Position numbers and translations under genes: made by a program
Notes under the pieces: generated by a model
Databases searched by the model: none
Told to the model about the DNA's origin: nothing
What the model saw: the letters and a program-made list of their open reading frames with translations, nothing else
In this document: in pieces, positions 1 to 64,000 of the stretch
How the letters are laid out: every line of letters begins with the position of its first letter
Position numbering within the stretch: position 1 is the first letter of the stretch
DNA from: Fistulifera solaris
Lineage: Eukaryota
Assembly (NCBI GenBank): GCA_030295235.1
Contig: AP026126.1
Location: 372,001 to 436,000 of the forward strand
DNA: 64,000 bases
Direction: 5' to 3'

Positions 1-702
1 ATTGGGATGGCTAAAATGAGCGATACACCCACGTACACAGAGAAAAAGGCAATTAAACCGGGCGGCGTCTCTTCACTGGAAAGATCATAATCTTCAAAAC
101 CGTCAACAGTGAATTTGTAAGGACCGTCACTCATTTTTCAGTCAACGAAAGTACTGTTTCTCCAATCTCACGAAGCCCAGCTCTGAGGTAGTCTTCCCCT
201 TGCGGTCGAGTAAGTTAATACGAAAGGTAACGTGCAGCCGAGTCTTTCTCTCATGTGGTCCGCTTTTGTTTGCTTTCTTTCTCGTCGTCCGAGCAATCTG
301 GCGAAAAATACTCCGTCAATAAGCTGTGCTCTGTGCACGTGCGTGATGTATGGGCGATGTCGGTGTGGCATTAACCGTTTGTCAAGTTGGTCCATATCCC
401 ACATCCCACATCACATACCTGGTAATAAAACTACAAAAAAAAACGAAGAGAGCCCTGTCAACCGCAACTCATCATCACAAAGCCATCCCTTGTCAGGCAA
501 CTCCATGCATTGGATATACGGCAGGATTCATCAACGAAGAGGTCATAATATGTAGCACCTGTTAGACTAGCTTCATTTTATGTGGAACGAGGTTGGTAAT
601 CGCGCATCTAAGCAAAAGGAGAAGCTAGCAACGGCATATTTTGCTGTGATACAAGTATAAGTCTCTATTAGTTGAATCTACAACGAAGCACCATGCCTTG
701 TT

Positions 703-1314
703 TTATAAACTTTCCGCGGCCGACGCTTCCTCGGATGTTGTTGAGCAGTCCTTGTACGTGCCTTTTGCTGTCTTGTCAACAATTTGGGCCGGCTCAAACA
801 TAACAACGCGTGGTTCTTCATAGGGAATGATATGGTCGCTCCCACTGCTACTATCGCCTCTTGACATGGTCTTTTCAGTGAGATATGACGATAGTTTATT
901 GAGACGAGGAAACCTCACATTCTGCGTCGATGGTACTGCGTTTTCTTCTCCCTGACTCAGATCCTCGTTGGAGACATATTTGTCCAAAAAGTCATGTAAG
1001 AATATACTGAGCCCTTCCTTTGTGTGAGATTCATCTCCGGATTCAGCCAGGCGTTGCTTAAAGTCACGGAATATCCTTGGATTCGCTGTCAACACTTTGA
1101 CTTTTCTGTGGAATATGTCATCATCGATTATGGAAGACAACGAATGTGAAAGGCTATTCATCATGAGTCTGCCCTCAAACTTGTGTCGTAATTTTGACAT
1201 GGTGAATGTCTCACGACGAAGAGAAACATTGGAAGTGACCGCCGGCAGATTGTCCCAGTCCAAAGAATTTCCATCGGCAAGCGCCAGGGGTGAAATGTTG
1301 AATTGAGCATCCAT
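703..1314 (-). CDS. Hypothetical protein, 203 aa
   Basis: Uninterrupted ATG-initiated ORF with normal composition; no motif recognised. Confidence 0.55.
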   Translation of the reverse strand: MDAQFNISPLALADGNSLDWDNLPAVTSNVSLRRETFTMSKLRHKFEGRLMMNSLSHSLSSIIDDDIFHRKVKVLTANPRIFRDFKQRLAESGDESHTKEGLSIFLHDFLDKYVSNEDLSQGEENAVPSTQNVRFPRLNKLSSYLTEKTMSRGDSSSGSDHIIPYEEPRVVMFEPAQIVDKTAKGTYKDCSTTSEEASAAESL

Positions 1315-2131
1315 TATTATTCTGTGGTGTCTTTGTATTGCTTTTCAAAGGTAATGTGTGAAGCTTAATTCGATCAATTGCAGAATGAATCTATCGTTAC
1401 TGTATTAACAACCAGCTGTTCTCTAATAAAGGTTGCCTTTTGCGTAAAAGCGAAACGTTTTCTGGCAAAAACTCTTCTCGCAAGTTGAGAGTGGGCATGC
1501 GTGCGTGCGACGTGACAGTTTCGCCTAAATATTAAACCGCGAAGGATTGTTTTGCATTTCAGTTGGTAAGTAAGATTCAACGCACTTAAAAATAAGGCAC
1601 TTATGATTAACGGTTCTTTTACCTATTGTTCTTCCAGACTGAAGTGAAGTGTGGTGCTTTTGGCGAGCGTCCGCTCTTTTGGCGCAGGATTTGGCTACGA
1701 ATAAATAATTTTTGTCTTACCGCTTATTGATGTATCCCTAAAATAGTTGCGATACAAAGAGAAAGGCGACTCCGAACATTCGCGATCGAATTCGCTTTCG
1801 CGATCCTACATCCTGTCCTAGACGGAGTACCATCATTCCATATTGTAGTTTATGTTTGGGAAGGAGCAGTACGCTTAAATGTACTATGTGACTTTTTACC
1901 TCTATGTATGCCATACCGGTTCACGAGCGCGGGGTGCGAAAGAAATAATCAACGGCGACCGCGAGACTCGAAAAACTGACGAGGGAAGATGAAGAGAAAC
2001 CAATCGATTGCAGGAAACAAATGAGAAAATCGTTGTTGATTCCCAACGCAGATTGCTCATAATCAAGCACCATGAAGGGAACGTCGTCATTCAAGATATT
2101 CGGCAGTGAATACTGCGAAAGTAGCGTCACA

Positions 2132-3604
2132 ATGAATGTGCGCTGCGGCAAGAGCTACCTTCTCGTTCTTCTTCCTGTCCTTGCTTTCATCTCATTGATT
2201 GTGAATGGAACTGTGTTGAGGCATATTTCAGGGACTCACTTGAATTTGCGTGTTGTTGATCTTTCACACCCTGATCTTGACGATGCTCCTCTCGCACAGG
2301 CTGAACTTGCACAACCCGACATTCCGTATCTCGATTCTGATCAGCTTGATCAACTTGCCGCAAAGATAAGAAATGTCACGGCTCAGAAGTCGAAAGCGCT
2401 TCTTTCACAACTGAAACGAAACAGTAAAGTTGGGACGAGAAAGAAACTTAAGAAGGGGAAAAAGCGTAGGAGGAAACGAAGAAAGAGACGAGCGGTGAAA
2501 ACCCTTAGCAGCCCAGTAAGAGTTCCTGCTGTAGCGATCCAACCCACGTCATCCGCTCTCGATACAAATGCAAACTTCTCTGCTTGCCTGTTGATTAAGG
2601 ATGACAATGAAATCTTGAACGAGTGGATCGCCTATCACTACCATGTACTTCGAATGCGCAGACTCATAGTTGCTGTTGACCCACTGAGTAGTGAATCGCC
2701 CACGAGCATACTGGATAAATGGTCGTCCCTGACGGATTTGGAGATCTCTCAGTGGAATGACGAATCGTACATGCCCGATTTCTTTTTGGAAAATGGTCGA
2801 CCACGGGATGAGTTTATGCAAGACCAATCCGATTTCGACCAGGAAATGACGCAGCAACAAATTCTGGAAATCAGCAATCATCGATACCGACAGAGAGTAT
2901 TCTTTGCTAAGTGCATGCGAGACCTTCGAGATAGAGGAAGTTCTTGGGTGATTCATATCGATACGGATGAGTACGTTGTTCCCAGCAAGCTTCTTCGTGA
3001 GACTGCGCCATCAGGTTTGACGATTCCGTCAATACAAGAGCCTGGCTCTGTCTTGACCTTTGTGCAACAAGTTGTATCGAAGAGATTGGGAAACTATCCT
3101 TGCATATCGCTGCTTCGTCTCCTGTTTGGATCAATTGAGAGCAGCGAAGAAGAGAGGACTGAGCAAGTTCCTCCCGAATTCGACGCCAAAAATTTTGAAA
3201 CACTTCGGTGGCGATACCACGCCAATCCACAAAATATGAAACTCCATGGAAGTCCCAAAACAATAATTGATGTTTCCGCCATTCCAGAGGAGTTCCTACC
3301 AACAGAAGTTGTCTACAGCATCCATCGTCCGGTCGAGCAATTTTGCCAAAGGAACAAAGATCTCAAATACGACAACTTTCTTTCACAATCCATCGCTGCC
3401 AATCACTACCTCGGTTCATGGGAGCGATACAGTGCCCGAGCGGACAATCGGAGAAGCAAAGAAACGTACGAGAACAAAGCTCACTTGAAACACGCCGCAG
3501 ATGACGGAGTTCGACCCTGGTTAGCCGGTTTTGTCGAGTTCGTGGGTCTTGATTTGGCCAGCGAATTGTTGGGCGACACCTACTTGGCAGCAACCTCGCG
3601 CTAG
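2132..3604 (+). CDS. Type II membrane glycosyltransferase, GT92/GT2-like (GT-A fold)
   Basis: N-terminal TM anchor (YLLVLLPVLAFISLIV), FSACLLIKDDNEILNEWIAYHY, WVIHIDTDEY (DxD), PKTIID, SIH and NHYLGSWE motifs; Lys/Arg-rich stem. Confidence 0.8.
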   Translation: MNVRCGKSYLLVLLPVLAFISLIVNGTVLRHISGTHLNLRVVDLSHPDLDDAPLAQAELAQPDIPYLDSDQLDQLAAKIRNVTAQKSKALLSQLKRNSKVGTRKKLKKGKKRRRKRRKRRAVKTLSSPVRVPAVAIQPTSSALDTNANFSACLLIKDDNEILNEWIAYHYHVLRMRRLIVAVDPLSSESPTSILDKWSSLTDLEISQWNDESYMPDFFLENGRPRDEFMQDQSDFDQEMTQQQILEISNHRYRQRVFFAKCMRDLRDRGSSWVIHIDTDEYVVPSKLLRETAPSGLTIPSIQEPGSVLTFVQQVVSKRLGNYPCISLLRLLFGSIESSEEERTEQVPPEFDAKNFETLRWRYHANPQNMKLHGSPKTIIDVSAIPEEFLPTEVVYSIHRPVEQFCQRNKDLKYDNFLSQSIAANHYLGSWERYSARADNRRSKETYENKAHLKHAADDGVRPWLAGFVEFVGLDLASELLGDTYLAATSR

Positions 3605-3883
3605 AGAGTGAAGTCGCCTGAATGTTTTTAATGTTTTAGTAGCAGTTTCTAATGTTGTGTTCCTTCGAGATGATGTAAACTTCCCCCTTTTAGATTTAAC
3701 TAGGTGACGCAGACTTCTTACCTGGTACCAGGTACTGGAGTACATCATAGAAGCAAAAGCGTGATTCCAGCTAAACGAGACACGTTTGCACACGGAAACG
3801 ATGAGCGATCGATCGACAGCATTAAAACGTGAAGGGCAAGAGAGCATGATAATAATGAGATGCAATTGTATCTACTCGTTCTA

Positions 3884-5509
3884 ATGACCATCACCTCTAG
3901 ACCCTTCGAAAGATTCGTTTCCTTGCTCAAGGAGAGGAAGAAGACATGCGTCGTGGTAGAGCAATGCTGCGGCGGCTTAATTCAAGGCACGTACGTTTGC
4001 CGTATCGTTGGTACGAATCTGTTTTCCTATCTATCTTCCTTACACCTTTGTCTCTTCGCAGCCTCTATTCTAGCGCAGCCGGGTGCTTCCTCGGTCTATT
4101 TCGGGGGCTCCGTATCGTACAACACCCGTAAAGCCAAGCCTCTTCTTCTGAACAGCGATGAATTGCATCAATCATTAATTCAGAAACAATTTACGGACTC
4201 GGCCGCGGGTTGCATTCAATCGAAGTTGCACTGGACCGCGGAAACCTCAATTGCGTATTGCCAAGCAATGGGAACTGATTTTGCAATCGCGGAAGGGGGT
4301 GCCTCCGGTCCTACGTTTCGACCAAGTGATATGAAAACGGGCTTTGCGGTGATTTCGGTGGCGGGGAAAGGAGAGGATGGAACTGTTTCGCTGTTAGGTC
4401 AAGACATCGTGCACTCTCCCACCAATAATCGAGAAGAGAATATGAGGCTTTTTGCGAATGCTGCTGCTAGTTTTGCAATTCACACTATCTGTAAGGGCAA
4501 AGACCCTTGCCTGCATCACGATAATTTGACGGTCAAAACGGCCGAGTCACTTGTCTTAGATCGGGCCACGCACTTTCGCACCGACGAGGCTAAGCTACAA
4601 GAAATGGAAAAAGTGGCACAATACATTATTTTACAAGATTGCCGTTCCATACTCATTCGATCAAATACTCCATCCACAAAACTAGCCTTCTTGACTCACG
4701 AAGAAGCGATCGGCATCATAGAGAACCAACGCAAGACTTTTTTAGGGATTCGTGCGAACGACACTCCTGTGTTCGCTGTCGACATTCTTGATGAAAAATT
4801 TTGCGCTCCACGAGGTACTGAGATTGTCGACACTCGAACAACAGCTCCCTTGCTTGACAAGATCGAGAATGAGCTGGCTCTCCACGCAACCGCATACGCA
4901 TCGTGGCAACGCCGAAATAAATACTGTTCTTTGTGTGGTGGCGCAACGATTGTGATTGATGGCGGAACATGCCTTCAGTGTAGTAGAGTGTGCTGCAAAA
5001 TCATGGCCGCGTCAAGATCCGAGCATGATTTGTGCCGTTTCTAGCAGAGACGGTGAAAAAATTCTGTTGGCACGCTCCCCACGCCATCCGGAAAAGTTGC
5101 ACACGACGCTGGCTGGATTCGTGGAAGCCGGTGAAACGTTGGAGGCTGCTGTGGCCCGCGAGGCGTTTGAAGAAACAGGGATCCGTATCGACGAGGGATC
5201 GGTCCAATATGTAGGCACACAGCCATGGCCTTTTCCGCAGTCTTGCATGTTTGGTTTTTTAGCAACTGCAGATGAAGAACAGCCACTTCATATTGACGCC
5301 AAGGAGATCCTTTCCGCACGATGGTTTACGAAAGAAGAAGTCGCGAAAGCAGCAACAGTCGAAGGACCGACCATGCAAAAGGAGTTGCACTTGCAGCACT
5401 GGAGCATGACCCCATGCTGCCCTTGCTGATACCTCCTAGAGGAGTTATTGCGCGAAAACTCATCGACCAATGGTTAACGGGATCATGGAAATATTTGAGG
5501 TCCAACTAA
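3884..5509 (+). CDS. Fusion of CinA/PncC-like (NMN deamidase-fold) domain and NudC-type NADH pyrophosphatase (Nudix)
   Basis: N-half TCVVVEQCCGGLI..QPGASSVYFGGSVSY..GASGP; C-half Zn ribbon YCSLCG..C..C, Nudix box AGFVEAGETLEAAVAREAFEETG and the NudC signature QPWPFPQS. Intron at 3987-4061; frameshifts near 4985 and 5385. Confidence 0.8.
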
Positions 5510-5587
5510 ATCTCAGGAACACAGTTCAAAATATTACAAATGAATAATATCAATGGTATATGTACTTAAAATGACAGGTTTCTCTTT

Positions 5588-8317
5588 TTAACCAAGACTG
5601 ATTTTTGATTGGAAGCGATGAAATGGCAATCGAAAACGCCTGGACAGCAGTAAGCGGGTGCTGAAAATCCATTGTGAAAGAGTGTCGTCCTTGAATTCGT
5701 CCAAACTGAAGCAAAATGTTGTCTTGATCGTGGCGCTCGCAAAGCTGAAAATTTTTTACACTAGCCACGCTCACCCTACCACCAAAATTCAAAACAAAAG
5801 AACCCAGTTCCATATTCCACCAAGGTGGACGATTCTGCAAAACCGTCAAACCCATAGTGTCGTTCGGATCGGAAGAGCCATCCAGTTCCTGACCGTCATC
5901 AGCAATTGGATTCCGCTCTTGCCCATCAATTCTTTGCAGAATTTTTCGCAAAGAAGAGAGCATGCTGGCATCATCACCCGCATCTGCTTCCTCTAAGTAA
6001 CTCTTCCAGTGGGGCGAGAACTCTTTAGTTACTTTTGGGATACACACATCCATTGTGCGAGGTCTACTCCCGAGGAGGTTCGCTGTGTAAGCTATAACTC
6101 CGATCTCTTCTTCTGACACACAAGCGCCGTTCCTTTCTTCTTTATCGTCTTGATGTTCCGGAGTGCTAGCTGCAATGGCACGACGTTTCGATCTTCGAGC
6201 TTGGCCAATAATGTCCTGACCAGGAGTCCCGAAGAAAAAATGGCGATTGTGGGGCTCGTCTGCGGCCATATCTGTGTCTCCATTAGCACGACGAAGGGGA
6301 AAGTGGAATAAATAGCGCCGTGATGGTACATGATCTGTATATGGACTTATATCCTCGCCAAGAGTGCCATCCGTTTTCCTTGCGTGCGGTTTGACACGGC
6401 ATGGTGAAAATACCTGAAACTCTGTCCCGATAAAATTGCTTTGCAATCGGCCCAAATATTGCACCCTTTTGTCATCTATAAAGGCTACAGATCGAGAACG
6501 ATCGCTGCTTAAACCATCATAAACTTCTTCTTGATTGTTGACGGTTGCAAAGTGCGCATCGAGGTCTGCTTGTTCCGGCATACAAATGAAATAGTTATTT
6601 GCTCCTTTCTTCGAAATAAGCGTCGGTACCATCCCTCTTGCGTCCATCTGCGCGCGACTTTTTGCAACCAATAAAACCGTATCTTTGCGAGTATAGTCGT
6701 CCTCGTCAATCAACGGGGCCAATGGAGCAAAGGGCCGATCTCGGATAAATAACCGATACTCGTACGCGGGAAAGAAGCGACCTTTAACGCTAACACCTTT
6801 GCCACGTGACGGAGATTTAATGCGTTGGATTTCACACTGGACAACTCCTATAGCTTTCGGACATGGTTTTGTTAGAAAGCCCTGCAACAAGGACAGTCTA
6901 GGGACTGCAGTGTGACCATCATGGTAGTGAATGCCGGCGGTAGAAGGAAAGATTTCGTCCCAGAAATCCAACATGTACTCGTCGAAAGCGGCATTATCAT
7001 TTTTAGCAAGAATCGCATCTAGTTCGCGTTGGTAGCTATCAAAACGAATCTGAAGATCATCCAACGACAAAGAAACTCCGCTAGTGAAATCAGGCCGTCC
7101 CCGGAGCACAGTCGCGGCAGAATAGACCCTTGTATCTACTAGATCAACAACTGGCTTTCCTTTAAATGGTGAGGGTTCAATCTGAGGCTCAAATAAGTCA
7201 GCATGCGGCTGATTTTGAGCACCCCTCGCCAGACCGATAGCATGAGCAAGCAAATTAGCATGGAGATCAGCACCTGGTATCCGCGGCTCAAACGGATTCT
7301 CATCTTCCTCTTCTCCTGCAAGAGCTGGAAGAAAACGAAACTCCAGACGTGGTAATCGCGGTTTAAATATGCCTCGTTGTGTGTTCTTTCGCAGTGTTTT
7401 GTTGGAATGAAAGAAATCTACCGAAAGACTGACTGGAGAGTAAATATATTCTTCTTCCTCGGCAGCGTACCGCCCTGCCAAATGATAATCATACAAGTGC
7501 TGATGAATGTTTAGTCTCAACTTTCTCTTGTGGGAAGGAATATCCTTTGGGGAATCAGCGTTCAAAGCCTTATACAAACTATCAACAACAGTCCGATGGG
7601 GTGAAACATCCCTTCTGCTTGATACGAGCCCTGGTTCAATTTTGCTTTCTTTGTGCATCAAAAATAAAGCTTTTATTTCAAGATATGTCATGTCTCGGGA
7701 TAGGCCTCCATTTTGTTCACGAAAACTTTCACGTTCCTCGTAAAAGGGTCGACTTGGAAAGACCTTTCATCCTTTTCTTCTTCTTGCTTCATACGAATTT
7801 CTGTCTGCATTCTCCATAACATTGTTTGATGCACATGACCGTACGAACGTGGATACACCGGTACACCTTCCGAAATGTACAACGATATCAGCTCCCTTGC
7901 ATCTTCCTGAAAGCCCAGCTTCCACGCCGTGGCGGCTTCTAATGCACATTTGAATGCATGCATCCGAACCCGTCGTATAATTTCTCGAGCTACACGACAA
8001 GCTGCTCTGTTGAGTATAGCAAATACACTCCACTCGGAAGGATCAAGAAATGAGGCCACCGCGTGGAGGGCGTCTATAGGTAAGCAGACGATTCCGCAAG
8101 GGGCAGTGCCCATCGCCGCTTCATCAGAACGTTCTGGAGTATTACAAATTTCCATGTCACTATCTCCAAGTTCTGGGGTAGAAAATGCGTCGTTTTCTAC
8201 TAGCGCAGTCAATTTCTCTGCAGCATCGTGAGCGCCCGGCGAAGACGATAATTCTCTATCCTCGCTTTCGGCAAGAAGGACCTCTTCATCCCCGTCACCT
8301 GCGTTTGTCGTCTTCAT
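5588..8317 (-). CDS. Tubby-domain protein with N-terminal F-box-like segment
   Basis: Tubby motifs YLGRLQSNFIGTEF, GSRPRTM, LQNRPPWWN..FVLNFGGRVSVASVKNFQL, LQFGR, FTMDFQHPLTAVQAFSIAISS. ORFs 7688-8317 and 5550-7691 joined by a frameshift near 7740; a further indel near 5612 (restored end SKISLG*). Confidence 0.85.
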
Positions 8318-8879
8318 TTCAAAGTATCCAAATTTCGACTATCGACGTTCCAGTAAAATAAAACGATTCGCTAGACTTGTCGCTTTTAGGATGGGATTGC
8401 CGCGCTACTTCTCAAGTTGTTGACAGTCCTTTTCGATTTTTCGATGCAAAAAGCGTTGCAAAGTGCGGACGAAAACAGCGCACGAAGCGGTACCGTACCG
8501 GTACCGGTACCGGGACCGCATTTTATTATACAGACTGTACAATGACACGACGTACCGGTAGTAAAAATGAATTCAAGTTAGAATAAGGTTGACAGGAAAC
8601 GGTACTGCACGCAAGTCTAAACTTTACAATGAATACTACGTACAAAGTACCAAATGCAAAGGTACCGGTACCTGGTAGTCACCTATGCAAGCAATCGCGA
8701 AAAACATCAACCTAGAAAAAAGTGTACTTATTGAGACCGCAGCGACATGATCGGCGAAACAAACTTCGCAAAAATCTGCGCCCTTTTTCTGTGGGCGGAA
8801 AATGGTGGCGATGAGGACCACATAGCCGAAAGATTCTTGATTTATCTTTGAATTACAAGAGCACAGGAACATCATCATC

Positions 8880-11211
8880 ATGTCTTCACCAGAATTTTTC
8901 GCGAGCAAAACATACTATCACGCCGTATCAGACTCCGAGGAAAGTGCGGAGAGTTACAGTGACGATAATGTATTCCGTCATGGCGATGCCATTCAAGTAA
9001 TTGCCGGGAAATAGGCTGGTCGAAGTGGAGTTGTTCGAAAGACCCCCATAAAGTGGATACCGCTACTCTTAGATCCCACATCCACAGAATCGAGCCAGGA
9101 AGTTTGCCTGCCGCCTACTTCGGTGAAAAAAGTAAGAAGGAACGCGGGGATGATTTATCAGGCGGACATCAACGAAAACATGTCGCCTCCAAATCAGCCG
9201 TCGTCAACAAGCTCAGCAGCGCCACCAGTACCACCAATGGCTTCAGCATGCCATAATTCTCATACAACATCACAGGAGCACAACGAACACGCAACAAAAT
9301 TTCAGGGTGAGATTTTCTACAATGCGGTATCAGACTCCGAGGGAAGTACGGTGTATGAAACTGACGATGACGACAACAACAATACTACTCTTCGCCAAGG
9401 GGATACAATCCAAGTGGTTGCTGGAAAATATATCGGGCGAACTGGAGTTGTTAGAAAATCCCCCGTAAAATGGATACCGGTGCTACTGCATTCCACATTC
9501 AAAGAAAGCAGCAAAGAAGCCTGCCTCCCTCCAGCTTCGGTGAGAAAAGTAAGAAACGCCGCGCAAAGAAACTATTACGAAGATGAGGACGAAACCATGT
9601 CTTCTCCGTCCCCGTTTAGAAGGTCAACAGTTCCACCAGTGGCCACGGCAAGCCATAGAATTGAAAACTCCCTGTTGTCACTTCCTGGATATCAACATGA
9701 TCGATGCCTGATTATCCCAGACGGTAAAGAGACAACCTTCGGCCCAACATTGGCCTCTAAACTGTTTGACCTTGTGAATTATTCTTTTCCGATTAACAAA
9801 AATAGCCCGGTAATACCCACAGAATGGACTGAGTCGGGTCACACTCTACAATTAATCGCTACCAAAGTGCATGATCATAAGATGGGAAATCAGAAGGAGC
9901 GAAGGACTACCTATACATTAATGGCACACTACGGCATCGCCAAAGATGGGTTGCTCCAAACTTTGGAAGACTACGCAGCATTCGGTATGCTTCCTCCGCG
10001 AAAAGTGGCGTCGCGTTTGGAATTACTTTTTACGCCCGCCATAAAGAATCATCGCCAAATCCCCGCCATTTGCGACGATATTACAACTGATCACATCGAG
10101 ATGCTCGCTGATGATGATTCTATCTACAGCGATGGGTGCGGATTCGTGCCCCGATGGATCATTGAGAAATTATTTGGGCAGCTCACAGATGGCAAGCGGA
10201 CCTTCGCTTTCATGGTACGAATTCTGGCACCACAGATTGGTCTGGTCAAAGGAATTCTTATGGAGAAACCTGGCATCGACAAGATTCAACTACATCCGAC
10301 CATGATTAAGGTTCCACGCTCACAACGCAATCCCAATAGCAAGAAAGTGATTTTGCTAGCCAGTCGATCGTATCCCTCGAAAAATAATCTTCAAGAAGCG
10401 CGCCTCTTGAAGAGAGATAAAGAATTATGCAAATCGTTCCAGCCGAACAAACTCAAACACATGGCAACCAATGTTCTTGATGCAAGTCAGATACCCAAAT
10501 CTGTGATTGATACTTACGTCAAAAACGCCACTGTAACAAAGGGCTTGGAACATGCTTTTGTTTTGGGTGCCTCGGATCCAACCAACGCCATTCCCCCCGG
10601 GCCATGTCTTTCTTTCTGGTTTCACTCATGAACTCCCCGATCATATCTTGGTAACACGCTTCCCTTGTACGGAATCGTCAGATCTTCTCAAGTTACCGCT
10701 TGTCAAGACCAAACCTCATGAAATGTCAGAAGAGCAATGGCATTTTCTGACCAAGTTAGCCTTTGGTGCCATCCTCTTTGGAAATCCTGGAAATGGGCAT
10801 GGACCTTTGCCTCCGATGATTGCGAACGGAGATTTAGATGGTGACTTGTACATGGTGTTGTGGAATAAGGAGTTGGGATCATATGTGCCCGTAACAGACA
10901 CAAGGTTCTTTTGTCCCCCAGCGAAGAACGAAACCAAGTTGAATGACGAGTGGAACACCAACTGGTTAACCGACGCGTACGGTCTGATGGGCGACATCAA
11001 TGCCTTATATTTACGACAAACACTGATTGGTAAGCTGCATACTTTGTGGAAGAAAAGCGACGATTACGCCAAGTGTCATGCATTTGGGAGGGCTTACAAG
11101 GAAGCAATCGACATTGGCAAACATGGCGGGAAAGTGCCTTTGCCACGGGCATTTTGGTCGGATTTAAAAGTGGAGTATCATATTTTATTGGAGGATGTAA
11201 ATTACGTATAA
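8880..11211 (+). CDS. Cellular RNA-dependent RNA polymerase (RDR/QDE-1 family) with two N-terminal KOW modules
   Basis: RdRP motifs in order: KVASRLELLF, SDGCGF, VKGIL, LHPTMIK, GASDPT, VTRFPC, GDLDGDLYMVLWN, IGKLH, AIDIGKHG. ATG 8880 is in frame with ORF 9123; TAG at 9012-9014; +1 indel in the C/G run near 10595. Confidence 0.85.
8890..9563 (+). repeat. Diverged tandem duplication (about 260 nt unit; copies ~8890-9146 and ~9297-9563) encoding the KOW module
   Basis: Shared blocks gtatcagactccgagg, ggagttgtt.gaaa..cccc.taaa.tggataccg.t.ct, cttcggtga.aaaagtaagaa. Confidence 0.9.
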
Positions 11212-11366
11212 TCTGTAAATTCTATGTACACTTTTAAGACCTCCACTTCTGAATTTTCTTGGATAACAAACAAGCGATATTTTTGGAAGGGATCATGTGC
11301 TGAGGACTACGGTACCTAGTACCTACCTGGAATGAGGTTAGACCTTGGCTTCTGGTACCGGTACCG

Positions 11367-12919
11367 ATGGGACACGGCCTGCACGACAAATATTTTCCGG
11401 GACATTCACAGCCAATACCTCACATCATCACGCTTTTCTCTCGTTTCATGTGCGACTTTCAAGTGACGCAATACACATCAACATCATCATTATCGTCAAA
11501 AGACAACCTTGCCTTCGTGCGAGAAATCGAATCGATTGCGCAGATGTCGCTACGAGGACAGCCCCTGGTCGTCATTGAAGACATTCCCCTCGGTTTAGGT
11601 CCATCGTCTCGAGAACACAGCGTTTCATCGGGTAGTCGAACCACGGTTCTATCGGCGCGTTCCTACGACTTCAACAACTTGGGCAGCGATGAGATGGACG
11701 ATAATGAAGAAACGTTTCCTTATGTTGCGTTAGAAATGGAGTGGGAGGCGTTGCAGAAAAGATGCTCTCATCGAGATATGCTTTTACGTCGGATGGCCAA
11801 AACAAAAGTGCCGAATTCATGAAAATTCTCAGAAAGCGCGAGTTAAAAGTAAGAAGGCAAGAGTTTCGAAAGTTATTTTTACGGCATTTAAGAAATGAAT
11901 CTCTGTTAACCAAAGAGGACTTGAAGAACGATGACGAATCCGTTTCGAAGCATCAACGTCGAAAAGGTAAAATAGATCAGCCTGTTGCCGGCGACGACGA
12001 TACATCGTCCGAAATATGGTTCGATACTTCTTCCGAGTTGCTCCATAGATTTTCTGCAGACCCATCTGTGTGTTCTTGTGATACGAGCTATTCCAGGGGG
12101 CGAGACTGGAGTTCAAACGCGCGCGATCTGGCACTCTTCGAATGGCACACCACTGCTCCTGCTATTATGTCACTGGTTGTACACTGCTTTGGTCACGCCG
12201 CACTTTACGACGGCATTGAAATTCTATCGGAAGAATTCAAGAAGTACTGCGGATTTTATGGGTTGCATAGATGGCCAATTCGCCCTGAATCCATGGCTCT
12301 GTTCATCATGTTTATATTAGGGATGACATTGCTACGCATGTCAGGCTTCTTGTATTGGTGGCTCAACGAGAACGATTTCCTTTGCCTCAAATTCGACTAT
12401 CACAACCGTTCGAGGCTCGACTGGTGGGATGCCCGATTTTTATTGTGGATGAAGCGTCACCCGGTTTGTCAAGCTCTCTTGTATTTTGCTGGATATCAAC
12501 TCATTTTCATGGTCGTGAATGAGATTTTTTACTATTCCTTTTATCTGTTTGATCAAAGACAGACTATCCTCGAAGCCTTGCCCAGCGAACTGTTTTTTAA
12601 AAACACGGGCCGTTTTCCCGCCTCATCTACGGATACCTGCCAATCACCGGAGTCGAACACGTGCAACGAGGAGCTGGTGGTTCTCACCGATGAAACTACG
12701 GCGTTGCTGGGCCAGGATATTCGCTACTTGTGGAAAAATCTGATAGTCAGCTCGTTCGACGCATTTTGTTACGATTGGGTGACCGACCTGGCCGGCGAAG
12801 ATGAACACCCGCTTCCGCTTGTAACCCCCTTCCGAGCTGTCTCTATTTGCATTATTGCAATCGCCTTTTGCGTTGTAATTCTGAAGCACTATGGCTTTGG
12901 GGTTTTTGAAAAGTACTAA
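11367..12919 (+). CDS. Hypothetical multi-pass membrane protein
   Basis: ORFs 11367-11822 and 11741-12919 joined by a frameshift near 11800; about 4 hydrophobic segments; no family recognised. Confidence 0.6.
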
Positions 12920-12976
12920 CAACAAATCAAAAACTTAAATTAGACAACATAAGATCGAAGCGCTAGAAGCAATCAG

Positions 12977-14001
12977 TTAGTTGGATTTTACTAATGAATA
13001 AGCTGCGATGGCAGTCATAGCGGCCGTTTCGGAACGCAGAATCGTATTTCCGAGTGAAACGTTGCGAATGCGGCCTTGGCACTGTGCTTCCCAGGTGTCC
13101 ATCATTTCTTCCTCGGCTGGACTCCACCCCCTTCGGGACCTACGAGAAACATAATCGGTTCGTCCGAAAGGCGAGTGAGACCTTGGAGCGCTTCTAGGAT
13201 AGGAACCGTATCAGCCCTTTCTCGGGTTATTAGTGCATTTCCCACAGCGCTCTCTTGCCAAATTTGCAGAAAATCACGCAATACAAACGTATTTAATCCA
13301 GGATTCTGCTCTTGTTGCAACGAATGATTCATTAAAGAAGGCGCAGAGAAAATGATCGGTACATTCAATCGTTCACTTTGTTCGACAGCTTCCAAAACGT
13401 ACGATTGGACCTTGTCGAAATCGATACTCGATGCTTCGGAGTATTCCGTATCCAGAAACAGGAATCCATCCACACCGAGTTCTACCGTTTTTTCCATCAG
13501 CCATCGCAATCGTTCCTTCTTTTTCGGAGGAGCGATGCATAAAATGGAAGGTCGTGATACGGGCCCGGAGTAAATTCGTAGAGGTTCCGTACATTCGACC
13601 GTGACGAGAGGGTTCCGGCGTTTGTCTTCCAAAACAGAGACGCGTGCTAGCCATTCCGAACGCTGATCAAACACGCGTATGTCGGATTTGCGTTTGTTCC
13701 ATCTTAACACGGTAATGAGATACCGAGATTGTTCCGGTGTGAGCTCCAGGATGGCATTGGCGCGACACGACGCGGGTGCGGAGGAGAATAGTTGGGGTAG
13801 ATTGTGAATATGGGTACACGAAGTGGGTTCCGTAGGGATTGATCCCACGTAAAGGCGAGGCAGCTTGCTGTAGCCCTCGGATTTTCCAACCACTTTGTCG
13901 CTACTATTGAGCGACGAATGAAGCCGTACTTGTTGCAAAGAAGCCGTAGAACGCGTCACCGAGCAGATCCTGGGTCGCTGTGTTCTGACAACTAAGTGCA
14001 T
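12977..14001 (-). CDS. rsmE: 16S rRNA m3U1498 methyltransferase (RsmE/SPOUT family), probably organelle-targeted
   Basis: RYLITVLR, WLMEKTVELGV, EAVEQSER, FLVGPEGG and, after a frameshift near 13115, VSLGNTILRSETAA; Arg/Ser-rich presequence. Confidence 0.85.
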
Positions 14002-14558
14002 GGCATCGCTTTGAAAAGCGAACCTCCTCAGACGATTTGAGCACAGAAAAACGAGGACTGAGCGAAGTGAATTTCGTTTTCTACGACACATATACAGGCT
14101 TCTAGATCCTTTTGTTATTTCAAGTTGTGTCATAACAAAAATCGATGGTGATTCTGTTGGTTTTGTCTTAGGAGGTGAAGAAAAAATCAGCATGCTCGGA
14201 GTTTTGGTACCGGTACGTTTTGAAGTAGTTTTGATATCAACGGTCCGTTGAAAGATTTTCAACGGACAACACCCCTACCGTGTATATTTCTCGCCGTATC
14301 AACAATGACATATGACATGTTTTGAAACGAATTTCCCTCCAAGCGTTCGCACACTCCGAGCTTTGACATCTGCTGCAAAAACGGCAACTTCATTCCGGTT
14401 CAATATTCACAAGAGACGTAAAAAAAGGTAGCTGCATGAAGCGATCTTTAAAAGAATTTTTTCTTGCAAGCCCACAATCACATCTACTTCATCCGAAGCG
14501 ATATTTTCTGTTCGAACTCTTCGTTTGCCTTCTTTTCTTCTCGACTACATCTTCCGCA

Positions 14559-15095
14559 ATGACAACCTTCAGTCGCCGTCCCCAACTTTTGGTGAAAAAG
14601 CTTTCCGAGCACGCGCAATTGCCCCAACAGGGCTCAGCCGTAGCGGCCGGCTTTGATTTGTTCAGCGCCGAAGACAAGATTTTGCCCGCCGGTCAACGCG
14701 GTTTGGTCAAGACAGATCTCTCCATTGTGTGTCCCGAAGGCACGTACGGTCGCATTGCTCCCCGCTCGGGGTTGGCCTTGAAGCACGGCATTGATGTCGG
14801 AGCTGGTGTCATTGATGCGGATTATCGTGGCCCGGTCGGTATCCTTCTGTTCAATTTGAGTGACCAGGACTTTGCCATTAAACGCGGCGATCGCATTGCG
14901 CAACTCATCTTGGAACAGATTGTGATTCCCGAAATTCAGGAAGTAGAAGATTTGAGTGAAACGACGCGCGGCGCGGGTGGTTTCGGGTCGACGGGTGTAT
15001 CGTCGACCCGAGATCCGCCGGCATTGAGTCCTATGGAAATGAAAAAGCAACGTACCATTTCGCCGCAGCCTCCGGTCGATGGAAAGCCCAACTAA
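14559..15095 (+). CDS. DUT: dUTP pyrophosphatase (trimeric dUTPase)
   Basis: Motifs [41 protein letters not shown]. Confidence 0.97.
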
Positions 15096-15212
15096 GGAAA
15101 ACGTCTTTCACCGACGAACTGAACCCTACGTAATGATCAAAAATGGTAAACATTATCGAATGAAATGTCTGATTTACTGTATGAAAATATTCTTCTGCGT
15201 CATTCTCGTTCA

Positions 15213-16301
15213 TTATGAATCCGACATGTATTTCAAGTATTCCTCCTTTTCCAAGAGATTCGTAATCATCTCAATCAATACATGTCTAGGCTCTAAACCA
15301 TAATGCGGCTTCATGTCGCCCTTAATTCGTTCTCCGGGCCTTGAGCGCGCCAACACAGCACCGCCCCAGTTCACGTAATTGAATCGATTGGGACGTCCGT
15401 AGAGTGTATTGTTGACACGAACTTGATCCAATTTATCCATTGTCACGTAATTTAATGTCGAAGTCTTGTTGATGATCGGTTCCTGTTGTTCGGAATATCC
15501 ACTGGTCCTCCATATCACCGCCTTTCTGGTCATGATCTGAAACTCATTCGTTAGCTCGACCAAATCGGAAACCATTTCGACGAGTGTTCGGTTTTGAAAA
15601 CCCTTCCGGCAAGCCTGCGGTCGAATCACATCCCATATTCCAATGGCAACGATAATTACATCGATATTTTCGGTTATATTGGCCCGTCCTTCCATTTCCG
15701 TTTGAAAGAAGCGCTCCACGTCCGTATGGCAAACGGCTTTTACGTAAATATGCTCTCCCTCTTCCTCGGATGTAAAATTCACCGTCCGACAGTTGTTGGG
15801 ACGAAAATCAGCTTCGATCCATTTGTTGCACTCGTGAGGACCTTTTTTGGCCGCATCAATCAATGTTGGCGATGATAATTCCTGCGGGAGGAAGCTGGAG
15901 TTTTTCCAATCCAGTAATGCATACAAATTCATCGCAGTTCGTCGCCCGGTGGAATCACCGACCCATAGTATTCTCTTTCCGCTATAAATCTGACGCAACT
16001 CATTGGGAGTATGGTATTTCCAGCCGGTGGGCGGAACCCATACATTTCCGATCCATGTACCGGTCATGTTTCGCGGTGATGGAGAAGAAGGCCGTGGAAT
16101 CGAGGTCGAATTTGAAGAATCATCGATTTGATCCGTCTCATTGAAGAGACTTTTAGATAGCATACTCCGACTTTCGTTTTGATGAAGATTGTGAAACCAT
16201 TCGAAAGGTATTAGGACCACCGAGGCCACAAGTAAAAAAATCAAGCTGCGGCTTTGTCGAGGCCGCAAAACATCGCGTAGGTACCTGTTCTCGTCAAACA
16301 T
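15213..16301 (-). CDS. Type II membrane SGNH/PC-esterase (TBL-like) protein, paralog 1
   Basis: TM anchor; ILWVGDSTGRR (GDS motif), IGIWD, VIWRT, GDMKPHYG near the C-terminus. Confidence 0.7.
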   Translation of the reverse strand: MFDENRYLRDVLRPRQSRSLIFLLVASVVLIPFEWFHNLHQNESRSMLSKSLFNETDQIDDSSNSTSIPRPSSPSPRNMTGTWIGNVWVPPTGWKYHTPNELRQIYSGKRILWVGDSTGRRTAMNLYALLDWKNSSFLPQELSSPTLIDAAKKGPHECNKWIEADFRPNNCRTVNFTSEEEGEHIYVKAVCHTDVERFFQTEMEGRANITENIDVIIVAIGIWDVIRPQACRKGFQNRTLVEMVSDLVELTNEFQIMTRKAVIWRTSGYSEQQEPIINKTSTLNYVTMDKLDQVRVNNTLYGRPNRFNYVNWGGAVLARSRPGERIKGDMKPHYGLEPRHVLIEMITNLLEKEEYLKYMSDS

Positions 16302-17597
16302 GGTGATTTTCAGGCTTTTGTTCATTAGAAGTTGAAATGCATATGATGAAAATGGCGATAGCTTCCATCGAAGCCGTTTCGCGTCGACTCCGGTGTTTTT
16401 TGTGGTCCGAGTTGACCCCTTTCGAAGCTCTGCTAGCGTGCGGTCTTTGTCATGATGGTTTTTATTTAAGGAATCTAGGCACAACGCTTGAGGACAACGC
16501 ATCAATACCTCAGATTGATGGATAGACGAGATTCACTATTTTTCAAAATGTCTGGACAGGCTTTATTGGAAATCAACTTTGATACTTATCAGTAGTTTGT
16601 GAGATTTACTAGTCCTGATTGCCGAGTGCTGAATGAGGAGTCTGTCGCCCGTCGTCATTCGCCATGAAGACAAGGTTTACATCTTACCCGTATGAGACAA
16701 GACGATCAAAGCTCACGATAGTCAAAGCCCCGCGATACGTCAAGTATGTTTCACCGTCGCACCGGACTAAACGATCTTGGACTAGTAATTGCAATCAATT
16801 TTCTAAAGAGGGAAGTGAAATCGAACAAAAGTTTGAAGGCGACTTTCATCACTGTAAATTGCAGACACTTAAGAGCTATCAGCTATCCTGGATGATCCCC
16901 CGAAACCGCGAAGAAAATTATGTGCCGACAGGCAACAGGCGACCGTGAATGAACAATTAAATATAGCCTCGAGAAACTCGGACGTGAAATTATAGGTTGA
17001 AAGAGAAAAGTAGACTTGAAGGAATGGGCTCGTCGAAACGGCGAATGCAAGCCTTTTGCTCGTTTTAAACAAGCTAGGGGTCTGCCCATTTACCTTTACC
17101 TCGTCGGCGCGTCACCTTTTACCTTCCACTCGTACTTTGAGTCCCGTTCGTTAACTAGCCAAACCGTAGTAAGTGCCTCTTGATTGACTCTAGAAACAAG
17201 TGTACACGAAGGGGTGTCAGCTTCGGCTTCTTTTGGCGGAAGGCTGTTTCGAGTTTCGAGTTTGGAGTACCAGTACTTTGTACTGTACCAGGTGTTAGCT
17301 TCCGTGTAGAAACGAGCGGTGATAGGTAGTAGGGTGACGCTAAATACGTGGAACGGCAAACTCATCGCTGTTCTGGTTGAAGCTGACGGCATGATGACGA
17401 TCGCAACAATTTCGTACTCAATTACTATAGAAATGCAACGTCAGCAATTTCTGGCCGGCTTTGACAGGTTTGCAAACAAAACGAGCTTGTGGGCCTTTGT
17501 CTTTGTCACCGCAACGCTTGCTTTGGGTGGAGATGATGAGAGGCAGTCGAGTTTGCGAATGAATAGGACTAGTCAACAAATTACTATATAATCCAAC

Positions 17598-18832
17598 ATG
17601 TCCATCCCAACGCAACAATATCCCTCGACTTATGGGGAGCCAGCGGATGAAACTGTTCTGTTAAGCTTGATCCATTCGTATGACTGGGCGGCGGCGTTAG
17701 CTCGCATTACCACCCACCCTCCGAAAGTCGTATTATTGGAGAGCAGGGGCGAACTCCTCTTCTGATTGCTTGTGATCATGATGCTCCTGCAGTAGTGGTT
17801 CATTCTCTCTTAAAGGCATTTCCCGAAGCCGCCATGATGGTGGGGAATTCGAATATGAACGCTTTGCACATTACTTGCTCGTCCAATCACGCCTCCGTGC
17901 ACGTCACTCGCATTCTGTTAGAAGCTGGAAATCCCATCGCAATGACTATGATGCATGATATTGATGGGGACACGCCTTTGCATACAGCTTGCCGGTGCGG
18001 AGCACCGATTGAAGTACTCGAAGTATTACTCCGAGCGAATCCATTGGCTGTGCACGAACGAGACTTGGAGGGCTTGACGCCACTCTTGCGATTGTGGGTG
18101 CGCTATACTGTCATTTTGGGAAATGATGCCATCGATTCGGTCAATTGTGCTGCTGATTTGCATGGTGAGCTTCTCGACGCTTGGAAAAAGACCGAACTGT
18201 TGTTGCGGTGCACACAAAGGGGGGCCTGTGATGATGACTCCTCCTCGGGACACGCCTTTCGTCCAGTACACGCCGCGTGCGCCGTAGATTGCCCACGTTC
18301 CGTTGTGAGAATAGCTGCAAGAATGTATCCGCATCAGTTAGAAGAAGTTGACGAGAAAGGCATGACACCCTTGTTAATTGCGGCCGCCGCACCTGTTTTC
18401 AAAGTTCGTGATTTGTCCGATCAGGGATACACGTTCGAGGATATTATCTACGGGGAAGAGACTTTTGATGACCAAGAACAAACGAATAAGAATGATGGCG
18501 ACACAGATGGATTCAGTCAACCGCCCGTCATTGAAATTATTCTGAATGCGAATCAAGGAGGAGCGTCCGCTTCGGCGGGCATTCCAGATTCAAAGGGACG
18601 TTTACCGCTTCACGTGGCGCTGGAATCTCAGAAAACGTGGAAAGAAGGAGTCAAACAGTTGGTAGAAGTATATCCGGAGGGTGTTTCTACAGTTGATCCT
18701 ACAACATCACTATATCCGTTCATGTTGGCTGCCAAAGGGGTTGGGGGAGATCTCACTACTATCTACGAAATATGCCGGCTGAACCCCTCGCTGATCCTGG
18801 ATGTCTACGAGAAACGGAATGGTTCTACATGA
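17598..18832 (+). CDS. Ankyrin-repeat protein
   Basis: GRTPLLIAC, MNALHITC, GDTPLHTAC, GLTPL, GMTPLLIAA, GRLPLHVAL and terminal LYPFMLAA; frameshift near 17720. Confidence 0.85.
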
Positions 18833-18895
18833 CAAGGTTTTGGGGAAAGAGATATATTTGTAAATAATATGCACGCCTATGAATAAAATTTAGAT

Positions 18896-19509
18896 CTATA
18901 TTTGAAGTAATGGTATTTCTTCCATCTCTCTTCGACTGCACAAATATTCACCCAGTACGACCATCAATATGGTACCCAGTATATGAACGATCCACCAGTC
19001 TAAAACGGTTGGGAATCCGCCGTAGAATGTGGTTAAGGTGAGATGCACTAGAAAGAGCGTCACGGAAAAGTCCAAACACTTTTTGCTTTTTTCCACAATC
19101 AGTGCCAGCAACACAGAGCTAAGAACAAGAGCAGTGAGATCGAATGTCAGGAGCATGAGAATGGATGCCGGGGAATATCGAATAGAATACGTCCTTACAT
19201 ACCCAAAAAGTGAACTCAACAATAGAGTCCAAACATCGACCCACCCCGATGGCTTCCAAATTCGAACATAATGATCGGTAAAAATCCGATCAATTGTAAT
19301 TGACTTATCGAACAACAAATAATTGATTTGGAAACAAAAATCCTAGCAAAAACATAATGGAGGCATTGAATACACACAATTTGGGTCGTGATGAGTTTCG
19401 GATGAAAGTGGGGCTCTTCGGTGCGTCGGCCGCGTCGGGGTGTTCGGACCATGGGAGCGCGAGGAGGCGTACACGAACGTGAGCGTGTGCCATTCAATCG
19501 TTCGGACAT
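18896..19509 (-). CDS. SYS1: SYS1-like Golgi integral membrane protein
   Basis: FHPKLITTQIVCIQCLHY, IVEKSKKCLDFSVTLFLVHL, WWIV, LGEYLCSRREMEEIPL; frameshift near 19330. Confidence 0.85.
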
Positions 19510-20136
19510 GTTATTGCGCTGATCGTTGGAAAAACGAGATATTTTACTTCGTTGTGAGAATAAAGAATTTCGTTTCGTTGCAACCAAACGAGCAGGTAAG
19601 GTCACGTACTTTGTACACGGGTACGGTACCGTTACCGGTAGCGAGAGCGCGATCGACGGAGGGACGGCAAGTCGGGTCACGGACAGACAAAAGAACGCTG
19701 TCGTCTCGCACAATAAGTACTGTTAAGTCAATGTTCTGCGGTGGGTGTCTCTCTTGAGTATAGAAGAAAGAGTCTCAAGAAGATACGAAGTTTGGTTGAT
19801 TTCATCGGCAGCCCGCTGCCATCTATTATTAGAGTGCAAAACGAAGGTACGTTATTGACATGCTTGTTTCGTTCGTTACCCAAGCCAGCAAACAGAAGAA
19901 ATCATTTTATATTCGAGCAAGAAATCGAGGGATCGAAGGAGAGGTTTCCACCGAAAGGCGCCGGTACGGAGCTTGATTTTCAACACGGAGATGTTGCTAC
20001 TCGTACTCCCTGTACGAGGTCCAACGGTGGTTTCGGAACCATGGCCCCCTTAACTCACATTCCTGTTCTTTTTCGGTTCAGAACCAGTTCTTCCCAAGTC
20101 AGTAACGTTTACGCATTCACGCGTGGAGAGAGAGTC

Positions 20137-20597
20137 ATGTCGGAGGCCGTGAAGGACGCAGCACCCGAAGGTGAAATGAAGAAAGAAGGAGGCCGCGGGG
20201 GCCGAGGACGTGGCGGCCGTGGAGGCAGAGGACGTGGTCGCGGAGGCCGCGGAGGACGAGGCCCTAGCGATGATTCGTCCAAAATTTGTTACCAATGCGG
20301 ACAGGCTGGTCACCTTTCGAGGGATTGTACGAACCCCCGATTGGAAGGTGACGAACGCCAAGCGATCAATCGAGCCAGGGCACAGTATCGCCGCTGCTTC
20401 AATTGTGGTAAGATGGGGCATTTGAGCGCCGATTGTACCCGTCCGGCTGGAAATCAGGCATGCTACAATTGCCAAGGAGAAGGTCATATCGGTAAGTTGA
20501 TTGAATTGTTTGATGAATTGCTTCTCGTGCTTTGGTCTCATTCGTTCGTTTGTGTCTTCCAGCCAAAGACTGCCCCAACCCGAGAGTCTCCGAATAG
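20137..20597 (+). CDS. CNBP/Gis2-like CCHC zinc-knuckle nucleic-acid-binding protein with RGG box
   Basis: RGG repeats then three CX2CX4HX4C knuckles; intron 20492-20562 (gtaagt..ccag) completes the third knuckle HIAKDCP. Confidence 0.9.
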
Positions 20598-20937
20598 TCT
20601 GAACCAGGCTTTCGTCCTAGGTACCTCTATAGGTTACACTTTTCTTTTCGTTCGACAGTCATGATCACGTAAGTGCTCCTGCAGTGCTGTGTTTTTTTAG
20701 ATTCCGGTGATCCACAAAAATATACATATGTTAGAACGGACAAGAACATGAGCGACTCCATACTTCTTTAGCTGAGGACTAATGATTCCACGGTCCAGGA
20801 AATCTTCTTGGCGGAAGCATCTCTCTCACACACCTCTTTTTTTCTACAGTCTTGTTAAAAGGTGGCCGCGTCCTTTTGTGATTTCTTTTTCAAGATTGTA
20901 TAATCTAGAATTTCAGAACTGTATTTCCTACTTAGCA

Positions 20938-22557
20938 TTAATATAGGCTGTTTTGCAAAATGTGTCGACGATTCCACGTTCGAAGCACTTCGTGCTCGGC
21001 GAAATAGGCAGCCTTTCGGCGCTCGTAAACCCCTCCATATCGGAGTTTCATTTCTCGAAGTTTCCCAAGTGTGCGCTCCAAATCATCGTCCTCCTTTGAT
21101 GGCGTTGTATTCTGATGAATCGAAAGGAAGAAGTTCATCAAGGCTGTGGTACTAACGGAGGACACAAACGTATTTCGTCCCTTTTGGCAACAGTTTCTAT
21201 TTCCCTGCTGTCCATTATCTACGATGGAAGGATCCAAGGCCCACCCGGTAGCACCATCGATGCATTCCAGAGAACCGTTGTCAATCGTTATGATCGTGGG
21301 CGATGATTCATCGGTACCAAGCCACCATGCAAAAGACAAGCTGGAGTGGAAACGCACGTCCTGGCCTGGATTGTCCGGATCCGTTTCGACAACGCCCTCC
21401 TCATCAAGATGGACGGACGTACCCATTATAACGGGATGCTTCGGTAAAATATCTTCAATGATTGTACCGACTTGAACGCAAAAGCTGCTGTCGCTAGATT
21501 CAAACAAATTGTCTTTCCGGGTTTGCTTTGCTCGATTGCATTTGGATCGTTTGAGTACATTCGACCCTACCGCACGGCAACATAGGGCGCGTCGGCATGT
21601 GATCGCACTCAGTTTTCTACCCACCGTCAACGTCTCTGGCACGATGCTTTCTTCTAGAAACGATGAAAGAAGAGAACCCTGCCACCCTAATATGTTCCAC
21701 CTCAGCATTTTGTCGGAACAAGTGTGCAGAGAACCTTTTCCTGAAAACACAGTCGTTGTGCCAGCGGGGCACCAATTCGTTTGACAGTTCGACGGCCAGG
21801 ATTGTTGCTTCGGACTTAATAATGTCATTTTTCTCTTTTGCAAAGAGATTTTCTCTTCTGTAGTGATTCTGTGTCCTTTGTCCTCTTTTAGTAGCAGAGA
21901 AAACTCTCCTTGCGACAGGGCATGTCCTGGTATATCTTCGTGATAAGGAGTTGGCCACTCATCGGGGCCTAAATCGTCTCGATACACCTCTTTTCGACAG
22001 GTTACAAAACGTTTCAGCACTGCATTACCACAGGGAGCCGATGAACTATAGGAGTGCAACGTGATTTGCGGATTCAGTTTGTACAATGGACGTTTCGTCG
22101 TATCATTGTCAGCGTCCCCCGTGGATTGAGAATTTTCAAGAATCATGCGGAACGGATCCCGCTGGGTATCTGGTTTCTTTGATTTGATATCGTTCAAGAT
22201 TTGAATAGATAAATAACGCCGCAATGCCCTCCTCGCCAAGACTTCCGCATGACAATCACGAACTCGATCCCCATACTGCGAGGGAGAAGCGGTTTCCTCC
22301 GCCAGTAAGGAATTGGAAAGAAACTTGGTACCCACTCCCATGGCAATGACCCGCAATTCTTTTGTTAAGCAATGATGCGCCACAATGGTCGCTACGCAAG
22401 TCTGTTTTTGCTCGTTGCGGAAGCTCTCTGGAACAACCTTGTGATAGTGATCGACGGATAGTTGAGCGATTCGATCCGCAAAAGCGCACGTCGAAGTGCG
22501 ACGCTTTTCGGCATGACGAACGGCGCGAGGTCGATCGCTTTGTTCCTTGTCTTGCAT
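20938..22557 (-). CDS. ADAT1/ADAR-type RNA adenosine deaminase (catalytic domain only)
   Basis: IAMGVGTK, DCHAEVLARRAL, SSAPCG, TCSDKMLRWNILGWQGSLLS; no dsRBD seen. Confidence 0.88.
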   Translation of the reverse strand: MQDKEQSDRPRAVRHAEKRRTSTCAFADRIAQLSVDHYHKVVPESFRNEQKQTCVATIVAHHCLTKELRVIAMGVGTKFLSNSLLAEETASPSQYGDRVRDCHAEVLARRALRRYLSIQILNDIKSKKPDTQRDPFRMILENSQSTGDADNDTTKRPLYKLNPQITLHSYSSSAPCGNAVLKRFVTCRKEVYRDDLGPDEWPTPYHEDIPGHALSQGEFSLLLKEDKGHRITTEEKISLQKRKMTLLSPKQQSWPSNCQTNWCPAGTTTVFSGKGSLHTCSDKMLRWNILGWQGSLLSSFLEESIVPETLTVGRKLSAITCRRALCCRAVGSNVLKRSKCNRAKQTRKDNLFESSDSSFCVQVGTIIEDILPKHPVIMGTSVHLDEEGVVETDPDNPGQDVRFHSSLSFAWWLGTDESSPTIITIDNGSLECIDGATGWALDPSIVDNGQQGNRNCCQKGRNTFVSSVSTTALMNFFLSIHQNTTPSKEDDDLERTLGKLREMKLRYGGVYERRKAAYFAEHEVLRTWNRRHILQNSLY

Positions 22558-22903
22558 CGAAAAGAAAGCAATCTGGGTGTTCAGATGACGTTTTAGGAGA
22601 GGAGGAATCCTTTTTGGTTACAACAAAAATTAGACGAATGTGATATTATTACGTGATCGGCAATCCCGGGACTGGAAATTCGTTGAGTCACCAAAAGTGC
22701 CCCTACTTTTTAACGGGCAGTAGTGTTGAATGCTGCTACGACACCATTGTTGTTACGAAGACGTCGCAAGCAAAAATTCCACACGATGAGCCACAATTCA
22801 AGTTCACGAATGTCGTTGTTGTTGTCACTGTTAGATCCATTGTTTCCATTTTCGCACGATCAAGGTTTTTTTGTGACTCTTGTAACTGGAGTGATAGCAG
22901 CGG

Positions 22904-25900
22904 ATGTCGAACTCTACACTTTCGTTAGTTCCGAGTGCTCCCAAGGCGACAGCACAAGTGAGGGAGGGACGCGTCGTCGAAGGCACTAATAATCATGAGG
23001 AAGGTCAGCAATCATCCGGTGAAGACTTACTCGACTTTATTGGTAGCAGTCCTGCATTCAAGCAACTGTTTTCTTTACCCTATTCGTTGGAGCAGTCTGT
23101 GAGCGTGGCGGTGCACAATTTAGGTGACACGCTTCTGCTCGACGTAGACCCCGGAGATCAGGAAATTTTAGACGAATGTGGTGACACAGACGCCGGAAAA
23201 GGTGACCATCCATTAAGCAAAGATCAATTGTCTCAAGCACTGGTCACTCTCTCCGAAGCAGAGCCCCAGAATGAAGCTATTGCACTAGTTCATTCTCTAA
23301 TCGAGTCGACGCAACCTAGCTCCAAAATAAAGGAACGAATTGTCGGTGTTCCCTATCCAGAAGACCAGATTACCCGTTTCATTTCGACTCCAAATGACCC
23401 TCGTGAATATCTATCCTGGAAATTTCGAAACATGAATCTTCTGGTTGGCTCCGATGCCTTTGTCTATCGCCCGCCGGAAGATCAAGCAAAAGGTGTTTCC
23501 GTCCGCATCGAAGATGTCAAGCTTCTTCAGTCCAAAATCCAGCTTCATCAAGAAATGCAATCCAAAAGCGAAAGAGAAAAGTTATCGTATGCACAAGTTA
23601 CGGCTCGTTCTTTGCCTCAATTAGAGCAAGGCGGCAACTCTGGACTGAGCGACAAGTGCCAAGAGTTTGTAGAGTCGGTTGAGGAAAAGCAACTTTCTGG
23701 ACCCGAATCGGATCAACTGCGACTTCAAACCTGTTTAGTATCATCGCCTAGTGTACCTATAGGCTCATTGCTGTCCCAAAAACCCGTGTTGCGGGGCGAA
23801 TCGCCCAGCACAAATAGCTCACCGATATCGACGGTTTTAGATGTCTACCTCGACAATATTATGGCGAATGTTCCGCAACTCGCCTTGTGCTTACAGGACA
23901 AGGGCTTCGTTCAAAGTGTGAAGCTGTTGAATACAGATCAGATTCCGTCAACGTTACTAAAGCCGTCGACAATTGACACCTCCATTCCCTTTCAAGTGTT
24001 GAACGGAGCGGACGATTCGGAGAGAATATTTTCACCGGAAGTCATGGAAATGAATGCCTCCACGCTTCTGGGCTTTTTAAAAGCCCAATGTACAAAAAGA
24101 CAATACTACATATTTATTGAGGAGAGAGGCGGGTGAAACAGCGATTCAGCTGTATGATATATCTGCGATTAGCACGCAGCGGCAGCAGAAGTGGAATTGG
24201 TGGCTGGCGATGATGTCTTACCGTTTTGCTCACCGTCTACGCTCTCTTTCGACTCAGACGGTTGATAAGGCTTTGAGCCGAAGTTTTCGGGCACGACAAA
24301 GAAGCCTGTTGACCACTTCTCTAGAGCTACTTGACGCGTTGGCCGATATGAACGGCAAAACCCACGAAAGTCTCCTCTCAGCGATCCGAGAAAATTTAGC
24401 AGACTCGTTTTTGGGTGGTACGGCTGATGATAATATTGAACCAGCAGATAGCAATAACCAGGACTCAAATGATATAGACGCTTTGCGACATCAACCCTAC
24501 TCAAGCGTATCCTTGGATGCTTTGAACAAGTCTCACGATCATTTGGTTGAAGGTATACGAATACTTTGGCCCTCGCTTGAACGCAATGTGAAGATGAAGA
24601 AGCGGAATGAACGGAGCCGACCTTTTGCGTCAAAAAAGTCATCTTCAGTCAAAGTTGTATCGGTGGACATTGATGACGACTCAAGCGGTGATGACGAAAA
24701 TGTGACTGCGATGGACTTGGATGTAATCGATCCCGTCGTGTCACAGCTCTTTGGATTGCATGAAAAGCTGGTCGATGTACTGTTGCGACTTGGTGAAATT
24801 CATCTGCAAAACTATTATTCGTCTAGTGCGATGCAGACACTGCGATCCGCAGCCCGTCGCATTTCCGACTCTTTATATTTAACCAATCTCATTGCGGAAA
24901 AGACAGAGAAGGCGGCTAAATGGCTTGACATTCTCCAGCTCCAGAATGCTTGGTTGTGGGAGCACTGTGGTCACTTTGCCCGTACCTTTGCAATGGACGA
25001 GCTATGGCGCGACCGGGGACATGCGTCTGGTGATGATATAGTCAGTGTGATTTTAGACGTTGATTCTGCATTGAAGCATGGCGACATTCTTTTTAGATCT
25101 CAGAATCAAGGAATCACATCGCTACGAAATCCCATTGATTTGCTATCCGAAAATACGGGAGGGGCAATAGGCTTGGATAACTTGAGTGGAGTAGTTGATG
25201 CTAGTGCACATGGCTCACCGTTACCCGAAGTATGCATTAGGGATGCGATCGAACTTCTGAACAAACAACGCCTGTTGCAAAGAGAGCATAGAAGAGTTTT
25301 GGTGATTTCGTCCATCGCGTACGGAAGGGCCATAGCATCGTATAAACTGGCTTCATTGTCAAACGATTCAGGACAGTATCTTTCTTTGCTCCAGCAAAGG
25401 TTGGGTGATGCATGCAACGAAACTGGCAAGGCGATGATGGACGAAGTTCGTCGTTTGCTAACCGCAGGTACTTTATCAAGTGCCGTCGAAGCATTATTAC
25501 GCTCTGCCGAATTTTGGTTTCGAGAAGGTCTGACTGTTTTCGAAACATGCAACGACTTGCGAAATGCCGCTTTACTGCGATGCAATTTGTGTCAGTGCTC
25601 GAAACTCCGTGCTAATGCGATGTTGGCACCTTCAGAAGGAACAGGGAATCACGCGGAAAAATGTCTACAGGAGGCCGTCCATCAATTGCAGTCAGCGCAT
25701 CAGTGTCTTGGACAACGAGATACCGATCCACCAACATGGGATATGGTCAGCAATGAACTGGCGGCGACCCTGTTAGTGCTAGGTGTCCGTCGTCGACAGT
25801 CGTTGATAGGCAATCTTCCCGTACTAGTGCGCCGTCTGTCTCCTGGTGAAGAACGGTCTGTGTTGGAGCCAATGGAGAATGCTTTGACCATTTATGAGCG

Positions 25901-26462
25901 AACTAGAAACTATCATCAAGCTGCTGCTGTCCATTATCAATTAGCACTCTTCTTCACCAAAATATGGACCTGTCAAAGGGATGAGAGTAAGACACGCGAA
26001 AAGTTATCTTCGGCGTTTTCTCATTTCCACGCATCCTACAACTTCTTTTCACAAAATGTACATGGAAACGAACCGACATTTTGCTTGCTATGTCTCGATC
26101 TTTGTCAGTTGTATTCCAGTGTATCTGGGGAGGAGGGTCTTCTGCAAGCTCTGTCTCGTTGTCTGGATACCGCTGTGGCTTTTTCGATCCATTCGTATGC
26201 CGCGCAACATACCAAAGCTTCCCCACAAGAGATTTCATTGTGGCTTAACCAGATGGTAACTTTGGCCGATTCTGTTGAAGAACGGGTGTTTAAAATTCTC
26301 CGAACTCTCATCAAATCCGACGAAACTGGAAAATACAAGGAATGGTTTCGGGTAGGTCTTTCCTGCAAAACCCGTGGCAGTGTCGATGCATCTTTAGAAC
26401 CTGAAGTGCAGAAGCTGCAGAGTTTACATTCGCTACTTGAAAGCATTAAGGGGTTGATGTGA
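22904..26462 (+). CDS. EDRF1 (erythroid differentiation-related factor 1)-like protein with TPR-like C-terminus
   Basis: KQLFSLPYS..VSVAVHNLGDTLLLD, WKFRNMNLLVGSD, YLDNIMANVPQLALC, LLGFLK, IQLYD; frameshift in an A-run near 24095. Confidence 0.8.
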
Positions 26463-26518
26463 CTGTAGTTGGAAACAAGGATGTACATGTAGTGTTAAGG
26501 CTACTCAAAGTAGTCAAG

Positions 26519-27817
26519 CTACTCCTCTGGAAATAACGCAATTTTTCTCGAAACAGGTGTAAGCGTATTTTCTCCTCCCTTGAGGCCTTCCAACCCATAC
26601 TGTTTTAGAACTTGGATGGTATCTTTTAACCGTAACTCATTTTCTTCTTCTCCTGCCGTGTCATATAGTTGTTGGAGGGACACTCCGATATGACTAGCCA
26701 ATGATTTCAGAATTTGCACATCTTGCCGCGAAAAGGGTCGCGGCCTGTTGCTTTCTTCCACCATCCACGGTTGTTGTTGCTGTTCATCTCCTACTTGACC
26801 CTTTCCTACCTTATTAATGGCTTGCAAAACGGCAATCGTTTTTCCGTTCCCATCCAGCACAGGCACACAAATCATCGTTTCCGCATCTTTGGCCGTCTCT
26901 ATATCCCAGTCGGGCTCTTCACTAACATGATCAATCTTCCACGCTTCTCCCGTGAGCGCCGCCCGTGATACGATCCCCCGTCCCAACGGAATTCGAGTCT
27001 TTTGATCACTAATTTTGGCGTACAAGTATTTGCCGTGAGGAGTCGGTGTCGTCGACGTTTGTGCGTCTTCCACTTGAATGTACAATCGCATCTTCTGCGC
27101 TCCAACCAAACTCCCGGCTTCTTGTACCACATCCCGAAAGATGGCATCGAGATGCGCTTCTTGTTTTTTGACTTTGACTTTGTTGGGATCCATCCACAAA
27201 AGAGGAAACATTCCGATGATACATCCGATCACCAGGCCGACGCCACACCCGAGTTGATTCGCAAAGCGGACACTCCGCAATTGTCGTTGCGCGGCGGTCA
27301 AATTGGCCGTTGGCATATTGAGTTGAGCGGCCATGTCTTCCACGACCGTCCCGAGCATAATCCCGGCCACATCCGACACAATATTCCCAATTGCGGCCGC
27401 ACACATGGTCGAGATCCCCAAAACAACTCCCAAACTGGTATCAATGGCGTCACCGGCAATAATGAGAATCGAATTGTCCATAATTCCGAATCCGACAAAG
27501 GGAATGGCGTTATTGAGAGCCACGAGACGAAGCTGTTCGTAGGTTGGTTCGGGTGCATCGCCAAGTGTCGTAGCGAAAGGCTGAGAAAGTGTCGCCAAGC
27601 GCGACGATAGGGCTTGTTGTTGCGTGACGGTCAGTGATTCGATCCAGGCGTGGAGTAGAGGACTACTGTTAGTACTGCTTTCCCCCAAGAGTTGTTGTTG
27701 TACTTTCAAGGTATCCTGTTGAGAAGTTGTCAAAGAACGCTGCTTCCGTCTCATCGAAGGATTACGAGGAGTCCATTTTCGACGAACATGGGGCGAGACC
27801 CACCCACGCCGCAGCAT
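26519..27817 (-). CDS. TMEM65-family membrane protein fused to a C-terminal GAF domain
   Basis: IPFVGFGIMDNSILIIAGDAID..LGISTMCAAAIGNIVSD..GCIIGMFPL (TMEM65); GRGIVSRAALTG, MICVPVLD, IAVLQAINK, FSRQDVQILKSLA (GAF). Confidence 0.88.
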   Translation of the reverse strand: MLRRGWVSPHVRRKWTPRNPSMRRKQRSLTTSQQDTLKVQQQLLGESSTNSSPLLHAWIESLTVTQQQALSSRLATLSQPFATTLGDAPEPTYEQLRLVALNNAIPFVGFGIMDNSILIIAGDAIDTSLGVVLGISTMCAAAIGNIVSDVAGIMLGTVVEDMAAQLNMPTANLTAAQRQLRSVRFANQLGCGVGLVIGCIIGMFPLLWMDPNKVKVKKQEAHLDAIFRDVVQEAGSLVGAQKMRLYIQVEDAQTSTTPTPHGKYLYAKISDQKTRIPLGRGIVSRAALTGEAWKIDHVSEEPDWDIETAKDAETMICVPVLDGNGKTIAVLQAINKVGKGQVGDEQQQQPWMVEESNRPRPFSRQDVQILKSLASHIGVSLQQLYDTAGEEENELRLKDTIQVLKQYGLEGLKGGENTLTPVSRKIALFPEE

Positions 27818-28219
27818 GCTTTCGTTCCTTTCGTTACTGCTTTGTCTGTATCAGGAAACGCTCTTTCTATCTTCAGCCTTTAATTACAAGAAGTATACGT
27901 TTTGAATGCTTCTTATTTAGTAGTGGTCGTCATTTCCCCAACACCGGCGACTGGTGTCTGGTGTGTCTGTCTTGCTGTGTTCGTTTTTTGCAACACTTCG
28001 GTTTTTGAGCGGATCTTTATTCCCTCCGGGTTGCCCTTCAGGGATCTTATGTGACATCATTCACAAGACTGAAATCTTCCACCATCATACATCATTACCA
28101 ATACGGAACACAGTATACGGAAGAGTGAATGTTTCTCGTTGCAGAGTATTCATTCGAAATGGTGCTAGTGCTAGACGGACTGGCACTTGGTCAAGTATAT
28201 TCTGCAGTCAGCAATGTGA

Positions 28220-28490
28220 TTCATGACTGAAATCCAGTCATGATGAAAGGTCGGCTACACTTTGGGCCAATAGTAAACGTAGCAAAAACCTAGTCGCATT
28301 CAGGTTTTCGACGAAATATAAAGCGTGAATCAGAAAAGGTGATAATGTCTTTCATGTTGTCAGATGTTTACAAATAACCTCGGAAATGGACGGCAATCGT
28401 TTAATATATATCCAACTCTGACTCAAACGAATGCTGATAGTTCATGACTGACTGAAATCCAGTTCCAGCGTACACTTTAGATCTATAGTA
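28220..28490. repeat. Short direct repeat pair, first copy a perfect 9-bp hairpin, in the divergent promoter
   Basis: tcatgactg-aaatc-cagtcatga at 28221-28243; second copy ttcatgactgactgaaatccagt at 28441; both followed by tacacttt..atagtaaa. Confidence 0.7.
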
Positions 28491-28611
28491 AAAAGTCGGA
28501 ATAGACCGACGCTTGGAGTGCTGCTGCTGCAATCATGACAAAATATTTGCATGGAAGGCTATCATACTTGATTGCAAATAGTTTCCAGCCCCATTTTATA
28601 GACTCAACAAC

Positions 28612-31289
28612 ATGTCCTCAAAGAAGGATACGCTCACAATCGGTCCCGCTGCCAAGCGAGAACTTCGTCGTACCCTCAAACGAAGTACCGATCCAGCCTC
28701 CACCATCCATACCTTTCAACGCGATCATTCGTTGCATACGATGATGGCGCGTGCTTTGGGAACGACTCCGCGGCATGAGACTGACGAAGGATATAATGAT
28801 ACAGTAGAATCGTTGGATACGGATTCGGTCATGACATTCTTATCGCATTTGGGTCTCTCGCAATACGAAATTCATAAACGCATTTCGGATACATTGCTAC
28901 AAACATTAGAGGAAGAGATCCGCAAATCTAATTCCACGGAACCGCTACTGCATTTACTCCAAGCTTGTTGGCCTTACGTCACCGTCGTACCGGAATTACG
29001 TCCGGTTTTGTGGTCGTTGTTACGGCAACTCGGTGATCGGACACCGGTAGCGGTCTTACAAGCGCTTGGAGAACGAGCTCCTGACGGAACGTGCAAACAT
29101 GCGGAACTCTTTCAACAATTGGACGGACATTTGAAACGATTGTGTTGGGAAACGGACTGGGATACCATAGTAAACAGTCGTGATGCATCTTACGAAACAA
29201 CGTTGCTCTATCAAACGATACACCCCATTGTGGAACAGTATTGCCGAAATGATACTTTAGTCGCACAAGCCAATCTACCTTTTGTAGCGACGACTCGCGA
29301 GCGCAGTGTTTTGACATCACAACGTCGGGCGTTGACGTCGTCTTCTTCCTCGACGGCGGCACCCACAAATAATTTTCTTCGTCACAATAAAACAGACAAG
29401 GCCACACCGACCTACGCTACGGGCAAGCAAATTGCGAAACTACGCACCTTATTATCCGATCGGACCGGGTCATCAGTATCGTATCGTCCCAAACTATTGC
29501 ATGCGCTCTTGTCTATTCTCATGACGCAGCATGCGCTCTGTCCAGTGCCGTTTCTCGGTGGGGCGCAGCATTTGCATTGCACACTGGTGGCCGATCTTCT
29601 CTTGTCGGCCGGCGGATCTCTTCCCTCGGCGTATCATTCGGTAGTCATTCTGGCGGGTATCTTGGACGAATGTGTGCAGCAGGGGCGGTAAGCGATGAGG
29701 CCTTGGTCAAAATTCAGACCCATTTGGTCACCATCTTTCAGTCGAAAGCGGATGAAAATGTCAAGGAGGAGGAGGAGGAGTCGGAACGAGTCAAGGAAAC
29801 GAAGAAAGATGAGAGTAGCAACAAGAAAGAGGATGTAGTGACGACCAATGCCGAAATTCGACAACTCAATCGTCTTTTGACAGCTGGATTGAATGCCATG
29901 AAAGAAGCCGATCCGCAGAATTTGTTCCTCAATCCTGTAACAGACGCAATTGCACCGGGTTATAGCAAAATCATCAGAAAGCCCATGTGCATTTTAACCA
30001 TGCAAGAGAATATTGCCAAAAACCGTTACAACAACATTGCCGAATGGGAGTCGGACGTCAATCTCATGTTTAAAAACTGTATCGATTACAATCGCGGGAG
30101 TGCAGGCCAGTGGTTTCGTGGTGAAGCACAACGACAAGGAACCATATTTCGCGACGAGATTCTTCCGCAAGCGAAGCGTCTTTTTCAACAGGAAATCGTC
30201 AAACGATCAGTACTGGAAGCTGAGGCGGGGAAACGACGAGCCGAAGAGCCCTTAGTAAAACCGATGAAGGCTTCGTCGAAAAAGCGCAAAATAGATCCCA
30301 CCGATTCCCTTCCCAGCATGCCGGCACTCGCATCTATGTTGCTATCGGATCCTTTTGTGGTCCGCGTTCTTTTGGCGCGCGTGTTGCGAGACTTGCGACA
30401 TGGAGTATTGCCCGGGAACTCCATTCCGGCTGTTCATGCGGTGATTCCGTCGGTGCTACAGATTTTGAACATTGCCCGCTCTTCCACCCAGGTTTGCGCC
30501 AGTCGGGGACGAAAATATTACGTTCCGGATGCAGGAATCGAGTCATCGAAAGATGCAGCAGCCATAGTCTCGTACGCATCTTTGCGGCAGATCCTTCCCC
30601 TCCTTCTCCGTCTACTGACGCAAGCTGAGCTACAGAAACGAGTGACACAAGGAGGAGAACTGTGTGCCGCAGCCCAAGTATCACCCCGTTTAGAAATCAA
30701 GCCGATTTCGGCGGAGCATTGGAAAGGCGTCGACGATGTACAAGTAGTCGCGGCAGTAGTTTCCGGAGCCATCGTTTTGTTTTGTCAACCTGGTAGTGGC
30801 TATGAGGCAGCTATGGTATCAATATTCCCACATCTCGCGGCGTCTCTACAAGCCTTGTCTTCTGCGAAACTGGAGCCGGTATTTTTGAAGTGTTTGCTAC
30901 AAATGATTCTGCGGCACCGAGCTAAGCTCCAAAAATCAGTACGCGATGTTATTGTGCAATGCTGGATGGACTGGATGCGCGGGACACCAGAAGCTATGAC
31001 ATCGGCGACACACGAGTATTATGTTAAGCTTCTGGCTGAGTGGTCTTTGTTGGGAAATTTATTGCTGCCACGAGATACGCTCGTGGAGTTTCTAGGGAGT
31101 GGCACTGACGCAGCAAGTGTTTCCGATAAGCGATCGCTTGCCTCACTCTGGAATGACAAGCAATTTCATTATATCCGAACAGAATACGAGCGAGTGCTAA
31201 AAATACTTCCAGACAATAGAGCAGCTGAATGGAAGCGAGCAATGAAAATTGAAGATGCAGCACCTGAAGTTGGAATTCCGGCAGCGTGA
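28612..31289 (+). CDS. NELF-B/COBRA1-like N-terminal domain plus bromodomain protein
   Basis: Bromodomain FLNPVTDAIAPGYSKIIRKPM..DVNLMFKNCIDYN; N-terminus resembles NELF-B; ORFs joined by an indel in the G-run near 29683. Confidence 0.75.
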
Positions 31290-31375
31290 CGTGTTCTGCA
31301 GATTATAATGCTCAGAGCTCATAGGTTTGTTAGAGAACTTTGTTTATGGTCACATTGTACTATGATGAAATGGCT

Positions 31376-31807
31376 TCAATCGGCGTCCATATACACATAC
31401 GTGCCACAACACCAACGGGGATGGCCCTCTACCAAATCAGTTAGAAAATTTCTCAGCCACTTGGTAGGGTTGTTGTATTCATAATGCTCAGCGCTGGCGG
31501 TCATGGAAACAATGTAATCAGTAATATCGTCGTCGTCGTCGCTCATCATGGCTCGCCACATACGTTCGTGCTCCTCATGGATAGTAGGATCAACACTTGG
31601 TTTCGCAGAAATGCCAGAAGTTGTAGCTCCTACTTGAGCAGATGTGCGATCAAGTTCGAAACTCTTGCTTAGCAGATCGGAGGGCAAGGCCCCGTGAAAA
31701 CCATTAATTCCGATGTCATCATCAATACTAGACATGGTGGCATGAATTTGCTGCTCTCTTTCTTCTTGCATCGTCGACACGAACTCCTCCTTACTATTTA
31801 TTTCCAT
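31376..31807 (-). CDS. Hypothetical acidic protein, 143 aa
   Basis: ATG-initiated ORF in a gap between genes; no motif. Confidence 0.45.
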   Translation of the reverse strand: MEINSKEEFVSTMQEEREQQIHATMSSIDDDIGINGFHGALPSDLLSKSFELDRTSAQVGATTSGISAKPSVDPTIHEEHERMWRAMMSDDDDDITDYIVSMTASAEHYEYNNPTKWLRNFLTDLVEGHPRWCCGTYVYMDAD

Positions 31808-32117
31808 AGAGAGCTGCCTTGCTGCAAGTAGGGGGGGGGAAGAATACTTGGAATAAGCAATCGAAATAAAAGAGGTTAAAAGTTGAAAAGTGTGTGAACG
31901 AAAAAAGAAAAAGTCATGCGCCTCGATGCATGAACCGTTGACGAAGGTTACTTAAAAAAGAACTTGTTGAAGTTTGGTCTCGAGTACATAGTATTATCAT
32001 TCACACTATCTTAAAGTGTTGAATCTTATGCGTTGAGAGCGAGATCCAACGAACAGACACTGATCACGTTTTGAAGTCTCTGCTTTTCTGCCCGTTGGAT
32101 GCTCTGTGCCAAACTGA

Positions 32118-33299
32118 TCAGCGCGCTCCTCGCTCCCACATTTTGTGTTTCCGCCAAACAAAGGCCGCCTCCTCGTGAACGATGGCATGTCGACGTGCCA
32201 GAGCGTCCACGTCTTTATCATAACCCCCGCCCACTGTAGCTGCGATAGGAATACCAGTGGTAACGAACTTATCTAACACATAGCGATCTCTTCTGCGAAT
32301 TCCTGGTTCCGAAACCTTCAAGCGCCCCAATACATCATTTTCGTATATGTCTACTCCCGCATTGTAAATACAAAAATCCGGGTCGTACAGCCGAATCGCT
32401 TTCTCAACAGCGTCTTCTAATGCTTGCATATAGTCATCATCTTTTAAACCATCCGGCAAACCGACGTCAATTGTCGAATGAGCTTTCAACTGTGGATAAT
32501 TGGACTGACAGTGTAATGATAAAGTAATCAGCTTTCCATGCAGTGGTCCATTTTCGTCCCCAAATTGAGCCGTCCCATCTCCTTGATGAACATCACAGTC
32601 GACTATTAACACTCGTTGTTTTGGGAGAACGTGCGCCGCGACAGCAAGATCATTGAGAATGGTGTATCCGGCGCCACGGGTCATGGATGCGTGATGTGTG
32701 CCACCGGCCACGTTGGCCGCCAGACCCCACTGACACGCCAACTGACAGGCCAGTACCGTACCAGCAACTTCCAATACGGTCCGTTCGATCAGTTCCGGCC
32801 GACTGGTTTGTTCGCGAAAGCCGATGCGGCGACATTCTTCGACGGTCAGTTGACCCTCCAGAAATCGTTCGACAAAGATTGCATCAATCGGACCCGACAG
32901 CCAGCCTGTCGCAATCATGTCCTGGAAATCGAGAGGGCGAAAAAAGTGTGTATGATCTTGTACTAGAGACTTTGTGAGTGCGTGCGCGATGCGAGCAAAT
33001 TTGTTCATCTGTGAGCGTGGAAGGATGAGTGGTGAGCGTGATTACCCTATGCTCCCAACATCATGAGAACGCACCGGAAATGTGTGATTTTCGGGCCAGT
33101 TAGCAAAAGAATACTTTTCGTGGTAGACAAGAGGAGCATGGACTTGATTCTTGGCTGGATCCAGTCCGGGTCGCGAGTAAGCCAACTCGTGCGGTTGGAA
33201 CGACGAAAAGCGCCGTAGTCGAGACATCTCCTTCCAGCTTTTCGGGGAGAATGAGTGAACTAAAGCGGACGAAGACATGATAAGGGAGTAAATCCTCAT
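32118..33299 (-). CDS. Zn-dependent deacetylase (HDAC11/AcuC-like)
   Basis: HTFP|MNKF, GGTHHA, ILNDLAVA, DCDVHQGDGT, NAGVD, DVLG, GGGY; intron 33009-33074. Confidence 0.92.
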
Positions 33300-33866
33300 G
33301 GTCGAGACAAGGCATCAACAATCCTATGATTGTACATATTTCACAACACACAAGGAAAAATCACAAATCACACTCTCGCAGAAAAAAAAAGAAGGGCGAG
33401 ACAAGAAAGCGGGGAAAGACGTCTTAGTCCTTTCGGTACACAAAAGGACAGCGTCACGTTTCACGAAAGCGGACAACTACCCAATAGTCGGAGTATCCAC
33501 TGTATTTGTCAGAACAGTACAATTACACAATACACTCCAGGCTTTCATGTTATACCCTCATTCAAAATGACCCGCACTATGCACACAATCTATATTTAAA
33601 TAATCTGCGTACTCCCTTCCACGTACTGTAATTTGCTTCTCCCTATCATTTATTACGGGAGAAACGGTGATAAAATTCTGCGGCGGCGTGGACTTCTACG
33701 TAGAACTTGGTACTGGAGGCGGAATTTTAACGTCGTTTCATGCAAACCCTGATGCCAATTCGTAATACCAACAATATCTCCCTCATCATTGAAAGCTTCT
33801 ACTTCACTTGAAAGAAGATACAACCGCAAGGTACTTTTCCAAAAGATGATATGAAAGAAATTCGAG

Positions 33867-34828
33867 ATGATAAACATTCGCGGCAAAAACCATCGTTTCC
33901 TAGTCCCTGTCGTTCTAATGGCCATGGCGATTGTCTTGTGTTTGACTTCCAGTCAAAGTCTTCGTTCGATACCAACCAACGATATCGAAATCATTGAAAC
34001 AAAAGTCGCTCCTCCTTCACCGCGCAATCGAACCGGTACTTGGATCGGCAACACCTGGATTCCACCAGCGGGTTGGCAGTATCACACGCCCAGTGAATTG
34101 CGTCAATTGTACCGAGGCAAGAACATTTTGTGGTTGGGTGACTCGACCGGACGAAGAACCGCCATGAATATGTATGCCTTACTGCAGTGGAACAATTCAA
34201 ACTTTCTCACGACGGAGCTATCGTCGCCCAAACTAATTGATATCACCAAGCGAGGTAGCTTTGATTGCGACCAATGGCCGGACGCACACGCTCGTCCTAC
34301 GATATGTCGATCCTTGGACGGTGGCGGAACGATCACTTTCGTGCCTCTCGTGTGCCATAAGCACGTGGAAAACTTTTTTCAAAGTGCAGATACACTAAAT
34401 ATCACGCAAGATATGGATCTGATCGTTGTGGCACTCGGTATATGGGAGGTTATGCGTCCATGGGACTGCAAAGCACCCAATCGAACCCTGGATAATATTA
34501 CGATTGCCGCGATTCATAATGTGCACGAGTTTGAACGTTCGACAAAAAGAGGGTCATATGGAGAACGAGTGGCTATCCCGACCACGGATCGACGTTAACC
34601 GATGCCGTCACCAAATTGAATGAAATGGTCATGGACGTGATCGATCAAACGACAGGAGTCGATAACTCACAATTTAGCTACCTCGACTGGGGTGGTGCTG
34701 TTGAACCACGGTCAAAACCAGGAGAGCGCATCGTAGGGGATTTGAAAGCACACTACGGACTAGAGCCACGTCTCGTGCTGATTGAAATGATAACAAATCA
34801 GCTGCAAGAAGAAGGCTTTTTCGGTTGA
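33867..34828 (+). CDS. Type II membrane SGNH/PC-esterase (TBL-like) protein, paralog 2
   Basis: Clear paralog of 15213-16301 (GTWIGN.W.PP.GW.YHTP.ELRQ, GDSTGRRTAMN, HYGLEPR.VLIEMITN); frameshift(s) at 34545-34615. Confidence 0.7.
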
Positions 34829-35573
34829 GAATCATTTGGTTTTCGCAATCAAAAGCTACGTTTGGAATACGCAACAACTCGCATCGCGTAAATGAGGCGG
34901 AAAGTGGAGTTACGGCACGCTTTGATGCTGTAAATGAGCTAGAGTTGGTAGCACTAGCAAATGTGATTATTTGCACATGACAAAGCATCAAATTTATTGA
35001 GTTAGATTCATTAGCATCCACGGATCGGAATCAGAGCGTCTCTCATTATTATTTCCTCGTTCAAATCCGGGTCTGAAATTACGGGTGAGTGGGACAAGCT
35101 TGAGTGGGATTTGGTTTTGCCTTCTCGTTGCTCTGTTACCATTGATGTCAAAAGGATGAAATGAATCAACGCAATTTATTCCAATTCATTGCTTTATTAT
35201 CATCAATAACGATAACACTGACACAAGCGCAACCAATGAATTTAATGGCTTATATTCCAATAAAGAAAAAACATGGAAATGGAAGACATTTCCCGTGACT
35301 GAAAGCAAGTTGAGTCGGAATTTCGTACCCCTTCTCTTCACGCTATAGAAACCATTAATTATTGACCTCAGTAGCGCTATCCTTAAGCGAACATTCGGCA
35401 ATCGATCGACATGAACAACAACATGAATTTATTGGCAATATCTGTTCTGTTGATGTGTTTCTAATGATTTATAGGTTTTCGTGTGCTCTACGATCGCCAA
35501 TCGATGATTCATCAGCAAAAGAGTCGTCATGTGCGGATAATTACCGTTGCCGTAGAAAGGTAGGATACAAAGA

Positions 35574-36893
35574 ATGAGCGAACAATCAACACAAGATTTC
35601 TCTGCTTCGTCATCGTACCTCGACGACGACAGCAATCTCCCTGGCTTCATCGCAAAGTCTTTGTACCAACTGATGAATCTCCCTAAAAACATTGACAACG
35701 AGCCAGCCTTTCGAATTGTGAAAATACCGGTATCAGCTCAACAAAAAGTTTGGATTCTTCAGCTGCCGCCCTGTGAAAATGTAGCATGGAGATCCGGTCT
35801 CGACGAGGGAAATCATCATGTTGTCATTCGATTATGGAAGAGCAGCGGCACTTGGTGGAATTGTAACTCTCCATCCGCCCAAATACAGCGATTAGCACTT
35901 TCCGAAGTTACTGCCTATCGGATCGCTCATCGGCTATTGTCGGAGTTACGGATCCCTCGTGTCTTGCATTTCGAGGCCGCTCCACAACCGTGGGCCATTT
36001 TCGAATGTGTAGGTCCCTACTCCCAACAATGCATTTCGTGGGATACATCGTTTCTGGATTCAATGATTCATGTACGTCACGAGTTTGGTTTCGATGAACC
36101 GCATCCGCGATGGGGCCGTTTGCCGATTGAATCATGTGAACAGTATGGTGAAATGTTGCTACATCAAGTGGTGATACCACTACACCGTCACTGGCAAAGT
36201 CAAACCTACAAGGATGCGGTGGGCTTGTTCGGTTTTGCGAAAGAAAGTTCGACGCCAGGATTGCGGTACAGTGATATGATTCAAACATATCAGCACTTTC
36301 TGAACGACCTTCTGCTTCCCACTATAAGTCAACAATTACCCTTCATACAGAATGCAATCGTATTGCTACAACAGACCGTAAAGCGTCTGGAAATGGAAGC
36401 AGCGAAACACGGACTCATGAAAATACAAGACTCCTCTACTTCTCCCTTCTGCGTGCCTTGTCATATGGACTTACAGCCTCAAAATCTCATGTTTATCTTT
36501 TCTGATCCAGCGACCCAACCAAGGATTGTATCAGTCCTGGATTGGGAGGATGCGGCTTATGCGGATTGTCGATTCGAACTGCTCATGATGGGGCGGAAAG
36601 TGATGGCCCATCGACAACAAGCGGACCGCATCTGGAAATCGTACGAAGAAATTATGGGCGTTGTCTTGGGCCCCATCGAGCCGTGGCTCCGTCTAGAAAC
36701 AACGCACAGTTTGGTATCACTGCTGTTGCAAGTAGTCGCAAGAGGAGGAGGAAAGAAGTCGTGGGAGCAGCTGCCAGATATTCAGCAAAAAATAGTTCGA
36801 GAATTCCAGCGACTAGAGGGATTGGGATGGGAGTTTTCTTCCAGTATCCAAAACGAGATACTTTTTGATTTAGCGAATTGCGAGCGAGAGTAA
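35574..36893 (+). CDS. APH/choline-kinase-like phosphotransferase
   Basis: IPRVLHF, CHMDLQPQNL (Brenner motif), VLDWEDA, FEL. Confidence 0.8.
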   Translation: MSEQSTQDFSASSSYLDDDSNLPGFIAKSLYQLMNLPKNIDNEPAFRIVKIPVSAQQKVWILQLPPCENVAWRSGLDEGNHHVVIRLWKSSGTWWNCNSPSAQIQRLALSEVTAYRIAHRLLSELRIPRVLHFEAAPQPWAIFECVGPYSQQCISWDTSFLDSMIHVRHEFGFDEPHPRWGRLPIESCEQYGEMLLHQVVIPLHRHWQSQTYKDAVGLFGFAKESSTPGLRYSDMIQTYQHFLNDLLLPTISQQLPFIQNAIVLLQQTVKRLEMEAAKHGLMKIQDSSTSPFCVPCHMDLQPQNLMFIFSDPATQPRIVSVLDWEDAAYADCRFELLMMGRKVMAHRQQADRIWKSYEEIMGVVLGPIEPWLRLETTHSLVSLLLQVVARGGGKKSWEQLPDIQQKIVREFQRLEGLGWEFSSSIQNEILFDLANCERE

Positions 36894-36916
36894 GTGACTC
36901 TATTCAGAACCGCTTG

Positions 36917-38682
36917 TTATCCCTTAGCTTCTATTCTACTTTCATCCTCGCCAGACTCTTCCTCGTATGTGGCGTGAGGAGGAGACACCACGTTCTCTGC
37001 AGCTGCTGAATGCTCCTCTTTTGTTAAATGGAACAAGACCTTTTTTCGAAGTAATGCGCTATTTCAGCTGCTGTTGCTCGCTCTTTTGGATCGGCTCTGT
37101 AACACAGCTTCATAGCGTGTCGAATGGCGACTGCTGCTGGATCAGTGGTTTTGTCGTAGGGGGGCGGTATTGCAGGCGGAGTGCCAGTTGCAACGATTGA
37201 TCGCACTTCTTTTAGGCGCTCCGGTTTCATTTTTCCTCTCGGTGAATGTGTGGTCAGGGTATGGAAAGAATATTACCAAGCGCGTATACGTCGACCTTTT
37301 CATCGACAAGAATGTCGTTGGTTGTAGCATTCATTTCTTCCGGAGCTCTCCACCACGGTTCGTGGAGACGTGCCGGAAAGCCACAAGTTTCATTAGTTTC
37401 TGGATCATAATGTAAAAATTCCGCAATGTTGAAGTCATTCAGCTTCGGTTTGCCTCCTTCAAAGAGAGCGACATTCCTAGGATTTATGTCATAGTGAGAT
37501 AATGTAGGAACCGTGTCAGAATCGATACCGTGGACATCCGCTAAGCCGACAGCCACACTCGTTGCCATTTTTAGTTTCATGAGATAGGCTTGAGGAGTTT
37601 GGTCATGTCCGCGAAGCCGGCGATTGAATACTTCTAACGATTGAACACCTTCGTAAGGAAAGTTCGCCAGCTCGTTGATGGCGGAATTTCCGCAGGCACC
37701 GTAGACATCGACCACAAAAGGACTTCGTGTCAATCGCTCCATTGCCACGGCATCTCTACGATGAAGCTCATAGTACTCGCGTTTGTATTCACGCTCAATG
37801 CGCAGCGTTTTCAGTACAAGAGATTCCGTAGGAACATCTTTGTCATAACTCCTTCGATCCAATCGCCATGTCGTTCGAAACCATCCTTCACCCAACACCG
37901 TCAGTTCTTCTTCCAGATCCATTGATCGCTTAAAAGCTTCCGGTAAGGCGGCATGCAACTGCAGCTCGTGTAAATTGTTGCAAGTAGGAAAGGATTTCGT
38001 TTGCCATTCCGCCCGTGGCTGACATCGACTTGTCGTATAGTCGATGGGCTGCCAGTCATCGAGCGCATCGTTTTCGTAGGAACGTAAGGAATGCATCATG
38101 GTTTCGTCCACTTGATACGATTGACCCAAGGGAGAAGACGCATCCCACGCTCCCAACAAAAGTGCACCCTCGCGGAGGCGACACGTTCTTTGGATGGCTG
38201 CTCCACCACGAAAACACCGTGGATCTACTGGATCTTTGTTGTCGTAACTGAGGAATCCCTCGTGTATCCTCCATGGCACTCGACCACCACCAATACAGGG
38301 ACACCGTGCTCATCACCAGCGAACACACGGTCGACATGAGCAAAATGAGAATTAAAAGACTTGCCAGAGTCCATTTTCGGGGTCGACACAATTGCCATCG
38401 ACGTCGGCTCGTGTCACCGGGGAATACGGCTCCGGACGACCGGTGGGTAGGTGTGCCCTGGATTGTTGCGATAGAAGGAGATGAGGATGGTGATGCGGAA
38501 AAGAATAGATTTTTGGCGTGTCTTTGGCGTACGCCTCGAGAATTGGGTGTATTCGACACGGGAGAAACGTCCGGTTTGTTAAGTGTTTTGGAGGGATCCT
38601 CCGTATCCTCGATTTTCTTCTCGCCGTAGGAGCTATCTCCGTCCGATTTTGCGTTCTTCTGCGATTGAATACTGCGAAACAT
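36917..38682 (-). CDS. Membrane-anchored protein kinase (PKDCC/VLK-like)
   Basis: N-terminal TM; LGEGWFR, VLKT, HYDINPRN, DFN, WRAPEE, DVYALG, CYRADPKERATA; several frameshifts, so the ends are approximate. Confidence 0.8.
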
Positions 38683-39339
38683 TATGTTCTTCGAAAAATT
38701 TTTGTGCAGCGAAGCAAAGATATGTGCGAAAATGGGTGCGATGGATGTACAATCGGCGGAGATTGAGAGACAATAAGTGCGCTTTACAAGGACGCCGCTT
38801 TGCTCAGACCTACGTAACGCCTACTTTGAGCTTGTCTTGTTTGTGAAAGCTACTGTTTGTAAATGTACACCGATTTTTTCTTTACAAAATGTCGTCGAAA
38901 TGAAGAAATGTAAATAGTATACTTGGTACCTGGTAGACGTTCCCTTCGTCAAGAGTTCGGGACAGCACAAATCACAAATAAAATGCAGCCGTCAATCGTT
39001 CGAGGTGGAAAAACGGGAGACGGGATCGTCACGTGTGGTTTTGGTGGTTGAGGCTTTAGTATACATTGAAATTGTATATAGTAGTCTGATCCGGTTTTCA
39101 CCATTTTTATACAGGGAACTCGATTGAGAAAGCTAACGGTAATAAACGATATCTTTATTTCCGTTGCATTGTACACGAATGCATTATTTCGACCTCGGCC
39201 GGCGCAAATAGGCGAGAAGATGTCGCAGCCCTCGATCGCTCCGCATTTGGCTCTTTCGCCGTCTTTTGGTGAAATCAATCGACGACGACAATTAAAGTCT
39301 ACCCATTCACTGCTATTCGAAATACACATTCGTTTAATC

Positions 39340-39794
39340 ATGGCTGATTCAGGAACAGGAATCAAAGAGCTCATGGCCGCGGAAACGCGAGCATCTCAAA
39401 TTGTCGCGGAAGCACGAACTGGTACGTTAACGAAAATGCTTCGCCCGGTGCGGTAGTGTTTGCGTTTTCGCCTCACGACGCTTTTTTTTCAATAGGACGA
39501 GGCGATCGCATGAAACAAGCCAAAGTGGAGGCACAGAGCTTGATTGACGCTTATCGGGGAGAAAAGCAAGAAGAATTCAACAACATGGTACTTTCCACGG
39601 GTGGGTCGCAGGGTAATGCTTCGGCTAAACTCCAGGCCGAGACGGCCAAAGAAATTAAGGCGATGGAAGTGAGTTTTCAAAAGAATGCACAAAAGGCTAT
39701 TGATGTATTGCTCAGCAAGTGCTGTGAAGTGTCTTTGGAAGTTCCGACCGCACGAGTTCGTTCGACGCAAAAGAACGCCGGTGTTGTTTCTTAA
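39340..39794 (+). CDS. ATP6V1G: V-type H+-ATPase subunit G
   Basis: GIKELMAAETRASQIVAEAR..RMKQAKVEA; intron 39422-39495. Confidence 0.93.
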
Positions 39795-40215
39795 TAATAT
39801 TATGTAAAGGCGATTTCTATTCTCCTCGGCACGCGACATATGATTTCTGTTTTGTTTGTGATTATTCTAGTGGGAAGTTATAGGCAAATTACCATGATTT
39901 TTCAGCATTGCCTCGTGAACGAAGAGAACGTGCTTTTTGTAGCCAGGATTTTTTTGTCGCATCTCTCGCCACGTTTCGAGTGTTTACCTGGAAAGATCCT
40001 CAATTAGACTATTCAAGTCGGAATTTTCTTGGATTAGTGCTATTGCTTAAACGTCTGGCTCCAACTTTGCAAAAGTGCCCGTATCTCGAATTGATAGTCG
40101 TCCAAAAAAGCAATTACACCGTCCGCATTCGTTCTGATAATAAACAAAGAAATGTAACAAATATTTAGGAAACTGGGCATATAGTCTTAATTTCTATTCC
40201 TTCCCAATGGCGAAA

Positions 40216-41273
40216 TCATCCCCTCGGAGTCGCAAAACCAAATTGCGTATTATCAAAGGGTTCCGGCAAGGGCTGCTTGGTGAGAGCCTCTGCTCTGGCT
40301 TTGGTCTCTGCAAACATTGGATGGGTAAAATAACGTTCTCCGAAAGAAGGAATGATACATACAGCTACTTTGTCTTGGTTTCAGGACGAGAGCAAACCTG
40401 CACCGCAGCCTCCACAATTGCCCCCGACGAGACCCCGGTGGGCAACCCCATCATCCACAATTTGAACGTCATTGCCTCGGCTATACTCGAGTGCACCGCA
40501 ACAACTTCATCCAAAAGAGTAATATCCAAAACCTCAGGAACTAAACCCGCTCCTATCCCCTGTATCCTGTGAGGACCTTGGGGTCCGATCTTAGTTCCGC
40601 CTCGAGCTTCCGTAATCAGCATTTGTTCTTGCGGTTCGACTGCTACTGTATACAACTCCGGTTTCAGTGGCGGGCAGTCAAATTCTGTGCATCCCTTGAT
40701 GTATTGCGATACACCTGTGACAGTTCCCCCGGTCCCAACTCCTGCCACGAATATGTCAATAGTGCCCTCTGTATCACGCCAGATTTCCGGTCCCGTCGTC
40801 TCTCGGTGGATCGCCGGATTGGCGGGGTTGACAAACTGATTGAGCATGACACCCTTCCCGCCCAGCTCTTGCAAAATTTCGTGGGCCTTGGCCAATGCCC
40901 CGTGTACGACGGTTTCTTTGGGTGTCAAGACGACTTCGGCCCCCAACGCCAATAGCATCATGCGCCTTTCGACGCTCATGGTTTCCGGCATGGTGAGAAT
41001 GCAACGGTAGCCACGTTCGCGGGCAATAAAGGCGAGAGCAATGCCGGTGTTCCCCGAAGTCGCCTCCACGAGAACGGATTTTCCCGGAATAAGGAGGCCG
41101 TCTTTTTCGGCTCGATCAATCATGCTTTTGCCCAAACGATCCTTGACGGAACTACAAGGACCGAGGGATTCCATCTTGCCCAGGAGAGTAGCATTGTGAT
41201 TCGGAACGAGGCTGGAAAGGTCAAGTAAGGGAGTGTCACCGACCAAGTCGGAAGGACGAGCTGCGACGCGCAT
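40216..41273 (-). CDS. cysK: Cysteine synthase (O-acetylserine thiol-lyase)
   Basis: SVKDR (PLP Lys), EATSGNTG, GVGTGGT, HRIQGIGAG, GVSSGA, PSFGERY after a frameshift near 40370. Confidence 0.95.
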
Positions 41274-41907
41274 AATTCGAAAAGGAAGGTTGATGATGAT
41301 GCTATTACTGTCGTTGTGTGACGCTAAAACAAAATGGGAAGATGATTCTCATGGAAATTATCTTTCCCACGATCCTTTGAGAAGCGCAGAATGGGATGAT
41401 GATACATGCATGAGAACGCCTGAGAAGTCTGTTTTCAACCGCGCGTTGTAGATGATGAACTCCCACGAAATGATTGTTCTTGGTAAATTTCAACAAAGAT
41501 ATTGGCACTGTGGCCCTGTTGATGAAGTTCCCATTACCCTCATGTGTTAACTTGCTGCGAAATGATAAGTATTTTGAGAATGCCTTCGAGTTTTTCATTG
41601 CAATCATCAATGTTTGGTACCGGAAGGTCACTTATTTTCCTATATAACATAGTTTTTTCTTAACTGACATTTCTCACAACTCGACCAGAAAGTACCTTTG
41701 TTGAATTTTCTGCTTCCTCATTTATCATGATCGCAAACCCAAGCGGACATTAATCAACAACTGCAAACAATACTCGCAAATAACAATAATTGATTACCAG
41801 CTTGCAACCTAATGATAAACATTTCTGGTTCGACCACGGCATCGAGATATAAGATGGTAACTCGCAACACATTCGTTGGAAAGGTGAAGTCTTCCAAACG
41901 CTTCACA

Positions 41908-44499
41908 ATGCGGATGCCGTTGTGGTTAAGATGGATCATTAGCTGGTTCTTTCTTGTTCCGTCATTACAACCTTCTTTCCTCCAGATAAGTTTCTTCAAT
42001 ACTCTACTACTTCCTACGTACGCAGAAGTCTTGGATGGCCCGGCTAGCTACGCGCGTGGTCAGGAACTCTTCCAACAAGGTGCCTACGAGGAGGCGGCCA
42101 CGGAATTGTGGAAAGCCGTTCTCTTGCACGGAAGTACTCCACCGGAGCAGCAGTACAGCGTACCCGACGTCTTCCAGATATTCATGCAATGTTACAGTAT
42201 TCAGGGGAAAACGGCGGACGGTTTTGCGTTTGTGGCTTCCGAATCCTTTCGTCGGGGACAGATCGATATGGGAAAATCGTACTTGGAACAAGCCTTTGCC
42301 GTAGATGCCAATAGCGCAGCGGCCAAAGCTGTGCGGAACGAATTCCGATCTCTTTTCGAAGTTACAGTGGGCCATGACGAAACATCAGCCAGTCAAGACG
42401 ATCAAAGCTTGAATGCCGACCTCAAGGGCAAGACGCCCGAAGAATTGTACGAAATCGGGTCGTTGCATTTTTCCGAAAAGAACTTTGAAGAATGTGCGGA
42501 TGTCTTTGAAATTTCCTGTCTTCGGTCCGGTGGACAGCTGGGTCCTTCCTGCGTTAACGCAGTGTACTGTCGAATGATGATTTCGGATTACGGATTCAAT
42601 GGAACTCAATTCGAAAAAGATATCGCACGTATCGAAGATTTTACCAGGAAAGAGACGTCTCTCTTTCGCTTAGATTACTCGGGCATGTCTATGAAAGAGC
42701 CCTTTGCTTGGAGAAGGGCAACATCGGTTCATCCTCACATGGTAGGTTGCCAGCAATATCTTGTTTGCGGCGTTTACTGAATAATATCATTAACTCTTGT
42801 ATCTCAATAAACTGGTGCACACAGATGCTTGGGTACCCAGTAGACCCCATGTTCAAACGATACGTTGCTGAATCGTGTGCATTCATGGATGAACCCATGG
42901 CCCGAGCCACAAAAGCAGTGAACAGTCAGCTCCCCCCACTTCCAGATGGTTTGCCGTACGACGTGGATGCCTACCGGGAAACCTTTCGGGAGGAATTTCG
43001 GGATCCGTCGGCAAAGATACGCGTTGGATTTGTGGGCGCCGGTTTTAACTCGAAAGCAGTCATGTATCTTTCGCATGATATGTTTCGCTTTTTCGATTCG
43101 GAACGCTTCGAAATTCATGTTTTCAGCTTCGGCCCGCCGGACCACGAGCTTTTCATTCGCCATAGCATGAGAGGTGTTGATTGGCGAGAACGCGTGAAAG
43201 CAAACGTGGATTATTTCCATGATTGCCAAGGTATGAAAAATGATCATATCGAGGCCGCAAAGTATATTCATGATCACCGAATTCATATTTTGATCGAATG
43301 GGATGGTTACGCAAGACAAGGCGAGAGAGCTCAAGGCCTGTTTGCCTTACGACCCGCACCTCGTAAGTATTTGACATAGTCCAGCGACTGCCGTTGCCTA
43401 ATGTGAAGCACTCATAGACTTTCGTGTCGGAATTGCAGTTCAAATGATCCATCAAGAATACATAGGGACTAGTGGTGGCCTTTTCGTCGACTACCACTTC
43501 ACTGATTTAATAACAACCCCCGTTGAAACTCAAGATCTTTTCGTCGAGAAATTGATTTACATGCCAAATCACTTTTTCAGCAAAGGACATGCATATCAGG
43601 CCGAAGTGAAAAAGCCTACTTACGAATACACTCCGAAAGACGGTGCATATCGACCAGGTACAGGCACACCATCTGAAAACCGATGCCTTGCACCCCTTAA
43701 TGTAGGCCCGTCCAAGCCTTCTTTTGTCTTCTGTAACTTTAATAAAATACTGAAGAACAATCCCGAGACTCTAAGGAGCTGGATCCGAATACTTAGAGAG
43801 GTCCCGGACTCGATGCTGTGCTTGATGGAGAATCCTGACATTGCAATACCATACGTACGGCGATTTATCCACGAAGCAGCCGGAACATCGGATGGGTCCG
43901 ATCCCAATACTTTTGTACCTGGAGACGGAGATGCACTGAATCAGCGTATACACTTTCTTCCGTGGGAAAAAAATCCTTTTGTTCATCAGATGCGAAATCA
44001 AGACTTTTGCAATGTAATGCTTGATTCACATCCTTACAATGGACATACGGTTGCCCAGGATGCTCTTTATGGTGGAGTGCCTATTGTCACTCGAAGCGAC
44101 GGCAAAGACATGAGTTCTCGCGTTACAACTTCCGGAAATATTGTGCTCGGAATTGAGGAGTTGAATGCGTACGGTGGTTCTGTGGACTACGAAAATATCG
44201 CAATACAATTAGGAACAAATTTCACGAAGTACGATGGCATCAGAAAGAAGTTAATAGCTTCAGCACTCCAGCGTAACCCTATGCATCCATATTGGGATGT
44301 GGCGCGGTATGTAAAGAACTTTGAGACAGGGCTGTACACGGCATGGTCAAATTTTCTAGAAGGAAACCTCCCGCGTCATATTTTTGTTGATGAGGGCGAA
44401 CAAGCTACGAAAGGGACCTACGACGAAGAAATAGTGGCAAACCCACCACAAGGAAAATCGAAAAGGAAAGAAACTAGAGCTAACAAAGACGAATTATAA
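41908..44499 (+). CDS. GT41 (OGT/SPINDLY-family) glycosyltransferase with TPRs, N-terminal hydrophobic leader and C-terminal KDEL
   Basis: IRVGFV, IHILIEWDGY, FALRPAPLQ, FVFCNFNKILK, DSHPYNGHT, GVPIVT, SRV; introns 42742-42824 and 43363-43438; ends NKDEL*. Confidence 0.88.
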
Positions 44500-44533
44500 G
44501 AAACCACGTTATCATCATCACCTTTCCAGCGTG

Positions 44534-47416
44534 CTACCCTGAAGTGTCCATTTTACCAAGAACGTCTCCGCTCTCTGTCTCGATGACATCGTACATTTTG
44601 CCCTCCAAAGGAATTGCATCTTTGCCCGTGGCAAAAAGCTTTTTTCTGTCCATGATCTTCTCAAATTCTTCATCTGAAATTGCAATGTTTTCAATATCTC
44701 CGCCTCTCGCCTCCAGATCCCTGATATCGCTCTGCAACAACGACTGAAGACCCTCCACATCAATGTCGCCACCAGACCGGCGGCCAGCTTTCTTAAAGTC
44801 TCCACCGGCAATAGTCATTCTCTCAAGTTTCTTCTTTGATATCTGCTTCTCCATCATTTCAATATCAACCGAATTAGCTGTAATTAGACGGTAAACAGCA
44901 ACCGGACGGGTCTGGCCAATGCGATGACATCCTGCAAACAACTTTGTTAGAAACGAAAGCAGATCAAATCAAAACAAGTGACAGCATCGCTTTACTTACT
45001 GTCCATTGCTTGAGAATCAGCAAACTAAGAATTCGCAGTCAGAATGTGAGGTATGCTGATATTCGGAACGAGTGAATATGCAATTAGTCGTCTCCAATAA
45101 AACTCACCGGGTTCCAGTCACTATCAAAAATGATGCAAGTGTCTGCAGCGGTCAAGTTAATGCCCAAACCACCAGCACGTGTGCTCAACAGAAACACAAA
45201 AAGACGGTCGTCTGCTGTATTCCTTTTCCCGTTGTCCAGGTATTTCTCAGCATTGAACTTATCCATTTGCCTTTGGCGCTCGTTAATTTCCGTTGACCCA
45301 TCAATGCGACAATAACTCCATTTCCTGAAGCGCAAGTAGTCTTCCATAACGTTCAGCACGCTGGTCATTTGACTAAAAATGAGGACTTGGTGGCCATCTT
45401 TGAAAAGACGATCAAGCATGCGGTCGAGAAGAGCAAATTTACCCGACGCCCGGACCAGAAGCTGAGGGTGAACTGTTCCGATGTGAGACCCGGTAGCCGG
45501 GTCGATAGGCTCTCCGAAGAGAAACGGGTGGCTATCAACAAGAAAAGGCAACAAAGTTAGAACAAGTCAGTTCTCAAGAAAGTTCACAAAGAAGAAACAC
45601 TCACTTGATATTCTTGCGGTGATTCATCATTTTATTTGTCTGGCTCAAGGTGCGACCTGATTCTATCCCTTGCTGGATAAGAGAGTCACGCAAAGTTCCT
45701 TTCTCGATTAAATCAGCGTATCCTTCCTGAAGCTTCGAGATCCCGGAATAGACAATAACCTCTTTCTTTGGGGGCATTTCTTTCAAAACATCTGTCTTGA
45801 TACGGCGAAGCAAAAACGGCCGAAGGATAGAGTGGAGTTTTGTTACAGTTTGATTCTTTCTCTGCTCAAGTAAAATTGTCTCTTCCTTGGTTGCTCCCTG
45901 ATTCTTCTGACCAATATTCTTGAAACCAAACCAAGACTGAAACACCGAAAGATCGTCGAAGATCTGAGGATTGACGAAATTCAAAAGGCTCCAAAGTTCA
46001 TCAAGTGAGTTTTGAATGGGTGTTCCTGTAAGTAGGAGTCTGTTTCCAGCTTTGAGACGCTTGAGGGATGATATCAAAGTGCATCTGTGGTTCTTTAGAC
46101 GATGGCCTTCGTCCACGATGAGGTAAGTGAACTCGGAAAGTTTTTCCAGTCTGGCTTGATCTCGAATGGCAACCTCGTATGATGTGACAATGAAAGGGTA
46201 GTCAGAATTGCGCCTCAATTTTGGATTCATTGGACCCTTGAACATGGCTTCGCGCTCGGCGTTATTACCATGGTATCGAATCACAGGTTGAGTCGGCAGC
46301 CATTTTTCGAACTCCCGAACCCAATTCGGCAGCGTAGCCAGAGGAGCAACAATCAAAAATGGTCCAGAGACTTTCTGTGTCAGCAAATGTGCAATAAGTG
46401 CCACACATTGAACTGTTTTACCGAGACCCATTTCTGTAACGCGGTGAAAATAAATTGTGAGCGCCGACTGAGCAATCATTTAGCAACATTCAAAAGACAA
46501 GCTGTGCAACGTACCATCTGCCAAGATCCCCGAAACACCATTCTCAAAAAGCGAAGCCAGCCAACGGACACCCTCAAGCTGGTAATCTTTGAGAACGCAA
46601 TCGCTTGCGAGGTTTGGAGGTTGAATGAAGACGGCCTTGTCTAGCGCAGCTAGCTTCGCTTTCTTTGTAGCACCTTTACCGTCGTCGCTGCCTTTGCGTT
46701 TGTTCTTCTTCTCCATTTTGGCAAGCGTTTTTCGTGCTTGATCTGCCATGGCCGACTGCAGATCGTCGAGATCACGAGCAATGAAGTTTGAATATTCGTG
46801 CGCTTTGGAGAGAAGAAAATCAAGCTGATTCGCCTAAGGGTAATGAGACGCATGTCAGTTTTAGAAAAGACAGTCAAACACAAATCAATCTGTTGAAACC
46901 TTCAACACCACTGACGTATTTTACAATGCACAGCTGGTCAAACTCCAATGTATCGCCAAGCAAAACATCCCTCCAGCGAAACAAGTCGATAAGAAACGTC
47001 ACGTACTCTTTGGTGGATGTGAGGAGCTTCCGAGGTTCCGTCTTTCTTCTCATCCGCATCACCTTGTAACGACGCGTTTTTTTCACCGTCCGATTCCTGC
47101 TCCGAGTCCGAAGCTTGCACTTGTCCGTCTTCCAATGCTTTTTGGAGAAGCTTCGGCGCCGCGTGAACATCCTTGGGCTGAGATGGGAGTGACGGCGAAG
47201 AGAGAAGGCGCGTTTCTTCTTCTTTTCCAAGTTCGTGAAAAGCTCGTCTTCTTCATCGGCTCCTTCCTCCTTCTCTTCTACTGGATCTTCAATTTCATCT
47301 TCTTCGGGCGTCAAAGCCGAAACCGGGTTATCCAGCATTGGCTTGGGTTCTTCCAAGTCCTTGGCTTCGGTCACTTCCGGAGGGAAATTGGCGGAAGAAT
47401 TTTCGAGAGTCGTCAT
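44534..47416 (-). CDS. DDM1: SNF2-family chromatin remodeler, DDM1/HELLS (LSH) subfamily
   Basis: GILADEMGLGKT, DEGHRLKN, TGTPIQNSL, LSTRAGGLGINL, DSDWNP, QAMDRCHRIGQ; about 5 introns; no HAND-SANT-SLIDE or chromodomain. Confidence 0.85.
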
Positions 47417-47596
47417 GGTTTGTGCTAGTTATGTTTGCGACGTGAAAAATCGAGAAAGAAAAAGAGCTCGAGTTTAAAAGCAATAGATGGGGTACGTGTC
47501 CGCCTCCGTTAATACTTTTTGTGGTGTTTGCGCGGAGGGATGAGAGAAAGCGCAACGCGATGGGAAATGAAGAAAAAAAGTCGTCAGGAGAAAGGA

Positions 47597-47640
47597 CGGG
47601 AAAATGGTCCACTAAAGACGGTACAGTCATTTTGGCGCGC
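47597..47640. promoter_or_regulatory. Two E2F-like sites upstream of DDM1/HELLS
   Basis: cgggaaaa (TTTTCCCG on the minus strand) at 47597 and ttttggcgcgc at 47630, about 200 nt upstream of the ATG. Confidence 0.4.
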
Positions 47641-49225
47641 TTTCCTCCTCGTCGCCGGCCGCGCAGAACGAGCAAGCAACGAGTGCCGGATTTACTCTCA
47701 TGACTCGAGCAAGACTCGAGCGTTCCCAAAATGACTATGGGCCTCAGACTCAGCACGATTCTCGAGGCACGATTAGCCCAACAGTTATATTCTCCTTGTC
47801 TGCAGCAATCAGCACAGTAATATTCATTCCTAGTCTGTCTATTCATATTTCTAAATCAGACACATAAGGATTCTCTTCCACGTCCGCTGCCACATCTACG
47901 GCTACCGGGGCTCCATGGGCTTTCTTCGCTTGCAGTCCTGGAAAATTCTCATTCTCTTGACACACGGTGTTCAATCTCGCCACACTCGAGCCAGCCACAA
48001 TGCCATTATAGCCCGTCGAACAGTATTTTTAAGCAGCCTTTGTGCAACAATCTTCAAAACTCGGTCCAGTGCCCATGAGTTTCAGGGCAAGCTTATGCGC
48101 CATCGCCAGAAGCGTGTATTTGCGACGCAAATGAAACACAAAAAATTAGGGGTACAAAATCCATCCTTATCGTGATTCTTCACAATGTCAATCTAGTTCC
48201 TCTCTCCGCCATTTACGTGTGCCAAGTCAGCGATCCGGCGAATCAAACATTCCCATTTCTTGTACTCCGTCGCGTTCCATGGTGACTGCATAAGCAAGAG
48301 TTCCGATCGTTTCAGGTGAAGGTTCTCCTCTACTTCTGGCACAGCGCTCTTGCGCGTCCGACGTCGCTTGGGAGCAGGCTTTTTAACCTTTGCGATGAAT
48401 GGGGAGAGCTTCCTTGGCAGGGCTTTCACCCGTCCTAGGTCGTTTTTGTGAAGCAAGACCAGCTGCCTATCCACGAGAGTACAGCCCTCTTTCGGTCTTT
48501 CTACTTAAGTTCTAGACTCTGTAATGTTTGTTAGCCCTGTCACGATAGATCAACATACCACTGTGGTCTCTGTCGAAATTTTGCTGGGTATCTTTGTGCA
48601 TGTAGTGCTAATGCTGCGAAAAGTTCTCAAGATTATATCGATCAGCATCTTTTTGTTCTTGCTGCCCGTCTTCATGTTCATCCTTTCCACGGCCTCACAG
48701 CAGGTTTGACCGAAAGCCACCGAATTTGCAATTCACTACGGAGTATTTTGCAATGCAATGTGGAGAAATCGCTGTGCTATCCAAGCACATGTTTTGTGCT
48801 TCACCGTGTTGTAGTTGTACTTGAAATACCTTATACCACTCAATATTCGTCATTTGATAACAATTTGATGAGGATGAAAGTCGTACTACGCTATCAAATT
48901 TGATGAAGAAGGTTGTTCTCCTGCATGTTCATACTTCTCGGTGTGTGTGTGTGTTGCGTTAAAACGCGTGCTTTTCCGCCGATGAGGCAAGGATGAGGCA
49001 GGCACTACTGACGTCACGAAGACGTTTCGAATAATTATTTTAACGGCGAAGCTGTCCGACCGCGATTCGGAACATCTATTTGAAAAATAATGTATAGCGG
49101 ACATTGTAGTCTTGGTTTTTTCTGTGCCTTTCCGTTGTTTCGCTTGCTTCTCAAGCGGTGCGTACAATGCAGCCACCATTGTTCAACTAATTCGATCCTA
49201 CACCTATCTTCGTGTATTAAATATC

Positions 49226-49939
49226 ATGACAACGCATAGGATGTGCCGCTACCTAAGGTTATGGCTGTTACTGGTAGTCGCATGCTTCGCTTTAAGACAT
49301 GTCAAAGCCTTGTCAAATTCGCACCATATCCGGACGAAATATCGGTTCTCGTCAGCTCCTAGCTCGAGAAAAACAGCACTTCATTCGGTTTCTGTACCGA
49401 AAGCTACTATCATTTCAACGGTGGTTCATGTGATTGGTGGCGTGACGGGAACACCCACTGTCCTACAAGGCACACAAAAGGGTGGGTGGTATCGACGCAT
49501 CGGTCTACCCACTTGGACGCCCCCCGATCGAGTCTTTGGTCCAGTCTGGACTCTTCTTTACTCATTGATGGGCGTAGCATTCTCTCGTGTTGGTCGCGCC
49601 ACCGGATTCGGCTCGCCCGTTGCCTTATTGTGGCTGTTTCATTACGCATTGAATCTATCGTGGGCACCCGTGTTTTTCGGTAGGCAGCGACTTCGCCTGG
49701 CTTTGTTTATCAACTGGAGTTTGCTCGCGACTCTGAGTGCCATTATTCCTTGGTACTGGAAAATTGATTGCTTGGCTGGCGCGCTGCTAATCCCATACGC
49801 GGCATGGCTCCTGTTTGCCACCGCATTGAATGCGGAGATATGTCGGCTGAACCCCACAGTCAATGGTTACAATGAAGCCAAGTTTCAGGCAGGTCTATTA
49901 AATCTACAGAAGAAGGCAGCCGCTTTTGCCGACTCGTAG
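49226..49939 (+). CDS. TSPO: TspO/MBR (TSPO) tetrapyrrole-binding membrane protein with bipartite-like leader
   Basis: WYRRIGLPTWTPPDRVFGPVWTLLYSLMG, LNLSWAPVFFG, LLIPYAAWLLFATALN. Confidence 0.92.
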   Translation: MTTHRMCRYLRLWLLLVVACFALRHVKALSNSHHIRTKYRFSSAPSSRKTALHSVSVPKATIISTVVHVIGGVTGTPTVLQGTQKGGWYRRIGLPTWTPPDRVFGPVWTLLYSLMGVAFSRVGRATGFGSPVALLWLFHYALNLSWAPVFFGRQRLRLALFINWSLLATLSAIIPWYWKIDCLAGALLIPYAAWLLFATALNAEICRLNPTVNGYNEAKFQAGLLNLQKKAAAFADS

Positions 49940-50359
49940 AAGAGACTTGGTAGTCTTCTGGCTGCATGTGCTCACAAACGGCTTTATCATTCCACTAAAA
50001 ATTCAGATCCTTTCGTGCGCAATTCCATTTGTAGCAATGCACAGATTGCCAACAACATCCAGTAAAGAGATCAATCATGAAAGGGAAACTGGTCCGCGCC
50101 GTGGCGAAAAGTGAACCTCGCGTATACATAGGCAATCGTCAATCGTCAATCGTGACTCCACACGAATCACATCCAGTCACGACAAGAAGGTGTCATACTC
50201 TTCTTTCCGTTGATGATTTTTCGAAACCCGGAAAGACAAAAGTTAATTTGGCGAAAGTAGCACTTCGATTGAAATCCACTCACGCACAAAATCAAAACAA
50301 TAAGCCGTTTTATTCGTCGCCATTCATCTTCTCTGTTACTTTCATTGGTAGCTTTCATC

Positions 50360-52109
50360 ATGGATTCTTCAAAACGCGTCAAACTCTCCCCGGACATGGA
50401 AGCTGGAGACGAAGCCTTGCAGCAGGCTGTCAAAGCTATCAACGATGGAGAGCACTTTTTCGATGTGACTATCATTTGCACTACGGATGATTATCAAGCG
50501 GCCTATTGGATGGATCTATTGTCTCAGAGCAGCAAGTCTATGGTCCTGGCTGTTTCAGAAGACTGGTCTTCTTCGGGTGGAGCAGGAAACGGTCTTGGAA
50601 CTCTTTACGCGTGGCAAAAGCCTGTGCGCTGGCCAAGTCGAAATTTGGTACGGACTTGGCGGCCGGCCTCCGCGATGGCAGCCTTTCTACATCGCTCTAC
50701 CATACAGCTGGCAAAGGGACCCGAATGGCTCCACTTCCAGCTTCGGAAAGTAACAACAAGCCCGGTGTGGTAAGTATAAAGCACAGCGGTTTCCTCACTA
50801 ATGCTTTTACCGCCTCTCGTTCTAACCCTGGCACGTCGCTACGGTTGTTCCTGATATCTAGAAATTACCCTTCCCTCTGAAACTACCGGATGGTTCGGTA
50901 CGACCCATTACTGTTTTGGAATGCGTCTTGCGTCAAACGGGTATCTATGCTCGTAAGGGTCGTCTGTCGGTGTTCTGGGGCGACCAGGTGTTCCTTCCTA
51001 CCGCACCCTTCCACGTCGAGCCGACACACCATGCTGATATTCTGTGCACGCTGCTAGGCGACACCGCCCCCACTGCCGAAGAGTGGAAAGCTCAAGGACT
51101 GGATAAGTACGGAGTAATCGCCGTGTTGGGACAGGAAGATGGAAAAGTGGAAGCTGCTCAGGTGGAAAAGGTTTCGCAAGAGACGGCAGTCAAGATGTTG
51201 AGTGGAATTCCCGGCTCGCTCAAACAAGTCGGTCCCAGTTTGGGATCTTTCTCCGTTTCGGCTGCCATTCTTGAAGCATTGGAAGCTGAATTTGCGCCCG
51301 AATTGAGTGCCAAAACCGGAAAATTGGATACCGACCCGCATTTTTGGATGCCATTGACACTGCCGCTGGACTCGTACATTCAGCTTATGGATCAAAAGGG
51401 AACATCTGCAGAAGAATCAACCCAGCACTACGAACGAATGAGCAAGATGAAAGCAGCGTTCCTCGAGAAGACAGCCAGTGATGGTCTAGGTCTATTTGGA
51501 GCTGTCGACGTTGGAAAAGGCGCTTGTTGGTGGGACTATGGTCAGTTGAAACTTTACAGCAAGAACGCCTCTTTGCTGCTGGCTCCCGATTCGGATCCTT
51601 CCGCAAGTTTGTTGCGCCAATTTCTTGGGTTGGGAGAGGACAAAGCTCTTGGGTCAATCTGCGCCAGTGGAAGTGAAGTCGATGATAAATCGTACATTAT
51701 TGCTTCCAAACTCGGAGCGACCTCCAAGATCGCGTCTTCACTCGTCGCTGGGGTTGTCTGTCCGAACTTGGAGTGCGATGGTGCCATTGTAGTGAACTGC
51801 ACCGCCAAATCGATCAAGGCAGGCAATGGGGCGATTCTTTACAACCTCATGAGCGAAGGTGAAATTGTGGTTGAAGCAGGACATGTTGAGGTCGGACTTG
51901 CTGAAATCAAGGATGGGAACGTCAACTTTGACTCTGTTTTGAAGAGCCGTCTCGATATTGATGGTGGAGATGCCTGGAAAGTGAAGTTGGACATGAACAA
52001 TTTGTCTTTTGAGGACGTGCACACGAAGAACAAAAATGCAGATATCACGATTATCGCTTCGAAACGTAAGGAAATGGCCGATAAAATCGCTTTATCTTTA
52101 GGTCTTTGA
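50360..52109 (+). CDS. Sugar-phosphate nucleotidyltransferase-like protein (similar to the fucose-1-phosphate guanylyltransferase domain)
   Basis: GAGNGLGTLYAW, YHTAGKGTRMAPL..KPGV, VFWGDQVF, WWDYG; intron ~50770-50859; frameshift near 50618. Confidence 0.6.
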
Positions 52110-52197
52110 GTAAGAAAATATGATAAAAATAGAGATTATTTGAAACGTCGCTAATAATTTACTACAATGTAGGTTCGCTTAGAAAAATGATGGAACA

Positions 52198-52853
52198 TCA
52201 CGTCGTAAGATCAAAAGCATTTCTTACGTAAATCACCTCGTGAATCATCCAACAGTTCTGTCGAGGAGGTCTGCGCTCTTTTGAAGCGTCCACAGAAAAC
52301 GACGTTCGTCTTTTTGCTCGGTTGAAATCGCATCCATCAAGACAGTCCGCATCGCCCCTCTTGTTGCCGTCCCAGCGATTTCGGGACCAACGGACACAAT
52401 GGTATAGTCATTGCAGTTCACCAGATATCCAAACACGGGATTGGTAGCGTATTCTCGAAAGCGCTCCAGTGACCCACCGAGAGCCGCCCGACAACGGTCC
52501 AAAGAAAAATGAAAGCAAACTTCGAGGCCGGCATCTTTGGAATCGACGAGGACCGACATGCAGGAATGAACAACATCCAAAGCATCCAAGCTCGGATCGG
52601 GTTGCGGTAAAAAGTCGCTGTATTCAAAACGGCGACTCTCGGGATTGGCGTTGGACGACTCTAACGAATGTCTGGATAAAAGGGAATCGGTGTGTTGAAT
52701 TTTGTGATTGCGAGGTACAAAGGCCTCCGACAGTGGTATCCACCTGTTGAGAACAAGTAATGTGATTGCTGCGAGCAATTTTCTTCGTCGAACAATGTTT
52801 ATCGGAATTGACACGCTCGAGACCATGATCTCATGAAAACACGGCGAGCTCAT
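52198..52853 (-). CDS. Conserved plastid-targeted protein (possibly DUF4864/NTF2-like)
   Basis: Signal peptide plus SEAFVP; P.PSLDALDVV..DAGLEVCFHFS, FLWTLQK, restored CWMIHEV after an indel near 52275. Confidence 0.6.
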
Positions 52854-53402
52854 TGCCGAGGAGATGTGTCAGATAAATCGAAAAAGGATGGGTTCCGCTC
52901 CGGACAGACTATTGCATGCTTGAAAGAAGATGGTACTTTATTTTACCGATCACCGATCGACGCTGAGATGATGAGACGTTCAACAGAGTGATAATCCTGC
53001 CGCAAACATCAATGAGACTACTTCGTACTTTTTCGATGTTTTCTTTGCAATTTCTCATTCTCAATTTCCATTAAGGTTAAGAACTAGTCATAGCTTGCTG
53101 ACGTGTTGTAGATGTTTCCAAAACGATGATGTCAGCATGCGGCACTCCGCGGACGACGGAAATACGGCGTTTCGGATTTTGGAGGGAACGCGGTTTGAAA
53201 AATCTTGACGCTCCGAAGCCTTCGTAGCACTTCTTCGTGCAAAGTGTAGGAGCCTGGCGGGCGGCGCAGGCTGCAAGGTTTTGGAGCGCATGGCTGGTGG
53301 CGCTCGCAGCTTTCATTTGACTTGAAAGGACTACCCGATTATTGTTGATTGATGTGTCATTCTTGTTCATTGCCTTTCATTATCAAGTAGCAGAGTATCA
53401 GA

Positions 53403-54429
53403 ATGACCTTGGAAATGAATAGTTGTCCAAACGAGACACAAATAGCTGCACCGGAATGCCATGCGGTATCTTCGTCGTCCTCTTCCTCGGAGGACGACGC
53501 ACGCCACGAAACCAAAGACTTTGGCATCTTTACATTGCTTTCAGCTGCCGCACACCTCGATCCTTCCAAACCGATAACCCACGACGCGAATGTAGAAGAG
53601 CAGAAAACAGAAATCAGCCAACAATCCGCGCGTTGTGACGGAACTACATCCAGCAATGATTCGAAGGAACGACCGGACCCGAATGACAATCGCCATCATA
53701 AAAAGAGAAAAGCAGAAATCAGCGAAGTTTTCGATTCCGATCAGGTCTTCAAAATCATGCGAATACAGCCTTCGCCGGAAGAACTCGAAGCCGCTACGAC
53801 CGATCGAACGAAGAACGCGTTACTCAATTGGTATTACCGACTGAGAGAACTGCATTTATTTAAGGCGAAATACGGCCATGCGGAAGTGCCGCAACAATTT
53901 CCTGAGAATCATGCCCTGGGTATTGTAAGTACTGTTCATTCATGCGCTCCATTGTGTGATAATTTCATGCTTACATAATAATTGATCTCCTACGTCCTTT
54001 CGTTCCCGCTCGTACTACCAGTGGGTCAATAAACAGCGTATGCAAAAGAAACTACGTGAAAGGGGTCAAAAGGTTTCACTGTCGGAACACCGGATCAACT
54101 TATTGAACGACTTGGGCTTTCAGTGGGCAAAAGAGAAAGGAGATGTGTCATGGGATCATCATTACAATGAGTTGTTCGCGTTCTATTTGCAACACAGCCA
54201 TTGCAACGTTCCCACCAAATACACGGAGAATAAAGCGCTCGGACGATGGGTCAGTACACAGCGATCGCAATTGAAAAAGTGGAGAAGCGGTAGCTATTCA
54301 TTGATGACCAAGGATCGCTATGAAAAGTTGTGCAAACTGGGTTTCAATTTTGAAATGATTCCTCCGAGCAGTAAAAACAAGAAGGCGGATGGTGGTAGCG
54401 ACAGTCAAAATACTTCATTGAGTTCGTGA
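53403..54429 (+). CDS. Helicase-associated (HA) repeat protein
   Basis: Two HA repeats: W..RLRELHLFKAKYGHAEVP..LGIWVNKQR and WDHHYNELFAF..HSHCNVP..LGRWVSTQR..LGF; intron 53925-54021. Confidence 0.88.
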
Positions 54430-54774
54430 TTCTAGACGAAACAATTTCATTCTGGTGGTCCGTGTTTGGTGTTAGTCGAGGAAACTCCTTTAATTTTTAG
54501 ATTTCTAACGTCTGACTAGTGATTCAATTTTCCTAGCACGACAAAATTCCATCGTACCGGTTTTCGCGTGTCAGTCACGCGTGCGGCGTGAGTTGCGAGG
54601 ACGGAATTCGCCAAACGGATGAAGAACGACAACTAAAGCAACACCACATCATTATTTTTTAAAGGATATCTTTGGTTGACCAACGAGCAAAGGCTGCAGC
54701 TTTGTAGCTTCCTCTTTGCGACACAAGCAAGGGAACATTTTCTTTTGGCAAAAGCCGTTACATAGCTCGCAATC

Positions 54775-55571
54775 ATGACATTTTCTGCGCTGAGTGCCTT
54801 CTGTCCTTCTTTCTGCAACCTTCGAGCGCAACACCACAATCGGCGGCGACTGCCTCCAACTACCATCACAATTTGTAGAAATGAAGTGATAACGCACATG
54901 AGCACAGAGGATTCCGTGCTTGGTAAGACCGAAAATTATTCATTTTGATGAGCCGCATTCACTGTCATTTTTTTTCTGATTTCGGATGAATGTATTAATA
55001 CCCAGCCTTATCGTTCGAGATTACCGAGAAAACAACTGAATTTGAACCAATCTTAAACGTACCTGCAATGGGATCATTTCTTTTGATTTTTGCTATATTC
55101 TCGTTTTTGGTGCAACGAACTTCCGCCATTGAACAGGCGGCCGACGAACGAACCCGAGCGGTCGAACGAGTGCGGAAACTGAAATCGTTGGCGCTCAGTG
55201 GTGATGCTACGTCAGAAGATGTCGACCAGGCCATTGCTTCCTATCGCGATGCTTACGATAAAGTAGAGAAGCTACGCTACGTGATTCCCGGTGTGGCGAG
55301 AATCACGCCCCCTCCAGCTGGTTCGTTGTCGCGCAAATTCATGAAAGAAAATGAAATGGCGGCCCAACAATTTCTGGGAATCGAGCCGGAAGAATCGAAT
55401 GCTGCATTCGACAAGATGGAAAACGAACACGCACAAACAGGTCTTTCTCCGATTCTCATAGCGATTCTCGCTGTCGTGGCGACAAGTCAAATCATGCTTT
55501 TGGGATTACTTTCATCGGACCCCATGTCAGCGACAGAGCTCTTGGATGCCGCTACTTTTGGTCTCGAATGA
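54775..55571 (+). CDS. Hypothetical membrane protein, possibly plastid-targeted
   Basis: Exon with LSAFCP leader, intron 54923-55005 joining the 55068-55571 frame; two TM segments. Start uncertain. Confidence 0.55.
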
Positions 55572-55908
55572 AGATAAGTAAGGAAATTATTACTTTCGCA
55601 AAAGAGACGTTATCTTTGAACGAAACAGCTGCTGCAGAGATAAATCCATTGTACGTCATAAAGAGCGTCGGCAATGATTGTCAACCTTTGAGGATCATTT
55701 TTATGGACAAAATGCCTTTCGTCTATATTTTTACCAGATCATTCATTTAATTATATTTTTTGACAGTAAAATAATGCTTACATGTTTGACGCAATACCTC
55801 ACTTCACATTCTTGTCACAAGTAATGATATATACTATATATTAGATTATTGGAAACACTAGTTCGACTTTCAACGCTTATGCTAAATGCGCAAATAGAAA
55901 GAAACTAT

Positions 55909-56580
55909 TCAGTCTCTAGCATCCGTGTCCCTTGTTGAGCTGGACTGGGAGTTGTCATCCTCACGTCGCAATTTTTGCGCCAATCGTGTCACTCGATCTT
56001 CGTTGACCTCTTGTTCTTTTGCAGCTTCCTCGAACGAATGCGCAATATCGCTCGTTTGAAACAACGTTTTCCCCAATTTCATCATGACCCGTAGAAAGCC
56101 GCCCACAATGTAACTTGCCGTCAATACGGTGGCCATGATGGCCACGGTGATTCGCGTTTGCCAGTTAACGCCATTTGCTTCGGTGACCCGCAAGGGCTCC
56201 GGGTCGACGGTCGATTCTAATTTTAGATACACTTCCCGAAAGACGGCAGGAATAATGACAAAAAATCCTCGGTACCCGCGGTAAAGAATGAAGAGAGAGT
56301 ACAGTGCACACGCCTGCGCACGAAAGAGAACTTTGCGCCATCGCGATGGTGCCTGGGCGGCTTTGGAATCGGTCATTTGAGCTCTCGGTTTGAGTGATAG
56401 TCCCGCTTGATCAATCGAATCGACAAATGATCTTCTTTGTGACGTATTTTCCCCATTTACGGACAACGACATGTCTCCATTCGCGAGCCGAAGAGTCGCA
56501 TGACGAAACGGCGGTTGAAAGGACCAGACCAGCGCGCAATGCAACAGCATGCTCGTCATTAGAGTGTGAAATCGTGTCAT
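55909..56580 (-). CDS. Hypothetical plastid-targeted membrane protein
   Basis: Signal peptide plus VWSFQP; two hydrophobic segments. Confidence 0.65.
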   Translation of the reverse strand: MTRFHTLMTSMLLHCALVWSFQPPFRHATLRLANGDMSLSVNGENTSQRRSFVDSIDQAGLSLKPRAQMTDSKAAQAPSRWRKVLFRAQACALYSLFILYRGYRGFFVIIPAVFREVYLKLESTVDPEPLRVTEANGVNWQTRITVAIMATVLTASYIVGGFLRVMMKLGKTLFQTSDIAHSFEEAAKEQEVNEDRVTRLAQKLRREDDNSQSSSTRDTDARD

Positions 56581-57020
56581 AGTTAGCTCTTAGTTGTGCT
56601 AACAAATTGACACGTAGATGATAAGAGAATGGGAAAAAGCGGGCACTTTGAAGAACAAGATTGAAAAAGATCTAAAGAGACGACGAGAGTCAGAACGAGA
56701 ATGCGAAGGGCAAAAGGGAAAACGGAATGCAAAAAGCTGGGGAGGGTAGAAAAACGATCAAAATGCAATGTCACAGTAGTACGTCACAGTCTAAGTACGG
56801 AGTACATTCCAAACCATGGTCAGGTTCGTGGTGTGACGCCTGCGCTGTTAGATAATTTTACTTGAGGGTATAACTCGCGGACACTAAAGCACTTATCAAT
56901 TGCCAATTACGAGGTCTAAACAAACTCTAATGTTGCCTGTACCAGGTACCAATAAATAATGCAAAAGAAAAAAATGGACGCCAATGAATCATTTCTAGTC
57001 TACATTTCAATGAATAGAAG

Positions 57021-57903
57021 AATGATGCGCCCATGGCGCTTGATAATTTTTCTTTCACTTCAATATCGAATCATTGGTGCATGGAAATGGAATCCAGAGG
57101 ACGAACATCCCTGCAACATTCATCGAACGATGACCTTCCGACAACTCCTCGAAACCTTTGGTCCGTCGGGTATCCCCGCTCTGTTTCCGGAACCGCTCAT
57201 TATCCGAGCCAGTGATACATTTCGCAATGAGCAATTTCGAAAACTGACGGAACAAGAAGCAATCATTCGCTGGTTTGGGGAGGACTTTAATGTCACTTTG
57301 TCGAGTAGCAATTCTCTGTCCGAGAATCGAAGGATTACTTCATTGAAACAATATATTGATGAAACCGTCACCGCGGAAGAAACATTACCCAATCAACTAG
57401 CCAATGAATCGTGGTATTTATTTGGAGAAACCTATTCGGAAGAATGGTTGACGTTTTTGAACCATTATGAAATCCCACCGTGTTATACCTGCTCCGATTG
57501 GCCGGTGGCGCTCGCATTCGGAATTGGAAATCGTGGTTCGGGCGTCCAATGGCACATGCATGGTAAGTCCCCCTCGCTGACTTTTCGTGTACGTAGCGCG
57601 TTGTGATTCACTTTGATTGTTCTAGGACCTGGCTTTTCGGAAGCCATTCACGGTAAAAAGCACTGGATTCTGTATCCGCCAAAGGAACGACCGGATTATG
57701 AAAAAGATCAAAGTAGCCGGCAATGGATGGAAACAACGTACTGGGAAGTCGCGTCCAAGCCATTCGAATGCACGTTACATCCAGGCGACCTCATCTACTT
57801 TCCGGATAAATGGCATCATGCAACAATCAATCTAGACGCTTACACAGTGTTCGTATCGGCATTTACGACAGAGCACCATCTGGGCCTTGGTGACGAGTTA
57901 TAG
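57021..57903 (+). CDS. JmjC/cupin-domain protein (JMJD8-like), secretory
   Basis: Signal peptide; GSGVQWHMHGPGFSEAIHGKKHWILYP, LHPGDLIYFPDKWHHATIN; intron 57563-57625; ends GDEL*. Confidence 0.85.
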
Positions 57904-58203
57904 TGACTCTAGGCTCTTGATATCTTTTCAAAAGAATGGGTACTAAAATATGTAGGATTAATAATTAATAGGTTTGCTCACATTTGACTTGTGCAAAGCT
58001 TCAAGAGTGACAGTGTGTGTAAAACCAAGACAAGTAGATTTCTTTTTTCTCGAAAGAAAAGAGTGGTCGGCTGCGTCAAACGCTGGAGCACGAAGTCAAT
58101 GAATGACTAACAATGTTCCATATGAGAATATCCTTGGATAAAGCATTCTCATTATCATGTCATCACGTGACTCAAGATCTGAAATGACATGATTGAGCCG
58201 CGT

Positions 58204-59455
58204 TTAAATCTCGTTGAACCGCATGGGGTCGACCATCTCAGGCTGTTCACTCTCCAACACCTTGATCTCTTCAAGAGGATCTAGCGCAAAGAGCGAGGTA
58301 AGAACGGCTTCATCATGACTTGTCATGGAAGCTGCACCAGTAGACTCGACGCGCTCCATCGTCGTGGAAAGAGTAGCCGTAGGCATGGAAGGGACGTGGG
58401 TGCCGCTGAAGTCCAAGCAATTGTCAACCATCTGGGTTTGTTCATCAGGCATGTATGATGGTTCTTGATGCGAGAAAGGCACATAAGGTTGCAATTCCGA
58501 CTCAACGTCGAGTGGCTGGATCTTGTAGACCTCTCCAGAAGAGGTAGGGGCCGGGAAGGTGCTGTATGACACCGACGTTAAATGCTCCATCGGCTCCACT
58601 TTCTGTTTCTTCATGAGTGGTTGGCCACCATACTCTTGGAGAACCCGACCCACCAAAGCTTTTAAGCCCTCCAGTTCTAGCGAAGTGTGACCTAGCTGAT
58701 CACGCAAAATGCAGACTTCGTTTCTCAACTGCTCAACCTCCTGTTTGTCAGCGGCCTCGGTATGATTCGACTTGCGAATCTCGGAGAGAAGATCCGGACG
58801 ACCACGGCGAAAATTGTCATGATGAAAGCGCCAATACTTGGATTCTTCGCAGTTTTCCGCGTCCTTCAAGCGAATAGGATCGGAACGAATCTTGTGGAAG
58901 CCGTAGAAGTTGAGCTGGCGGACAAAGCTAAAAGGGTGTTGTGAGTTTTCGAGAAATGACTAGCCACGAAAGTACTCAGGACCTTTTCTCACCTAGAAAA
59001 GTTGTTATGCTTAAAGAACTTTGGGATGAAATCCGTTTGAAATCTCGTCGTATCTTTTACAACAAAAGTCAGTCCATCGTCTGCCCTGTTGAATCAAAAA
59101 AGAATCCAATGTGAGTTAAAATTCATGTTCGACGCAATGAATAACAGGACAGAGACATAGAGGCAAAACTTCCTGCACAGTCTGACTTAAAAACTGTTGT
59201 AGCTTTGAAATCCAAGACGAGACGCAAAAAACATAAAAGGGGACCTCCGTTGCGAATTGCGTGATCACTACAAAACGCAATACAGTGAACGTACCAGGAA
59301 GCAACGCTCGGATCGCAGCTGTTGACTAGCTCAAACGTCTTGCGAAGAAACACCGGGGCTGTGGGGTTTACTTCCTTCTTTGCTGGGCGATTCGTCCGCT
59401 TTTTGTTCTTTGCGCCATTGATTTGGTTGGGTTGTTGCATAAGGAATGGCTCCAT
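58204..59455 (-). CDS. HSF: Heat shock transcription factor
   Basis: PVFLRKTF, ASW..DGLTFVVK, FFKHNNFSSFVRQLNFYGFHK, FHHDNFRRG, followed by a coiled coil; two introns (~59086-59294, ~58929-58992). Confidence 0.93.
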
Positions 59456-60176
59456 GGTTGATGTTTTCGGGTAGGAATCTGTCTTGAAAGGAACTTAGCA
59501 TTTTTATGAAAGCATGAAATACACAAGGGAACTTCGGAGTAGAAACTGTCTACGTTCAGTTCCTTACCAAATCACGTACGTTTCGGTATATCTTCTACAT
59601 ACATAAAATACAACAGTGGAAGTCGTGCCGTCGTGCCACTTCGAAGAATCCGAAGAACCGTTTCGAACAATTAAGCGGACAGTGCTTAACTGTAACGGTT
59701 AGGCTAAAACCGGGTTCGACTTACACTCTAGATTGATGTACTGTTGGTTTGATACAAATAGTAGCTGGGCAGGAAGTATCAGTCGAAGTGAAAATCCAAT
59801 TGCCGTTTTTCTACATTGCTGACATTATCCCTCGTGTTAAAAATTCGAGCAGTATCTATCGTAAAGTACTCCAATGAAGCTGGAAAGTCTTAAAAACGCT
59901 TCTAACTATGCATCATGGAACATCGCTGATTTATTACTACTCCGAGTCGTTCCGTAAATGGCCTTGAACATTGAACTTGAAGGGTGACCCATTAAAAATT
60001 CTCAGTGCCGGTATGAGTCAAGATAGTTTACACCTGTTTTCACGTTTTTGAACAACTCTAACTTGATGATTCCCACTTCCCGAATTGCATGCACACTGCG
60101 AACGACGTCATTCCATGTTCAAGTGACTAAACCAATAAAATATAAAATGAGCGTCTACAAGCAAGTAGCTCCAATC

Positions 60177-60205
60177 GGTACCGGTACCGGTACCGGTACC
60201 GGTAC
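60177..60205. repeat. (CGGTAC)n palindromic hexamer tandem repeat
   Basis: cggtaccggtaccggtaccggtaccggtac, about 5 units. Confidence 0.9.
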
Positions 60206-61093
60206 TTGTAGTCTCGCTCATAGTCATGGTTAAAACGGAGTCCTGTGTCCTGTGATGTGAGATCTGCATCATGCATGAAGAATCATAAACGTCATCTGGG
60301 ATCTGGGATCATGGTTTATTGTTGGACGTGGGACTGTTTGATTTGATCGAAGACTCAACTTTAGCAAAGACTTACGGAAAAGGTACCGGGTAGTCAGCTT
60401 GCTCAATTGCTGGTGAGATAAATGGAAACAAGCAATAAAAAGTGGATAAGGCTGAACATTGTCAATTGTTGCTTCGAATAGAATTAGAGTAACCACTGAT
60501 AGACGGTTTCATAACTGTCAAATAACCTGTCAAGTTGTCTTTCTTCGCTACATCTTACGTCGTATCTGGCATGTGTTGTAACTTTGTGCGCAAGTCACGA
60601 GCGAAGTAGACATAAAATGGTGAGACTAATCATTCAATAGCCATTAGTTTAGGATTTTTTAGTCTAGCTACCTGGTACTCACTTCTCGGGTCTGCGGATT
60701 GATGCTATGTGAAAGCGATCTGTCCTTTTGTCCGTCAAGGGAAACGTATGTCGTACGTCGTCGGCTGTCGTCTGTCGTCTGTTCATTTCACCGCCTTGCC
60801 TGTGCCCTCTGATTCCGGATTCTATGCGCTGCGACATGTCCAGCGTTATTAGTATAGAATAAAAAGTTGACGGTAATACCGCATCCTGGACCGTGACCGT
60901 GGGGTTGGAGTGGATCGTGCCTGTCGCCTTTTTCGTCCTCGCGTGTGATGAGTGAGTCTCGTGTGCGTCTTTTTGTTGCATGGCAATTTCAGCATCGGGC
61001 CGCATTGACAAGAAATGCCATCGGGTATGCTGTGTTGCTAGTCTCCTACTCAACCCTTCTCAAGCTTGACAAGTTTTTAAGATCCTGGAAACC

Positions 61094-64000
61094 ATGAGTT
61101 CTCGAGAGGGAGCCGAAGAGCTGAAGAAGACGACCAAGCTTTCGCAAATGCAATCCGAGCTTGGTCGTCGTTTGGTGGAGTATTTCGTCATTGTGTCCAG
61201 TATTGAAAGGAAGCCTGATGCCAAAATTGATAAGAACAATTCCAATGATTTATCGTTCTCGGATTGGAGAACGGAAAGCACGGAGGATGAGTTCGCTAGT
61301 GTGCAATTTCGGCCTACCGTGACCGCACGCTATCCTTTGTTCGATCATCACGATAATCCTTTGCATGAGAACTTGACGTTCTTTTGCCACCCCTCCGGAA
61401 GTATTCAAGTTGAAAAGGAAGAAAAGATGCCGAAGGTAAGGCTGTTCTATCCTTTATTTCTGTAAATTTGCGGGCGTGATCTGACTTGAGCGTTTCAGGT
61501 TCATTATTTTGTGGCTACTGGTGGCAAGGGACAGCAAGTATACGGAACCTGCTTGACCCTTTGGGAGGAATATAAACTAAAGCAAAAGCTTAAGAACGGT
61601 GCTACGAAAGAATCTCGGGTCTATATTCCAAAATGTGTCGTTCTTTTGTCGACTTATCCCTACCTCGCTGCCTTTCGGGAGTACTTGACCCAGCTCGAAC
61701 GTCTTTCAAAGGCAGGAGAAATGACGGTTCCGATTGAGCGTTACATCACTAACTTTTGTTCCGAAGTACCAGCTCCGCCTCCTGGTTCTTTTGAAGTACA
61801 AACGACAATGGGAGACTCGGTGATAAAAATTTGGTCTCCGCCGAACAACGTGCCGATCGCATGGGTATCATTGCCATTCTCATACCTATTCGAATGTCTG
61901 GATGTCGAAAATGTCATTTTGGTATGGCACTGCTTGGTCTTGGAACGACAAGTATTGATCACCTCGACACAACATTCTCTCTTGACGATAGCTTCGGAGA
62001 TTTTCTTGTCGCTGCTTTTTCCTATGCGTTGGTCGCACGCTTATATTCCCGTTTTACCGCATTTTCTGATTCCCATCTTGTCGGCACCCATGCCGTTTTT
62101 GTGTGGCATCCACAAAGCGAATTTAGCGGATGCACTTTTCGATCTGAGTCGAGATTGTGTCTTGGTCGATTTGGACCGAAACATTGTAACGCTTGGTCCG
62201 GACACGGCTCCGCTGCCTCCGCTTCCTCCTGTTCAGGCGGAAACTTTACGCAGGGAGCTTGATCAGAATGTTGGCATGATATTTCGCGAAGCGCGTTCTT
62301 TGCGCAAGACGGATGATTACTCCGAAAATGGCCTCCACTTACCAAATCATGTAAAATTGATGGCTGAGGATATGTGGGAAGCCAAGCTTTCCCTATTTGA
62401 CGAAGCTTTCAACCTCGTCTTCACGCCCGATCAGATTCGCAAGAATATTTTGAACGGCAACGATGCATCAGGACTGGATATCTCCGAAAGCGATCGCATC
62501 AATCTGGGCATTGATAAGCAGCAGCTAAAACGAAAGCAGTCCGTATGGGATGCTGTACAGGAGGCATTCCTCGACACGCATGTCTACTTGCTACGAAATT
62601 ACAGAAAGTACCTTGTTTTTCCGTCCAAGCACAACGAAGGATCGTACGGTGGAGCCGGCTTTCGTTCCAAGGAGTTCATCGAAAATCAGCGTTATGATAT
62701 GCGAGAGTTTTTGAACCAGTTCATCGGCACTCAGATGTTTGATAACTTTATAACCAAGAGACTCTATGGAAGTGGCGAGGCGGATGTTGCTTTCTTTGAT
62801 ATGGCCGTCGATCGATTCTTGAAGAATGCAGGTATTTTCTCGGATGTTGACATCCGCAGCCGCATATCAAGTAGCCTTAGGAGAAATATTGGTAAAGATG
62901 AACCCCTCATTCAGAGCTCTCGTGTCCATCGCAAGCTGAAAACAATTGTGCCACCTGAGCCTTCCTCGGAAGGCCTACATCACCGGGTCAAGCAACAGAT
63001 GACGGTTCTGAACCAAATGACGATGGAAGTGTTCAATCATCCGGTAGTAATCGAAAGGAGAAAACAATGTCGGCACTGACGCGAATTCAGGAAAAGGCTG
63101 CCGAGATTTATGAACGTAAGAAGCTGCCGAAATATACTTACGATACCTTTCCGTCCGAGTTAAAGGAAGATCTTTTCGGAGAACCTCGTCCATTGCCAGC
63201 AGCAGTAATTGCAGAATTCGACCGTCAGCGGAAGGATGCCGCCCGGTTCAAGCGAAAAGGTGCTAAAACTCCGAAAGACGCAAAACAGCACATTCATCGA
63301 GCTCATGCAACCGTAGATCCGATAGTCCCTCCTTCGCCAGAAGAAGCGACTTTTACGGTTTTTTTTCATGGCGTTCACTGCCCTTGCGGGCAAAGAGTTG
63401 GTGGAAATAGCCAGCAAGAAGGAATCCAACGACCGCACCATTTTGTCAACTTATGTATCCACTACTTCAGCAACGGATGACGAGACAGTAGCAACCGATA
63501 GCGACGCAGGAGATAGTGAGATTGATAAGGTCGATGAGAAGGAGAAAGAAGCTGTCGCTGAAATGAAAACATCCCGGCCAAATATGGGCGGTATGTTCGG
63601 AGACGATGAGGACGAGAATACTCCTCAAAATGCTGTTGTTTCTGACGATGATGAGAGTGCAGATGAAAAAGGCAAGGACGAATCCAAAGAATCCGATAAC
63701 GAAGATGATACTTTCCAGACTGCACCAGACCAAGAAAACGGCACGGAAAGTCCAACCAGCACTGTAGTCACAACTGAAACGCAGCCAAAACAACGATTCC
63801 GTGACAAGCTGTCTGATCTTGAAATCGAAGAAGCAAAAGCGGCCGGTCGTGGCTTGTTAAGAATTGCTTTTGAAATGCTGACAATGATGAAACGACGAGG
63901 ACTGAAGGCTGACCCCGAAGCATATCAGTGCTTGATTGATGCTTGCGGCCGAGTTGGAGACACAAAGAGAGCAACAGAGTTGCTCGGGAAAATGCATGAA
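61094..64000 (+). CDS. DENN-domain Rab GEF with PPR-like repeat (DENND4-like), truncated at the window end
   Basis: RLVEYFVIV, ARYP..FFCHP, YGTCLT, PKCVVLLS, LERQVL, YIPVLP..LSAPMPFLCGI, TQMFDNFI; C-terminal YQCLIDACGRVG; intron 61436-61498; frameshifts near 62980 and 63360. Confidence 0.88.

Follow-up and report, generated by a model that had tools for sequence, protein, structure and literature searches.

A probable homoeolog of a compact KOW-bearing RNA-dependent RNA polymerase gene in Fistulifera solaris, and a silencing mechanism proposed for the enzyme

The described systems closest to the locus studied here are the RNA-dependent RNA polymerases (RdRPs) RDR2 of plants and QDE-1 of Neurospora and, for the modules ahead of its catalytic core, the KOW domains of Spt5/DSIF and NusG. 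RNA silencing works in diatoms, and RDR3, RDR4 and RDR5 make up the gamma class of RDR enzymes. KOW5 of SPT5 is an RNA-contacting KOW, and the KOW domains of NusG and Spt5 bind proteins as well. The phage polymerases P32 gp64 and P74 gp62 are DNA-templated RNA polymerases, as their entry titles state. RDR2 (PDB 7w82, 7eu0, 7roz), the RdRP of the plant Pol IV-RDR2 pathway, is an enzyme of about 1100 aa. QDE-1 (PDB 2j7n, 7y7p-t) is much longer overall than the protein described below and carries no KOW modules. One report (PMC2724275) names putative RdRPs of Phaeodactylum and Thalassiosira. Our literature search, whose coverage left out many subscription papers, found nothing on the build or recruitment of diatom RdRPs and no paper describing a KOW-RdRP fusion.

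We analysed a window of 64,000 nucleotides of F. solaris DNA, in which all positions are counted from the first letter. The interval 8880-11211 is probably FisN_11Lh182, the low-GC subgenome's homoeolog of a nuclear gene that has no introns and encodes a compact KOW-RdRP; a silencing mechanism for this enzyme is proposed below. F. solaris is an allopolyploid with subgenomes Fso_h and Fso_l, according to sections of PMC5935921, from whose supplement the locus tags FisN_11Lh182 and FisN_11Hh182 are both absent. The interval is assigned to the L locus by the deposited protein GAX09840.1 (P0008; F. solaris FisN_11Lh182, 442 aa), which is letter-identical to window positions 9882-10598 and 10600-11208, one base being skipped. 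The other homoeolog, GAX14361.1 (P0009; FisN_11Hh182), is intact and 774 aa long; it is colinear with the window copy and 86% identical to it across a 486-aa query. The conceptual translation of the gene begins at ATG 8880 (Table 1), and its two frame pieces, one on either side of a C6 run, were examined separately; both align to P0009, with the common start MSS. The length of about 776 aa and the lack of introns proposed in the sequence-only reading fit this intact homoeolog, but the interval itself is not one ORF, being interrupted by a TAG and a frame change. The deposited 442-aa model of the L copy is a truncation. Within the gene, 8898-9254 and 9300-9656 form a tandem duplication that includes both KOW-like units; tblastn aligns the two copies over 124 aa with 52% identity (E 1.3e-28).

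Table 1. Features of the KOW-RdRP gene, by position in the window
Feature	Positions	Strand	Remarks
Whole gene, conceptual CDS	8880..11211	+	776 codons then TAA; colinear with the 774-aa homoeolog
Acidic Ser-rich N-terminal tail, YYHAVSDSEES	8880..8966	+	Residues 1-26 disordered, model pLDDT <50
KOW unit 1, residues 30-88	8967..9143	+	Basic five-strand barrel in the homoeolog model; broken here by TAG
In-frame TAG, codon 45, inside KOW unit 1	9012..9014	+	Identical X1 contig spans the site
Acidic Ser/Pro-rich linker, FYNAVSDSEGS	9144..9383	+	Low-confidence (disordered) in the model; poorly conserved among orthologues
First in-frame ATG after TAG	9150..9152	+	Possible restart giving a one-KOW enzyme (restart inferred)
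KOW unit 2, residues 169-228	9384..9563	+	Intact; net charge +8
RdRP core, about 500 aa	9651..11208	+	Homoeolog model aligned to RDR2 292-932 and QDE-1 415-1137
C6 run, apparent +1 frameshift	10593..10598	+	One C fewer in four contigs of two runs
Catalytic loop GDLDGD	10828..10845	+	Three Asp at least 90% conserved in the family
TAA stop	11209..11211	+	

The hallmark motifs of cellular RdRPs that had been claimed for this gene were all located in its conceptual translation (SDGCGF, VKGILMEK, SDPTN, VTRFPCTE, NGDLDGDLYMVLW and AIDIGKHGG), and the loop aspartates D649, D651 and D653 reach the conservation given in Table 1 in alignments of 111 and 146 sequences. The same assignment is borne out by Pfam: PF05183 matched the C piece of the window copy with 49.5 bits (gathering cut-off 23.8) and intact P0009 with 90.6 bits (E 1.3e-25), while the N piece alone (9150-10631) gave no PF05183 match in a scan at E<=1. 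Of 56 positions that are invariant or nearly so in the family, 54 show the consensus residue in the window copy, and the remaining two show the residue of the intact H copy, as read by eye from the translations. Profile comparison reached E 5e-4 with RDR2 and about 1 with QDE-1, the similarity being confined to the catalytic loop; a single-sequence search yielded no match to solved RdRPs. The fold matches come from the AlphaFold model of P0009 (pLDDT 80.8, pTM 0.72), that is, from a predicted model of the 86%-identical homoeolog and not of the window protein. Foldseek placed QDE-1 as its best match (E 2.7e-17) and also returned RDR2 (E 6e-14). VIA aligned the model with maize RDR2 at Z 22.0 (416 aa, rmsd 3.6) and with QDE-1 at Z about 19 (~425 residues), a fold in common with RDR2 and QDE-1 (Z 19-22). 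On sequence and model, the gene family encodes a compact cellular-type RdRP with a double-psi-barrel core, the metal-binding loop GDLDGD and a predicted RNA-templated polymerase activity.

RDR2 shares PF05183 and the catalytic fold with this enzyme; its DLDGD catalytic loop aligns to the family loop, and the model of the relative P0006 matches it at Z 23.2. The compactness noted earlier applies to the catalytic core, which takes about 500 aa here against ~640 aligned chain residues in RDR2; QDE-1 uses residues 415-1137 for the same core. Unlike RDR2, P0009 has two KOW barrels on disordered linkers and not other N-terminal modules, and its Pfam scan at E<=0.1 contained nothing beyond RdRP and KOW-type families. 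Nearest to the core in the ESM Atlas was a plant 'RDR4-like' cluster (language-model features 0.96, TM 0.74 by query), a lead drawn from features and structure and not from an alignment or a tree. Its members are land-plant proteins of similar size (~730 aa), and KOW is not among the common families listed for it; bacterial PF05183-like clusters were also among the Atlas look-alikes. The phage single-subunit enzymes P32 gp64 and P74 gp62 (PDB 8f72, 8f5m; about 590 aa) matched at Z 16.9 over ~340 residues, below RDR2 and QDE-1, and have no KOW modules.

Ahead of the core, the window translation contains two KOW-like units, FRHGDAIQVIAGK*AGRSGVV and LRQGDTIQVVAGKYIGRTGVV. PF00467 matched intact P0009 with 30.5 bits (cut-off 22.3). 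The window's own KOW2 reached 15 bits for PF00467 (cut-off 22.3) and 17.1 for KOW4_SPT5 (cut-off 27), and the window fragment upstream of the TAG had no KOW match in the Pfam scan. In the P0009 model, residues 30-88 and 170-226 form five strands each at pLDDT >90. VIA aligned residues 168-226 with NusG KOW (Z 8.6, rmsd 1.5-2.0), with DSIF KOW6-7 (Z 8.2) and with SPT5 705-754 (rmsd 0.9); Z values near 8 are borderline by the tool's own note; the rmsd, which is low along the full domain, strengthens the match. Across the Spt5/DSIF and NusG structures (PF00467; PDB 4ytl, 5ohq, 5oik chain Z, 1m1g, 2xhc), the barrel matches extend over 50-56 residues at rmsd 0.9-2.0 and Z 8.0-8.6, and Foldseek matched the tandem KOW pair to the KOW2-3 and KOW6-7 pairs of Spt5. 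The barrels carry net charges of +9 and +5 and the linkers of -6, -14 and -3; between P0009 and its relative P0003, identity is 62-64% in the KOW units and 30-31% in the linkers. The true KOW fold of the homoeolog model and the Pfam match of P0009 uphold the earlier proposal of two KOW modules preceding the core, which are modelled as basic barrels tethered by acidic, disordered, Ser-rich linkers. Here a polymerase carries the KOW modules in its own chain, whereas Spt5 and NusG are separate elongation factors. The KOW-RdRP is not an orthologue of either, since the NGN family is absent from the Pfam matches of P0009 and six relatives (E<=0.1).

This architecture is not confined to the gene. Of its relatives we found 1098 representatives at E<=1e-3 and 360 clusters (50% identity) at E<=1e-30, with PF05183 present in all 149 family members scanned. 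KOW units, one to four per protein and mostly N-terminal, occur in 65 of 147 family representatives, as counted with an iterated HMM seeded only with eight pennate barrels and giving 0 matches in reversed and shuffled controls. An earlier KOW-unit HMM (73/162) was dropped as partly circular, since its training set included the C-termini of P0005-7 and acidic flanks; without iteration, an HMM of the barrels alone detected just 19/147 and missed P0005-7. In a centric-diatom clade a single KOW stands at the C-terminus, and residues 654-707 of the P0006 model match SPT5 KOW5 (Z 8.0-8.1, rmsd 1.4). At the N-terminal place of the KOW units, five members have a PTM/DIR17 Tudor domain (P0088, P0105, P0108, P0123 and P0157), three a chromo domain (P0060, P0098 and P0104) and one a PHD (P0124). 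Judged from these matches, the KOW-RdRP architecture is common within a large, little-studied algal family, and the suggestion of a poorly described branch is supported.

Many family members come from metagenomes. Those with names belong to Fistulifera, Stephanodiscus and the green alga Cymbomonas, with one record labelled 'mmetsp' and one 'eukprot'; cluster look-ups returned few taxon names, and word-index profile searches gave 11 and 8 matches. The core tree (FastTree, 477 columns, 145 of 146 sequences with P0160 dropped, midpoint-rooted) is descriptive and carries no clade test. A low-sensitivity search for prokaryotic relatives produced 82 pattern matches, 0 of them confirmed, a result that does not imply absence. 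One family member, P0051, is fused to an RNase H1-like C-terminus.

The window copy carries two apparent lesions. The continuous translation first offered for it had crossed a +1 frame change unmarked: frame A, from 8880, ends at a stop at 10629-10631, and the remainder, from GHVFLSGF, lies in the frame of ORF 10552-11211. We take this frameshift to be probably an assembly error, because four contigs from two runs, together with P0008, contradict it. One C of the C6 run is missing in two contigs of run X1 (depths 13.5 and 25.1; depth 38.6 at 10596) and in two of run X2 (9.9 and 10.8 of 20.7), support that was read from difference-only tables and hence does not cover every contig. Run X1 was treated as DNA because its contigs, up to 24 kb long, span all 30 bins, those between genes among them.

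The TAG at codon 45, by contrast with the frameshift, looks real. A 1741-nt X1 contig (depth 18.9) covering 8000-9652 matches the window without a difference and contains the TAG, although this support is not independent, as X1 may be source data of the window assembly. Tyr (GKY) stands at the site in the gene's own KOW2 and in the three aligned relatives that have retained this motif, and relative P0004 reads GVY there; the alignment points to a recent Tyr-to-TAG change in KOW1 of the window copy. Since the TAG is codon 45, the two-KOW protein cannot be made from this copy as it stands. The earlier reading had marked the TAG with an asterisk. After the first ATG that follows the TAG (Table 1), further in-frame ATGs stand at 9180, 9237, 9597 and 9882.

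In the mechanism that we propose, the core would copy single-stranded RNA into double-stranded RNA, on the model of RDR2 and QDE-1, and the product would feed a Dicer/Argonaute pathway. The KOW barrels would occupy the place of the N-terminal RNA-binding module of plant RDRs. They may grip the template or the nascent RNA, in the way that KOW4-5 of SPT5 clamp RNA as it exits, and/or tether the enzyme to a polymerase engaged in transcription or to some other partner. RNA binding by the barrels and a small-RNA role of the enzyme are what we infer by analogy with these systems. It is somewhat unlikely, in our estimate, that the barrels do not bind RNA but act as adaptors for a partner or for chromatin, exchangeable with Tudor, chromo and PHD readers and directing the polymerase to particular chromatin or to a protein complex. 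The nine members with such readers at the same N-terminal place fit that idea at least as well as they fit RNA binding, and protein contacts are known for KOW domains of NusG and Spt5; yet the barrels are strongly basic, their structural matches include the RNA-contacting KOW5 of SPT5, and the two roles are compatible. A mainly DNA-templated enzyme, a small single-subunit RNA polymerase that would produce aberrant RNA on single-stranded DNA or in transcription bubbles, with its KOW modules playing the part of Spt5, seems to us improbable: the core does match phage DNA-dependent RNA polymerases (P32 gp64/P74 gp62 as above, P23-45 gp96 at Z 12), and some of the best matches are to QDE-1 structures that contain a DNA template, but RDR2 and QDE-1 outscore the phage enzymes and Pfam assigns the family to PF05183. 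A more specific version of the proposed silencing role, which we consider speculative and on the unlikely side, is an algal form of transcription-coupled silencing. Here a compact RdRP with its own Spt5-like KOW 'RNA clamp' (replaced by Tudor, chromo or PHD readers among sister clades) would dock on elongating polymerase or marked chromatin and turn nascent transcripts into double-stranded RNA, a one-polypeptide counterpart of Pol IV-RDR2 in which the KOW position (one to four N-terminal or one C-terminal) would tune the geometry.

The window copy itself would yield at best a one-KOW enzyme started from ATG 9150, or would otherwise be a pseudogene of recent origin, with the intact 774-aa H copy as its backup. 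It is quite possible, though we lean against it, that the L homoeolog is simply a dead gene, redundant after hybridisation and being lost by gene fractionation, with translation ending after 44 residues. The TAG in a contig identical to the window, the intact H copy and the deposited L model of only 442 aa speak for such a loss, and passages of PMC5935921 discuss gene fractionation for the F. solaris genome. Against it, a single lesion is left once the C-run error is discounted, and the copy keeps the consensus at 54/56 conserved positions, the other two agreeing with the H copy by eye. Nor does any region of it lie further from the outgroups than in the H copy (KOW1 has 57/85 identities to P0003, the H copy 55/86), and translation could resume ahead of KOW2 from the ATG at 9150 or 9180. 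The further suggestion of a selfish, mobile or virus-derived polymerase, for which the large family with its many metagenome members and the RNase H1-like C-terminus of P0051 might be cited, we regard as highly improbable. The window contains only one copy, which sits among ordinary genes (Tub, CinA with a NUDIX zinc ribbon, an RNA methyltransferase and a dUTPase); the locus tags of the homoeologs, 11Lh182 and 11Hh182, match. No signs of mobile elements were seen around the gene in the window, and among 106 pattern matches in viral contigs 0 were confirmed as relatives.

These results define a large family of predicted half-size RdRPs with accessory KOW, Tudor, chromo or PHD modules. All of these modules belong to transcription or chromatin machinery, which makes template choice an experimentally testable question; CRISPR RNP editing in F. 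solaris is reported in PMC13276009. Genes in the window assembly are split by homopolymer indels. All four runs show a second homopolymer discrepancy, at 11804-11807, and runs X3 and X4 fall only on the neighbouring genes (8044-8406 and 11696-11989).

Conceptual translation revealed that the interval 8880–11211 (+) is not a single ORF. The RdRP and KOW motifs named in the sequence-only reading are real in the translation of the window, spread over two frames that switch in a six-C run at 10593–10598. That reading took the interval as one gene, marking the stop, but passing over the frameshift unremarked. The KOW-like units belong to a tandem duplication of ~400 nt (8898–9254 versus 9300–9656, 52% identity over 124 aa, E 1.3e-28), of which self-comparison of the window yielded no further copy.

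Reading frames and motifs of the compact polymerase gene in the window
Feature	Position	Strand	Content	Basis
N-terminal reading	ATG 8880; TAG 9012–9014 (codon 45)	+	MSSPEFFASKTYYHAVSDSEES...FRHGDAIQVIAGK, then TAG	conceptual translation
Frame of ATG 8880 beyond TAG	open to 10631	+	second unit LRQGDTIQVVAGKYIGRTGVV and first polymerase half	conceptual translation
First polymerase half, motifs		+	SDGCGF, VKGILMEK, SDPTNAIPPG	frame of ATG 8880
Second polymerase half, motifs		+	GHVFLSGF, VTRFPCTE, NGDLDGDLYMVLW, AIDIGKHGG	one base on, frame of ORF 10552–11211

A protein search with this gene returned seven relatives. The best, P0001, represents a cluster containing two named F. solaris proteins, GAX14361.1 (FisN_11Hh182, 774 aa, the intact H copy, P0009) and GAX09840.1 (FisN_11Lh182, 442 aa, P0008). 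Window segments 9882–10598 and 10600–11208, once joined, equal P0008 letter for letter (239 + 203 residues), which identifies the window as the 'L' locus; the deposited protein corresponds to a C run one base shorter than that of the window. F. solaris is described as an allopolyploid with subgenomes Fso_h and Fso_l (PMC5935921), and its first genome was produced by pyrosequencing (bioRxiv 10.1101/2021.11.10.468027).

Contigs from four sequencing runs (X1–X4) were compared with the window over 8000–12000. One C is missing at 10593–10598 in two contigs of X1 (depths 13.5 and 25.1) and two of X2 (9.9 and 10.8 of depth 20.7). At 11804–11807 all runs (4/4) carry A5 versus A4 in the window, probably a second homopolymer error that splits a gene, as the added A would merge the overlapping ORFs 11367–11822 and 11741–12919 in one frame of ~517 aa. 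These discrepancies indicate that the window assembly has homopolymer indels, and such an indel most likely accounts for the polymerase frameshift. The TAG is present in reads, since a 1741-nt X1 contig that includes it (8000–9652, depth 18.9) agrees with the window at every base. X1 may be the source data of the assembly, so that its support for the TAG would not be independent; a substitution error at depth ~19 is unlikely.

X2, labelled a wetland metagenome, contains two contig variants ~88–92% identical to the polymerase gene over 9800–11112, which probably derive from close relatives of F. solaris. Contigs that belong to the second homoeolog or to relatives differ in the flanks (8437, 11444–11452 and intergenic 8761–8875 and 11197–11537) by indels and skipped stretches, and in the coding region mostly by substitutions, with a single 6-base deletion at 9888.

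Judged from its sequence, the L copy looks healthy apart from the TAG. Of 56 positions that are invariant or nearly so in the family, 54 hold the consensus residue, and the two exceptions (M for Q443 and T for S472, read by eye from the translation and alignment) are shared by the H copy. In no region is the L copy more distant than the H copy from the outgroups P0003 and P0004 (KOW1 identities for L versus H, 57/85 versus 55/86 and 56/83 versus 59/84, respectively). The absence of extra divergence and the retention of conserved positions argue that the nonsense change is recent. In-frame ATGs follow the TAG at 9150, 9180, 9237, 9597 and 9882; the L copy would either restart to give a one-KOW enzyme or be a recently formed pseudogene for which the H copy compensates.

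Pfam assigned P0009 to RdRP PF05183 (E 1.3e-25, 90.6 bits) and KOW PF00467 (30.5 bits versus a cut-off of 22.3); among the window pieces, RdRP passes with 49.5 bits and KOW2 lies below cut-off at 15 bits. The enzyme is very divergent, since sequence searches of solved structures reach RDR2 through the catalytic loop only (profile E 5e-4) and Neurospora QDE-1 at E ~1. The AlphaFold model of P0009, built from a 111-sequence alignment (pLDDT 80.8, pTM 0.72), predicts two five-strand barrels (residues 30–88 and 170–226, pLDDT >90), disordered linkers and a core that is confident from ~290 to 774. With Foldseek this core matched QDE-1 (E 2.7e-17) and RDR2 (E 6e-14); with VIA, it matched maize RDR2 (Z 22.0, 416 aa, rmsd 3.6; model 261–760 on chain 292–932), QDE-1 (Z ~19, chain 415–1137) and phage P32 gp64/P74 gp62 (Z 16.9). 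KOW2 resembled the NusG KOW (VIA Z 8.6, rmsd 1.5–2.0), DSIF KOW6-7 (VIA Z 8.2) and SPT5 705–754 (VIA rmsd 0.9), and the tandem resembled Spt5 KOW2-3 (Foldseek E 8e-6). Net charge is positive on the barrels (+9, +5) and negative on the linkers (−6, −14, −3); the KOW units show about twice the conservation of the linkers across the four pennate orthologues (62–64% versus 30–31%).

A seven-sequence profile searched against 1.84 billion cluster representatives matched 1098 proteins at E<=1e-3; 638 of these reached E<=1e-10 and 360 reached E<=1e-30. In length, the top 150 of the 1098 span 267–1535 aa. Pfam scans covered 149 members (147 of the best-listed representatives plus P0169 and P0170), the first at E<=1e-3 and the other two at E<=1e-5, so that the latter undercount weak matches. 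Among the members scanned, RdRP PF05183 was found in 149/149, a KOW-type family at or above cut-off in 17, PTM/DIR17 Tudor in 5, chromo in 3 (P0060 combining chromo and Mtf2_C), helicase-associated (HA) repeats in 2 (P0066, P0070), PHD in 1 (P0124, from the green alga Cymbomonas) and a C-terminal RNase H1-like module in 1 (P0051). A KOW-unit HMM, seeded with eight pennate barrels only and iterated to convergence, found units in 65 of the 147 representatives (one in 24, two in 28, three in 11, four in 2), 113 N-terminal and 4 C-terminal to the catalytic loop; it had zero matches in Tudor, chromo or PHD members and in reversed or shuffled control sequences. In the centric-diatom clade the barrel is C-terminal, as modelled for P0006 (pLDDT 85.0), whose residues 654–707 match human SPT5 703–754 (Z 8.0–8.1, rmsd 1.4 over 52–53 residues). 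In a FastTree of the core, used descriptively, two of the main groups consist of KOW-bearing members, and the Tudor members cluster elsewhere. KOW is thus an old and widespread companion of the compact polymerase whose position can vary, which argues for a functional link over chance fusion. The close relative P0011 (680 aa) ends at ETKLND and its C-terminus lies in a separate 74-aa model, P0010, so that gene model is also split.

The data establish that the protein belongs to the family, together with its catalytic loop, folds (as predicted models), charge pattern and conservation. By analogy with RDR2 and QDE-1, fellow members of PF05183, the core would copy ssRNA into dsRNA; DNA instead of RNA could be the preferred template, given that compact phage DNA-dependent polymerases match the core too. 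The KOW barrels may grip RNA or tether the enzyme to a partner, in the position that plant RDRs give to their N-terminal RNA-binding module. That sister clades carry Tudor, chromo and PHD modules instead suggests that the enzyme acts in transcription or at chromatin, and would also accommodate barrels that are purely adaptors.

The KOW-RdRP is not an orthologue of Spt5/NusG because it has no NGN domain in Pfam. In the ESM Atlas the nearest cluster is a plant 'RDR4-like' one (0.96; TM 0.74), followed closely by bacterial look-alikes; both are tentative pointers to its place among the alpha, beta and gamma RDRs. These proteins are already in public databases under automatic names, and no description of the architecture was found in the literature searched: passages of PMC2724275, PMC4247016 and PMC3145265 list diatom RdRPs without describing it, and PMC6396948 mentions KOW 0 times.

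A short aromatic motif lies in the acidic tract preceding the KOW or core (window 8913–8950 and 9312–9350), reading [FY]Y[HN]A[VI]SDSE in pennate members and (E/D/T)FFDA elsewhere; it recurs in P0005, P0006, P0007, P0023, P0025, P0034, P0035 and P0100. FFDA occurs in 9 of 162 proteins, a set that includes close relatives; 200 shuffles gave 0.57 on average and 4 at most. We take the motif to resemble the FFAT motif, which binds VAP on the ER.

A mobile or selfish polymerase, as the sequence-only reading had envisaged, found no support: the gene neighbours are ordinary (Tub, CinA with a NUDIX zinc ribbon, an RsmE-type RNA methyltransferase and dUTPase) and no relatives were found in viral contigs. 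Within 5550–8317 (−), the end of a 209-aa ORF (7688–8317) overlaps, as ATGA, the beginning of the 713-aa Tub-domain ORF (5550–7691) in another frame; the two may form a single gene interrupted by an intron or another indel.

Follow-up and report, generated by a model that had tools for sequence, protein, structure and literature searches.

Here we describe a glycosyltransferase gene of Fistulifera solaris, lying in a 64,000-nucleotide stretch of DNA (the window), whose product we take, with a probability of roughly 65%, to be a soluble GT41 protein glycosyltransferase of the endoplasmic reticulum (ER) lumen that probably does not use UDP-GlcNAc. GT41 enzymes (OGT, SEC and SPY) are the model for protein glycosylation in the nucleus and cytosol; to our knowledge, the characterised eukaryotic members are all nucleocytoplasmic, and the luminal O-GlcNAc of animals is made by the unrelated EOGT. 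The window enzyme is one of a large family, comprising 168 proteins with Lys at the position of OGT H558 in our protein set, and the named members are all diatoms. Because the secretory leader and the tail for retention in the ER are common to the whole family, glycosylation inside the ER is probable, and the proposal of a preliminary description, that of a GT41 enzyme relocated to the ER lumen, gains support from the family-wide conservation of leader and xDEL tail. If this reading holds, one major group of algae has transferred a GT41 protein-glycosylating machine to its secretory pathway, which would point to a new protein modification in diatoms, where proteins that are secreted or built into the cell wall are important for silica formation, adhesion and the production of recombinant proteins.

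Gene structure and GT41 membership

The gene occupies positions 41908-44499 of the plus strand, as do all features given below, and its three exons, read from the open reading frame list and the sequence, are separated by two GT-AG introns and encode 810 amino acids (278+179+1+352). Exon 1 (41908-42741) supplies 278 residues from the ATG at 41908, covering the leader and a TPR-like region that runs to ...SVHPHM, and it aligns to homologues starting at a DGP motif. Removal of intron 1 (42742-42824; 83 nt, GTAGGT...CACAG) restores HPHMMLGYP as found in P0001, the closest full-length homolog, which is 55, 72 and 73% identical to the three exons. Exon 2 (42825-43362) encodes the N-terminal catalytic lobe and ends in phase 1, so that intron 2 (43363-43438; 76 nt, GTAAGT...TTGCAG) splits a Leu codon (C/TT); its removal restores RPAPLQMIHQEY, which reads RPAPVQMLHQEY in P0001. 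Exon 3 (43439-44499) completes the N-lobe, continues through a short loop into the C-terminal catalytic lobe, and closes with the tail and a TAA stop codon (44497-44499). Both junctions (SVHPHM/MLGYP and RPAP-L-QMIHQEY) restore family motifs and are free of gaps when compared with intron-free homologues. The two short introns do not appear in the preliminary description.

Both GT41 lobes named in that description are present, as the Pfam family PF13844 (Glyco_transf_41) scores above its cut-off of 25 bits in exon 2 (43.3 bits, E = 2e-11) and in exon 3 (125.6 bits, E = 2.3e-36), and reaches 208.2 bits in P0001. A Pfam scan at E values up to 0.1 returned PF13844 and TPR families only, with no GT61. 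The few TPR-like repeats described earlier correspond to about five helix hairpins, broken by an acidic disordered linker, in the region 42031-42690; this count comes from the P0001 model, and in the window protein all TPR matches of exon 1, which lie at residues 46-76, are below the Pfam threshold, the best being TPR_2 at 25.2 bits (cut-off 27).

Structural comparison made use of an AF2 model of P0001, the 55-73% identical homolog, rather than of the window protein itself. This model (pLDDT 87.2, pTM 0.77) has helices at residues 45-150 and 184-260, about ten of them paired, with a low-confidence linker at 150-169. Foldseek ranks human OGT first (5bnw, E 1.6e-33, target-normalised TM 0.65), pairing the model with human TPR-plus-catalytic constructs, and then XcOGT and SPY. 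Sequence comparison of exon 3 with solved structures gives human OGT (9.5e-33), Drosophila OGT (3.4e-31), XcOGT (2.4e-18) and SPY (3.1e-10). By its PF13844 domain, and by fold as modelled for P0001, the window protein is a member of CAZy family GT41.

Active site, donor and acceptor

Family sequences were aligned with hmmalign to the profile of alignment A1, residues were numbered after human OGT using the D554N chain 5hgv, and control GT41 proteins were defined by a His at the H558 position. Much of the nucleotide-sugar side of the OGT active site is kept. The H498 equivalent lies in an HPH motif (His at 42736-42738), and all but one of the filled family rows have His there (158/159); the K842 equivalent, the catalytic Lys of NFNKILK (43753-43755), is Lys in 157/157, and N838 is kept in 154/157. 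In the motif YNGHTVAQD (44035-44061), H920, T921 and D925 are retained (148/148, 148/148 and 142/148 filled rows), T922 is replaced by Val, and the small residue found at C917 in OGT and SEC is replaced by Tyr (44035-44037), both in the window and in 148/148 family rows. A His/Arg pair matching H901/R904 can be aligned only with a one-residue shift in pairwise alignments.

The motif GFVGAGFNSK (43026-43055) contains the most marked changes, with D554 replaced by Gly (43041-43043) and H558 by Lys (43053-43055). The preliminary description had stated that the His of this motif is absent, which is true of H558, while H498 is retained. Across the 168 family members the D554 column holds Gly in 135, Ser in 14, Asn in 11, Ala in 6 and Asp in 2, against Asp in 85 of 89 controls, and the H558 column holds Lys in every member and His in none. 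Q839 has become Lys and Y841 Leu; the Lys residues at 558 and 839 are thus both new and invariant.

The Tyr at C917 bears on the donor, since a Tyr or Phe at this position has been argued to leave too little space for GlcNAc (PMC9715652). Because the Tyr is invariant in the family, UDP-GlcNAc is an improbable donor and a smaller sugar the probable one, and the idea of a different donor sugar, raised in the preliminary description, gains support. On the opposite side of the active site, the family has lost the D554/H558 pair that OGT, SPY and bacterial GT41 enzymes retain, and may therefore differ in its acceptor side or its chemistry. The family is in this sense a natural experiment on the role of the D554/H558 pair and on the C917/Tyr position as a donor selector.

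These same changes invite the strongest of the alternative explanations, in which a luminal GT41 would glycosylate something other than the Ser/Thr of proteins, for example a glycan, a lipid-linked intermediate or a polysaccharide primer. Besides the altered D554, H558 and Y841 positions and the two invariant Lys residues, it can appeal to the many GT41 orthologous groups of ochrophytes, of which those remote from the characterised enzymes have been suggested to possess new activities (PMC11468063). However, the family retains a TPR-like domain and an OGT-type architecture, as judged from the P0001 model, and the characterised GT41 activities covered in PMC11468063 and PMC9715652 are all directed at proteins, which makes a non-protein acceptor unlikely in our view.

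Secretory leader and ER-retrieval tail

The hydrophobic N-terminus noted in the preliminary description is present as a putative signal peptide at 41908-42024, spanning residues 1-39 (MRMPLWLRWIISWFFLV...LLLPTYA/EV), with an uncharged hydrophobic run that begins at residue 9 and, by eye, T and A at positions -3 and -1. It is long (about 39 residues), rich in W, S and P, and atypical, satisfying only the laxest of our hydropathy rules; a close ortholog fragment, P0229, shares this leader. Our home-made strict rule, an uncharged 12-residue window of mean KD >= 2.0 within the first 60 residues, is passed by 95 of 131 N-complete family members against 2 of 78 controls, and the laxest rule by 115/131 against 32/78. 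Ahead of the hydrophobic window, 88 of 107 cases have a positive net charge, and a median of 21 residues separates this window from the first conserved Gly. Judged by these hydropathy rules, the leader is conserved in orthologs: in most N-complete members it is hydrophobic, positively flanked and placed directly before the conserved domain.

The terminal KDEL of the same description is likewise found, at nucleotides 44485-44496 (protein end ...RANKDEL), and this type of tail recurs in orthologs. The ..EL ending is found in 95 of 120 listed homologues and is missing from the other 25. In 81 of the 95 it takes the form x[DE]EL, most often HDEL (28), SDEL (14), NDEL (7), RDEL (6) or KDEL (6), with others fewer, and the remaining 14 have different ..EL forms. 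Counted over the whole Lys-558 class, ..EL terminates 109 of the 139 C-complete proteins (as [DE]EL in 92), compared with 0 of 60 control GT41 proteins; several of the members that have no ..EL (30/139 among C-complete proteins) look like truncated or mis-predicted ends. Leader and ..EL occur together in 72 of the 118 members complete at both ends. Also in keeping with a luminal protein, a conserved N-glycosylation sequon, NGT (...GFNGTQFE..., 42598-42606), is shared by 120 of the 156 family rows filled at its column. Seven Cys columns are conserved in the family, and at six of them no more than eight control rows have Cys; three of the six, however, fall in the TPR region, to which just five to six control rows align.

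A second alternative accepts entry into the secretory pathway but not soluble ER residence, the leader acting as a type II signal anchor or the protein being a Golgi or secreted enzyme whose xDEL retrieves escapees. The long, atypical leader of the window protein is compatible with this, and translation could begin at any of four ATGs in frame (41812, 41854, 41908 and 41914), of which either of the first two would give an n-region of 27-41 residues. The basal clade members P0201 and P0262, moreover, have a leader and no xDEL, and oomycete secretome tables include GT41 proteins (PMC4316629). Against it, an x[DE]EL ending is kept in most members of both subfamilies, and in Phaeodactylum tricornutum a C-terminal DDEL suffices for retention, an ER-retained antibody becoming secreted once the tail is removed (PMC3503769). 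We regard this alternative as quite unlikely and prefer a soluble luminal enzyme.

A luminal protein might still be a pseudo-enzyme that has lost catalysis and serves in the ER as a chaperone, a lectin-like factor or a binder that works through its TPRs. The substitutions of D554 (Gly, Ser, Asn or Ala in 166/168), H558, Q839 and Y841 would agree with such a role, but the retention of K842, H920/T921 and H498 at the frequencies given above is hard to explain without nucleotide-sugar binding. In addition, H498, H558 and Y841 are too distant from the acceptor to act as a base, and an OGT D554 mutant (printed as D544A) retained activity (PMC9715652). The step from a lost catalytic His to a dead enzyme was rejected, since the base is not considered to be H558 and the residues that bind the donor do not vary, and a pseudo-enzyme seems very unlikely.

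The remaining alternative, a cytosolic or nuclear protein like OGT and SPY or a plastid-targeted one, with leader and KDEL incidental or gene-model artefacts, would suit the restriction of O-GlcNAcylation to nucleocytoplasmic and mitochondrial compartments (PMC6278486) and the nucleocytoplasmic location of SPY (PMC9715652), but is highly improbable, given that the hydrophobic leader lies inside all four possible starts, that the next Met would cut away conserved TPR sequence, that leader and ..EL are so often paired in the family when ..EL is absent from the 60 controls, and that the median 21-residue gap before the conserved domain leaves little space for a transit peptide, on which ground plastid targeting was rejected for the family.

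A diatom family and its place among known systems

The GT41 phylogeny proposed at the outset places the family in a group of its own. In a maximum-likelihood tree of 74 rows and 492 columns (LG+G4, three gappy rows dropped), the 47 sampled Lys-558 proteins lie on one side of a branch with UFBoot 100 and SH-aLRT 100, apart from animal and fungal OGTs and from bacterial GT41 enzymes, and a quick tree of 77 rows gives the same branch an SH-aLRT of 100. As the tree covers these three groups, without plant SEC or SPY rows, it cannot place the origin of the clade with eukaryotic OGT or bacterial GT41. A search of 185,579 species genomes with two family-specific peptides gave no prokaryotic relative among 19 pattern matches, which is weak evidence of absence. 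Homology searches found no named member of subfamily B with P0141 as query (subfamily B being P0141-like) and, with P0201, one EukProt entry together with distant matches only; an ESM Atlas look-up of P0141 gave generic bacterial and plant GT41 clusters only.

Most of the list of protein-representative matches was filled by 78 tandem multi-GT41 giants of more than 1,400 residues. They were rejected as relatives of the clade, since the 60 inspected mostly have canonical DF..H motifs. P0323, a candidate for a canonical diatom OGT, was also rejected, as the tree puts it among the animal OGTs.

The literature covered, subscription journals lying outside its scope, contains no description of a GT41 clade with leader and KDEL, and on GT41 with ER retention it yielded an EOGT paper only. 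A brown-alga GT41 survey (PMC11468063) is silent on signal peptide, endoplasmic reticulum, KDEL and transmembrane in its main text, and 'signal peptide' is likewise absent from three of its supplementary files. Diatoms have about two GT41 genes per genome according to supplementary file 2 of that survey, and because the family includes two luminal-type subfamilies, the whole diatom GT41 complement could be luminal. It is possible, if somewhat short of probable, that diatoms possess an ER-luminal GT41 branch of at least two subfamilies, with Gly, Ser or Asn and Lys on the acceptor side, which adds an undescribed non-GlcNAc single-sugar O-modification; its targets would be cell-wall and silica-associated proteins, or plastid precursors crossing the chloroplast ER.

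For the window enzyme we infer luminal location, catalysis, protein acceptors and donor identity, and its action can be pictured as follows. The protein would be synthesised on the rough ER, delivered to the lumen by its N-terminal signal peptide and kept there by the C-terminal KDEL through the K/HDEL retrieval system. A short TPR superhelix of about five repeats would present an extended stretch of the client to the GT-B active site, as in OGT and SPY, where the K842-equivalent Lys and the equivalents of H920 and T921 would hold the diphosphate while the hydroxyl of a Ser or Thr receives one sugar, with inversion, from the nucleotide sugar. Proteins in transit through the ER would serve as clients: those that are secreted or go to the cell wall and, in diatoms, perhaps precursors bound for the plastid.

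Human OGT is the closest solved relative both by sequence (9e-54 for P0001, 9.5e-33 for exon 3) and by fold. It has 13.5 TPRs, and unlike it the window protein has a secretory leader, a KDEL tail and only about five TPR-like hairpins. OGT (human 3PE3, 5BNW) and the family share the layout of TPR, N-Cat and C-Cat domains, the HPH motif with H498, and residues N838, K842, H920, T921 and D925, and they differ at D554 (Gly, Ser or Asn in the family), H558 (Lys), Q839 (Lys), Y841 (Leu) and C917 (Tyr). The intervening domain of metazoan OGT, of about 120 residues, is replaced by a loop of about 35 (P0001 524-558 opposite 390-513 of the human chain), and the same gap appears in the alignment of window exon 3.

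SPINDLY, a protein O-fucosyltransferase of plants (7Y4I, 8DTF), resembles the family in its GT41 fold, its essential Lys (SPY K665) and the Tyr at the C917 position (Y744), which has been tied to a donor smaller than GlcNAc (PMC9715652). Its similarity is nonetheless far weaker (3.1e-10 for exon 3, 8.6e-18 for P0001). SPY keeps D491/H495 and has L439 at the H498 position, where the family has Gly, Ser or Asn with Lys, and His, and it is nucleocytoplasmic (PMC9715652), with neither the leader nor the xDEL of the family. The short-TPR bacterial enzymes XcOGT (2JLB/2VSN) and TtOGT (5DJS) also have few TPRs, no intervening domain and a Tyr at the C917 position (PMC9715652), which is found in 36 of 89 control rows. 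Bacterial GT41 structures match the P0001 model with target-normalised TM scores of 0.76-0.84, but they keep DF..H (Asp in 85 of 89 controls), lack both a leader and the ..EL ending (0/60) and stand apart from the family in the tree.

By function, the window enzyme would resemble EOGT (GT61), the animal EGF-domain O-GlcNAc transferase, a soluble ER-resident protein that adds a single O-linked sugar to secretory proteins and carries a KDEL-type tail, although the two differ in CAZy family, PF13844 being the only glycosyltransferase match of the window protein. POFUT1/2, POGLUT1 and TMTC1-4 likewise add single O-linked sugars in the ER lumen; KDEL-like tails are found on some of them, and the TMTCs have luminal TPRs. 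They belong to unrelated families, and their likeness to the window enzyme is one of functional analogy only. EOGT acts in the ER (PMC13123520), and the GT65 POFUTs localise there as well (PMC9715652). If the window enzyme is indeed a luminal protein glycosyltransferase, OGT-like glycosylation in the lumen would have arisen independently of animal EOGT.

Gene structure and fold

The gene at 41908-44499 (+) encodes, with a probability that we put at about 0.65, a soluble GT41 protein glycosyltransferase of the endoplasmic reticulum (ER) lumen; its architecture, family membership, conserved sorting signals and conserved donor-binding residues are established directly, while its location, activity, protein acceptors and donor are predicted from sequence. 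It is a eukaryotic gene of three exons and two introns: exon 1 (41908-42741, +), intron 1 (42742-42824, +; GTAGGT...CACAG), exon 2 (42825-43362, +), intron 2 (43363-43438, +; GTAAGT...TTGCAG) and exon 3 (43439-44499, +), which ends in ...RANKDEL followed by TAA. The spliced product has 278+179+1+352 = 810 aa, with a Leu codon (C|TT) split by intron 2. At the first junction the product reads HPHM|MLGYP, a motif unbroken in intron-free homologues, and at the second RPAP-L-QMIHQEY, against RPAPVQMLHQEY in intron-free homologues. The choice of start codon among the in-frame ATGs at 41812, 41854, 41908 and 41914 is uncertain, and the fragment P0229, from a close ortholog, has a predicted start 8 codons upstream of the site matching 41908; the hydrophobic leader is included whichever of the four is used.

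Both neighbours are ordinary nuclear genes. Upstream and divergent lies a PALP-family enzyme (40365-41273, -; 302-aa ORF; PF00291, 195.8 bits), cysteine-synthase-like by eye. Downstream and convergent is an SNF2-type helicase split over three or more ORF pieces (44534-46479, -; SNF2-rel_dom 224.4 bits, Helicase_C 70.6 bits); only some 35 nt separate its last coding piece from the stop codon of the GT41 gene, which leaves the 3' ends tightly packed. No second GT41 gene was found in the 64-kb window.

The preliminary description had reported a hydrophobic N-terminus, both GT41 lobes and a terminal KDEL, and all three are confirmed, with PF13844 (Glyco_transf_41) matching exon 2 at 43.3 bits and exon 3 at 125.6 bits (Pfam, cut-off 25). 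The solved structure closest to exon 3 by sequence is human OGT (9.5e-33), followed by Drosophila OGT (3.4e-31) and Xanthomonas XcOGT (2.4e-18), and more weakly by Arabidopsis SPY (3.1e-10) and Thermobaculum OGT (9.3e-8). A structure model (mean pLDDT 87.2, pTM 0.77) was made from an 83-row family alignment, not for the window protein itself but for its closest full-length homolog, P0001, which is 55, 72 and 73% identical to exons 1, 2 and 3. The model has a detached, low-confidence N-terminal helix (10-29) representing the leader, six helices within 45-150 and four within 184-260, with an acidic linker of low confidence (150-169) between them, and two Rossmann-like lobes. Foldseek comparison of the model with the PDB ranked human OGT first (5bnw, E 1.6e-33, target-normalised TM 0.65), then XcOGT and then SPY. 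By sequence and by fold, the window protein is a member of GT41.

The TPR-like repeats seen on first inspection may correspond to the six and four helices of the P0001 model; the Pfam TPR matches in exon 1 are all sub-threshold. In the proposed protein glycosyltransferase this short TPR domain would bind extended segments of proteins passing through the lumen; a GT41 enzyme with a non-protein acceptor is an alternative that we consider unlikely.

Predicted sorting signals across a family with diatom members

Proteins of 617-2000 aa, when searched with exon 3, included 165 relatives (E <= 1e-10), and the 120 best of these are 53-74% identical to it; the matches listed contained no full-length protein identical to the window product, the best reaching 74% over exon 3. 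Named members are all diatoms (Seminavis robusta, Attheya, Cylindrotheca, Nitzschia, Epithemia and Conticribra weissflogii), and the lineages of three of them, when checked, placed raphid pennate, mediophyte and thalassiosiroid diatoms in the family. Database labels say just 'protein O-GlcNAc transferase' or 'glycosyl transferase family 41 protein'. Mean column identity in the family alignment is 40%, and as a member of a conserved, strongly constrained family the window gene is no single-genome oddity.

Among the best 120 of the 165 relatives, 81 end in x[DE]EL, 14 in another ..EL and 25 differently, the commonest endings being HDEL (28), SDEL (14), NDEL (7), RDEL (6) and KDEL (6). Some of the members that lack ..EL seem to have wrongly predicted ends: P0087 has an internal ...HDEL with about 30 further residues after it, and P0053 stops at ...THDE. 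The true xDEL share may therefore exceed the count. As a control, the 283 proteins in the set that were no longer than 1,400 aa were aligned to the family profile and split by the residue at the H558 position (human OGT numbering, used throughout), giving 168 with Lys, 89 with His, 5 with another residue and 21 gapped. When counts were limited to C-complete proteins, 109/139 of the Lys class ended in ..EL (92/139 in [DE]EL) against 0/60 of the His class, which consists of animal and fungal OGTs and bacterial GT41 proteins.

The leader is conserved as well. A strict, home-made hydropathy rule (within the first 60 aa, an uncharged 12-residue window whose mean Kyte-Doolittle hydropathy, KD, is 2.0 or more) accepted 95/131 N-complete Lys-class proteins versus 2/78 controls, and the laxest rule (9 residues within the first 70 aa, mean KD 1.9 or more) 115/131 versus 32/78. 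The leader of the window protein, which has much Trp, Ser and Pro, is accepted by the lax rule only; P0229, a 299-aa fragment, shares this unusual leader. Net positive charge precedes the hydrophobic window in 88/107 proteins, and the median of 21 residues from that window to the first conserved domain Gly leaves scant space for a plastid transit peptide. The family also conserves an NGT N-glycosylation sequon (120/156 rows) and seven Cys columns, features consistent with an oxidising, glycosylating compartment. Six of these columns have Cys in no more than 8 control rows, but three of the six belong to the TPR region, which only 5-6 control rows cover. Two studies show that xDEL is a working ER-retention signal in P. 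tricornutum, where a DDEL-tailed antibody was kept in the cell and one without DDEL was secreted (PMC3503769; PMC3229587). Of the 118 proteins complete at both ends, 72 combine a leader (10 residues, mean KD at least 2.0) with ..EL. A membrane-anchored, Golgi or secreted form is distinctly improbable.

Profile searching across 1.84 billion representative proteins gave 29,288 GT41 relatives at E <= 0.001, and giants of more than 1,400 aa filled much of the list of the best 150. Seventy-eight giants of 1,427-3,855 aa (among P0126-P0269) each have several tandem GT41 catalytic domains, and most of the 60 inspected show canonical DF..H motifs, as many as 6 in one protein, and N-termini with TPRs of bacterial style. 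Searching with P0141 revealed a second luminal-type subfamily (P0141, P0154 and P0270-P0281) with the motif GYVSCSLKSK, clear signal-peptide-like N-termini and endings that include SDEL, SEEL, VDEL, GDEL, ADEL and DDEL. The deepest branches of the Lys-558 clade, P0201 and P0262, carry leaders together with Lys-558, retain Asp-554 and have no xDEL ending; they may be intermediate between canonical and luminal-type GT41.

A maximum-likelihood tree (74 rows, 492 catalytic-domain columns, LG+G4; three rows less than half filled left out) separated the 47 Lys-class rows from all others at a branch supported by an ultrafast bootstrap of 100 and an SH-aLRT of 100, and grouped nine animal and fungal OGT rows at 100/97 and 18 bacterial rows at 99/92; a quick tree with all 77 rows gave the same grouping. 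As an unrooted tree of three groups that samples neither plant SEC nor plant SPY, it is silent on the origin of the luminal clade. A scan of 185,579 prokaryotic species genomes with two family-specific peptide patterns found no relative. P0323 (NCBI, '[Frag...'), a candidate diatom canonical OGT, was rejected, as it falls in the animal OGT group beside a nematode sequence.

Active site, donor and proposed role

The structure 5hgv is a D554N mutant, and its Asn at the aligned position fixed the offset between chain index and human numbering. Thus HPH holds H498, GYVSSDFGNH holds D554 and H558, NFNQLYK holds N838, Q839, Y841 and K842, and LCNGHTTGMD holds C917, H920, T921, T922 and D925, names that PMC9715652 also uses. 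Filled rows of the family retain H498 (158/159), N838 (154/157), K842 (157/157), H920 and T921 (148/148 each) and D925 (142/148). A His-x-x-Arg pair occupies the H901/R904 site, with a one-residue offset in pairwise alignments to human OGT, and bacterial rows have His and Arg on these columns in 47/89 and 64/89. The motif His noted as absent in the preliminary description is indeed Lys at the H558 position, in the window protein and, by definition, throughout the Lys class. H499 has become Met, Q839 Lys (156/157), Y841 Leu (153/157), T922 Val or Thr and C917 Tyr (148/148), and the D554 column reads G135/S14/N11/A6/D2; the window protein shows every changed state.

K842 we take to be the catalytic Lys of human OGT. 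It matches the essential K665 of SPY, and PMC9715652 describes H498, H558 and Y841 as former catalytic-base proposals too distant from the acceptor and the D554 mutant of OGT (printed D544A) as still active (PMC9715652). Loss of the Asp/His pair is therefore no proof of a dead enzyme, and a pseudo-enzyme is very unlikely. [quoted passage not shown] By this rule the donor sugar of the window enzyme should be smaller than GlcNAc, supplied as a UDP- or GDP-sugar. A brown-alga GT41 survey concluded that UDP-sugars are favoured in selected algal donor sites (PMC11468063).

We propose that the protein would enter the ER co-translationally, lose its leader there and be held in the lumen by KDEL retrieval, where it would use a nucleotide sugar to attach one O-linked sugar to passing proteins. 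The diatom ER lumen is itself joined to the outermost compartment of the plastid. Within the reach of sequence analysis, the initial suggestion of an ER-luminal GT41 is supported.

Comparison with known enzymes

Relative to animal OGT, the intervening domain of about 120 residues is absent, P0001 524-558 lying opposite human chain 390-513, and relative to GT41 in general the Asp/His of one conserved motif is missing. The nucleocytoplasmic O-GlcNAc transferase class differs from the window protein, which has predicted secretory signals and lacks both Cys917 and the intervening domain. That the protein is not luminal at all is scarcely credible. Published hints of secretory GT41 are passing mentions only: GT41 counts in oomycete secretome tables (PMC4316629) and one signal-peptide-bearing GT41 among the regulated genes of a pelagophyte (PMC11375080). 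Ochrophyte GT41s are described as many groups far from characterised enzymes, with about 2 GT41 genes per diatom genome (PMC11468063, the latter in supplementary file 2). Subscription journals and figure-only supplements aside, no description of an ER-luminal GT41 clade was found in the literature searched. The animal ER enzyme EOGT makes luminal O-GlcNAc, according to PMC13123520; if luminal, the window protein would be functionally alike, but it belongs to a different family from EOGT, which is a GT61 enzyme.
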